Source of the DNA: Paecilomyces variotii
Lineage: Eukaryota
Strand: one strand, 5' to 3'
DNA length: 64,000 nt
Assembly: GCA_004022145.1 (NCBI GenBank)
Contig: RCNU01000001.1
Both the position numbers and the translations under genes were made by a program. This document shows, piece by piece, positions 1 to 64,000 of the stretch. Position 1 is the first letter of the stretch; the number at the start of each line of letters is the position of its first letter. Under the pieces are notes generated by a model. The model had not been told where the DNA came from. It searched no databases and saw nothing but the letters and a program-made list of their open reading frames with translations.

Positions 1-360
1 GCGATGGGCAAGATTGGTGCCTTCGTGGGAACGTATGTTCTCCCGATTGTTCAGAAGAACGCCCCCAACCCGACCCGTTCTGGACAGGATCCTTTCTTCG
101 TGTCGAGTGCGCTGTGCATCTTCAGTGCGGCGCTGGCGTTCTTCCTGCTCCCGCATATTGGACAGGTAAGTTACGATCTCGGCAACAATGGGCCGCTTCA
201 GTACTGATCAGTATCTCTGCAGGACACGATTACGGAGGAGGATCTTAATTTCCGTGCCTATCTCGAGGCGAATGGCTACGATACTTCCAACATGGGCAAT
301 AGGGACGCCAAGGAGCGAACCCCCCAGAACGCTGCGCCTGAAGTCACCGCGGAAGTATGA
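1..360 (+). CDS. GIT1: MFS glycerophosphodiester/phospholipid transporter, Git1-like (3' part only; intron 166-222)
   Basis: AMGKIGAFVGTYVLP...FFLLPHIGQ spliced (GTAAGT...CTGCAG) to DTITEEDLNFRAYLEANGYDTS, the C-terminal signature of fungal Git1-type transporters; TGA at 358-360. Confidence 0.75.
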
Positions 361-1333
361 GTCTCTTAAAATCTTGAACCAGGACCGCACGGCAGACGAC
401 AGTGAGTACCAGTCTCATCACCTTCTGCACATGTCCAGTAATACGGTACCGCCCACACTCCGGGGGTAGTCGCTTTGTCGCGTCTACAGCTACATGGGAA
501 CAGCAGCCCTCGCCAGTTGAACTCGCCCGTTAGTGATGGTAGAGAGTTGAGACGAGAGCTGGGTGCAGCCATGATCTCACCGCCCAACGATGATAGAGAA
601 GGCCCGATGCAGCATGGAAAAGAGACGAGTCGTAGAGGCGCAGTCCCACGTGTCCAATGGATGGAGGCGATCGATTTGGCCCTTCGTATTTCAAAATTTA
701 TGCCCAAGATCCCGTGTACCTTAGCGTTGCCCTGTGCCGGAAGGGAGATGATTGTATAATTGTTAGCTACCAAGAGCCCACGAGCTTCCAGCACTCTCCT
801 TCGCAGCCATCCTCTCCGAACGGCCGAGTGCCTTCGTAAATGCCCTCGAGGAGCATCCCACCCAACTGTCAACTCATGACAGCCAAACCAATTGGACAGT
901 AGACGATCTCACATCGATCAAAAGAGCAGCCGTCGATCCATCGAGAGTGCGCATGGTTGTGTGCGGGGGACCATATAGATGGCGATTCCTCTCGTCTTCT
1001 CTGGCTTCTCCATCTCCCGGTCGCAGAGATGTGGGGAGAGATGGCGCGCGGTCGGGGTAAGTAAGTCGTTTCCCCGCGTCTCCGAAAGACGAGTCAAAAG
1101 GAGGTGAATGTCATCTTCAAGCTCATTTCTCTCTTCTTTTTGGATTTAAATCCATCCTAGGGATTATTATTATTAGTATTATTTAATCATTGAGAAAGTT
1201 CAACTGCAGTGGGGTGGGAATCCAGAGTCAGTTAAGTGATAACTAAAGGATTAACTTAACTACTAACTAGTTCCAACTTCACGGACATCCGCAACGGCAT
1301 CGCACTCACGGCGGTCGGCTTTCCCCAGCCCAG

Positions 1334-1339
1334 CCGAGG
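1334..1339 (+). promoter_or_regulatory. Putative FarA/FarB fatty-acid response site (CCGAGG = CCTCGG)
   Basis: Exact core about 265 bp upstream of the PEX11 ATG; CCTCGG is the known Far core in Aspergillus peroxisomal genes. A 6-mer alone is weak evidence. Confidence 0.45.
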
Positions 1340-1601
1340 TTGACCACTTAATTAAATCGACACAATCCATCCTCCATCCCTGACGTCTCCGACTCCATAT
1401 AGTGTGTCTGTTTCCGTTCCTAGACCCGCATTCTCTCTCTTCTTTCTCCTCTCTCCCATCCTTATCCAAGCCTCCACGTCTAGCCCGGTCTCCGCCGACA
1501 TAAATAAATACCGGAAGCACCGGACGTCACCAGCAGTCATCTCAGTACTCATCATTCACGAACAAGTCGTGCAATCGAACAAAGTCATCACCACCACAAC
1601 C

Positions 1602-2518
1602 ATGGTTGCTGACGCCGTTATCTACCACCCTGCGGTGGCTCATTACCTGCGCTTCGTCGCTACGACCGGTAGGTAGACTCGTTGATTCTTATCCTTATCG
1701 CTCATCCTCGATCAAAACGCAGGATGAAGGAGGAGATGTGACGGTCGCAATGCGGGATCTTCTCTCCCGTCCATATCAGATGGAACATGGAGAGACGAGT
1801 TTACTGATGATCTATAATAGTTGGTCGCGACAAGCTGCTGCGAACCCTCCAGTACTTCTCCCGCTTCTACGCCTGGTACCTGTTCCGTACCAACCGCCCC
1901 CAGACCGCGATCGCACCCTTCGAATCCATCAAGAAGCAGTTCGGTCTGACGCGAAAGATCCTCCGTATCGGCAAGTTCATTGAACACTTCAAGGCCGCTG
2001 CCGTTGCCTTTGACAACAAGGCCCCCGTCGACCCGATCCTGCGCTGTCTTGCCGTGGGTCGCCAGCTTGGTTACGCCGGCTACATGTCTTACGACACTAT
2101 CACCGTCATCCACGCTCTCGGCATCAAGAAGCTCGCGAACCCGAAGAAGATGCAGGAGAACGCATACCGCGCGTGGTTGGCGTCATTGGTGTGCAGCGCT
2201 ATCGCGGGAGTCTACTCTCTATGGAAGTTGCACCAGCGCGAGAAGCTGGTCGACCGCACGGAAGGCGAGGGCGCTGTGGAATTGAAGAAGATCCAGAAGT
2301 ACGTCTTTTCTATGCAGTCTATTCGAGTTTCGTATGTTAATTAACCTCTGTTCAGGGAACGCGCCGCCGCCCGCGTCCAGCTCATCTCGGACCTGTTCGA
2401 CCTCCCGATCCCTCTCTCGGGAGTGGGCATCGTCCCTCTCGACGACGGTATCGTCGGTCTCTCGGGTACCGTCAGCTCCCTGCTCGGCATCTGGTCGGCC
2501 TGGAAGAAGACTGCCTAA
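1602..2518 (+). CDS. PEX11: Peroxisomal biogenesis factor 11 (exons 1602-1668, 1821-2298, 2357-2518)
   Basis: MVADAVIYHP...ATT/VGRDKLLRTLQYFSRFYAWY motif, RKILRIGKF, C-terminal DDGIVGLSGTVSSLLGIWSAWKKT; GT-AG introns with CTRAY-like branch sites. Confidence 0.95.
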
Positions 2519-3640
2519 GCGGGCTCTACCCGATGATACCGACTGGAACCAGAACTGTACATCAGTACGTGCGCGACAGTAGCTGGATCCTTACTAGTGC
2601 CTAATTGGGATGGTATATACACTTTGTTACAGGTCCAAAGGATGGGGAGGGTTTGCGTTGATTGCGTCGTTTTGTTGTTACAATAGAGAGAACCCGACCG
2701 AGAGGCAAAACTGCACAATGGACGAAACGGATAGTTATTCCTTATTCACTATTCCTTGGCTGATATGCAGTATTATCATTCTTTTCGCAAGCCCTCGATC
2801 CTTTTCGTTTACACTTGTCTGATATCCGCTTTCCTATTGGTCTTGCCCCTTCTGCTGACGAGAATTCATGTATGCTATCCAATTTACCAAAACTGTTTTT
2901 TTTTTCCTACGATATAACCAACATACCTATCTACTTCCATACAAGTAGGAATCTGTAAAACCTTAAGTTTCTAACCATACATTCTCGAATCCCAGATAGT
3001 TAACTGCCTGGGCACCGCAGTGAAAACGCCGCGCGGAATGGATATGGATATCGTTTTCCCCTCCCCCCTTCCCCTCACAGCTAACTAATAATAACAACAA
3101 TAATAGTAATAGTCATAACGAATCTCCAAATCGAAACCCCAAGAAAGAAAGAAAAAAAGGTTTTCCGAGAATTTCCCGAAAGAAAAGGAATTCACGTTGC
3201 GCCCCCCCTTTCTTCCATTTATAATTTAGTTGGGAAGATGAGACGGTATGTGATTGCTCCAGTGGCTGATTAGTATTACCAATTCCGGCGATAATATCGG
3301 TCTAACCTAGTTTGGAATGTATATATATATACCTAGGTATGGTAACTAGTTTATACTCCGTATTATTATTATTACCGTCCGTGAACTTTAGAGAAATATA
3401 TTTTGTACAGTACGTACATACATGGTTAATTACATGGTAATAATAATGTCAATTAGGGGGGAATGGGAGAGATCGAAATTGAAAGTAAATCTTAAATTAT
3501 GGTTTTCGGTCGTTACTTTTTTTTCGCTTTTCTGTGGTACAAAATAAGTACAGTAGCTGAAAGTCATACCGAATTCAGACTGTCGCTTCGTTCGCTAAAA
3601 TATCGGATCTGGTTACGTAATTCATTGCGTGGACGAACTA

Positions 3641-3660
3641 GATAGATAGATAGATAGATA
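3641..3660. repeat. (GATA)5 microsatellite
   Basis: gatagatagatagatagata in an AT-rich intergenic tract. Confidence 0.85.
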
Positions 3661-6600
3661 CATTTCGTTCTATTATATTAAATGATAGAATATTGTAGAA
3701 AGGGCAAAGAAAAATGTACAGAGCTTTAGATCAGATACTTGAATATCAAGGTGGCTTTTTACTCTATCCGTATGGATAGATTCTTGGTCCAGTGAAGATA
3801 ATAGTTAAATAATATCACTCGGACTGACTGCGCTGCCCTTCTGATTAATACTCATGACGCAGTTGTGGGCGACACTCCGAATATCCACTTTCGATAACGA
3901 ACCTTGGGAAAAGCCGGTCCGTAGATGTAAGGACTCGATGCAGGGTCCTTTCCCCTACTCGATAAAGCATAATATGGATGAAGGGATAAGGAACCTAAGC
4001 TTTGGTTTTTCAGAATCGTGGAAGTTATGCGGATGTATTGTTTCAGACTGGGTATATCATATCTTCTAAGAACGCAGAAAAAGAGAACCACATAGCGATT
4101 TTTTTTCCCATGCTGGACGCTTGTATCCCTTCCCATGATCCATAGTGAACATAGTTGAGTAGACCTGCGTCATTGTGGAACAGATTCATCCTTATATTAT
4201 ATCTTCATCGAATCAGCGGCGACACTCGGATGCAGGAACGAGGATGGCTCGGATGCAGGGTCTGATTGCATCGCACAATGTGGAGTGGAGATCTGTATGG
4301 TATATCCATCCCCTCGAGGATACCTAGGTGTGGCTCGAAGCGAATTGACTTGAAGACCATCTTTAATTTAACCTCACGGAAAGCGGGTGGGATTTCGTTG
4401 CCAGGTTACCCACCTGGATGCGCGTTCTTGAGTAGGTAGTTTCCAGGTCTGTTTCCAAAGTCCCTTGTTGTCTGGATCGGTAGTAACTTAGTTATACTAT
4501 ACTACACGATGACAACGGAGATATGATAACTATGCGCTCCAGCTTTGGGCGAAGCACAGATTAACTACTACGTCTATCTACTGTACTGTACCAAGCATGT
4601 CGATAATTTCATCCCAGATCTCTCGACGGTCTTGTGTAGTGGCAATTTGATCATGAGCAACACGTCGGAAAACAGACGGCACAGAATGGGTAACTGACGC
4701 AGAGAGAGAATTTTCATATACCATGAATTGTGACTCCTAGCGTGGGTACTTCTCAACGTCTTCGTTGTAAAGGCCGCCGCACCGAGTCGAGTCCCGTCGA
4801 GACGGCGAGATATCTCCATTTTCCTGCGGCAACTGCCGGCGTACTGAATAGACAACAGTCCACGGACAGGGAGATATGTTAATGAACTTATCTGACCTAC
4901 CAGGAGGGAGTTTTCGAGGAGCAACCTCCCAGTCAGCTTTCTTGGTTCGTGAAGGTGTCTTTAATATCGGCTGATCCAGTCCAGTCTAAGCCAGATTAGC
5001 ATCACCCATGCTTGATAGTTTGGAGATTATCAGGTGAACAAAAGCCATGTGTGCCCTCTCATGGTGCCTTCTATGTGACTATCCTGATAAGAAGTACCTG
5101 GGCAAAGGGGTAGTAGGAATCGAGAAGTTGCCAGCTTGAGTTATGTTTGGAAATGTCAAAATCACGAAGGAATGTTTAATTTTCAATGGCTTTTGTCCGT
5201 GTCTTTATTGGATAATTAGAATAAGTTGGAGATACTTTGAACGAATCATTTTCATTGGTATAACAGTGTTGATGATGGAGTATGCATCGTTCATGAATTC
5301 AGCCATTGTCGTTATTTCCAGAACCTTTTTTGATGGCTGCGTACTTGTGAAACCATTACTGTAGGATGTAGTAGTATTAGGACCAGGATCAAGATCTCAA
5401 ACGAGCTGCTCCCCCTCTAGTCTCTTCGATTTCGATTTGCTGCTTTATAGTCGAAACAGTAGATACTCGTTTGTCCCGAGCTCCGTTCTGAAAGCTGGGG
5501 GGGCGTAGCTCTCATCAATCATGACAAGTTCTTCTTTCGCCAGCGCTTCTTTTGTCGCTAGCTGTTTGCTGAAATCTGAGAAGCAAATGATTTCGGGCCA
5601 TTCATTCTCCGAGGTTTGATCTTTTCGATGAGCTTGTTTGTATATTTTCAAGCGATTTTTGAGAGAGCGTATTGTAGCCGGAGACTTCAGCTGGGTGCAG
5701 GTTATTACAACTGTAAGGGGTAATTCCCGTACAGCTTCCCCTACATATTGAACCCTTATTCTTCCTCCACTTCACCTCCGTGGACCCCCTCCAGAACGTC
5801 ACCCTCATTATTGGAGAACTGAAGCAGTCCTTGGGATTAGCGCAGTATATCACGTACCCAAAAGCTTGGGCTCACGAATGGGTCTGAATGCGACATCCAC
5901 CCAAGCAGGTGATAGTATAATACAGTATTACCCTCTCGAGAAGCAGCATAGTAGGTTCGCAACGTCTCTCCTGAATATACTCTGATCGAATTGTCATTTA
6001 TCGACAGCTGATGTACGAGGAGGTTGAGATAGTTCTGGAAGTCGTTGAATCTTCCCAAGATTTCTCTGTTTGGATAATGCGCGCATGATACGGCTTTCCG
6101 GCTAAAGCCTCTCCACAGTATATAGAAATAGATGTTAATATACTATCCACGGACGTATAGGGTAAGGGTGCGATTGTGGAGGATGGAGTCGAGATACCAC
6201 CTGTCGACGGCGGGCATCAGCCATAGTAGAGGAATCAGAGCTGTGTAGCCCACAGAAGCGAAAACCGGGAGATGGAGTAGAATCCGCGTCCAGAGCAGCA
6301 TCAGCAGCAGTCCGTTTATCGACCGGACCGGTGTAATTGCAGTAGGGGCAGGGTCTTTGAAGAGGAATATAAGACCCTCAGTATCCTCACATAAACATCA
6401 AAACCCGTTAGGCCTTTAAAATACCCAGTGGATCTTTATGATTAAGATGAACATTTACTTGTCTTGTCGGACTCAGAGAGTGCTTTTTGTTTGACGAGGT
6501 CTGATCTCGAATGTTGCAGTCATCATTGCGGGCTCGATATTCATTTTTGCTTCTTCCCTCAGCTCAGGTTCGTCTTTGCTTTCAATTGTCTCGACTCAAA

Positions 6601-8573
6601 GAGTGCTGATGCTGACGTCCACGCCCCATGGAATATCAACGGCACGGAATGCCATTAACGCCGACTTATCAAATTCTTCCCCGGCCTTGTGCTGAGTGGC
6701 ATTTAGGCAGCCAGGCTGAGGTCTCGATGCTTGATTCGACGGTTCAGAACGCCAAATGGGACATTAAAGGCCCGGCGGTACAGCTCCATGCAGCAAATCA
6801 AAGGTGGTTTCTTTAGACATTGACTATCTAGACCGATGTATGAATCTCAAGTTAGCAACTAATCCAAACATATATGAAATCAGAATCAGGGTTCTTGAAT
6901 AGTAGCATATGCTGCACGTACATTTAGAACTATCATGGTTTATCCACGACTTGTTTTCAAATGCGATTTGAACCTCCCATAGTAGAGTATAGATACTTTG
7001 GGCGGTCGCTTATTGCTGTATCTCCACATGAGGGGACGCCGCTCCCAAGATAGGGTTGAGCACACGAATTGCATGGTTTGGTACAGGATACCAGAAGTGG
7101 AACTTGATGTTCAATCGCATGCCATGTATCTTTGAGAAAGAATTTCCGGGACCTGCTTCCTTTGGTGTTCGAAATAGGTTCAACCTAGAATTTCAATAGA
7201 CAATAACAGGGATAAAAAGAACATCGTATGAAAGTGAGCAACGGAAGCACGGGGAATACTGAATATTCAAGCTTAGAAGTAGCGGTAGAGAGAACATGGA
7301 CATTGATATCCAGAAGAATGACAATCGAACCTTTCCTCCAGATCTTTCGAGCCATTATCTTCTAGGACATTATAGTTTCTGCTTCGAGCCACTTATATAA
7401 AAATCCAGCCCTCCCAAACCATGGCACTATACCCACAAGTAGAGTAGTATCGGGATACCACGATGACTCTGTAGCAATGTTTGAGCCGCCTTGTCATCCA
7501 CCCATGCCCACTTCGTCCTTGATTATGATCTGGATGAGTGGCAATCCGCCGCAGTTGCATCTCTCGCTCACGTGAGGATCTCTGAATGAGGTTATTGGAG
7601 TTTGAGAAAGAATATCGTGGATATACAAATAAAATGTGGTATTCCTGTGCCAACAGCCACTAAAATGGCACATGTATTGCCTTCCAAACAGGAGGTGTGG
7701 GCAGGTGGGATGGTATCTCAGGTAGTAGTCCCATTGTCAAATGGGATTCGTGAAGATAAGCACCGACAGATGAGCGATTCTCGCCAGATCAATGCAATGT
7801 GATGCCCAACGGCACCACCCATCAGGTCTGGGTCGTTCCAGACGTACTTGTCAATAGGTCGTCTGGTTAGGAATGCCTCGGGGATCGTTATCATAGACCG
7901 TGAATGGGTTGAAGTCAGGGGGTAAGGTGAACGTGTTCCATAGACGATCGTTAGAAGATTTAATCAAGAACGGCATAAGTCCTTTAAAATCCTCGATTGC
8001 GTTCAAAATACTGAACCTTTTTTTTTCTCTGGAACAAATTTCTCTATAATAGAGTAGCGACCCATCTTATGCGTTGAGACCTATTTCCAGCGAAAAGAAA
8101 AACACAAAGGCGTTGGCATTGACTAGGACCGGCAAATAGCTGATCTGCAGAATCCTCCCGAGTAGTCAGGTTGACTTGATCGAGATAGTGTCGAATGACT
8201 GGCCTGGCAAGATACTGTAACAGATTGAATCAATATGTATTAGACTGAGACGGTGCTGATATTCTGTACTTACGGTCATCTTTGATAATGCCCAGGAGGG
8301 TTGTCTGGTCGAATTTATTGAAAAACTTGAATGAAAAGCGAATTCAGTTATCGTTGCTTATGAAATATCAATAGTATACAGAGCCATGAAGTGTATACTG
8401 CTGCAAAGTATGAACAGATATACTATTGCTGCTTCTCAAAGAGAATGCAATCTACTGTCTATATAGTTATTTGTCAGAACTACAGTATAGACAGAAACCC
8501 CGGCCCAATACAATGGGCGCTGAGGATGGAAAGAAATGGGAAACAGAAAAACTCGAACTTGACCCCTCATCCC

Positions 8574-8598
8574 ATATATATATATATATATATATATA
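8574..8598. repeat. (TA)n microsatellite
   Basis: About 12 TA units seen directly. Confidence 0.9.
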
Positions 8599-9489
8599 GT
8601 CAAGAGAATCCATTCACACCGACTGGTTCTTGACTGCGCTCTTTCCCGACAAGGCGCAATTCATACAGAGTCGTCCTTCGATGAATGACGTGGAGACTGC
8701 ACTGCTGGTATACCAATGGCTGTAGGGGGACCAGAAGAGTGAAAGAACCTTTGCAATTCAAGCAGATTTCTCCCGCTAGATCTGAACGTAATATGGAATT
8801 AAACGTGCCTTTGACCAAGCCCTTACCGTTGTTGAATGCAGAATATCCAGTTACGTCCACGTCGATCATGCTGACAATCTGACAAGAATCGGGACCTCAC
8901 GGGCCCAGCCACGAGTCCTTATCACTCTTGATAGTTGATTCATACGGTCCTCAACATTGCTTGTACGGACGACCCAACTCATCTGCAGATAATCAGTATC
9001 AGAAAAGCTCCGATCCAAACAACATCCCCCAAAGCGCATCTCCCGTAGGACAAAACACCTATCACTTCACATCGAAAAGCAAGTTAAAACACCACCAAAC
9101 CCACATCGCACACGCTGTCCACCTATCTTTAAACCGCGTGGATCGTGCCAGCGCTGAAACCGCGTCGACTCGGATGCGTTGGTTGGCGGGGCAGGTGATA
9201 CATACCGCTTAGAGCGGGGTAATGATGGCCTATCGCACCAAGTTCAATAATCGAGGCTTATCAGCTGGTCTTTTTCTTCTTATTTATTTCTGCTGGGTTC
9301 CTCTTTTTCTCATTTCTTCTTTTTCTCTCTTTTTACTACTGAATTTTGAGAAAGAAGAGTTATAGCTCGAACAACTATTTTCCAGGTATGTCGGGATGCC
9401 GGTTGTATACTTACCCCCGCTTAGGGAAGGTTGGTACTGATATGGTATAATAGGATCTCTCACCCAACCTTCTAAACGAATCATCCAAA

Positions 9490-9659
9490 ATGGCTGGCCA
9501 CAACTCTTGTCCTTCCTGCGGTGCTGGCATCCAGGGCGAGACCAAGACTTGCAACTCCTGCGGCAAGGTAGGTAGTGTCTGTCGAATCAAGATTTTGCGT
9601 TTTCATGTACGCTTTGAACGAGACGCTGATGTCTTTTCTGATAGACCTGCCCTGTCTAA
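9490..9659 (+). CDS. 30-aa Cys-rich zinc-ribbon micro-protein MAGHNSCPSCGAGIQGETKTCNSCGKTCPV (exons 9490-9567, 9645-9659)
   Basis: Strong start context (CAAAATGG), donor AAG|GTAGGT, branch GCTGAT at 9625, acceptor TAG at 9642-9644, second exon ACC TGC CCT GTC TAA; C-x2-C-x10-C-x2-C pattern. Confidence 0.8.
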
Positions 9660-10032
9660 ACGGACGCTACGAAGAATGAATACCATGGGACGAGGAGTTG
9701 GGTGGCTAGTATTGCAATGAAGAAATCATGCGGGGCTTCGCGTCCGGATCTTTTACTGAACGGATCGCATCAATAGATGGTCTCTGTGCCAAGGCGGTCG
9801 TCGTCTCAGTCATGAATTAGACATTATGTTTTGATTCATATCATATGGGTCTATATTTAGTTCATGATCTTCGTCCATCGCCACTGTAACGCCATATTGT
9901 AGTATCTGCCTGTTTCCCCGTCCGTAGACCGATTTCCTGGGAGTCCTGCTCACTGGAATAAATCAAACCGTCTAAACCCAATGATGACGCCAGACCAATA
10001 CCTAAAATCAAGAAAGAACGCCTATTCCTGCC

Positions 10033-12201
10033 TCACACAATATTCTTTATCTCAGTTTCAACAACATCATGTTTTCGCATCGAGTCCGAGTCTGAGTCCG
10101 AGTCCCTTCGGAAGCTCTCCTGTTCTGGCAGCGGCCAGCCCTCATCACCGCGAATGCCATTCGCATCGTCTGGGTGCAGCGTATGTCGCTGGTTTCGGTA
10201 TTCCATGGCCCCAGTCTCCATGCGTGAAAACCGGTTGTGGACGATCGCAGAGTGCTGCTCTGGCTTGAGCTCACTGTTGTTTGGCAATGGCTCGTTTTCA
10301 GACAGGATAACTATCTCCACCGGGATGTCGCTGATAGGCTTGACATGGAGCACTCTGTATATGAAGCTGAGGATGGGGACAGACAGGCCATGGACTATAA
10401 TGGAGAAAAAGACGAGCCAATAGACGACTGGGATGTGTCATGCATGTTAGATGGATATACTGACGAAAACGTGGTGAGACACTAGGTTCTTACCGGGAAC
10501 AATAGCTGAAGTTAGATTATTGATCTCTCTGTCACTTTCACCTGGCTCCGGAAAGAGTCCGCTGGTGTACTCCGCATACGAGATAGCCCCAAGGCCTAGA
10601 GATTATTAGCATATCTCAGGCAAGCTCAGGGAAGACTTACCTATCGGTCCGAAGTATCCCAGAAACATGGCTTCTCTCCAGTTATTGCAAACTTTAGACA
10701 TGAATCTATACGTCATAAGAATGGCAGGAATACGACGAAAAACTAGAACAAACAGGCCGAGCCCAAATAGTCGGGCCACTGTGATTCCCGTGGCTTCGGG
10801 CATCTGGAATGTATCCCATGGCATGACAGTACCGAGATACATGAAGGCGCCGAAGTTCAGGAGAGTTTCAATTGCTGGGTTAAATGAATCGTGTCGCGCT
10901 TCCGTCTCATGAAGATACTGGCCGTCCCAGTTGAGAGCGTTTCCTGCAATGAAGCAGGCAAGCGTCTCATCTGATCCAACGCAGCCGCAGGTCCCAATGA
11001 TAAACAACTATATGCATGTTTAGCAGATGAATTCAACAGAGAGCCGGCCTACTTACCGCCATCCCCACAGGGAAAATCAGGTAACACTCATTGCAGATCC
11101 ATTTCCTGTGAAAGTTAGTATACTATTGTGAAGGGACTTTACAGAGTTGACTTACTTTCTGAGGGAAAGATTCAGGATCTTCCTGGATCCGTACCCAACA
11201 AGCGCACCGTAGCTGAAGCCCATCATGACCATGTAAATGACCCCTTCTACAGCCCAGTGTTTCAAAGCTTCCCCAGTACCCCCGCCAAATCGACCTACGT
11301 CTGAGGAGCCTAGCGCATCGGGTATACCTCTTGCAAGATCAAAGTCCTCGAGGGAGATGGTGTTGGCTGGTGCTTCTGCGTAGCGCAGGAGAGAAACGGC
11401 AAGAAGCAGGAAGGGAAAGCCAAAGCCATCATTGCCTCCTGCTTCGGAAGAGATGAATTCTCGGACGTGGCGATGAACGTAGTTGTCAGCAAATGGACCT
11501 TTTGCGATCGCCTGGGACAGAATGGGGTCGGTGGGAGTCACGCAGGATGCGATGATCAACGAAGACAGCTATCGAATGTAAGCAAGAATAGTATCAACAG
11601 GAGATACGATATGTTCAACTTACGAATGAGATTTTTGGTATAAAAAGCATGATGCAAGCAGATGTAAAGAGCCACATGAGTGTCATAACAGCCAGTAAAT
11701 AGATAGTCATCTCCACGAATCGCTCTCTCAGATATTGTTTGGGCAGCTCATAACCGGCCTTGACCATTTGGATTCCAATAACAACACGGGCAACGCCCTA
11801 TGCCTGTTAGCCATGCACATGTCACAACTATATAAAAGGGGGTTTCTCCGGAGGTCAACTTACAAGTGTTATTTCGCTGCTCTGGCCTGCTTCTCCATTT
11901 CCCCATTGATCTGCAATAAGGAACTTTGCACCCACTGGTCCCAAAAGGATACCCAAGACGAAAGCCGGTACTGGGGGTTATCAGCGACCGCCTTAATAGA
12001 ATGGTAGTCCATGGGCCACGAACATGCTTCTCCAATATACCATTTCTGTTTTAATTTCAGCGACAGAAACCCGAAGATCAGTGAAAAGGCACCTGCTTGA
12101 CAATTAGCTTCAGAAGAGAGTACTCGAACTTTCGGGTTCTGCGAACCTGCGACCGAGAGGACGACATTTAGATTACTAACGTCCAGAATCGGTCTGAGCA
12201 T
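10033..12201 (-). CDS. Cation/H+ (Na+/H+) antiporter, CPA1/Nha1-like family, multi-exon
   Basis: LKQKWYIGEA, IASCVTPTDPILSQAIAKG, SSEAGGNDGFGFPF, LVFRRIP, FLGYFGPIG motifs; several GT-AG introns join the exons in frame. Confidence 0.9.
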
Positions 12202-13989
12202 TGTGTATCAAGATCGACTAAGAGAAAGTGAGTGACGCTGCTGCAGGAAGCGGCACGATGCGTAGAAAGACAGCTATAGTGTATTTCTGGCACCCCATCA
12301 GAGGTAACTTCCACAATATCTACTGCGCTGGAAACTAGAGATTCAAGCTAGCTTTCAGACACAGATACCGGACAATGATTTTCACAGCGATTAGCGGATG
12401 ATCTGCCTTGAGATCGAAGTACACAGCATAAGAGAACGTCAGCTTCAGCTCCAGCTTCCACCAGATACACTGGCCCGTAGGGGCATGTGAATGATATGAA
12501 TGGAATGTCAGACCAGGAGAGGGCTACATGATAGGCGAGTGTCTCTCAAGATGCGCTGATAGACAAGACCACACAGTGGGTCTTCCTGTGCCTTGCAGAC
12601 AGCTATCATCCCTATATGCCAATCCACATCAGTATAACACGATGAAGTATGGAGCAATAGCATGTAGCAATAATAGCAACGGCGGCTTTGGCATCCCAAA
12701 CGCCGCCAATAATATAGTTCGCTGCTCAGACCAGGACCTCTAAAAGCAACTACCAGAATAGGTTTGCCTATCGGGAGCTACCATTCAATAGCTCTGTAAC
12801 AGGGACCCGATCCTTCGGGTCCCACTTGTATGATCTTCGTGAACAGGTGGATCGTGCCATCGTCACAGGCCGCAGATCTGCCAAGAGAAAGCTTGATGTC
12901 TGGCCAAGAAGAGATGAGATTGAGTTCTGGAACGGCGAATATTTAGACTGACATTGACATCAGCATCAACAACGTCTGGCACCAGCCACTCCAGGTAATT
13001 TGGTTGTTCAAGAATCTGTAATCACAATGGCTAACGTGCGTCGACGGAGTCCCGGGCTAACGGATCATGGCGCTTGCGCTATCCAACTAGGCTCTATAGT
13101 ACGAAAGTACGGAGTACAGTATATACCATCAACATCTGGCCACCTGGACGTTCCTCGCGTAATGCAGACTACCCAGATGCCAACAGCGGGACATGGCGGG
13201 CCATCGCGACGCGCTTCCGTGGAAGCAACCTTGAGTGAGCAGACACAGTTTGCCATCCAACCGATATCTCACAGGACAATCTGAGAAAGAAAATTGGAAA
13301 GCAGCAACACAGCTGTAGCGAGTTTGGGATAGTTAACTATAGCAAGTCTCAGCTGCCGACGGGAGATCTGCAGGGGTATCGACGCCACGACGAAGATCAT
13401 GTATCGCGATGGACCTATCACGGTGGACCATCTATCCCTCTTTATCGCCGCCCAACAGGCGTGTCGCCGATACTCAGTGTTCATTCTGGTGTATTCTGTG
13501 CTATCGAGTAGAAATTCAGGAGATCATGTATGGAGTAACTAGTCCTTACCTCGTGCCCTCTTCTACTTCGCCCCACGTAAGCGACACGGCCGCATTGCCA
13601 GGTTTCACCGTTACTGGAGTTCTTTTAAATTGTCTGAAAGCAACACCCATGGCGTATAACGATGTAGTGAGGTAGGAGGTCTCGGAAAAGACACTAGAGT
13701 ATGGTATATCTACGGAGTACGGAGGAGGCTGTGAAGAGTCCTGGAAGGGGCTAGCGACTTGCTTGCATCCATAGATTCCAGCACTTTCGTCTACGCAGTT
13801 CCCTAATACGCAAGGAGGCCCCTCCCACCAATAAATATAGACTGTGCATACCTGTCTTACGTAGGGCCAGAACACTATACCATCCTTAGCATAGACTCCA
13901 TGATAACAGATAATACAGATATCCATTCGTTATATTGCACTCACACAACAAACAAAATTAACCCCAGCCCCAAATATCTAAATCCCCAG

Positions 13990-14950
13990 CATTACAAAAC
14001 CACGCACCCTTCAATAATTCCTTCGCAGTCGTTCTCAAGCCTCATAATCTTTAAAACAAACTCCTGATCTTCCTTAAATACATCCTTTTCCATGATCGGG
14101 GAAAAAGCTCCCTCTTGTCAGGCGGTATACTCCGCGTAACATACACTAACACATTCAATAGATCCGGCGGACATATCTCTCGACACATCATACGTCAAGA
14201 AACGGACAGAAGAAGTCACATTCTCGTTGAACAGTCCTTAATTCGTATTCTTCGTAGTCTGCAGGGAGTATTAGTCTGAATATCAAGAATTAATTCCCGT
14301 AGAGCATAGTTATCACTTATTCAAGTCAGCAACTTCTAGAATATATATATATATATACATGTCCATATATTACGTGTCGATGTATTATACATAGTACAGC
14401 ACCAAATAACCATATATATCCATCGCGCTTCAGGATTTCTCCAAATAGTAGACGTGCTCCGATGAGATTGTCATCCTCAGCACATAACGATGCTACCGCA
14501 ATCTAACTTAAATATCTGTAAAGCGCACTTCTCCATTTCCCCACCAATAGTTGACGAGAGGATTATCCGGCTTAAAGGTATCCATTTATCCAATAAAAAA
14601 AAAATTATAATCCATATATTATTCAGAGGGATCCCGCCTTATGCAGAATTTTTTAAAAACCCCAAGACCACTTCGCGCAACGTACTTAGATGAATCTAGA
14701 GCGTAATGTCGGAGAATGCAGTGTATAGTACATATATGTACATACTTCTCGATGCTGCATCGCACTCACTGTTCCTGGGCCCCGCCCCGCTTTCATCTTG
14801 AACAACATCAAGACGTCTCTTTTCTCACCGTATATGACAATCTGAGTTCTCGACCCCACTATAAAACCCTGAGACTCACAATTGCTTCAACGTGTGAATT
14901 TTGTTGCCACTTTATATCCCTTTTTCTTCTAGAAAACGAAAACCACAAAA
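13990..14950 (-). pseudogene. Decayed fungal Ser/Thr protein-kinase-like gene
   Basis: Collinear kinase fragments on the minus strand: RDVL, KYVAR, DTFKPDNPLVNY..VRFTDI* (14582-14514), LDCGSIV, IWRNPEA (14446-14426), DYEEYEL, EDQEFVLKIMRL, TAKELLKGAWF (14029-13997), broken by stops and frameshifts. Confidence 0.8.
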
Positions 14951-17900
14951 CGAGTCTATAGATTCATTCCTCCAAGATTCCTCCTATACCCTAAATCATG
15001 CCTGGACCCTCAGACCCGAAGCAACGGAGTCGGATCGAAGAGGCCTCTACGGGAGAAGATGTCTTGGTTCGGTTTGAGGGAGCTGATCGATTTGCCTGGC
15101 TATCATATGGGGGTGGAGCAGAAGAATTATGCGGAATGCGAAGTCAGAGATGATTGAGGGAAAAGAGAGCTGTGATGAATTGTGGTTTTATCTCGGATGA
15201 TAAGAGCATGGGGTTTATATTCTGCTGGGTTCGGGAGGATCTTTGATAGTTTAAAATATTTTTTTTTTCTGCTTGGCCTTCCTGGTCTATACTCAATGCT
15301 CGTAGTGCAGAATTATCTCAAAAACGACTCCAGACACGAACTGCTATTCTTCATGTTTATCAAAGAGATATATTCATCTCTAAAGAAATTTAGCCCACAG
15401 GGGATTATTTAATAGCATGCTAGAAGCTGTTTTGACAAACCGAGAGCCAGATAATAATGAGTTAGTGAGAGATGCAAGAACCCTGAGATCAGTCTGGCCC
15501 TTTGATATCTCAGAGATTTCAAGGGTATGACAGGCTGAGGCTCGAGTCATAAAAGTGTACCTCGAAAGCGCGGAGGTGTCATTTCCCGCCGTTCTGTCGG
15601 CAAGATACGGATCTAGCGTCTTCTATTGTTCTTGGTCTAGCCTTGTCTCCGTCCCGTCGCGATCGATCTGTACCCCGCGAGCGCCTACTCCGTAGAGGCG
15701 GGGGAGTAAGTAGCTTGGCTGTCCGTGGAGAGGGGTTTTCCCGACAGAATTTTATGGATGGAGGGGCTGGCGGGATAAGAGCTCCTTTTGGAGACCAGAC
15801 ATCACGACGACGACGACAGACAGAAAATCTCCGTGAAATAAATACCCCATGGCGAAGTCAAGGCTAGTCAGACGGGACTCCTATTCTATTATTATTTAGC
15901 TGTGCGCTCTTCAGGAGAATAATGAATTCCCCTGTCGGATATACCACCGGGAAGTCATCCGTCGGGCCGAGTCGGGTATACCATAGACTATCAGTAATCC
16001 TGAACAAAGCAGCGCCATGACGTAGCCAGGGAAGAGAGATTAACCTAGAGAAACCGATGGTATGAGTGGTCAGCGATTCACGTCCTGCGCGTTAAAAAAG
16101 AAAAAAGAAATAAATCTCTTCTAGGATTCCACAGCCCCCCCCCACGGCTTCGGGGAATGTAGGAAGAGTGAAGACGGCCATGAAACAGTAATGTGGGTAC
16201 AAAGATGCTTTCTTCGCAATGAAAGCCGAGCCCGGAACAAACAGGAAAGGGGGGAAATGACTCTGCTAATAGTTGGTGCCGGGGGACTATTGTTATTGCG
16301 CTATTTGGGCTCACGATTCGAGCCCGATGGGTAATGTCGGGACTGCTCTCTATAGTCTGGGTAAAAAAAATGTCGCAGATGGCCGGGATGTCAAACTGCA
16401 TCGGCAACGAAGGGACAAGGCAAACCGACGCTGGAACCGAAGGTTCGGCTGATAGCGCAGACAGATATGCTTGTGTCTGCAGCAGCCTTGTAGAGCCCAT
16501 ATTGATAGGCAAGATAGAATCACTTGCGATAGATAGGAGAAACCCGGGCGCCGCAGCGATTCTTCCGGCTAGAAAATCCCGCGGATGATTGGTCTGGTTG
16601 CTTTGTAAATATGATTCCATCGTCTAGACCGTCCATTCGCTAGATAGTATACCTCTCTACCGGTTAGGGTCGAATGGAAGCCGTATTCGATCGATCTTCG
16701 AACGGCTAGCGACCCATTTACTCTCGACATGGCCGGGTGATGCATGTACGGCGTACTACTACTATCGGCCCGTTCTGGCCACGCGTAAGAATGGACAAAG
16801 GGCGATTATCTCTCGACGCTGTATGCCCCTTAGCGGCAGTCAGTGGAGCTCGCGGCCATATTCTACGTAATAGTTTGCAACCGTTTTGCGTCGCAGAGCT
16901 GAGACATCTATTATTATTATTATTATTATTTTTATTGTTTTCGGGCATCTAGATCGTGCAGCATTACTCTAGCTCTCTCTGGCCCCGTGACAGGTTGGGT
17001 CGTTCGATATTGAGGATTTCCCGTGGAAGGGCGAAAAGGACAACCGACGGTGGGTCACGGATCTGGCTGCTTGGATCAACCCCCTCGTCGGTATACCATA
17101 TGGTAATTCTGGCTGGAGATGTCTGGATGTCCAAGTCTCGAAAACGAAGGACCCAAAGTCACAGTGCTCGACTCGCGTCATCGATTCTGGTCTCTTGGGT
17201 GGATTTTCTGGGGTTGCCGGGCCAGGGACAGTGGCGACGGTATCCGGCGGACAAAAGGCCTGACAAAGACTGGCTGAAGTTTTTTCTGGATTCTTGGGTT
17301 CTGGGGAAAGATCCGCAGCCGGACGCTATGGTTATGACTAACGGCGGTTCTCCGCATGCGAGCACTTAGTGGCGGATCAAGGGAGTTGACGCTATTCCCA
17401 GCCTGTTTGCCCCGAGTTTTCTCCCACGCCGTGCTAGACTAGCGGATGCGTCCTGGTGTGGCGGGTAACACGTAAATAGCTCTTGATCCTGGTTGGCGGC
17501 CGCATTCGAGGATAGGTCTCGTGTCTAGTAGAGGGGCAGAACTGCTGCGAAGAACAGCGGGGTCGAACAGAATAGTTTCCGGCAAAAAAAGAAGAAAAGA
17601 AAAATAATAATAATAATTGTAAAAACGAAAGGATGGAATATAGAACTATGAGGTCAGACCAGAAGCTAGTCAGTCGAATGCCAAAGCCGTCGTAGTAAAA
17701 GGATGCATCGCGGGGTGTTTTTGGTTGTGTCGAAAGTCAAAGAGTAGAGATGATGCGGTCATTGGCAGCGAGTGAGATCATCGCGCCGTCTCCGCATCCA
17801 CGTTCGTCAGGATGTCCTTCCTGCTGGCCAGCAAGAAGACTCTGTCCGGGTGCAGGTGGGAGGTATTATGATTGTGTCTCTGCAACATAAAAGCAAGCAA

Positions 17901-18240
17901 CCCAGAGGCTTCTGTAATAATTCTACACTGCTCTTCCGCATGCAACGGATCCTATTCTATTATTCTGTCATCTGTAACAACCAGCTTGCCTCGACAGCTT
18001 TTTTGCTGCAATATCTGCAATATCTGCAACACCTGCAACAACATCCGGTAAGTAGGATCTCTCCTAACAATAATAATTCCGACCGGGACCTAGACTATCT
18101 ATCATCTGGAGCATATCGATCCAGTTCGTACTCCACTACGGAGTATCGACAGGAACTAGTCGCCATCGAGCCCCTTTCTTAGCACAGTTTCTTGCTATCG
18201 CCGCGTGGTTCCGGCTTCACTTCGTGGAACAACTGCTGAT

Positions 18241-18297
18241 CGGGACATCTCGGACAGCCGCAAGTGCCTCGTCTCCAGAACCGCCCGATATCTCCCG
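18241..18297. promoter_or_regulatory. Pair of AcuK/AcuM-type sites (CGG-N7-CGG 18241-18253; CCG-N7-CCG 18285-18297)
   Basis: Two exact matches within 60 bp, 210-270 bp upstream of the PEPCK ATG; CCGN7CCG is the reported AcuK/AcuM site in Aspergillus gluconeogenic promoters. Confidence 0.6.
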
Positions 18298-18506
18298 TCC
18301 GAGTGTGGAGAAAGACGTAGGATTGTCAGCCCAAACAAGCGTCTCTGCTATCATCATCGACCATGAATCCGGCCGCTGCTGTCCCTGCTGCTGGCAGTCA
18401 TATACCCCAGGTCCGCCCGGCCTCTCCAGGTCCTCAGCACTCTGATTTTGTCCGCCAGCAAGTCGCGAGACATCGAAACAATAATTATCATTCATCTTCA
18501 CTCAAA

Positions 18507-20776
18507 ATGGTCGCCTCATCTGTCAATCGTACTGCCCTCCACCCTGGTGGTGTCCAGTGAGTCGTCCCTCTTGTCCATTGCATTGCCTGATAGATATCGA
18601 TGTCGTTCTATACCATACTCATGGACCACAACATCGTCTATCATCATTTGGACTTATATTGTTCGGAACCATGTTGTGATGCTAACTCCATCTCTCTTAT
18701 CCAGGCCGGGCAAGGGTCACACTGAACTCGAGGAGGAACTCCACGAGACCGCGCACATTGACTATGACCGTGTCGCTATTGTAAGCACCCTGCAAAACCT
18801 GTCTGACTTTTGATACATATTCACTGTTGGCTAACCCACTCGACAGATTGCCAACCCCTCCGTCGCCGCCCTCTACGAGGATGCCCTTGTCTACGAGACC
18901 GGTAGTGCCATCACATCCAGCGGTGCTCTGACCGCATACTCTGGTGCCAAAACTGGCCGTTCGCCCTCCGACAAGCGTATCGTCCGGGAGCCCTCTTCAG
19001 AGAAGGATGTCTGGTGGGGTCCTGTCAACAAGCCCATGAGCCCTGACGTATGTATCCCTATTTACTACTACAGCCATTGTTATGCATGTTCCACCTGTTG
19101 TTCCCTGGTGATGACGGTGATCGATTCTACTATCGGCATCGGCATTTCCCTTGCAGCGGCTCCACCATAGCTCCCCTCCCCTTGCAGATGACAAGCTTCG
19201 TCAAGCTTTCTGTCACAGAAACGCTGCGAGGAATGGGCAGGATTGCCTCAAATGATTCTGCTCTGCAAATACCCTTTTTCGTATTTGGGAGACATTTCCA
19301 TTTGTTTCTTGGCCCTGATTTCCGCTGTGCAACCCCTCGGCCCCTTTGCCTCGGCCATCCTTCCGGTTCCCCGCATTCCCGCACCGGGTCACGTGGTGTG
19401 ATATCATCGGTTGCTAATGTCTCTTCCAGGTCTGGCGCATCAACCGCGAGCGTGCAGTCGACTACCTCAACACCCGGAACCGTATCTACGTTATTGACGG
19501 CTTTGCTGGCTGGGATGAGAGATACCGTATCAACGTCCGCGTTGTCTGCGCCCGTGCCTACCATGCCCTGTTCATGCGCAACATGCTCATCCGTCCTACC
19601 AAGGAGGAGCTCGAGCACTTCCACCCTGACTATGTCATCTACAACGCCGGTTCCTTCCCGGCTAACCGCTTCACCGAGGGTATGACCTCGGCCACCTCCG
19701 TTGCTATCAACTTTGCCGAGAAGGAGATGGTCATCCTGGGTACCGAGTATGCCGGTGAAATGAAGAAGGGTGTCTTCACCGTCCTCTTCTACGAGATGCC
19801 CGTCAAGCACAACGTCCTGACCCTGCACTCCTCCGCCAACCAGGGCCCCGATGGCGACGTCACCGTCTTCTTCGGTCTGTCCGGAACTGGTAAGACCACG
19901 CTGTCTGCCGACCCCAAGCGTGCTCTGATCGGTGATGACGAGCACTGCTGGACCGACAAGGGTGTCTTCAACATCGAGGGTGGCTGCTACGCCAAGTGCA
20001 TTGGTCTGTCCGCTGAGAAGGAGCCCGACATTTTCAACGCCATCCGCTTCGGATCCGTCCTGGAGAACGTTGTCTTCGACCCTACCACCCGTGTTGTCGA
20101 CTACGACGATGCCACCCTCACCGAGAACACCCGCTGCGCCTACCCCATTGAGTACATCCACAACGCCCTCATCCCCTGCGTCAGCCAGAAGCACCCCTCC
20201 AACATCATCTTGCTTACCTGCGACGCCCGTGGTGTCCTGCCCCCGATCTCCAAGCTCACCACTGAGCAGACCATGTTCCACTTCATCTCCGGATACACCT
20301 CCAAGATGGCTGGTACTGAGGATGGTGTCACGGAGCCCCAGGCTACCTTCTCGTCTTGCTTCGCTCAGCCCTTCCTGGCTCTGCACCCCATGCGCTACGC
20401 CCGCATGCTGGCCGACAAGATCTCCGAACACAAGGCTAACGCCTGGCTGCTCAACACCGGCTGGGTTGGCGCTGGCGCCACCACTGGCGGTAAGCGTTGC
20501 CCACTGAAGTACACTCGTGCCATCCTCGATGCCATTCACAGCGGTGAGCTCGCCAATGTTGAGTACGAAACCTACGAGGTCTTCAACCTGCACGTCCCCA
20601 AGAGCTGCCCCGGTGTTCCCAGCGAGCTGCTCAACCCCAAGAGGAGCTGGGTCGCCACCACCAGCTTCGAGGACGAGGTCAACAAGCTGGGCAAGCTGTT
20701 CAACGAGAACTTCAAGAAGTACGAGAGCGAGGCCACCAAGGAGGTGCTTGCCGCTGCTCCTGTCCTGAAGCAGTAA
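18507..20776 (+). CDS. acuF: Phosphoenolpyruvate carboxykinase (ATP) (exons 18507-18556, 18705-18780, 18847-19047, 19430-20776)
   Basis: [17 protein letters not shown], kinase-1a [35 protein letters not shown] motifs; strong codon bias. Confidence 0.98.
19108..19318 (+). ncRNA. Candidate structured intronic RNA element (box C/D-like termini) in PEPCK intron 3
   Basis: GTGATGA (box C-like) at 19108-19114, CTGA at 19315-19318, and at least four hairpins/long stems between them; no family recognised. Confidence 0.35.
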
Positions 20777-22594
20777 ATGCCAGAAACTCTTTCGGGTTTG
20801 CGATGACGTCCCTCCAGCGGCTACTGGGGATGTCGGGATATGGGTCTTTTTTTTTTGGTCTAGATTGTGTTTTTTGCATTGCATCGTGCGTGTGTCGTTT
20901 CAATTTCCTAGCATTACTACCCCTGATGTCCGCGACTCTCGCGATATGATGGCCTGAGTCTTTCAATGTTTTTGGTTGATGTGCTTGTTTCCCTATATAA
21001 TGAAGATCTGATGATCTCTGGGAAGACTCGAAAGCGATGTCGGCCGTGTCTGAACGGATGCCCTGGCGCTCCCAGATGTGAGAAATAAAAAGCCGATCTA
21101 TTTAGTATAATCAATACATTGAATAAGCACTTATTCTCTTCCAATACTGTAGTCGTCAACATGATGTAAGTTTCCATAAGACTATTTATCCACTTGATTA
21201 AGTAGACTTGTATTGAATTAAATACCATTTCATCCCCTTGTCCCTCCGCAGCAACTCAGAAACAGCCAGCTAGAATAAACGGAAAAGCTCCAAAATAAAG
21301 AAATCACGTCAGCGTCAGCCTGACTGGATCAGATATACCCGCGTAGACGTGGTAGTCCATCCTATTGACTGAGATAAATAACCCCGGACGAAGCCATTTG
21401 ACGAAGCCTTATTCATGACAGAATCGTCTCCAGGACGTTATGTACATACATACATACATACATGGAAAAGTGATCATCGCTTCTTCATCTCAGTTATGTA
21501 TATGTAAAGCTAACTAACTAGCTGAGATGTCTGCGACCTGTCTCGGAGCACGCGCACGCGCACGCACATACTTACTTGGCAGCGAGATAATTGGCCTCGC
21601 TGGAATCGACAAGTGGCTACTAGTTAGGTTATATAGATATGGCGAAGGAAGTTGGTAGGGTCGAAGAAGGAATAAATAATTTTATTTCTTTTCTTTTCTT
21701 TTCTTTTTTTCCGAGTAGATGATGATTACTTATGTTTTTGATTGATAACTAGTTTTGACATATATATATTCTAGTTCTGGTTTTTATTGTAGCTTTTTTT
21801 TTTTTTTTTTTTCCTAGTGATTAGATCAGGATTGAGTTGATTGTTGGGAAGGAATAATATGCATTTTTCTTTTCTAAGTTTCTGTGTTTGTTTGGTCTAT
21901 TGACTTTCAGTCACAGCCGGGATAATAAAATACCATGCATTATCACGAATGGTTTAGGCACAGCCCTCCTTTTCGAATTATAATCAATCATCAGAGAGAA
22001 GAGAATGATATTGATTGTCGAAGATATTCATTCGAGCACAGGCAAAAAAAAAAGAGGAACTGGATACCAGGATGATTTTCACACCCTGTCATCAGAGTGG
22101 TATTGATTTATTCATTTATTTACAGAATATTCATCTGTATAGATAGGATCAAGCAGGTAAAACTTATCTCGCAGAATGGAACAAGGGGAATATTATATAG
22201 ATAAAGCAGAGATTTAATCAGATCCAAAAAAAAAAGCGTATAAATAAGCCCTCCGGAGGAAATCTATCCTCTAGCCCCATCTGTGCTTCCACTTCATAGC
22301 TAGCTGCGATGCGGTTTCGATGCTGCGTCGAGGAGCCCTAACTAGTCTGAAGCTGAATCCCAACTCAATGGATTGAGAGGCGATACATGGAACCCGCATT
22401 ATGTGTCGAGATGTATGAAAAGTTATGCGACGACGACAACTTTTCAGAACGCAAAGCGTGTGTTAAGTAGGTAAGGTAATCATGATCGTATCATCCGAGG
22501 ACGTCGTCGAGTTCGCTGTGCGCAAAACGGCAGTGTGTCTCTGATATGTATGGTAATGTGCACAAACAACCCAACAGATGGCTTTAGAAGCCAT

Positions 22595-23654
22595 CTATTT
22601 GGTGATGAAGTTCAGGTAATCGGCGACGATGAGAGTGACCATTCTATACATAAACGTTCATGTTAGCGCGGCTGTCAAAAGAGGGGACTGGGTGGGGGGG
22701 AGACACTAACGCATGGGGCGCGATCCGCACATAGTAAGTGCCGAAACCGCGATAGAATCTCAACCAACCCTCATCGCGCACCACCTTGCGAGCGCAGTCA
22801 AGCACTCCCCGGTAGGGCAGCTGGCCAGTCTTGGGGTCCTTCTGCTGCTTCTGGAGGCGGGTCTTGATGAAGTCGAAGGGAAGAGAGAGGAAACTGGCGA
22901 AGAATCCGGCAATGGCGGACGCGGCAAAGGTCTGGTTGCGCTGCGACAGGTTGGTGTGAGCCTTCAGCTGGGACTTGGACTCAGCGAAGAAGGTCAGCTG
23001 TCCGAAGTTGAGCGCCATCGCGCGAACGACTGTTGGGAGTGCTCCTGCCCAGAGAGCGCCGATTCCTTCGGTCTTGGTGATCCGGACCAGGGCGTCAATG
23101 ACAGAGCGATAGTTGGCACGCGCCTCGGGCGGCTTCAAACCATCCGACTGCATACGGATGAGCGCCAGATCCGCAGGGTTTCCAATCATGGCAGCGAATC
23201 CACCGGCCGCCAAACCTGCCCCTGCACGCTCTCTGAATGAGATTTTCTGTCCTTTGGACTCGGCGTTCTTGTTCAGAGTGGTGATGAATGTGTCGAAGAT
23301 TCCCAGTCGGGCGGTGGTATAGACAGCCTGTCGAAGCAGACCTGCGGACAATCCAGTGTAGAGATCAAGGACCTTTCCGGACCTGATGATGTCCTTGGTG
23401 ACGCTAAAGGCTGTCGGACGGGGACCCTCTCGCACACCTTCTCCGGCCAGCTGCAGGCGGACCTTGATCATGTCAATGGGCTGGACTACAGCCGTGGCGC
23501 TCATACCGGCGAGACCGCCATTGACGAAAGGGAGCACTGCTCGGGTGTATGGGTGGTGGAGGAAGGAAGAAGTTGTTTTCGAGGGGTTCTCAATCTTCTC
23601 CTGTGCCGAGTTGGCCGCACTTGCGGCGGCTTCCTTGACCGAGCTGGATGCCAT
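22595..23654 (-). CDS. Mitochondrial carrier, 2-oxoglutarate/malate (dicarboxylate) type (intron 22710-22644)
   Basis: Three PX[DE]XX[KR]X[RK] motifs (PIDMIKVRLQ, PADLALIRMQ, PFDFIKTRLQ), GLSAGLLRQAVYTTARLG, YYVRIAPHA/MVTLIV. Confidence 0.93.
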
Positions 23655-23702
23655 GGTCGAATATAGAATCAAGTATCCGCGAGGGATGTCTAGCTCAATT
23701 GG

Positions 23703-23706
<4 letters not shown>

Positions 23707-23733
<27 letters not shown>
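23707..23733. repeat. (TA)n microsatellite upstream of carrier ATG
   Basis: About 13 TA units. Confidence 0.9.
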
Positions 23734-24389
23734 CTGCAGCGGAATATCAGCCATGGCTCATCGAAGGTAATCGCAGCATGATTCCGTGGGCAGACGGGAG
23801 ATTCTCGTGCAGATATCTTACCGGGTGATAAACAAGGATGAGCGCCTTAAACGTGAATTTCGCCAGTACTGGTTCTTCTTTCTCTCGGTCTGTCACAGCC
23901 AATCACTACGTGGCAGCGATAGATGATCTATATATAATATATATAGATATACGTGTGAATCAAAGATCTCGACGAGACGGTGACCGCTGAATGCTGTGCG
24001 GAGGGGAAGCTGCAGAGGACGAACGGAGCCCAACCGATGAGGGGAGGCCTGAAACTATACTCTCCGGTGTAACTGGGTATTCTTGTCGATGTTGGGGAAA
24101 TGAGGAGATCTGGGGAGGGGAAGATGCCGGTCACGAGGTTGGACGGAAGGGTATAATATGAGATGGAATAAGATCAGGCCACACGGGGCAAGCTACCTGG
24201 CTGCTGGCAGAGAGAGAACTGTCTAAATTTGACCAACTGGGAAACACGAGGGGATGCGGGGAAGCAAGATGATGTGTCTTGTGTAGCGATGTTCTGGTGC
24301 AATGACCGAGGGAGAAGACGGGGTAGATGTATTCGAGCCAGCAGCTTGTCTAACTATGTATTACTTACTTACTCCTGGGAGGGGAATAA

Positions 24390-25459
24390 CCGGCGGGGCC
24401 CGGACGAAGGATGAGGATCCGGGGAATTGGCTTTCTACTGGTGTCTCGCCTGTGCCCAGACGCGGAACAAGGGGAACTATGACGATCCAGATGGACATGA
24501 CGGCGGCGGACGAGGAGGAGGAGGTGTTGTCCAGGTACTGAGCTTGCCGGTCTGCACCCCACGGGAATACGGATACTGTCTCTGGCATCTGCTAGCTACG
24601 ACTAGATAGTCAACTGGGATCGAACCGTTCTGCCGTGGTGGGAATGTCCCAGACGCTGGCAATCATCATGGACGTACTACTGCGTTACTGGGACGGCGTT
24701 GCGATGAGCCGATATGCCACCACCGCCTTTCCCCAGCGACTCGAGTGACCCGGTTAATCCGCTCCTCACAGCAGTAGTTAGCCGGGGAAGAATGAATGAA
24801 TGCATTGCGACGACGGAAACAGCATTATTGCAACCCTGGTCTGTGTGAGATTGAATCATCGCAATCATGACTGGTTGGACAAGCAATCAGCGGTCGAGTG
24901 GATCGGCCGTGGGTGGAGATGAGTCTATCGTTCTAGTCTAGATACTTAGAGTATGGTAGATAATAATATGGATAACTAGTCTAGTTTGCAAGTTGCACGA
25001 GCCCAGAACTGACGACACTGTTCATGGGACCATCGACCATCGACCATCAAACCAGCTGGCGAGCATCGGCTGGCTGGCTGATCAGTGAGGAGAATCGGTT
25101 GGTGAGCATCCAGACAGCTTTCGCTATCTCGCTGCCATACCATACCGTTACTGCTGCTTGAAATGCGGGGTATGCGATGATGGTGAACCCCAGTGCTGAG
25201 TGGACTCTTAATTTAATAATATATCCTGCTGGTCTCCTGTCAAGGTATGCAGAGTATCACTGCAGATTGTATTATGCTATAACTAGTTACTGTAGTATAA
25301 TAATATCCTACTCGATCTTCTCTCCCAGAATAATAATAATATCAATACATCATAATAATCAGTGACAGCGCCAGCCTTTCCGCATCGGGCAATCCAACTC
25401 CACCCGGACCCATCCGGGGTTGCTGACTCATCCGCCTTCCATCTCTCCGGTTCTCCCCG
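24390..25459. promoter_or_regulatory. Cluster of CCG-N7-CCG sites upstream of the mitochondrial carrier
   Basis: CCGG-N6-CCGG at 24390-24403 and 25404-25417 (each matches on both strands) and CCG-N7-CCG at 25447-25459. Confidence 0.45.
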
Positions 25460-27275
25460 GCCGATTGCCCGAAATGGCAACTTTCGGTTCTCCTCCTAAC
25501 TTATCTAGTATCTAGTAGTACTTACGCAAATCAAGCAGATGAAGAGGATTTATTTGATCCAAAATACGAGCATTTCATCTCACAATCGAGAGCCAAACTC
25601 TCATATCCGAGGAACTTTGTCGCTGGCGGGATCGGTAAACACGTTGGAATGATTTCGCCCATCCTTCCATCCGAGCTGGGTCCGAGGTATCAAGAGAGTC
25701 AGACGGCTTGCTGCTACCGTTAACTAGTTATACCTGGTAGTTGATTACGTAGGTAGAGGTCAATGCTGATGCCTAGAAGTCCAGATTCCAGACTCCAGTA
25801 GTAGTTATGTGACTTAGCTTCTTTACTACAGTACTATAATCGTCAACAGAGCAATGGGGCCGTCTCTGTTCGTCAGAAACCAAGATCTAAGCTAGATAGA
25901 GTGGAAGATCTGGACCGCGCTTGTTAGGTAGGTAGTTAGCAATGAGAACAGGGAAAAGCGAACATCCGCTTAACATCATCATCATCATCATTCTTCCGCC
26001 GATCCGCCAGAGTCGTCACTGTTTAAGCAGCCAAGGAAAACAGCAGTTTGCCAGGTTTATTGTTGGTTACATACAGTATGTTATATGCATAGTATAGTTG
26101 TCTCTGGCAGCTTACGTTTCCAGCGGAATAAAATAAAGCAAGAAGTAAAGGACCTGGTTTGATTTGACTTAACCGTCCACTTGACAGCAGGAACCAGAAT
26201 TGGTCAACTTACTCTTCATAGATCGAGCGGGATGCGCTCCCGAGCTTCGAGCGGATCTCAACAAACGGTCTCATCTATGTACATACATCTATCAAAACAA
26301 TAATAGGAATACAAAACGGAAAATACAGTTAGTTATCCACGGCACATCTACCTTAATCCGGCTTGATGGCGCGTGGAATCTTTCATATTTTGAGCTCCAT
26401 TAAGACTAAAAACTGTCTAATAATGCTTTGCACGGACCTTTTGACTCTTCTTCCAACTTACTATCTTTAGTTAATAATACCATCTGCATGATCCATTCAC
26501 TAATTTAATCATATAGATAAACTACTTTGTTGACCCCACTACGGAGTACTAACTACTTCTTCCGGAGATCTGTCCTCCGTACTAACCTAACTTATTCTTC
26601 TACGGAAGAAAGGACTTCCGCTAACTAGTTACTTATCTACTTAGAATCTATGGTACGCCGAGGATAAGCGCTGGAAGAACGGAGATGTGGGAATTAGATC
26701 AACGTTTTGACGGATGATTGTTCTAGAAGAAGAGCGGAAGATTATACCTGAGTTGCGGCTGAATGAAACGTTGGGTATTGGTTACTATCTAGAGTATCCG
26801 TGCCCATGATCTATTCTGTTCCCGTGATGCTTGTCTGGTCTATTGCCGTATATGGAGTGGCCTACAGAGTAACGACAGAGGTCTATAATAATAATAACTA
26901 ATAGACAGTATGCAGGAATTTGAAGAATGTAACAGTGACTTCGCAACTTATATAGTTACAGCATATTGTTTATCTAGTGTTTACATTGATAAGAAGAAAA
27001 ATGATAGCGTTGCTGATATATGATAAATAACTTCTATTTTGTAATACCTTTGCATCCATAGTGAGTTGGATTCTAAGCATGCGTCATCTTAGTTATTGCT
27101 GTATCGACTGAAACACACGTATGCCTTGAATGTACCTTGGAGCCAATCGTTCCATTGATCAGTTCTATTGAGAATAACTACCACCGACTCGACTATGCGA
27201 TGACCACAGAAACTGGATAGAGAATCTAACACATTCAATGCACATAAGGTAGAATAGATCAACAGGTGTCTCGCC

Positions 27276-28541
27276 TCATTCACTGCACCGCCGCAGGACA
27301 ACGTTCGTATACCCATCCCTGCTCAAACTCAGACGAGTACCCCTATTCAGATCTTCCATAACCTGTGAATCATCACACTCCATATGCCAGTCACCCCCCT
27401 CAAAAGCGGCGAGCACAACGCCCGCAACCAGGGCAATCGCTCTAGGCCCGAATGCCAGTTTGGCTGGACATCGGAATGGCTCGCCTCCAAAAGGCATGAA
27501 CGCCTTCCTTTGAAGATCAGAAAGCTTGTTCCACCGTTCTGGGTCAAATTTCAAAGCGTCAACACCCCATATGTCCGGATCGATATGCAGGCTCTCGATA
27601 TCTGCTATCTCGTTCTGTCTATCCCCCGGGTCAAATTGGAATGCACGATAGATATGTCGCGTAGGAGGGTACAGTCTCAATGCTTCATTGACGATTTCCT
27701 GGACAGAAATTCTGGTTTGTCCTTGATGGACAGACTGTGATTCGAAGAATCCTTCAAACTGTTCCTTCGTTGGATTGCGAGCAAACTTGATCAACGCCCT
27801 GCTCCATTCAGGATGCATGCGTCCCGTGGAGAACTTGACCTCAAGAAATGTCCTAAGAGCAATTCGCCATAAACTCTCGAAAGACGGCAGAAGCCAGTTC
27901 AATGGATTCTCTCGTGGATCCAAGGGATCATATTGAGGACAAATCGCGCGCAGTGCATCATGCAATTCATGATATTCCCGATAGACAATTCTGCGCTCGG
28001 GGAACTTTGAGTCAATCCAGATCTTGTTGATGAAGTTGCTTATTATCAGAAGACGGCTTTGATCAAGGTTTGTGGACGCTATGCCATCCTTGATAAAGAC
28101 TCGAAGGGCCATGCTGAGTGTCACGATTTGCACTAAAGATGCAAGGGACACCCCGTTCTCGGGATCATTCGCAAGGAAAGACTGTATATCTTTCCTTGCC
28201 ATTTCACTCAGTTCTTCCAACTTCGCCGTATTCATGGATCTCCGCGCCTGATTGACAAATTTCCTGGCCTGCGCCTCATCTGTAGTGGTGAACGGGTTGC
28301 TGACTCCGAATCCGCTCGCAATTCCGCTACTTGATATCGCTCGTGATTCAAATTGGGATAGCTGATTTGCTCGTCCGTCAGGCCCAACTTTAGCGGTGAT
28401 TGTATTGACGCACTTGTTGATCTTATCAATAGCAGACTCGGTTCCTGCCGCCAGTGATCTCTGCGTGGCTGGAAGCAGCCGAAGAATGATAACAGCAAAA
28501 AGGAGTGCGACAACCATGAGTAAGAACTGTAGAAGAGACAT
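27276..28541 (-). CDS. Divergent, intronless cytochrome P450 (421 aa)
   Basis: N-terminal TM anchor, EALRLYPP (ExxR), FDPERW (PERF-like), heme loop FMPFGGEPFRCPAK. Confidence 0.88.
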   Translation of the reverse strand: MSLLQFLLMVVALLFAVIILRLLPATQRSLAAGTESAIDKINKCVNTITAKVGPDGRANQLSQFESRAISSSGIASGFGVSNPFTTTDEAQARKFVNQARRSMNTAKLEELSEMARKDIQSFLANDPENGVSLASLVQIVTLSMALRVFIKDGIASTNLDQSRLLIISNFINKIWIDSKFPERRIVYREYHELHDALRAICPQYDPLDPRENPLNWLLPSFESLWRIALRTFLEVKFSTGRMHPEWSRALIKFARNPTKEQFEGFFESQSVHQGQTRISVQEIVNEALRLYPPTRHIYRAFQFDPGDRQNEIADIESLHIDPDIWGVDALKFDPERWNKLSDLQRKAFMPFGGEPFRCPAKLAFGPRAIALVAGVVLAAFEGGDWHMECDDSQVMEDLNRGTRLSLSRDGYTNVVLRRCSE

Positions 28542-29603
28542 TTTGCGGAAAGTGCCTATCTCTCTATGATGATATCTGGAAATTTCAAGGAAAAGATCTA
28601 ACTCCTAAGAGGTCAGGGAATCTCAAGATGTTAGATCAACGAAAAGCTTAAGACGGGAAGATTAAGTACGATATATAAGAACCAACGGGCATAGCAGGAG
28701 ATATTATTCTTTTAACAAAGACATCTCCACCATCAATCAAAGAATGTCGGAACCTGCCTACATACAGACCTCCCTCTTGTCGGGTTTCTCCCACATCCTT
28801 TGCAGCCCTACCCGCAGATATAGATGGGCTGGGCTAGTTGCTGCAAGAAATTCAAGCTCAGCGAGCTTCGCTCCAATAAAGAATTCCAGTGAATGGGAGC
28901 AAATAATCAAACATATTCTGATAGAAGCACATTCATTTTAAATTACCCTGTGCTGATATATGACAAGGCCAGGAATAGTTTGCTAAGCAGTCAGGGGTAC
29001 CTCTCCCACTGCCACCTTCATCGTCCAGTCACCTATCAGGCTTACACGCTTGATGGCTTGACAAGCTCTCAGGTAATTTGCATATGTCTACGCTGGACAC
29101 TGGTCTGCGAAAGCTATTTTGGTTCCTGTTTCTAAATGCTGTGTGGCCTTAGGTCTATATTTTCTATAAAGCAGCAGTACCCCTACAGCTAAACATCATT
29201 ATAGGCGGTCATCTTGCTCTCATAGATGACTCATGGTTTGTTTGAAATGCTTTAATTAGGTTATGTGCACGTTGGAAGATGAGACCTTCTATTCAAAGAC
29301 TCCATAGTCATTCAGCAAGGATTCCCATCCCACATTGTGTACTTTCCAGTTATTGTAGCCTGTCGAACAGTTCATGGCAGCTGTTTTGTGTAAGAGTTGG
29401 CTGGCTCCAGTCGATGGCTTTGAGGTAAACTAGAAGCAAGAACTCCTGCACATCGAATTGTCTATGGGATATATATATATATATATATATCTTGCCATAT
29501 TTGGCTACGGGTATAGACATGTAACCCCAGAGATAATGACTAGGATCTGGACAATGGAGACGGAGGACAGTAGTAAACATTATCAATAGTACTCGACATT
29601 GTT

Positions 29604-31114
29604 TCAATACTCCTGGGTATCCGAGGGCAAAACACTCTGCCGGGCTCGTTCTTGTTTGATTTGGGCTGCTTCCTCCGTCTTGACTCGTGCAGCATGTCTG
29701 CCAGAGTCTCCTTCCATCTCGTCATCATCGTCAACGTCGGATGAAGCCACGGTAAACCCGCTCTTTCGTCCGCCCTTGCGCCGTCTGCGCTCTGCCTCGT
29801 CCTCGTCGGATTCGTCTTCAGACTCGGCTTCGCGCTCCGCGCGGCGGACACGGCGGAGCAGGACGGGATCTGGCCGAAGGTCCTGCAGCGTCAATGTCAC
29901 AGAACAGACAGGGCATTTGACGCAGCGGACACGGCGCGGTCGGCTACCGTCCCGAGACGGGACGGCCTCCGTGGTCGGACTGTGCGCGATCATGTCTTCG
30001 ATGGCTTGACGTTCAAAGCTATGTGGGCACTTGGTGCTTGTGACGGGGTCTTTGAAGGTGAGGAGCGTCAGTGGACATCTTAGCGAGATGCGTTCACGCT
30101 CGATGGCGATGTCTTCTGAGCCCGCAGGTGACGCAGAGCGGTTGCGTCCGCGGCGTGTGCGTCGGGCGGGAGATGAAGCTCCACGAGCGGCCGTGCTGGG
30201 GTCTTCGAGATGCGAAAACCACGTGGATGGATGAGGAAGAGGAGGGATATCGTCTCCGGGATGTTTGGCGTCGTGCACAATGCGGTAGAATCCGACGTAG
30301 TCATTGTTAGTAGAGTACCTGAGCTTGTTAGCTTTTTTTCGCAATATGAAAACAAGGAATGATTCCGCCATGAATATGGAAATACGTACCTCTGTGTCAA
30401 CGACAGTCCCTCCCACTTCTCCGTATTCTCCGCCAGTTTCTGCTGCAGCTGCTGACTCGGCGGCTTGTCATCGCCACCGAGCTCACGTTCCGGAGAAGCC
30501 TCATAGTCCTGATCCTCCTCGTCATCTTCGTCCATTTCATCCGGATTTCTTCTTCTCCCTCCTCTCCTCGTCCTCGTCCGAATCGCATTTGCAGCCTCAG
30601 CAGCTTCGGCCTCCCTTGCTAAATCTCCTAACACATTCGTCAACCCCTCCAACTTGACCTCTGCATCCACAACCTCACGCATCTTCTCCTCCAACTGCGC
30701 CGTGATCTCCTTCACTTTCTCCTCCTTCTGTGCCAGTTCTTGCGCCTCTTCGTCATCCTCTTCCTGATTCCCATCTCCCTCATGCGCATCTTCCTGACCT
30801 TCTCTTGCAGCCTGTGCTTCCCTTCTTCGCTGCTGTTGTCGTCGCTGGAATCGCTGCTGAGCCTCCGTTAATCGATCATTGGCTTCCCCCGCAGTATCAG
30901 TCAGTTTCAATGACGCGTGCTTTAGATGTGTTTTTAGATGGCGGAAGCTTTGCGATTGTAGCAGGGCTGCTAGGGCGTGTTGGCCCTTTGGGTTCAGGGG
31001 TGCAGAAAGCGGTTGGTATTCTGGCATCGTAGGAGCTCGTGATGATTGTGCATGCTGGCTGTCTCGGTGTCGCTCACGGCGGCGTGAGGACGATTCCGGG
31101 GTGGCGGAGAGCAT
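29604..31114 (-). CDS. NSE2: Smc5/6 SUMO E3 ligase Nse2/Mms21 (SP-RING) (intron 30389-30319)
   Basis: ISLRCPLTLLTFKDPVTSTKCPHSFERQAI...CPVC SP-RING; RYSTNNDYVGFYRIVHDA; N-terminal coiled coil. Confidence 0.88.
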
Positions 31115-31645
31115 GGTGTATTGACACTTTTGCAGCAGACCTATAATGTGTAGGAACTGTAAGGTCTTTGAGCTACCGCAACATCGACGTCTGGTTGATG
31201 TGCTGAGGCCCTCCTGGGCAGTCGTAGCGTTGATGAGTTTCTCTAGTTTCGTTGATAACGTTGATAGCGACATTTAGGGAACGCGACGCGACGGCGCTAG
31301 TCCCAGTTAGATCTCCTGCCCGGGCATAACGGACCTACAATTGATTGAGAACATGTAACACTCAACGTTTCTACGAAAGCATCGAGTTGGATGGGATGAT
31401 TAACTTTTTGAATATGGGACGAGACCATGCATCCCAGTCACGCATTACTATAATACAACCAGTTCCATAAAGAGAAGGCCACCTTTCACCCTGTATGGTA
31501 CAACCGCTCCAGATGCACTGTAAAACGTAGATCTCAGCAGAGACCCGGCACCATAATACAATCGAATTGCAGATACAACATCAGAGCCATGACTGGGTGT
31601 CCGGCAATAGGGGGACAAAGCAACGTACACTGTTGCAGTGAGAAC

Positions 31646-33980
31646 CTAGACTTTGTAGAAGCAAAAAGCATGATAGAAACCTATTGAATGTTAGTTCTGA
31701 TTGCAATGATCCTCCTGCAATCACTTACTAGCTGCCTCAAGTTCTTCGTCAGAAACAAGTAAAGGCCCGCCTCCTCGGCCACGGACTCCCATCCGCTCGC
31801 TCAGAGGGCCCAACTCAGGATCATCCTTTTCTTCTTTCCAGATATCCAAAAATGGTCGACGGTATTGTAGCTCCAGATTATATTCCTCGGTGAGTCTAAT
31901 AGCGGCCTCTGTGAGTAGGGCAGTCCTGCACGGGGAAGACATGGTACACTTACGCTCGGAATGCTTCCCACGGCACAACATATTCGGGGATTTCCTCCAC
32001 GGCCTCTTCCATGAAATAGCTGTACTTCCATCCAAACGGGGGCCGGAAGACACCGTCTTCAGGAGTTGGCCCGGGGAACTTCACGCGATAGATGCTATTT
32101 CCCCACTCGGGATACTGTGGGAAGTCCTCGACTTCACCGTCTTCAGGAGCTTCAGTGCTTTCCTTCTTGGCCGCTTCATGCTCTTTCTGTTTCTTGTGGA
32201 ATTCGGCCACCCTGGCGCTGATGACATCGGAGTTTGGACCGACACCTAGAAACCGTCCTCCTTTCTTGAGAGCGCCGGCCACATTTCGAAGCATCTGCCG
32301 CGCCTTCTCCTCGCTCTCGAAAGCGTAGTGCATCGTGAACATGGAAGCAACTACATCAAAACCGCCGCCGCCCCAACGTGAGCTCATGATGGAACCCCCG
32401 GGTCCGACGTTGGGATCGATACCGACCTGTTGGATAATCCGCAAATCACCCAACCACTCCCCAAAGCAATCCTTGGGATAAAATTCAGCGTGGAATATAG
32501 GCCCAGCATTCCTCCGGCCGCGCTGTCCTCGGCCGCTTCTCATGCCTTCGTACCGGTCACGAGCTTGCTGGATGGAAATCTCAGCGGGGTCCAAGCCAAC
32601 GTAAAGATCGACAGGTTGAGGAGCCAGCTGCCACTTCCCCAGATCACCTCCTTTACCACAGCCCAGATCGACAACTAAGAGTCTCTTCTCTTCCGCTGGA
32701 GGGGGAGCAGTATCCTCGGCCCAATCCTTGGTTCCGGTTACCCGTGACAGAAATTCTTCATCTGGAGAGAATTTCTGGATAATTGTACTTTTGATCCAAT
32801 TGTTGAAGCTTCGCAGACCCTTGATCTTGCTGTCCGTCTTCCTCCATTCTCTGCCTCGTTCAGGGACGGCATTGTAGTGTTGTCGGACCACATCCGACAC
32901 ACCGCGGTCTCGTAATGCCCTTTGAGCTTCCTCCTCTTGAGCTCGCTCTCTCTCCTCTTGCCTGCGCCTTAGAACCTCTCGATTCACAATGCCCATGCGA
33001 GCACCACCACCTGGTCTTTTCCTCTGACGCGCTTGCGCTTCCGGCGTGGGTGACCGACGCGGTACTGGGGACGGGGATCTAGGAGTCTCCGTGAGGTTCT
33101 GGTCGGCAGGAGTGCCTCGTGCTGGGCTACGGTCACGTCTGGAGTAGACTGAAGGTGGAGTCCGACCGCGTCTTCTCAGCTTCTGGTGTCTCTCTTCCTG
33201 GCGCTTACGCTTTGATAGCGGTCGCTCCGACGACGATGCTGGTTTTTCAGCGGTCGCATCATCCTCTGTCACTTTCCTCTTCTTGTTATTGGGAGATCCG
33301 TCCTGCTGATGGCCATTTTCTCCCGATGTACGTTCGGTTGGGGACTTCGTAGCAGCCGCCGATTTCTCGGCCGCTTCTTTCTGAGAAAAATCCTGAGCTA
33401 CCCCGGGGCTGAGACTAGATTTTTCCATTGTCTGTTTCGCGGCCGGTTGGTCTTGTTTTTTAGATTTCGTCGTCGAGAGTGAGGGCGACCGTCGCTGGAT
33501 GCTGTTTTGCTCCGCGACAGGCTCCGGCGAGATGGTAGGTGGAGGAATAGTCGAGCTCCCTGACTCCGTGAGGCCTTCGACAGCTTCCTGAGGTACTGAG
33601 TGGGGAGCAATGGCTGTCTGCAGAGACGAGTTAAGCCAGATCAGTAAGGGTCTATGGACCTTGGGGCGTAAGATCAACTCTCCGTTCCCCACGAGGAGCG
33701 AATCATGCCAGGGACACTAGAAGTAGATAGGCAAGCTACTCACCCGAGAGTCCAGCACGGTATCCCGATCGTCTCTATCACTGGTGACGGTGACACGGTC
33801 CTCCTTCTGCGATATTATTTCTGGGGCAATGAGTCGCGCTTCGTCTGGGGCGTCACGTCGGCCTGGCCGGTGGGCGTGCTCCGCCGAGTAGTCCCGGTCC
33901 TGCTCGTCCGACACGGTGTAGGTGTCCCGAGCTGGGTCGTACATAGCGCCAGAGGACCGACGACGCTTCTCCGTCGACAT
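31646..33980 (-). CDS. ABD1: mRNA cap guanine-N7 methyltransferase, multi-exon
   Basis: VRQHYN, SKIKGLRSFNNWIKS, VDLGCGKGGDLGKW, MHYAFESEEKAR, PEYVVPWEAF, terminal FYHAFCFYKV after splicing. Confidence 0.95.
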
Positions 33981-36300
33981 GATGGGCGATCACGATGCTC
34001 TCTGTCGCTCTTGGTTCTTCTCAGAGCGAACACTGCCTGCGGCCTTGAACCATCCTTGGAGCTTCTCACGGCTCGTGTCGTCGATTCCCCGATTCGGTCT
34101 AGCACGTCCGATCTCTGGCCTTGCCGGATCTGGTCGCCAGTTGGTTGGGCTGGTCTACGATGATAAAGAACTTATAATGATAATAATAGGGATAATAATA
34201 GAAGCCATTACGGCGACCAAATGGGATGGGGATCGATATCCTGCTGGGTGAGTTTCTTTATGGGTTTCTGGACCGCTTCGTCGCTGACAGTTATAGCAGG
34301 TTCCCTCCAAAAGTTATGCCTTGGGCCAGACTCCTAGCTTGTACGGTAAATGCTTTGGCTTCCATGTGGCATCGCAATTCACTTATAGGGCTGGGCGAGC
34401 TTACAGATAGAGCTGATACCAGATAGGGGGGATTCCCATTGAAGTCAGGGGAAAGGGGTAGTGATAGGAGCCTGGTCGATAGCTTCGAAGGGGCCTATAG
34501 CAGAGCACTGATTAGCTTTTGGAAAAGTGGCATTTCCATCTCAATGGCAATGGATATGGAACTAAATCTGTTGCAGTGAATATCATTTATTATTTTTAGC
34601 CTCGCAACGATTAGACATTTCACAAAGCGGCGCTGGCGGCCCTGTTGAGACCATATCTGGTTCTGGGCTGAATCCCTCCAAGGCGCGAATTACAGTTGAC
34701 GATCAGATTCAGACACAAAACTTTCCATGATTAACGGCTTCAAAAGTCCCCTTGCAGTACATAATGAGTGGTTCAGAAAACACTAGCTGAAACAACATCT
34801 ATGTTGCTAGACCGATACCTTCTCCCCGGCCAATTATCGCGCGATCTGCATACAGAGCATAAGAGCAGGCGCGATTAAGAGTTTCGGTAAAAAGTTCCGA
34901 CCAACTATCTGTGTGGGATTTGATTCGCTTATCGCAGAGTAAAAAAGCAGGCTTAAATGTCGGGATTCAGGGAGCTTGGTTACAAGGAAATACTGATATG
35001 GTCTCATAAGACAGCGCCGATGACTACAGCATATACTGGTCTCCCATGATCGTAAAGGCGTATATATTTCATGAGAGTAGTTCTATATAGAATAGACAGT
35101 GTCCCTACAGCTATGGCACCACAGTACCGGTGCATTCGCAGTATCTATATTGTCTAATACTTCATTCGGCTCTAACTCATCAGTCATGCATCAACACATA
35201 CCTAGAAGTGACGTAAAAAGAGGTGTCTACAGTCGACTTTTCTTGGTGGTTCTCAGTATGCATTTTCTTGTAAGATCAAAGGGTCTTATCGCACGATCTG
35301 GGCACTTCGTAGGGCCCAGAAAAAGCGCCAAAGTTGAGCCTACGCGACCCACAGAAACTACATACTCTATCCAAGTTCTCAACACGTTCAACCAACTGCA
35401 CCACCACTAGCGACCTTTTCTCGGCATAATCCGATGATACCATTATGAATATATACGCACATTCGCCTTTTGTCTCTACTTGCTGAAAGCGCCATGGAAG
35501 ATGTAAATCATGCGAGATGAAATTTCCCAGTCTTAATCAAAGTATTCTCGTGGGATAGTTCTCTAATGGCAGAGTCAGAGTTTCGTGTACTCGTGGACAT
35601 AGCACCAGTTCAGGCTCTCTCAGAGAATATCACTCTCCATATATGGAAATATCATCTTACCATGATCGGAAGATCCCCTGGAATGGAGGGGGGTAGCAAT
35701 ATCCACTTATGATCTTCTTTCGGGTTCTTTCCACGAATTATAGCCAACAGGCGAGTAGGACGAAGCCACCTCTTTGTTCTAGAATCATGTACGCCTGGCT
35801 TCGCATTACATCACAGAAGGTGAACACGAGTATTCTCAAACAAAGATGCGACATGCGGCTCCCTTGAGTAGGGAGTACTCTATGTATGTATGGTACTCTG
35901 TATAGTACATAGCTCTTTTGATATCCCTGCAACGCGACCATCATATGTCATTGTGGCGATCCGATCGCCACCAGTTTGCTCCTTGGGTGACACCTTCCAG
36001 TCTTGGCAATAAAAAAATATAATCCCTCTTCTGCGAGTATATTAACTGATCCTGGCATTTTATCTATCAAGGTCTTGCATCTTCCGTTTCTTTGCAAGTC
36101 GTGATTCCTATACCAAATTCACGGGAAATTCGTTAATAAGACCAACTAGATTCGAAGCTTAACTTTAACCAAATCTCTCTACCATACATATCCGATCTTC
36201 GGAGAGCCGACCGAGAAGACTGAGCTCCAGCCTTTACTCTACAAGGCATCGGAAATCACTGATCCTCCCGAAGTTTCCGTCCTCTACCACATACGGCAAA

Positions 36301-36651
36301 ATGGAACAGCCACTTCGTCTCCGAGATATCCAGCCGGCGCCCTCTGCTCAGGGTATACCGACCATCCGTTCCACTGGCCAAGTCACCAAGCGCACCGCTT
36401 CTTATACAACACCAGCTAAATCATCGTCTGAGACCACCATATCACAAAACTCGCACTGTCAGAAGATCGACGAAGTCCGACACTATGACCAGGAATTAAA
36501 GGCCGGTTTGACTCAGCTTTTGAATGAAGGAAAAGATAAATCCAGTATGCAAGGTCGGAGATTCGTGCAGAATAAGTTGATGGAAACGGAACGAGAATTG
36601 AGGAAACAGCATAAGGAATCTCTCAAGAGCCGCAGACCTAGTTTGGCTTGA
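36301..36651 (+). CDS. Hypothetical 116-aa protein with C-terminal helical/coiled-coil segment
   Basis: ATG in good context (GCAAAATGG), protein-like C-terminus (ELKAGLTQLLNE...FVQNKLMETERELRKQHK); no family recognised. Confidence 0.6.
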   Translation: MEQPLRLRDIQPAPSAQGIPTIRSTGQVTKRTASYTTPAKSSSETTISQNSHCQKIDEVRHYDQELKAGLTQLLNEGKDKSSMQGRRFVQNKLMETERELRKQHKESLKSRRPSLA

Positions 36652-37850
36652 AATTTGTCTTCTATCATGATGGAGTATCGGGGGTATTCTAATTGCCTGG
36701 TTTTGCACGCCGTGTCTTCGGATCTGGGTCAAGCGAGGAGTTGGTGGTTTTGTTGGGCAGTGATCTGTGGTTTCTATTATGGCGCTGATCAATGATACAT
36801 CCAATATTAAATACCTGGTTAAGCAGTTAACTACCAGTTGACATATCCACGTTCCTGCAACTAATCGAAGAAGCGAGAATTCTCACGAGATGGACTACTG
36901 AGCTCGTATCGTAAAGATACAGTACACTCCGATGGTCTAGAACTGTAGTCAATCGCAGTGGAAAGTTCCCTGAGAGAGAGAAATACTAGCCCTATATGGC
37001 ACCATATACACAGTACCAAATCGACTCGAGGATGATGCTTACGTTAGAGTTGAAGAAGATTATAAACCGCAATACCTACTGGTAGATCTCTCAAATTGCC
37101 AGTACTCCGCGAAAGGCTATACTGTCTCCGGCTAGTTAACTAAACCCCAGAATGTATGAATAATCCCCTCCCCCGCGATCTTCCCCAGGTTTATTTCCGC
37201 GTTCCTCTCTAATCTATTAAGGTTAGTAGATGCGTTAGTATCATATGCTCGGAATTGACGGATCGCTGGAACGGAGCGCTTTTTTTGGCCGGATCTCATC
37301 ATGTCAGCTCTTCCCTCCCAATCAGTGAACCGTGAAGCAAGGGAAGATTTTCAGATATCCTTAAAAAAAGATATATTGTCACGGTAGTTACGCCGATATC
37401 AGATAGAATTACTGGACGGAAATTGCAGGGTGTGGCAACTTATCCGTTGGCCAGGCGGCTTAGATAGTCACAACATGCTATTATGGAGCTTGAGAACCAC
37501 AGGCTTGATAAGAACTGCTTATCCAAATGGCTCTGCTTCAGGAGGGGATACGCTTTTTAAGCTTTGAAACAGATACAACAAGAGTTAATCTTACGGCCTC
37601 TTATGTTCTCATAAATGTCAATACGTCGTGTGCGCCGCTCGATGGGGGAGCAAGACATTCATATTCAATTCTCATATCGGAAGTTCGTGACATCTATATA
37701 ACTAGTTAGGTGATGCAGATTACATAGCAGGTATCATGACATATACCCAAGATGATCCAGACCCGGTCTCTTAGCGCCTCGCTCGAAAACGAAATCATAA
37801 GATGCAAGCAAAATTAACAATGTAATCCGGTCGTCGCCAGTTCTCATCGG

Positions 37851-39313
37851 TTACGGTGATGAATAGACAGGCTTCGACCTTTTTGGGGCCTTCACATTCA
37901 AAGCCTGCCTCACCCTCCTCAGTTTGGACCACCACTCCTTGTCTTTGGCTTTCTGGGAGTCTCCATCGTTCGACGTGCCACCGATCGAGCTAGCGTCTAT
38001 ATCTTTAGTAATCTCAGAGCCTGTAGATCTGATCAACCTCCGATGTTTGGTCTTGATAGCGTGGAGGAGAAGTTCCCAGCCACTATGAAGATCTTCAGTT
38101 CGTTCCGTCTTCTTCCCAGAACCACTTTGCGTCAATTTGTTGACCCACGGACAATAGTCCATATGCTCGGCCACAACGTTGAGCTTTTCGTACACAGTAA
38201 GCTCCCCATTCTCTTTCGGCTTGTACATCCATAGGCCTAAACGTCGAAAGCAGGCACCACAACCGGCCAAGCCAGCCGTACCATCGGATACCGTATCCCA
38301 TCCAAAGAAAGCCAGAGCAAAGGCCGCCCTGTCTATATCCTGCGCCGTTTGTTTGGGAGAAGCGGCATTCTTATCGGCCTTCTGGCCTTGTGAATCAGGG
38401 GCTCCAGCTTCAGACGGTACCTTGTTTTCATTTCCCGCATAGAACTCGGGAGGTAATATCCGCAATGCTCCTTCAAGGTTGAAATCTTCGGGGATCTCGA
38501 TTCTCTCCCTCGCGGGCAGTTTGGGCCCCATCTTGGCTAGGTTGTAGTAACGCGTTTTGAGGCCGCTTATTGCCACATCAGGGTTGGCTAGCTGCAATCG
38601 ATGGATAGTAGCTTTGAGCACTGTCAGTAAATATATATGTATATTTTTGGCTTTCTGTATTGCAGATTGACATACCATCACAGCCTCTGTTGCGCCAGGG
38701 GCAGTTTAGACCATGGCCTTCTGTGATGAGCTTCTTGTATTCCTCTACCAGTTTTGCCCCTAGACTGAACTTAGTACTTGCAAATAAAACCGTCACCGTG
38801 GTCGCGAAACTTACGGACTTCCTTCCTTTCCTCCACTTTCTCGATATCGTAGCCGTCCAGCTCATCGAGTTCGTCCGGGAGCTTGACAACGACCGAGCCA
38901 CCACATCCTCCAACACAGCTGACTCTCTCAGTGTCTGTACACGACCATCCACGCTTAGCCCACTGAACCTCATTGACCGCCGGGGGTTTCGAAGACCATT
39001 TGTCGACCCTGCGGAATGTTTCCAAACGCTCAAGAAAACGCTCGCGATCCCATGGTACAAAGTTGGGGCGGACCGTTGTCGAGCCTGACGAGGACGGTCT
39101 TGAGATATTTGTGACAGATGTTCGAATAACTAGCGGATCGTTCTCACTTCCACTGACACGGACCTTCTTGATCGAGGGAAGCGTCGTAGTGCGTGGAATG
39201 CTTGCGGGAACGTCATTTGGAGTCTTTGCGGCGACGTCTGGGGACGGAGGTTTTGATAGCGAGTCAAGGACTCTGTTGAACTTGCGCTTTTTCGTGACCA
39301 GCGCGTAAGACAT
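37851..39313 (-). CDS. rsm1: C3HC zinc-finger protein, Rsm1/Pml39/NIPA-like (two introns)
   Basis: PWDRERFLERLETF, WAKRGWSC..CVGGCG...HGLNCPW, FGWD..CGACFRRLGLW..HMDYCPW. Confidence 0.85.
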
Positions 39314-39953
39314 TTTTCTTCTGGGAATATTATTATGATTAGGTATGACAATTATGATCTGGGCAGGTGAAAGCTGCCGCAGCAGTTGTGATCTGCTTGC
39401 GATCTGCCAGTGGTTGCTCGAGCTACCGTATTTGTCGCCCAAGCTCTGGCCTTGGCGTGGTTTGTTGCCTTGGCGCCTGATACCTGCAATCATGCTACAA
39501 GGGAAGACGGAAATGCGACCTTACATGCAATGAGCATCACGCCAACTTTTCACTCTCATCTCAACAAGTATTCTGCGACGGAAGAGCTCGTGAAAGCCTT
39601 TGAGTAGTTATCTATTTCATATATGTTGCGGTGGAAGCACTAAGGACAGTTTGAGTTCGTGAATTATTCGACGATGCCGGAAAATGGTCGATCATATAGA
39701 CTGGTGATTCTGAACTGACCAGGCAATGGTAATTGGCAACTAGTGTGACGAATGCCAATCTCGCAATTGAACTAAGCTCTAAATGCAGAATAATTGAGAA
39801 ATCGCATCGCACTCCCTCCCTACGACTATAGTAGTCGATTGATTGAACATAGTCTGGATGTTCATTATCGGCTAAATTTCAAGCTCGCGATTATCAATAA
39901 GAAGTATCACACCATAACTCCATTATATATACCGAAAATGAAACCTCCAATGC

Positions 39954-41234
39954 CTATACAAAACTATCTATGAGAATGAGCACTGAAAAAATGATAGACA
40001 GGACGAAAGGCAATTCAATATGATGATTGTTACTGCCGATGCCGTGTTTCGACGTCTGCGTTGGTGCAGATGTCGCGGTGTCCGTAGGTGACCCTGTCTC
40101 ACTAGACCCTGATGCCGTACTGGTAGAAGTCGTATTTCCTGCAGGTGCTTGTAGCATTCCCTTTTCCACGGCCTCATTGAAAGCAGCATACCAGATGTCG
40201 GCCATCACATGATATCCCTCGTCTGTAGGGTGTATGCCATCGCTGCCTATGTCCTCTATCGTCAAATTGCCATAGTCCATCTCTGCCAAAATGATCCGAT
40301 CACCAGCTTTTTGGCGCTTTGCAACAAGTTTCCGATATTGGTCGTTGATATCAGCCATTGCTTTCGGTGCGCGCTTATCCGGGATCAGAGTGGAGAAAAG
40401 AATGGTAGTGTTTGGGGAAGCCTGGTAAATCTCCTTGAGAAAGCCGTCCATGCGTTTGCCTGTGCTCGAAACCTTGTAATGTTGGACTCCATCGTTGGTG
40501 CCGGCACTGGAATTTTGGGTTAGCATTGCCAGGTCTAGACAGTTACTTCTCCGCTGATCGATTCTCATTTGCACTCACTTCAAGAGGATCAGATCCGGTT
40601 TCGTTGAATAAAGTGACTTTTTGGCCGCCGCCTTTATTTGGTCGACCCTGTAGCCAACATACCCGTTATTCTCCTGTTCAGTGCGCCAGCACATATGGTC
40701 AGCGAATTGTCCACGAACCCAAGCTCCGCCCGAATACGACTATAAAGTACGATGCACCCAGTATTATTGCTCTGCAGTGCATACGAAGGCTGCTCTATGC
40801 GTTCAATAGGCCGCGTTCTAACTCACGTTCTCTTTCATGGTACCGTGTCTGAGGTTCCCAACCATAGTGGCATTCCATCCATCTGATTGCACCATATCCA
40901 GAAAGTACTCTCGATAGCCGTTACCATCCGTCGATTTGAAGCCATAAGTAATAGAAGCCCCTAGCGGCATGATTCGCAGCGTGAAAGGCTTATCATCTTG
41001 AGACTTTACGTTCTCTGGTTTTCCCTCGTTGGTGGCATTGTTGGTGCTCTTGTCTAATTCTTCTCGGGAGTAGGCTGACGCAATAGCATCTGGAGAGAGC
41101 GGAGATGTCGTCGGAGCCGTATGTTCGAGAATCGAGCCGTCCACAGATGCGACGGCTGGACCCGATAGCAGACAAAGACTAAAAGCCGTAGCGATGGCGT
41201 AGCCTTTCGCTGCGACGACTAGCCATGGGGCCAT
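39954..41234 (-). CDS. Secreted SGNH/GDSL hydrolase (carbohydrate esterase family 3-like), probable GPI anchor; 3 exons
   Basis: LRIMPLGASITYG block I, spliced ENNGYVGYRVDQ and LLNAGTND block III, DGIHPTDEGY block V, Ser/Thr-rich linker and hydrophobic C-terminus. The start could instead be 41297. Confidence 0.87.
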
Positions 41235-43009
41235 GGCCGGCTCAGGGAGAGGGATTGCAGGGAAGCAATACGTTAGGCATTCGCCCACGGGGAGCATCCG
41301 GGTTTATAACTGCGTAACATCGTGCGGCTCTGAGCTTAGAATCACCGCGGGCTCCAAAGTCTACAACAAAGAACTAAGGGCCGTGGCTTAGCTCGTCCAG
41401 GGTTTGATTGTTACTCCACTTAAAAGCTATCGAATCCGATAGTCATCTTCAGGTACGGACATGGCGGCGCGGTATCCAGATTCCAGGCAGATCTAAAACT
41501 GCTAGGAGATAAAACTATTCCAGTTCAGGACAGCGAAAAAGCTTGATTGCTCTTGACACGGACTCAGCCAGTGGGACAGCTCGTGGGAGTATCATGCTAA
41601 GAGAATCCGAATCAGATTCTATGTTCCGCAAACGTGGGGCCTTTCTCTTCTCGATGGCGTCCAATTCGAATTTTGTCCCCAATACCTTAGTTAGTCGACT
41701 ACTGCCGCTTCATGTACTGATAAGAGTGAAGAAATATCATTGTGCTGAGAACCGCCAAATGTCATGCTTATGGTTACAGATCAATGTACAGGTTTTTCCG
41801 TTTGCGATCTCAGCAGACGTGTATGCTGCTCAAAATCACGTCATTTTGCTAGCCGTTGAAATCGCCCCCTTTTTTTTTCAAATTGATGGGAAATTTGTTG
41901 GACTCGGAAATGACAAGCTTTCAGATTGATCAAAAAACCCAATTGATTAGTACTATTGTCTTACCGCTATCGTCTTTAACCATGTATGTCATCTATAGTC
42001 GACGATTGGCCGAACCAAAAGCACGCCAAAGTTGGCTGTGGACGGCCCGATGCCAAGAATATGGGTTATAGAGTATGATCTGACGCTGACATCGAACTGA
42101 AAGTGAATCCAAATGGAGAATTTTGACAGGGATTTGAGAAGCACGACATTATACGCACACTGCGCACGCTCCAGGATGACTGCAATAGGGAAGTGTTCGC
42201 ATGCCATGGCAATTGCCCTGGTGGCCTCCCAGAAAAGCCATGCTTGAGTAAGTGATGAAGTGCGCGATTTATCATGCATACTATCGCACGCCGTCCGGTG
42301 CAGATCCCATTTCCCCCATATGAAGAAATATCGTCGTATTAAGAAACAAGGCCATCCTGCCAGTTTTGCCTTTTGCGAAGATTCTGCTGCATTCCTCGAC
42401 ATCTCATGCGCCAGCAGAACTCGACATGCGGATATACGGGGTACTTGCAATTAGGGATCGATCCTCTCATGCGTTCTATCAGCGGCGATTCAGCGCTAGT
42501 TAGATTTCTCGACCTCGAGATCTCTCTTTTGGACCCCACGATGTTGGGAGTGCTTGTGACAAGCACCGACCACCAATTGAATCTGGCCCCAATTGTGCAG
42601 GATGTGCTGGTGAATACCTTCAAGCGACTCGACCTTTTCCCTTCCTAACTCATGGATTCACCGAGTTGGCGTCCCGGGTCCATTGGACTGATTCTCTGGG
42701 GTCTCTGATGTATTTTCCTAGGAGATCAGGACTCCCTGAGAGCCTCTTGATCGGCAATATTTCCCCGCGCCTCACTAAGAAGGGGACTAACTGCTAACTT
42801 AATCACTTCGTCACTTTCTGAATAGTAATGCTGAGACAAGCGACCGTACTACCCACGCACGGACTGGCCAGTCTCTCTTTGAAAGATCTGCCCGATTCAT
42901 CGATTGGAGATGTCCCCAATGCCTAGATACAACTGATGATCACTGATACCTTATCTGCTGCTTACAACTCCGGTACCGCTATAGCTCGCTTAACATACTT
43001 TATGATCTC

Positions 43010-44848
43010 ATGAACCGCGCAGCCGAAGGCTCCGCTCCTCTCGGGAGAGCGAGCTTACAGCAATCTCGAAGCCATGTCGACAACCCCTCTGCAGCTCTAC
43101 AAGGCGCGACAGCGGCCTTTAATTCATTCGCATCGAGGAAGCCTGTCGGTACACCTCCAAAGAATACCGAAAACGCAACCAAAGCGGCTGTCCTGGCAGG
43201 ACGACCGGTTCGTCCGCCGCCAGCATCCAGCCAGACACCGAGTTCCGAAACGTCCTTAGAACCCGAAGCTCGATCCGTGAGGGAAAAGATTGGCATGTTT
43301 ACAGATAGTCCGGTATCGATATCGACGCGAGATATACATGATGATAATAAGTTTGCTACATCCTCACCGAGGTCACAGACCCCGCAGCACATAGCTGCAC
43401 AGGTCGCGGCGGAGAGATCCCAACCGGGGATTCCATTCGATCGTAGCTCGACACGGACAAATTCGCCTGAGAAGATCGATCGTGCACCAAGCAAAGCCAG
43501 TCAACGAACGGATGAATCTCTCAAAATGTCGCATGGCGCATACCAAGATAATAATGGCAGCAACGAGTTGCTGGCACCAAAGCCTCTCCGCAAGCTATCG
43601 TCACAACACACTGCCATCGGGGCCGCACTCAGTGCGGATAAAGATGCCTGGGACAAATTTGATTCTCAACTTGCGGTGGCACCCAAGAGCCCTGGCACTC
43701 CAAGCCTTGCAGGTTCTGCTAATCCCCCTAGACTGCCCCCTAGGACAGATATCAGCGCGGCACCGGAACCTTCCAAAAGACTTTCAATCAGTCGAAAACC
43801 AGTGGCTTCCCAGCTTTCCCTCAATTCCCAAGATTCGGCAAGTTACGGCCAGAAAGAATACCAGTCCGTACCACGTGCTAGCACGTTTCCGTCCACATCG
43901 ACATCCGACGAACGAAAACCTCCGCTTCCACCACGCCGGTCCACGGCGGGGGTGAATGGATCATCGCCAGGAGGCACTGTCGATTTGCAAGATACTTCAC
44001 GCTCTATTTCTAGAAATCATACACGGGATGTGGCCAGCCCGGCGCTGTCACAGCCTCCTCCTCCGCCTCCCAGTCGTACACCGGCTTCACTACGACCGCA
44101 GACGAATAGTGTTGTTGGCCATATCAATAACAATGGCGCCAGTGTCTTCGAGGAACCGGCAGGGATGGATGAAAATTCGTTGTCGGATGCAATCGTGGCT
44201 TCATCGCTCGCGTCATCCTATGCGCCAACGCCAGTTGAGATCGCACCTCCTCTACCACAACGGCGGCCAAGGTCTCGCTCATCGTTATTATTGCACCGAA
44301 CAGGTGACAACCAGAGGTCTCCCAGTCCTCCAAAAGGTATGAGACAGACTCTTAGAGACCACTCGAAGCTAGAGGGACAAGACGAACACCATCATCACAA
44401 GCATATGATCCGCATCATCAAAAAGCATCCTCATAAGCACCACGAGGGAGATCGAAAGAGATGGCGTAATGAGATCACCGAGAAGGAACGCAAGAGATAT
44501 GAAGGAGTCTGGGCCGCCAACAAAGGGTTATGGGTCCCAGATAAATCCCTTCTTCCGCCCTCTCTGCGCACTCAGAACTCCCACACCCTCCCTCAGGACC
44601 CATCTGACATGGTCGTGAATGTGGTGGTCAAAGACATATGGTCCAGAAGCCGATTACCACCTAATTTCCTGGAGAAGGTTTGGGATCTTGTGGACCGGCA
44701 GGGTATTGGCATGCTCACCAGAGACGAGTTCGTGGTTGGTATGTGGTTAATCGACCAGCAGTTGAAAGGTCGTAAGCTCCCGGTTAAAGTATCCGACAGC
44801 GTGTGGGAAAGCGTAAAACATGTATCGGGCATCAAACTGTTGGATTAG
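43010..44848 (+). CDS. IRS4: EH-domain protein, Irs4/Tax4-like
   Basis: Low-complexity Pro/Ser N-terminus, HHEGDRKRWR..ITEKERKRYEGVWAANKG, VKDIWSRSRLP...EFVVGMWLIDQQLKGRKLP. Confidence 0.85.
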   Translation: MNRAAEGSAPLGRASLQQSRSHVDNPSAALQGATAAFNSFASRKPVGTPPKNTENATKAAVLAGRPVRPPPASSQTPSSETSLEPEARSVREKIGMFTDSPVSISTRDIHDDNKFATSSPRSQTPQHIAAQVAAERSQPGIPFDRSSTRTNSPEKIDRAPSKASQRTDESLKMSHGAYQDNNGSNELLAPKPLRKLSSQHTAIGAALSADKDAWDKFDSQLAVAPKSPGTPSLAGSANPPRLPPRTDISAAPEPSKRLSISRKPVASQLSLNSQDSASYGQKEYQSVPRASTFPSTSTSDERKPPLPPRRSTAGVNGSSPGGTVDLQDTSRSISRNHTRDVASPALSQPPPPPPSRTPASLRPQTNSVVGHINNNGASVFEEPAGMDENSLSDAIVASSLASSYAPTPVEIAPPLPQRRPRSRSSLLLHRTGDNQRSPSPPKGMRQTLRDHSKLEGQDEHHHHKHMIRIIKKHPHKHHEGDRKRWRNEITEKERKRYEGVWAANKGLWVPDKSLLPPSLRTQNSHTLPQDPSDMVVNVVVKDIWSRSRLPPNFLEKVWDLVDRQGIGMLTRDEFVVGMWLIDQQLKGRKLPVKVSDSVWESVKHVSGIKLLD

Positions 44849-45598
44849 AAGTTATAGACGGGGGAGGGACGCCTATCTAATGATAATACCTAATGCCTTT
44901 CTCGCTTAATAATAGACTGTAGTAGTTAACTAACGTTAGAGTCTTTGAGCGGTAGAAGAGAGCCCATATCTGGGCATCGACGATCCAAGTTACTTACGCC
45001 TCAGCGGAGAACCAATAATAATAATCGTAGAACCCGATCAACCTTATCTTCGATGCTCGGTCACGTGAATTACAATGCACTCAAATCCGCTCTGCAAACT
45101 AGGTACATAGTTAATACCTTCCATTTCGTGCCTGTAGGCAAATTCACGCTGCTTGGGCAGTATTCTCTGGTGCATTCTACGCAAGGTATATTCCCTGACT
45201 CGCCACCTAACTACTTGTTTTTCTATATGACAGAGAAATAATTCATGAAGCTGGCTTTAGCGCTCCACGCTTTCTCCTTTGAGCAGAGCAAATCCCGGCC
45301 CTCGGGATCTCACGGCCAGCCAGACTAGGAAACGGATGAATCAGCAGCCTGGAAAACACCTGACTTTCTATATCGGACCAGTCGTCGAGCTTGAGCAGAT
45401 TATTCTCAGACGCCCCCCAGAAAATATCTCTTTCCGAGGCTTTGGGGTGAAACGATGCATCGCTGGGACAGAGTATAGGGAAGACTTGCTTTTTCTCCCC
45501 GACTCCGTCTTGTCCATCCAATCTTCAGAAGGGCTCACCTTTGAACCTCCGCGCGGGATCACGGGGTTGCTGTGACCCAGAGAGACAGGAGATCCACG

Positions 45599-48435
45599 AT
45601 GGGACTGGAGGACACCCAACAGCATGAGCATGAACCGGTCACACAACCCAAGGAACCGGCGCCAACAGTAGTTCGCAAAAAGTTCGCCAAACCGCCCGTG
45701 AAAGTAGCATGTTTGGCTTGGTAAGCTATCCACTGAACAATGTATTAACCAGAGCTCCGCTTTGGGGGGATTTGCTCTGTGCTTGCGGCCGTTTCTGCTC
45801 CGTTACGCTGACACTGCCATCCAGTCGCGCTTCGAGAACGCGTTGTGATGGGAAGGAGACATGCTCCAGCGTATGTTAACCCCTTTCTTCTTTTGTTTTA
45901 TTATTAAGTGTAGCCAATCCCATGTCATCCTGATGGACGGCAGGTCATTTCTCTATGCCATCTACGTACTAAAATTGTTATATATTTGAAAGTGCGCGAG
46001 CAAGGGGAGAAAGTGCAGTTATCTCCCCAGCAAACGAGGAGGGCCTCGAAAGAAGAAATCCACAGTGCCTCCTTCGTCTACGACTGTGCAGCAAGATGCG
46101 TCCTGGAATCCTGTTCCTATTCCAGTCAGCAGATTCGATGAATGTATGTGTCCTGAGTGGCTAGACTCCATCGCTCTTTTGGATGCGTTAAATGCTGATA
46201 TAGATACAGCGGCGGGGATGTTCAACCAGATCGACCCACTGGCTCTGCCTGGAGCTGGACTGAGGCATCTTGACTTCCCAACTGAGGTCCAGTCGATGTT
46301 TGAAGACCTGTTCGCCCCAGGCGACGGAGCAAATCCACACGTCCAGATGGAACCGGCTCCTGCGGTGCCCCCGAAGCCATCGATGGTCAGAGCATACGGC
46401 AGTGAGCCAGATATGTGAGCAACGCATCATCAACCTCACGAGTCAGAGTCCTAACTGGCTACATAGACTGAACGCTTATTATGATTTCATCCATGCTTAC
46501 TTTCCTATCCTGCCTCCAAGAGCCGCCCTTCCTTACGCTGATCGCCCATTGAATGGGCTAGGTTCTAGTGCTAATGCTTTGTCGGAAGAGCTTTCTCTTT
46601 TGTATCAACCATCTTCTCCCTTGAGCCTTGCTATCTCCGCTATATTAGCTCTCGTACCACATCCAGACGATCCGGAACCGACGTCTGCCAATTCAGTCCT
46701 ACTTCGAAGATCATATGCGCAAAAGTTTGCCGGGCTAGCAATAACATGCATCGAAGCAGACCAAGAACTTATCGATTCTTCCACTGACCCCTCTCAGGCT
46801 TTGTCGAATGAGACGCCTATCATAAACAGAGCGCCGTTCCATCCTAAAACGCCTGTTGAACTCGAAGGTATTCTTGCGCTACTTGTATTATGTACATATG
46901 AGTATGCACAGCGCGGGAATCTATCCAAGATGAAATACAGGGCTGGACAAGCATTGACCTTGGCGATGAATATGTCACTACACTCGTTGGGGGAGGAATA
47001 TGACGAGTTCGCAGAAGCCCGACGGCGGGCATGGTGGATGACTGTACCGTACAATTGTTCCTTGTTTTACAAAGGTGGCATGCTAAACATTCGATAGTAC
47101 TACTGCGTGCTTCAAAGCTCGATTTCCGGCATAGCTGTAAGTCTGGGTGATTTCGTGGCTCATACTGACCATGGGCTGACACGAGTCTGAACTATAGCCA
47201 CCAACGATCACCATCGACGACCCTCGTTTCGTGACTCCTTATCCCAGTTTTCCATCGGATCCCGAGGTAGTAACCGGCTCCAATATGCTTCTCTATGCTA
47301 CTGCTCCAGCTAATCTATTATAGGGCTGGTCAATATTGATGCAAGCGCAGCAGGTGCTGGTCTCAGCGACACAATTCACGCTTGATCTGAACAGATGCCT
47401 GAGATCTCGCTCGAACATGAAATATATCTGTGACAGAATGCAGCAACTCGATGCTTGGGCCAGTTCCGTAATGGCACGTGCAAATACTCCTCCAAGCGGC
47501 CCGCGCTCTTCGCTTTACGAAGATCCGTCGGAGGCACTGACTGCACATTCTATACGAGCTATATCAAGGATCAAGATATCGAGGTGAGTACAAGTCATCA
47601 GTCTCGAAGAGACATGTATTTCTGACAAAGGGCATTATAGTGCACATCTCAAGACCCATCGATTCCGTGCATTCTCGGACATTCCCATCTTCATTAAGAA
47701 GCACTGCGACCTTGCCGCTGCGAAGTCCGACCCTGCCCAGACAGATAAGACCTATAACCTGAACAGGCGTCCAAGCGGTATAAGTCGACTGTCTTGTTCA
47801 TGTTCCAGTATGGAACCCGTTCCGCGTCCTCAGGCACGGGAGTATGCCCCTTCGCCGTCAGATTCTTCGAGTTCGTCAGGATCTGTATCTTTGGGCTCGC
47901 AATACTCCTTCCTCGAAACCGGCTTTCCCTTCACCAGCCAACATTCAGCAAAGGTTTGCCTGCGGGCTGCCCTGATCATAGCGCGCATGTTTCAGAGTCT
48001 ACCGTTCCCGAGACCACTATACTCGGCGGAAAAGCAGAATGGGTCTGCTGTTCCATCGGCCTCCCAAGAATACGTAGACCCAGCTTCGCTAGATCCCCGC
48101 ACTCAGCTGCCTCGCACGATGCCGTCATTTGCATGTTGTGCGATGCAAAGTAGCTATGCAATGTTGATGCTCTTCTACAAAACGCGCGTTGCGAAGCAGC
48201 TTTCTCCAGACTCCGAAGGCGGTAACAATTCATCGTCTGAACGACTAGTCGAAGAATTACGGAGCGGACTTGAACGAATCATCGGGGCAATGAAGAATTA
48301 TTCCAGGGCCTTTGAGGCACTAGACGGCATGAGAGGTCAGTATTATCCACCTCCTGGCTATCTTTTGCTAACAGCTTACCTTTTCGTACAGACGAGATCG
48401 AAGGTGCTTTCCAGACCGCATTTCCCCAACAATGA
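45599..48435 (+). CDS. Zn(II)2Cys6 fungal transcription factor, multi-exon
   Basis: Spliced cluster VACLAC/RASRTRCDGKETCSS/CASKGRKCSY; middle homology region YYDFIHAYFPILP...ARRRAWW. Confidence 0.92.
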
Positions 48436-49505
48436 CGAACTTCTCGGATATTCTACTTTGTCTGTATATGTTCCAGCAGGATTGGCTATCAGAATCTTAA
48501 TAGGGAAGAAATGCCCACCACAGAACGGCCTCCTCATGCCGATTTAAAAGCTGGCCATCAGCAGTGACCCGCTTTCTTGAGAATAGGCGTCTCTTGAAGA
48601 AGTTTCTTTGTGCAAACCGAACTAGAACTCCACCCCTGGGCTGGACCTATGGGGAAATCTACGTACGGTATACCATTGACAATAGGATCTCGATATGGAT
48701 TGAAGGTTGGAAGGAGAGGGACAGGTATGCGAGGCAAACCTCCCAAGCATGGAGGTATACGGGTGGAATGAATGAACTTGATGATTTTCGACACTTCTTG
48801 TTGTTTTCTCGTATGAAAGGCAGATGGAAATCGATGTCGGATATACCCTTCTCAAACGTTCAAAAGGACTGGAGGGCTGGCTTTATGATCATGTTGTATG
48901 TGTTATGTATCGATTATGATGCGGTTTTGTCAAAGGTATCTGGTTGGTGTGGTCATTTCTCTCACCTCATCTTTCCTCTTTTTTGTTCTTTCTTCGTACG
49001 GTTTCCTCGCGATTAGTCTGTTCTGCTCATATAAATGATTTGCTCAGCCGTACTATGGTTAAGATTCCATTCGTAATACATGCATACATTTTTTGCAGGC
49101 CCGCGTAGTTAAGACTTGGTGTTAATCAGGTTTGCTGCTGCCTGAGCTAGCCTGACTAGCAACAAATGGCTGTTGATGGAGTTTCGGTCGCATTTGTTAG
49201 TTCAGCTGACGAGCACGCGTCAAAATGCAACCTTTGCAGACATTTGGCCCCCAATATTTGCACTTGATGTTTGGCAAACCCCAAGCCGAAACAGGTCTCC
49301 TACTATCACATTTCAGCCATGTTGATATCAAAGCGACGCTTGGCTTCTTAATTCTCTACCCTAGAGATCTTTATTTAGCTGCCTGCTGATGGTATTATCC
49401 TAGTCCCGATCCTATTAGAAAGGTCCGTGGGAGCTCTACAGGAACATCCTCTACGAAGTTACCTACAGACGTTTCACATAGCAAGAGACAGCTGTATTTT
49501 GATAC

Positions 49506-50687
49506 ATGGCTTGCGCCTACGCAGATGAAGATGCAATACCAAATGGCTGGAGGACTCGACAGCCAGGCTTCGCCATCTGGTTCATGATCGCCATCCCTCG
49601 TTTCCTGCTGGTTTCTTTTTTCTACAGCATTTACTACATCCCAAGCTCTCTACGTCAGAATAGGAAATGGACATACCGCCAAGCTCTTTCAACGCAGCTC
49701 TTTAAATTCGCCTTTCGCATTATGACCGAGTTGGGATACTCACAGACTCTGACCTTCGAACCAGGAAAGCTTGGTAACAGATGGGTTTTCATTGACCCAG
49801 CTGAGTCGGACGTGTATCCTCGTCCGTTTCTGAGCGACAAAGTACAGCCACAGAGAATTGCTGGGACGTGGTACCCGGACACCCCCTTCAAGGACCAGTC
49901 TGCTTCGAATTTGGACGATGACAGCAGTCTTGTAATCCTGTCCTTCCACTCAGGATCCTTTCTCTGGTTTACAGGACGACCGGAGGATTCCGGCTTCGTC
50001 GCCAACTTGCTCAACAGAAAGCTGGGTAACACCACCCGGTCCCTATGGGTGCAGTATCGGCTTGCCGGTGGTCGCGATAATCCAACGCCCTATCCAGGCC
50101 CCATGCAGGATGCAATAACAGCATACGTCTACCTTGTCAAAACACTAGGTATCTCACCTCGACGCATCGTACTCGCGGGAGATTCTTCTGGATCTACTGT
50201 AGTGGTGGCTCTCTTGCGCTGCCTCGCAGAGGATGCAGACAACAAAATTCTCGCCGATCTCCCACCACCAAAGGCCTGTCTCATTTTCTCGCCCTCTGTC
50301 GAATATAGCTTAGAGGGTGATTCGCGTGCAATAAATGAGAACCGAAACTGTCAGACTGACTATTGCGATGCACCGATGATGGCTTGGGGTGCTCGCGTGA
50401 TTGCACCGCCGGACCAGATACGTCTGGATGACCCTTACTTGTCACCGGCCTTGCACCCGTTCGCTACTCCCGTGCCAATCTTCGTACAGGCGGGAGGCGC
50501 GGAGGTGTTGTGTGATAGTATCAGGGGATTCGCAGAGAAGATGCGTGCGATCCCAGGAAATCGGATCGAGTATTTAGAGGTCCCGGACGTGCCACACGAT
50601 ATCTACGCTGCTGGTAACATACTTGGATGGTTGAAGGAGCAGGAGGAGATCATTGATGCCGCAGCTACCTTCGTTTCTCAGTTTTGA
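49506..50687 (+). CDS. Alpha/beta hydrolase fold-3 (HSL-like esterase/lipase), intronless
   Basis: QYRLA, YPGPMQDA, nucleophile elbow LAGDSSG, GGAEVL and PHD catalytic acid/His motifs. Confidence 0.9.
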   Translation: MACAYADEDAIPNGWRTRQPGFAIWFMIAIPRFLLVSFFYSIYYIPSSLRQNRKWTYRQALSTQLFKFAFRIMTELGYSQTLTFEPGKLGNRWVFIDPAESDVYPRPFLSDKVQPQRIAGTWYPDTPFKDQSASNLDDDSSLVILSFHSGSFLWFTGRPEDSGFVANLLNRKLGNTTRSLWVQYRLAGGRDNPTPYPGPMQDAITAYVYLVKTLGISPRRIVLAGDSSGSTVVVALLRCLAEDADNKILADLPPPKACLIFSPSVEYSLEGDSRAINENRNCQTDYCDAPMMAWGARVIAPPDQIRLDDPYLSPALHPFATPVPIFVQAGGAEVLCDSIRGFAEKMRAIPGNRIEYLEVPDVPHDIYAAGNILGWLKEQEEIIDAAATFVSQF

Positions 50688-51183
50688 TTTGTCTGTGGTT
50701 GTTCTCGGAGGCCGGGATGTGTATTTATGTACGCAGAAGATGTGAAGCAGACTGGAATAATGACCGACTGGTGTTGTTGTTAAAGAGGAGGATGGAAAAT
50801 AGCATTAACATCGCAGCAATGATCTGGTAAATTGCGAGTAGCCATATGCATTAAAAAGTGAATTAGTTCATCCTCTTCTGTTCTAAACATCTAATAACAA
50901 CCATATTCTAAGCCCGAGATGATATCCTTCTGCCTCAGGCATACAAGAGGCTTGAACTCTTGGCGCCCGAAAAAAATAATATTTGCATCCTCCGCGGTCC
51001 AAGTGGGACCAACCAGACCGATAAGCGATCCGACAACTTTTTTTCCTGGAGATCCCTAGACTCTTCAAGATACAACCCCTTCACGTCAACATCTGGGATC
51101 GAGGGTCTGTCAACGGCGAGAGCCATACCGATCTCTCCCCATATCCAACCGGATCGTGACCGTTTTGGTCCCCGGGTTTCACA

Positions 51184-53801
51184 ATGGCGATCCAGAAAAA
51201 GGTACGTTCGAGTGCTGCAAGGCGACCCGGGGTCTACGATAGCTAACAGGTAAACAGCACGGTAAGGGTCGATTGGATAAGTGGTATAAGCTCGCGAAGG
51301 AGAAGGGTTATCGAGCACGTGCTGCGTTCAAGCTGATCCAGCTGAACAAGAAGTATGGCTTCCTTGAGAAGAGCAAGGTCCTGCTGGATCTTTGTGCTGC
51401 GCCAGGAGTAAGTGCATACGAGTCCTCTTTTAAACTTTGTTTTCTTGCAAATTGACGATGCGTTATGTAGTCTTGGTGTCAAGTAGCTGCAGAATGCATG
51501 CCTGCTCAAAGTATCATCGTCGGTGTCGATCTGGCTCCCATTAAGCCCATTCCGCGAGTCATCACCTTCCAGAGCGATATCACCACGGACAAATGTCGTG
51601 CCACGATCAGACAACACCTGAAGACCTGGAAGGCGGATACAGTGCTTCACGATGGTGCTCCTAACGTCGGTACTGCGTGGGTGCAGGATGCTTTCTCTCA
51701 GGCAGAGCTCGTGTTACAGTCGCTGAAGCTTGCCACTGAATTTTTGGTCGAAGGTGGTACATTCGTGACAAAGGTGTTCCGATCGAAGGATTACAACCCT
51801 CTGCTTTGGGTCTTCAAGCAGCTCTTCGTATCGGTCGAAGCTACGAAGCCTCCCTCGTCGCGAAATGTCTCTGCGGAAATCTTCGTCGTATGCCGTGGTT
51901 ACAAGGCGCCGAAGCGCCTTGACCCCAAGTTCCTCGATCCTAGGCACGTTTTTGCTGAACTTGCGGCTCCGACACCGAACAACGAGGCTAAGGTCTTCAA
52001 TCCCGAAAAGAAGAAGCGCAAGAGAGATGGATATGAGGAGGGCGACTACACCCAGCACAAGGAGATATCAGTGACGGAATTCATCAACACTACGGATCCT
52101 ATTGCGATTCTAGGTACATACAACAAGCTGAGTTTCCAACAGACTCCGAGTGGCGACCTAGCGCTTGCTACATTGGAGAGGTTGGAGGAAACCACGGACG
52201 AGATCAAGGCCTGCTGTGAGGATCTGAAAGTGCTGGGCAAGAAGGAGTTTCGAAACCTCCTGCGATGGCGTCTGAAGGTTCGCGAGAAGTTTGGTCTTGC
52301 TGTGAAGAAGGGCCCCAAGCCTGGGGAAGCCGAAGCGGAGGAAGTGGCCGAGATCGCGCCCATGGATGAGGAACTAGCTATCCAGGAGGAGCTCCAGCGA
52401 CTTCGCGACAATGAAAATGCGAAGAAGAGGAAAGAAAGGAGGAAGGAGAATGAGAAAAAGCGCAAGGAAATCGTCCGTATGCAGATGCATATGACCACTC
52501 CCATGGATATCGGTATGGAGCAGGTCGGTCCCACCGGCGAGGAGGCCATGTTCGCACTGAAACACGTCGAGAGAAACAACGCCCAGGACAAGATTACGAG
52601 TGGAAAGATTGTCCATCTGAGCGACGATGAAGAGGACGAGTCCGACTCGGCGGAGGAGCTATCAGATGACGACGGAGATCTTCTGGAAAGGGAACTGGAT
52701 TCCTTGTACAATCGGTATCAGGAACGTAGGGAGGATCGGGATACCAAACTACGAGCAAAGAAGGCCCGGAAGGGCTTTGAGACAGAGGAATGGGAAGGAT
52801 TCTCTAACTCTGGTGAAAGCAACAGTGACGCCTCCGATGATGAAGAAGGTTCTGATTCAGGCGTCGCGCTTACGGATGATCGGGTTCCCAAGTCCGCGCA
52901 TCTGTCTAACAAAGCCGCATTATTCTTCGACCAGGACATCTTCGAAGGTGTAGAAGACGAGGATGACATCGAATCATCTGAGGAGGAGGCGGACAGTGCC
53001 GTCGAGATGCAGGAGAAAAATCATACCCAGGAGGCCGCGTCAGATGATGACAGTGAAGATGAAGACGAAGTGCCCGCTAAGAAGTCCTCAAAACCTTCGA
53101 AGGATGTGTGGGCAGAGGACTCCAAGGGCTTTGCATCCGATGAAGAGCCAGAGGAGCCGGAGGACCCCCGGACAAAGGATGGTCGACTCGGTAAGTCACT
53201 CTGCATACTGTTCTTTTCTCGTATTTGACTGACTCTGAATTCAGACATCGATATCATCACTGCTGAGGCTATGGCATTGGCCCAGCAGATGGCTACGGGT
53301 GAGAGGAAGACGACGGATGTTGTGGACGATGGCTTCAACAAATACGCCTTCCGCGACGTCGACGGTCTCCCTGAATGGTTCCTGGATGACGAGTCGAAAC
53401 ATAGCCGCCCCAACCGACCTATCACGAAAGCTGCTGCTGCGGCCATCAAGGAGAAGCTGAGGGCCATCAACGCCCGGCCCATCAAGAAGGTCATGGAAGC
53501 CAAGGGACGTAAGAAGTTCAAGGCAGCGCAGCGACTAGAGAAGCTGCGTAAGAAGTCTGCACTGCTGGCCGACGACGAGGCCCTCAGCGAGAAAGACAAG
53601 GCGCAGACGATCGCAAAGCTGATGAGCAGAGCAGCCAAGAAGAAGCCCAAGCAGAACGTCAAACTCGTGGTCGCCAAGGGCGCCAACAGGGGTATCTCTG
53701 GCCGTCCCAAGGGTGTCAAGGGCAAGTACAAGATCGTGGACGCGCGTATGAAGAAGGACATCCGGGCACAGAAGAGGCTGGCGCAGAAGAAGCGCAAGTG
53801 A
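51184..53801 (+). CDS. SPB1: 27S pre-rRNA 2'-O-methyltransferase Spb1 (3 introns)
   Basis: [63 protein letters not shown]-terminal [11 protein letters not shown]. Confidence 0.97.
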
Positions 53802-54383
53802 AGGAGTCACTGTTCTTTCCTGTATATAAAATTCCTGGTCTGGTTGTTGAGTATGATACCAAAAATGAGTATACTAGTAGTATGTATGTATGTACATCGA
53901 GTCCAATGGCATCTACCATATGGTCTTTTCTGGATGACTGCCTAATATACCGTAAGAATAACCCCGCAGACCCGGATCTCGCCCTGTGGCTTACCACAGG
54001 AACCGAACTGGCTCGATACAGGGACGAGACGAAGCCAATTGGGGAGGATGAGATATCCAGAGCCACGGCGGTGGCGCTGCGGGGGAACAAAGTCGAGTGG
54101 AGCCGGCGTGGCGGGTTTTCGCGTCGAGCAGAACTAATAATAATAATCAATCAGTCAAATATATACTCTATCGTCCGTCTCTTCTCCTGCCCGTTGCTTG
54201 TCGAACCGGCCCCTCCGGTCTCTTCCACGACTCTCTTTTTCGTGCCGTCTGTCATTCTCTCACTTAGGTTTATTATTACCTTCCTATCATGCGCTTGTTG
54301 CCGGCGTTTCCACCATAGGATTCACATTCTTACGTCTCCGTCGCTCAGCTCCCACCGCACAATCTCTCCGTTCCTTGTGCGCC

Positions 54384-55963
54384 ATGGGATTCTTCGACCA
54401 CCTACAGAAGGGAGGAGGATTTTCCCTTCAGCCAAAGAAGCCCCAGATCCGCAAAGTTGTCACGCAGACTCGGCCAGCCGTTCCGGCGCGCACTTCGTCT
54501 GCTGCCGCATCGCCAGCGCCTGCCGCCTCCTCCAGAAGCGCAGTGCGACAGTCAAAGGCGCGGCCAGTGTCCGGGGATTCGAGACAGAATACTCCCCAGA
54601 AGCGACTGGGTACAGCGGGAAAGATTCGCAAGCGGCCCTCGCCTGCGCAACGGTTATCCAGCGATGACGATGACAGCGACACGGACACGTCTTTCGAGGT
54701 GCGGAAGAGGGCCAGAGTGAGCGCCAGCGCAGAGCCTGATCCAGACCGGCGGGTAAGAGACACGGAGATGTTTTCAGAGAAAGGGAAGGAGAGTTTCCGG
54801 ATGGTGCATGCTGCGGATATTGCGTCGTTGGAGAAGCCAGGGAAGTTCAAGAGGGCGTTCGACAAGACGGACAAGCCGGTGGACGTCTGGCTGCAGTATC
54901 CCGGTGCTTCGCAGAAAGAGAGGTATGTTATCTGTTATCTGTTGTCTTGCTCATCAATTGGGATAAGATTGGAAACTGACGGCGAGGGTTTTTTTGCAGA
55001 TACCAGCTCATTGTGCCGCGCGACAAAGACGACTTCAGACCCCTCGACGATATCGTGCAGGTTATTGAGATGGTTTCCCAGAATTACGTACCCGACGATG
55101 AGCGGGACGTGTTTGATAACGACTCAACCGGGATCAAGCGTCGTGTGAGGCGCGCTCTGGCTCATGGTTCGGAAAGTGATTTCAGGGACGCCATTTCCGA
55201 TTACAACAGTATCGTCGAACGATTGAAGCGTAATGGCAGTATCGCAAAGCATCTGGACTCCATTCAGAGGCTCACTCTCCCACTAGTCGAACGCATCTTG
55301 ACTCAGACGTACTCGCGAACAGTCTCTCCGCGAGTCGAGTCGCTGAGGCAGTACGAGAACGGAACCGATAATGTATATGGAGAGCTTCTGCCGCGCTTCA
55401 TCAGCACGATATTCAAGGAGACCAAGTTGAAGTCCGGTCAGGTTTTTGTCGACCTAGGTTCTGGTGTTGCCAACGTCGTGCTGCAGGCGGCTCTGGAGAT
55501 CGGGTGTGAAAGCTGGGGCTGTGAGATGATGCAGAACGCGTGTGATCTCGCGGAGCTGCAAGAGGCAGAGTTCAAAGCGCGGTGTCGCCTCTGGGGCATC
55601 GCCCCTGGCGAGACGCATCTTGTCCGCGGCGATTTTCTTAAGGAAGAGAGTATCGCCAAGGTCCTGCAGCGCGCGGATGTGGTCCTGATCAACAACCAGG
55701 CCTTTACGCCCCAGCTAAACGATAAACTAGTCAATCACTTCCTGGACATGAAGGAAGGCTGCCAGATCGTGTCACTCAAATCCTTCGTCCCTGCGGGCCA
55801 CAAGATCCAGTCGCGCAATCTCAATTCGCCCCTCAATCTGCTGTCAGTTAAGCAGAGGAATTACTGGTCTGACAGTGTCAGTTGGACAGATGTCGGTGGC
55901 ACATACTTCATCGCAACCAAAGACAGTTCGCGCCTGAAGCGATTTGTGGAGAGTATGGGATAA
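54384..55963 (+). CDS. DOT1: Histone H3K79 methyltransferase Dot1 (intron 54923-54999)
   Basis: [47 protein letters not shown] motifs. Confidence 0.96.
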
Positions 55964-56667
55964 GATATGCCGCCTTATCTCGATTCTTGTTCATTTTGCA
56001 TAGAACGAACCCATATACACAGTTCACTGCATATCTCACATCTAGAGAGACATATGGCAAATTCTTGCATTTTTGGTTGTTTCTTTCATGTTTTGATGAT
56101 ACCAATTTATGCGGAGAGAAGAGAAGCATGGGAGATTGATATTAGGGCTTCAGGTCCGTTCCTTTTCTTTCTTGCATAGTACGGGTAGTTATGACCCGAC
56201 TTATTGAATCTCCCCTTCTCTTTTGGAAAGCATCTGCTCCTAGACAAATGGCTATTGAGCAGGCCTTCGTGAGTGCACCCTTTCCCCTTCATCCTGAAAT
56301 GTACTATACATGTCTATGTTCTCTGTTTTGTTCTTGTATATACATATACATTTGGCATATATTTTTTGGCAGATCGAGAGTGCCATGAGTGCCCTCGGTA
56401 AAAGGATACATATTCAGACATGATAGAGATATAAAAATATACATATATACTCCATTCTACAGATGGCTTTTCTCGTCCTTTTTCCGATAACAAGTCATGC
56501 AATGTCCAACTGATATTGTCATTGAACAGGCCAGTAGATCTATACTATGGTATGCCTAGCAAGTCTCCCTGCAGGCTCGGGCTTTTCCACCGGGGCGACA
56601 AGCATACCTATTTAGCTTTAGCTAAGACCGCCATCGTCATGGAGTTATTTGACTCTCTAGTTCGTTA

Positions 56668-57463
56668 TCATGAATATTTCGAAGCGTCGTTCATCGCCTC
56701 CGCTTCTTTCTTCATACGCGCCATCCACCGATCGACCAATTCTTGGTTTTCCTGCTGCAATTTGCTCGATCGGTCCTCTGCCATGTTCAGTTGGAGATTG
56801 AGAGTGGCCAGTTCGTCTTGGAGGTCCTATTGCATCGTCCGCACATTAGCTTTCAGAACGACTAGCAATGAATACCCGTAAGAGAGACGAGCAGGGAAAA
56901 GGAAACGAGATGACTTGGAGAAACGCATACATCCAACAACTTCGCCTTCCCTCTCAACTCCGCATCCCGATCCTTTAACCGCAGCGTGAGATGTGTCCGC
57001 TCTCCCTCTAGTATGGTAATGCGCCGACTATCTTGGACACTCTTCTTTTTCAACTTGTCTAGTTCTGCACTCGTGCGCGATAGTTGTTCCTGCAGCTCAG
57101 CCCGCGAGCGCTGTGCGGCGGACAAGTCGGCCCGCGCGGCCGCGAGAGCGTCCGGAGTTGATGGGCCGTGCTCAGAGGGTTTCCTGGATGGGACCTTGGG
57201 AGAGACTGATGAGTAGCTTGTGGATGGCGGTGGTGGTGGTTGTTCTTGTTGTTGCTCTTGGTGGGTTGTGGTCGCGGCGGTGCGGGCAGTACGGTCTGCT
57301 AGGCGGGTATCTGTAGAACTTGGTGAGTATTGCCATTGTCTTGGGTTATTGCACTGTACATGATGTAGGTTTTCCTACAGGCATCGTAGAGAGCTGTATT
57401 CGCCTTTTCCCGCTCATCTCTGATGCCCAGAGCGGCGAGGTACTCTTCGCGCCAGTTGGCCAT
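56668..57463 (-). CDS. ATG16: Autophagy protein Atg16 (2 introns)
   Basis: [23 protein letters not shown]-terminus, coiled coil [17 protein letters not shown], terminal [26 protein letters not shown]. Confidence 0.9.
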
Positions 57464-57993
57464 CGAAGATTCAGGATGCGAACGATATGAATGATGGATA
57501 TACTCTAGTCGGTTAGTTAGGGATAAGAACGCGGGGCTATGGTATGGGAGATCATGGTCGAGTCCAGCGTGATACACGAAGTGCCAGCCCCGAGCTTTGA
57601 GGAGCCCTGAGAGGCACAAACTGGATCTTCTTCCTCTTGAAATGGGAGGATGATCAAGAGTATATCAATAATAAATACATATTTAAATAGCTACGATAAT
57701 CGTTTGGCTGCAGACCGCTTGCTGGACCGCCCGGGCGGAGCGGAGCAGGTGATGTTATCATCGCCCGTGCACCACCAGCCTCTCCCGTATCACCGCCTAT
57801 CCCAGCTTCATCGTTTCTCTCTGCACTGCACACCACATCTTCACTTTGTCCCCCCATAATTAAACCTCTCCCACCGGCTTTCCCACACAAGGTTGACAGT
57901 TGGTCAGGCGCTGGTGCTTTCCATCCTCTAGTACAGGCTGTCTTGTCTTTCTGCATTTTCCGATTCTCACACACATTTCCTCCCCGACAAACC

Positions 57994-58996
57994 ATGGCGT
58001 CAAGAAAGAAGGTCTTGCTGAAGGTGAGTTTGTTTTGTTCCTAGCTATGCTGCAGAGTCAGCAGTAGCTCTGTGATGCAAGGCGATGGATGCGATATTCA
58101 GCACTCACTGCTGACACTCAATGCTACGACTTTAGGTCATTATCCTCGGCGACAGCGGTGTTGGAAAGACCAGTTTGATGAATCAATATGTTCGTGCTTC
58201 GATCAAAACGCAATGCTCTCTCAATCTCGACCTTCCCGTTTTCTAACACTGTGTGCGTTCTGCTGGGGAACAGGTCAACAAGAAATTCAGTGCGAGCTAC
58301 AAGGCGACGATCGGTGCCGACTTCCTTACGAAGGAGGTGCTGGTGGATGATCGTCTGGTGACCATGCAGGCACGTGGACCTCTGCGCTTCTTATTATACT
58401 GTCTATGTTGGACGAACTAACTAACTAACCTGTCTCCAGATCTGGGATACTGCCGGTCAGGAAAGGTTTCAGTCGCTGGGTGTCGCATTCTACCGAGGAG
58501 CTGATTGCTGCGTTCTGGTTTACGATGTCAACAACTCGAAGAGTTTCGAGGCGCTGGATAGCTGGCGCGATGAATTCCTCATTCAGGCTGCCCCGAGAGA
58601 TCCAGAGAGCTTCCCATTCGTGCGTGACGTCTTGAGTTTCGTGTACTGTTGGGTGCCATGCAGACTGACAGGATCGCAGGTGGTATTGGGAAACAAGATT
58701 GATGTCGAGGAGAGCAAACGGATGATTACGCCGAAACGCGCCATGACTTACTGTCAATCGAGGGGCAATATCCCGTACTTTGAGACTAGTGCTAAGGAGG
58801 CAGTGAACGTGGAGCAGGCTTTCGAAGGTCGGTTATCTGGGGATATCTATTTGACTAGGCTGGCCTGCTGACGTGCAAAACAGTGATCGCTCGTAGCGCG
58901 CTGGCTCAGGAGGATGCTGAGGAGTTCAACGGCGCAGATTTCAATGACCCCATCAACATCCAGCTTGAAAACGACCGGGACAGCTGCGCCTGCTGA
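57994..58996 (+). CDS. YPT7: Rab7/Ypt7 small GTPase (5 introns, one GC-AG)
   Basis: [60 protein letters not shown]-terminal CAC prenylation motif. Confidence 0.97.
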
Positions 58997-59856
58997 TGCG
59001 CCAACCGGGTTGTGATTGCTTTCCGTTGCACGTCTGGATCTGAATACCTCTGATGTCTATTTCCGCGTCGATCCATCTCCTTTAGCATTGCACGTCCATG
59101 AAAATCCGAGTTTCGGGAGGTACAGTCGGCCTAATGATAATACGACCGCTTTAAGGCTCTTTCGTCTGAATTTCTGTTCCTATCATCTTTTGCCTACGAG
59201 TCTGTGGTTTGTTTTCTTGCTTTTTTTTTTTTTTTTACTCGAGAAACGGCTGTCATTGTTCTTCTTGGGAGTCTGGAATGTCTTGTATGCTACTTGCTGC
59301 CCCCAATGAATGAAGTATATGGTTTTCTACTGCTACGATTCCTCGGTATTCCAACTACTCGACCGTGCTTCTGTCAGTAGGCAACAAGATTTCCTGGTGG
59401 ATCTTCTAGTATCGGTAAGGGCTGCTTCATACAATGCTATAACAGAAAAAGTCCCGTATCGAGGCAGACAGGGTTATTCGCTTGGCATCGTGAGACGTTT
59501 CTCGTGTTACGATGGTGGTCGATGCGGGAGACCGCCCTATCAATGATGTGAGAAGCTTGGCGGAATAGCGGCATTATCGCCGTGCCTGACAAAAGAAAAG
59601 CTCCAGGGACTCCTTACGAATACGGTCTTACCTTGATGGATACCGTGAGCTCCTAGAACACCCTGTTGAGCAAAGGGTTCTGCATGCTATGAAGGCAGTT
59701 TCGTTTCCGCTCACTTTCTTTTTTTACTTTCTGATGTGCTTCGTACCTTGACCGCCGTCCCTCCCTCGGGTTTTAGAGCAAAACCCCCCCGCCCTTATCC
59801 GCGATATCCTGCTGAGCAGTGAATATTATTATTCAATACAAACAGATCCAACAACA

Positions 59857-61608
59857 ATGACGGCAATAGATCCGAGTAGCGAGACCCGGCAATCACTCAT
59901 GGGCTCCAGCGATCCCATTGTAGCGCATAGTCGTTATTCATCGCAACATGCCTCGATGTCGTGCGGTCCGGGCCCAGGCGGAGCTGAGATTGCAGATGAT
60001 TCCGGCCTTGGGCGCGCTGTTGCGAGACGTACATTGGGTATCTGTCTGCTTCTATTTGTCGTCGTCCTGTGGACGGCGTCGAATTTCCTGGCTAGTGTAT
60101 GTATATCGCAATTGACGTTTGTAGTCTCTCTTGATCTATCTTTTTTTTTCCCCTTCCGGTGTGACCGAACTGGACCAGTTAATCATTTGTGTCATGATAA
60201 ATCCAGACTATCTTCGCCGACAACACATACTCGAAACCATTCTTCCTGACCTATGTCAACACGTCGCTCTTTATCCTCCCGTTGATCCCGATCATTACAA
60301 AGCGTTTCTGGGAGTTATGGCGCACAGGCAGACTTTCGCATATCAAATCGATCCGGTCATTGCTGGGTGAGCTCGATTGGCATGATACCAAGGAGGAGGA
60401 ACATGGTTTCTACCATGCAGTAGATGACGACGAGAGATTGGAAGGGGAGGGCAGTGATGCTCGCCGTTGGAGTTTGCCGGATCCAGATGCCGTGCCTGGT
60501 TCCAGAGAGCAGAATGGGAAGCTCGGCCTGAGGGCGACGGCGAGATTGAGCTTTGAGTTCTGTCTGCTTTGGGTAAGTTATCTCTGGAAATGTTGATATA
60601 TGTGGAACTTTCTGATCATGGAGCTAATGGTGCCAATATAGTTTATGGTAAGTTGCGCTTTTACGACATATATATATGACCGATTCGTCTCGCCTATTCT
60701 GACTTCGATGATCTGTATAGGCAAACTATTTCGCTATGGCTTGTCTGCAATACACTACTGTAGGAAGTACCACCATATTGACTTCGACAAGCGGTACGTA
60801 TAAACTGATGCATAAGTCAGATGCAGGATGGAGGGAAAAAAAAAAAAAAGGCCAGTCTTCGTGCTGACTAGCAGCATTAGGTGTCTGGACGCTCATTTTC
60901 GGGGCCGTCATTGGTGTCGAAAAGGTTACCCTTCGCAAGTTCTTCGGTGTCTTTGCGTCCCTAGTTGGAATCATTCTCATCTCCCGCGTCGACCTGACCT
61001 CGTCCGATGACCCTACTGCGCAGACGCCCAGCGAACCCAACCCGGGGTCATTCCCGCATAAATCCCCAGGGGAGATTGCTCTAGGGGATGCAATGGCAGC
61101 ATTCAGTGCGATTGTATACGGAATCTACACGATCGTGATGAAAAAGCAGGTTGGCGACGAGTCGCGCGTAAATATGCAGCTGTTCTTCGGACTTGTGGGA
61201 CTCTTCAATACGTTTCTGCTCTGGCCGGGCTTCATCATCCTCCACTTTACAGGAATCGAACGATTCGCGTTCCCGGATACCAATCGCGTGTGGATGATCA
61301 TCTTGGTGAACTCCGTGACGTCCCTAACCTCCGACATATGTTGGGCCTACGCCATGCTATTAACCACACCACTCGTCGTCACCGTCGGTCTGAGCTTGAC
61401 GATCCCTCTATCCCTTGTCGGCCAGATTATCCTCCAAGATCAATACGCCAGTCCGCTCTACTGGGTTGGCGCTGCTATCGTTTTCTTATCTTTCCTTCTC
61501 GTGAACCACGAGGCTGGAGAGCAAGCTGCCGATACAGCAGCCGCTGCTACAACATATACCGCGGTTCCGGGAGAAGATCGAGAAGATCCAGAAGATTTTA
61601 GAACATGA
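59857..61608 (+). CDS. DMT/EamA superfamily transporter, SLC35F (Thi74/YML018C-like), multi-exon with 6-nt micro-exon
   Basis: LFVVVLWTASNFL, YSKPFFLTYVNTS, LW/FM/ANYF, TILTSTSG, FFGLVGLFN, LLTTPLVVTVGLSLTIPLSL. Confidence 0.9.
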
Positions 61609-61804
61609 GCCCCCCTTTTTTTTTTCTTCTTCTTCTTTTCTTTCCCGACGGCGCACTCGGTCCTTTTGTATTATTTTATGTGCAGCGTGTTTGGCGTTTC
61701 TTGTTTGTGACTCCCACGATACCTAGAACTAGTTAGCTAGCCTTCGTTTCTTTTTGTTGTTTTCTCAGATCACACAACACAACAGGAGTTTAAAGTTATC
61801 ACAA

Positions 61805-61806
<2 letters not shown>

Positions 61807-61839
<33 letters not shown>
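61807..61839. repeat. (TGT/GTT)11 microsatellite
   Basis: Trinucleotide run seen directly. Confidence 0.9.
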
Positions 61840-62787
61840 CGCCGGGTATATTATTTTATCCCAAACCATCAATTGGACAATATCAGAATAATTCCTCTTA
61901 AGTAGAATACAACAGTACTTCACAGACAAACTCGCCCATTTTTACTCAATGGTAGATTTCCTTTTCCTTAATTGGCACCTACTCGTAGGTTACGCGCAAG
62001 GAGAACCCGTTAGTTATACTCCTTATATTATTATAAATTACAGCTGTTTTCCCACAGTGGGTCGATTGTAAGGGATGATGTATATCCCCACATACGACGT
62101 CGCGTAGGTTAGGGCATCTTATCGTTTATTATTATGTACAATGTATGTATGTATGTACATATATTGCATATGATATGGGAATGATAATGGCATGCATGGA
62201 AGTATGTTGCTGAGATGGAGTTTGAATTCTTACTTTTTATGAGTAAAGCTGGATATTAGTTATATGTTTTTGGTAGGATGAATCTGAATCTGATTTTTTT
62301 TTTCTTTGGTTGGGTTTTATTATATACATTCGTGTTTATCAGTAAGAAGGGATTTATGAAATATTATCCATATTAGTGATAGTGTGATTGCCATGAACTA
62401 AAGGTAGAATTTATAGAATAATGTATGTATGTACAATGCTAAATCCAAAGACATGTCGTCAATGGCCCAGGGAACGGCGATGATGTCCTATGCTTTAAAA
62501 TGGTCCTCGAAACTAACAGTGATAAGGATGCTTAGGATTATTGACGAAGAGAAATTTTCGTTCTCCGTGCCAAATGTCCCGGGTCATACGCCTGCGATGC
62601 TGTTGTCGCGCCAAGAAAAAGGAATGGCTAGAGATTAAAGATAGTAGTAGTAACAGTAGTAGTAGTCGTACAGGGGTATATTTGAAAGAAAGCAGAAAGA
62701 AAAAGAAAAGGAAATAGTACAACGAGTGGCGGAATATGCATCACTTGTAGGCCTGATGTGTCAACCCCCCCAGGAAAGGGTGTTATG

Positions 62788-64000
62788 TCATGTCCGCTGT
62801 GACACCGCTGACGTTCCGGTGATTCGCTTGCGGGCGACAATCACGCTCTTCAAAGCGCCGAGCCATTTCGCAAGAGCCTCCTCATCAGGGGCACAGAATC
62901 TATAGGATTTATCCTCGGCAATCACTTGAAGACAGAAGTTCTTCGAGCGGGATATGGGATCGATTTCGGCCGCATTGATGACCTGGTCCATCGGTACAAG
63001 CTTTACGACAGAGTATTCCTGATTCAAACTTGTTAGCCTATTTGTAGAGACCTCAAAGCTATCCGTTCTGGAACAGAACTAGGACTCATATGGGACGTCT
63101 ATTTCATACCTGCTCATTTTTGTAGAAGGAAAGACTCTTCGGGCGGAGAACCACCCACAGCTTTTTCCACTGTCGCACGCCTCTCTTCGCTCTTAAGCAT
63201 TGAAGGTAACCGTGGCAAACGACTCTCTCAGGATCTCCCAGACCCACGTCGCTGGTCTGGCTGGCGTCGCGGGGTAACGGAGGTCGTGTATCCGTATCCG
63301 GAGGAGCAGATACAGACAATTTGGGTAGAGACGTCGCAGAGCGCTGCTTCATGCCGACACTGGGGCCATCAGAGAACTCTGAGTACGAGGTGACGTCGTT
63401 CCCTGAGTAGTCCTGCATGTATGGCACCCTCGAGCCACTGCGTCCGGGTGAGAGACCGCGAACGACATCAGGAGAAATTGCTCGCGGTACATGGTCGACA
63501 TCCGAGTGATCACTTGCATTGTCCGTCGTCAAGCCGTCACCGTTTCTGCTTTCGCGCATCCTGGCCTGAGCAACATAAGCCTCCTCGTCTTCGTCGACAC
63601 GAGCCTCAGCACGGATGCGTTCAATCCAGTCGTCTGCATCCTTGGCCGACGTCGCCTGGAACCTGTAGTTCTTGGACGGCGAGAAAATGCCAAAGACGTG
63701 GTCTCTCCTTGACCGCGGGGATTTGATAGGCGCAACTGCAGTGACTTCGGACAAGGTGACGGAGAGTCGCAGCCTAGTTTCCTGCTCATCTTTATAGACC
63801 GACAGTAGGTTTGGGCGAAGGACGAGGTAGACAGCTTTCCACGACGATTTGAAGGCCTAAACTAGGTCAGACAGCACGATTTCTCCAGGACATGGACACG
63901 TTACTGACATGTTTGCTCTTGACCTTCCGATAGACCATGCCACTCTTCAGTACTCGATCAAATTCGAAGCTTCCATTCTGGTTCACGGGGGAGAAAGTGT
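62788..64000 (-). CDS. OPY1: Tandem PH-domain protein, Opy1-like (5' end outside the window)
   Basis: FSPVNQNGSFEFDRVLKSG, WKAVYLVLRPNLLSVYKDE (PH1); GYLQCL..VRQWKKLWVVLRPKSLSFYKNE..WLGALKS (PH2). Confidence 0.8.

Follow-up and report, generated by a model that had tools for sequence, protein, structure and literature searches.

The window, by which we mean the whole 64-kb stretch of DNA that was analyzed, contains at positions 9490–9659 a real micro-gene, which yields a spliced transcript with two introns and encodes a micro-protein of 30 amino acids that contains five Cys and one His, the Cys core being spaced C-x2-C-x10-C-x2-C. This arrangement was the single occurrence of C-x2-C-x(8-14)-C-x2-C in all six frames of the window. 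As judged by sequence comparison, the micro-protein belongs to an ancient family that is common to filamentous ascomycetes. The best overall explanation, which we put forward tentatively, is an intracellular zinc-ribbon micro-protein with a spare His/Cys half-site. The transcript and its coding region comprise the following features.

9270–9345, plus strand: pyrimidine-rich tract (84% C+T) near the probable transcription start
9292–9385, plus strand: non-coding first exon, 5' end approximate
9386–9453, plus strand: 5' UTR intron of 68 nt (GTATGT ... ACTGAT ... TAG)
9490, plus strand: ATG start codon in the context CCAAAATGG
9490–9567, plus strand: coding part of exon 2, codons 1–26, with His4 and the knuckle residues Cys7, Cys10, Cys21 and Cys24
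9568–9644, plus strand: coding-region intron of 77 nt, phase 0, with donor GTAGGT, branch GCTGAT at 9625 and acceptor TAG at 9644
9645–9659, plus strand: last coding exon, Thr-Cys28-Pro-Val-TAA, which holds the fifth Cys
9660–9867, plus strand: 3' UTR, end approximate (contig ends at 9867 in X5, 9849 in X11 and 9797 in X12)

Splicing was examined in 4 of the 20 runs listed, from four studies, all in the form of assembled contigs, which lose rare transcript forms; X11 alone is recorded as RNA, and X3, X5 and X12 were taken as RNA by guess. X12 bears another organism code, yet it matched the window without any difference and is not cross-species evidence. The original prediction had proposed a 30-aa spliced ORF with this 77-nt intron and this Cys spacing, and had named the 9567/9645 junction as the one to look for in RNA-seq. 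The sequence is as described, and the intron was skipped at this junction in three of the four runs (X5, X11 and X12), while X3 had loose ends at 9567 and 9643, each reading into the opposite exon. The 5' UTR intron, absent from the original prediction, was likewise skipped in three runs (the 9385–9454 join in contigs of X3, X5 and X11). No depth was detected in the internal bins of either intron in any of the four runs, and no upstream ATG is present in the 130-nt spliced leader. One X5 contig starts at 9292 and an X3 contig extends further upstream, so that the transcription start is not fixed. Contig depth, which was very high in X3, is not taken here as a measure of expression. Near the 3' end, one X11 contig (depth 3.9) ended at 9662 with nine letters matching 9479–9487, after an 8-nt repeat that occurs at both sites (9471–9487 and 9655–9662), which can be read as a template switch or a back-join.

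Database searches turned up homologues. With the 30-codon read-through as query, phmmer found 82 matches, ten of which were single-stretch matches at 63–85% identity; where a name is given, it is from Aspergillus, Thermoascus or Coccidioides. Searches with profiles brought in 43 matches, then another 155 (the best 120 of these 155 are listed); the genera named among the profile matches listed include Penicillium, Talaromyces, Parastagonospora, Pyrenophora, Plenodomus, Elsinoe, Ramularia and Pyricularia, as well as Neurospora, Sordaria, Colletotrichum, Xylaria, Ceratocystis, Blumeria and Mollisia. We take the named matches listed to fall in four classes, the Eurotio-, Dothideo-, Sordario- and Leotiomycetes. 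Yeasts were not among the named matches listed, which does not show that they lack the gene, and one candidate record from the basidiomycete Mycena was among the matches listed. Searches of the genome itself with exon 1, with the homologue P0094 and with PF13240 found no paralogues, making the gene single-copy so far; a second PF13240 place in this genome (E 0.25) was inspected and dropped. A single-sequence word search yielded no candidate, and the ESM Atlas returned solely unnamed or Zn_Ribbon_1 clusters at 0.89–0.91, a lead at most.

Metagenome contigs returned 37 loci, and in 31 of them the second CxxCG is followed by one codon and then directly by a GT, placing the donor at the same codon as in the window. 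The remaining six (L024, L026, L034, L036, L037 and L038), of which five are GC-rich and have no GT and one lacks the motif, were dropped as non-members. In 30 of the 31 family loci, a YAG acceptor 48–143 nt downstream is followed by x-Cys-Pro-x-stop; the last locus has an AAG acceptor, on a reading by eye, and the same x-Cys-Pro-x-stop end. No locus has lost the four-codon exon on which the fifth Cys stands alone, and the stop at the same place is written as TAA, TGA or TAG across the family.

The coding sequence bears evident marks of purifying selection. We compared 20 distinct 24-codon cores, including that of the window, after removal of many duplicate loci and without L017, L035 (one-codon deletion) and L025. 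Over the 190 pairs, which are not independent, pS was 0.675 and pN 0.227, giving a ratio of 0.34 that is uncorrected and affected by saturation; the ratio was below 0.5 in 169 pairs, and 10 of the 16 closest pairs had silent changes alone. Eleven of the 24 columns of the core are invariant, with Cys, Pro, Lys, Ser and Gly among them. Spliced transcripts, homologues with a conserved intron position and a ratio well below 1 were thus all found, where the original prediction had named the lack of spliced reads, the lack of homologues or a dN/dS near 1 as grounds for abandoning the gene. The invariant Lys19 uses one codon in all 20 cores, and third positions are C or T in 79% of cases, a bias of the kind found in fungal genes with strong expression. 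A contiguous N-terminal extension of 5–10 residues, ending in Val-Asn before the His, was observed in Pleosporales and some Sordariomycete members (P0091, P0094, P0097, P0108, P0119, L004, L010 and L015); Eurotiales members are without it.

Database models of the family are mostly wrong. Among 200 proteins, 108 fit the family pattern, and 81 of these run on with Val at the GT donor, reading through the intron into tails that are mutually unrelated. Sixteen finish in x-Cys-Pro-x, 12 of them with a short N-terminus and a length of 27–39 aa; two stop at the donor and nine end otherwise. Entries are named hypothetical, uncharacterised or zinc-ribbon domain-containing, or bear automatic ribosomal-protein labels. 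The gene had been described as probably unannotated, and in a strict sense this does not apply to its homologues, which are present in NCBI and UniRef as hypothetical or zinc-ribbon proteins; most are nevertheless mis-spliced, and only 12 of the 108 have a plausible correct model. The family is mis-annotated more than unannotated. No description of it was found in the literature searched, where the rice-blast name MGG_07177 was not among the terms. One 323-aa entry from Penicillium subrubescens (P0202) consists of an alpha/beta hydrolase followed by a complete micro-protein at its end, and is probably two adjacent genes fused by the gene caller.

The core of the micro-protein is of a known type. 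Zn_Ribbon_1 (PF13240), Zn_ribbon_3 (PF13248) and DZR (PF12773) have the same C-x2-C-G-A-x-I-x4-K-x-C-x2-C-G pattern with its 10-residue spacer, and the proposal of a zinc-ribbon module agrees with the spacing and the two CxxCG knuckles, although Zn_Ribbon_1 scored exon 1 at 21.6 bits (E 1.8e-4), under its cut-off of 25. Its score was 21 bits in the genome search and 19.9 bits for the homologue P0103; several homologues carry a precomputed PF13240 match, and in alignment A3, 16 of 17 and 17 of 17 members matched zinc-ribbon families at E 0.01. The spacer was 10 residues in 98 and 9 residues in 10 of the 108 family proteins, and at the two positions after Cys2, where NZF fingers have their ubiquitin-binding Thr-Phe, Gly stands in 99 and Ala in 92, with no Phe. 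By contrast, the Pfam zinc-ribbon modules that we saw are repeats in larger proteins with Phe before Cys3 in 229 of 340, whereas the module makes up the entire micro-protein, in which Thr or Ser takes that position. The 12 well-called members contain at most one aromatic residue and have a net charge of 0 to +2.

Two residues lie outside this core. Of 99 proteins that had been selected without requiring a His, 97 have one 3–4 residues before Cys1 (the two exceptions are modules within larger proteins), and a fifth Cys occurs four residues after Cys4. Among the 340 other C-x2-C-x10-C-x2-CG modules in the remaining matches, the His was present in six and the fifth Cys in none. On this sequence pattern, the His before Cys1 and the terminal fifth Cys mark the family as a specific addition to a core of known type.

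An AlphaFold2 model of a 30-aa P. steckii homologue, made without metal, had a pLDDT of 72 and a pTM of 0.31. It gave 17 structural matches at Z 2.0–3.3, 16 of which were RanBP2/NZF-type C4 fingers; these Z values are so weak that they indicate a common arrangement at most, and Foldseek with the same model found nothing at E 0.001. The RanBP2/NZF fingers (Npl4, TAB2, Nup153, ZRANB2, FUS and MDM2) and the ZC4H2 finger share the Cys spacing of the micro-protein and, as far as the weak structural matches go, its predicted two-hairpin arrangement; the histidines of the ZC4H2 finger are described as not zinc-binding (PMC12383448). However, RanBP2/NZF fingers are domains of large proteins, and the micro-protein is without their Trp, Asn and Thr-Phe. 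From the signature W-X-C-X(2,4)-C-X3-N-X6-C-X2-C given for RanBP2 in the same source, neither the Trp two residues before Cys1 nor the Asn four residues after Cys2 was found in any of the 108 proteins, and none had the Thr-Phe of NZF fingers directly after Cys2.

The likeness to haloarchaeal CPxCG micro-proteins that had been drawn in the original prediction is one of motif class. The haloarchaeal C(P)XCG proteins (Brz, HVO_2753 and others) are also stand-alone, shorter than 70 aa and equipped with a pair of C(P)XCG motifs, and a 2019 statement in the same source has it that just one one-domain zinc-finger micro-protein had been studied previously in any species (PMC6562870). The fungal micro-protein differs from this class in being eukaryotic, spliced and basic to neutral, with a conserved His and a terminal Cys-Pro. 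No prokaryotic family member was found: four matches to the narrow pattern in prokaryotic genomes and one in viral contigs all lacked the family's end, and NCBIfam scores stayed far under their cut-offs, with HVO_0416 at 14.9 bits against a cut-off of 80.

Upstream of the gene lies a feature that is new here, a tandem pair of candidate CreA/Mig1-type sites that recurs in all five Eurotiales-like loci examined.

9186–9220, plus strand: tandem GCGGGGC (9186) ... GCGGGGT (9214), candidate CreA/Mig1-type sites; the 64-kb window has no other pair of this kind, where 0.03 would be expected

GCGGGG is reported as the site bound by Mig1/CreA-type repressors (bioRxiv 10.64898/2026.05.08.723686). The same-strand GCGGGGC ... 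GCGGGGT pair also occurs in L002, L016, L018 and L035, 186–395 nt upstream of the ATG, and its two sites lie 10–62 nt apart in the five loci, which are mutually related; one non-family locus has such a pair as well. A promoter test was performed on the 600 nt upstream in 16 of 32 loci, hand-chosen as one or two per lineage. GCGGGGT was present in 8 of the 16, against a mean of 0.7 in 200 null sets, none of which reached 8 (the null being a Markov model and not real promoters). The motif had first been spotted by eye in three loci and was present in 5 of the other 13; it ties for the top of an unbiased 7-mer count, is 12-fold denser upstream than elsewhere in the same loci, and occurs in 8 of 106 tiles of the window. 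No GCGGGGT was found upstream in the L004/L015 and L021/L027 groups. Taken together, these sequence patterns leave an even chance that the tandem GCGGGG pair confers CreA/Mig1-type carbon control, in Eurotiales only.

Metal-regulon motifs (Ace1, Mac1, ZafA-core, SreA and Yap1) were not enriched upstream in the same 16 loci; the Ace1 motif was present in 5 of them (null mean 6.8) and the SreA motif in 1. For HGATAR, the upstream density was roughly double that elsewhere (47 sites against a null mean of 25). The groups without GCGGGG have GCATGCA instead, 13 times in 4 of the 16 loci (L004, L015, L021 and L027; null mean 1.9), perhaps as a control element of another lineage. Upstream of the promoter pair in the window, positions 8900–9075 are covered by a separate low-depth X5 contig and a long X3 contig, hinting at another transcript that terminates near 9075.

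The genes on either side are as follows.

1602–2518, plus strand: PEX11 gene (PF05648, 174 bits), 7 kb upstream of the micro-gene
10033–12201, minus strand: convergent Na+/H+ exchanger-family gene (PF00999, 22.7 bits in the window exon and 39.4 in the L002 orthologue)

The convergence on a cation/H+ antiporter to which the original prediction had drawn attention is present: the exchanger gene lies 373 nt beyond the micro-gene stop, on the minus strand, and two of its introns were skipped in X3. Across loci, however, where flanks reached up to 2.5 kb, the exchanger is a neighbour in only 2 of 31 (L002 and L003, which share one coding sequence), so the convergence carries no functional weight and a functional link to the antiporter was rejected. 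In L002 and L003 the micro-gene lies between PEP carboxykinase and the exchanger, and PEP carboxykinase is found 10 kb downstream in the window. PEX11 adjoins the micro-gene in the Penicillium-like loci L016, L018–L020 and L035, with a hydrolase on the other side, and other loci have MARVEL, TPR, eIF2D, ARMT1, BCKD kinase or DUF382 genes as neighbours. We read this gene order as an old block of the Eurotiales and see no functional pairing in it.

Other observations concern the same region. One X3 contig continues past the 3' UTR into the antiporter; over 9643–10427 it runs unbroken from the last micro-gene exon to the spliced transcript of the antiporter. This points to convergent 3' UTRs that overlap, or else to a merge in the assembly. 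About 6 kb (roughly 2600–8900) between PEX11 and the micro-gene has no long ORF, where the two genes are adjacent in Penicillium-like loci. A gene for a copper-fist transcription factor (PF00649, 53 bits; L046), one of three such genes in the genome, is located at G000:C1:2962965, about 22.5 kb upstream of the micro-gene and outside the window; its position in the same chromosomal block is probably synteny alone.

How might so small a protein work? Cys7, Cys10, Cys21 and Cys24 very probably bind one structural Zn2+ and fold two knuckle hairpins like those of the RanBP2/NZF C4 fingers. A C4 site has no need of His4 and Cys28, yet all members keep both, and we propose that these two residues make up a second half-site that is exposed. 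The N- and C-terminal strands of two-hairpin fingers meet, so that His4 and Cys28 could share one face; we infer their nearness from the register of the fold. A second copy of the chain, or a partner such as a client protein, would complete the site, which would then carry labile metal and make the peptide a small Zn buffer or relay; this is a plausible reading to which we give somewhat less than an even chance. Two results speak against it, the ZC4H2 histidines that do not bind zinc (PMC12383448) and the upstream motif scan, which gave no sign of a metal regulon. If CreA/Mig1-type control operates in Eurotiales, the peptide would be produced once glucose is exhausted. Rather unlikely, as a whole, is the fullest version of this scheme, in which the family would constitute undescribed fungal metal-relay peptides of 27–38 aa, with two chains (or a chain and a client) closing an exchangeable second site, and act as a zinc buffer or chaperone induced by carbon starvation.

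The invariant His4, Lys19, Ser23 and Cys28-Pro29 may alternatively be a binding surface and not a metal site, the finger holding one Zn and serving to bind protein or RNA. We regard this as possible if somewhat doubtful. The structural matches are all binding modules, the best PDB sequence matches are ribosome-associated Zn ribbons (eL37 at E 0.007–0.017 and an archaeal Zn-ribbon RNA-binding protein at E 0.031), and the haloarchaeal one-domain fingers are reported to function as regulators (PMC6562870). However, with no Trp, Asn or Thr-Phe, few aromatics and a charge of 0 to +2, the micro-protein would be a poor RNA or ubiquitin binder, and an invariant Cys is easier to explain as a ligand. 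Rubredoxin-like Fe binding is known from desulforedoxin and Dph3/Kti11, and the two CxxCG knuckles with a spare invariant Cys would also suit an iron or redox micro-protein, in which the four Cys bind Fe, or Zn that is released on oxidation, and Cys28 is a reactive thiol. The doubled density of HGATAR sites is in keeping with such a role, but rubredoxin matches were at noise (E 0.5–0.9), an aromatic core is lacking and the SreA motif is near absent upstream, making this explanation unlikely. It is less probable still that the peptide is an atypical metallothionein, an unfolded Cu(I)/Cd chelator using five Cys and the His. Its tiny size, Cys-richness and near lack of aromatics speak for this, as does the copper-fist gene 22.5 kb upstream; against it, the Cys content is merely 13–19% and neither CxC nor CC occurs in any of the 12 well-called members, the fixed spacing and the invariant Pro, Lys and Gly point to a fold, and the Ace1 motif falls short of its null mean. 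A further fungal copper metallothionein is of the Cup1 type. The Aspergillus proteins CrdA and CmtA are likewise small and Cys-rich with few aromatics; CrdA is described with a length of 109 aa and with 16 Cys and seven CxC, and as lacking His (PMC5447758), whereas the micro-protein has five Cys, exclusively as CxxC, and an invariant His. Identity with CrdA/CmtA was rejected in view of the absence of CxC, the Cys content and the conserved His, and the distinction from Cys-x-Cys metallothioneins made in the original prediction stands.

Descent from a duplicated and trimmed eL37 zinc finger that still acts at the ribosome would explain the best single-stretch PDB profile matches, which are to eL37 at the E values given above, and the L37E label that two members bear at JGI. 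The eL37 finger shares His-x2-Cys-x2-Cys-Gly and the second knuckle Thr-Cys-x2-Cys-Gly with the micro-protein, and in the yeast protein the His three residues before Cys1 and Lys-Thr-Cys-x-Ser-Cys-Gly are held in common. By contrast, DZANK1 scores about equally (E 0.023), the eL37 spacer is 11 residues and not 10 or 9, eL37 has long basic tails, and hhalign gave a probability of 13% against a 20-residue piece. PF01907 (eL37), which finds RPL37 elsewhere in the genome, is not among the 21 families listed for exon 1. The genome's own RPL37 has its introns at different positions and reads His-Thr-Cys-Ala-Asn-Cys-Gly at the second knuckle; because of these two differences, a freed PF13240-like module is preferred as the origin. 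Membership of eL37 was rejected on family score and intron positions, and an eL37 origin is very unlikely. Hardly credible, finally, is that there is no 30-aa protein, the transcript being non-coding or the 76-aa read-through ORF (9490–9720) being the product. That 81 of the 108 database entries are read-through forms is a point in its favor, but their tails are unrelated to one another and start with Val at the GT donor, the introns are without depth in all four runs, conservation follows the codon structure, and no Rfam match was found in 8800–10100 at E 0.1. The zinc ribbon with a spare His/Cys half-site is accordingly the reading that we prefer, tentative as it is.

A gene in which the intron, the place of the stop and eleven residues have stayed the same from Aspergillus and Penicillium as far as Neurospora, Pyrenophora and Blumeria very likely does something important. 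With the wrong model in most databases, it would escape proteomic and knock-out screens alike. One-domain zinc-finger micro-proteins have mainly been studied in haloarchaea, and the fungal family offers a cheap eukaryotic test case, since the 30-mer can be synthesized; two sharp predictions come with it, one from the additional His/Cys residues and one from the paired CreA-type promoter sites. Should the peptide prove to be just another structural finger whose phenotype is modest, an annotation fix is what would be gained. If instead the metal-relay scheme is true, gene callers have concealed metal-relay peptides in these fungi through intron read-through.
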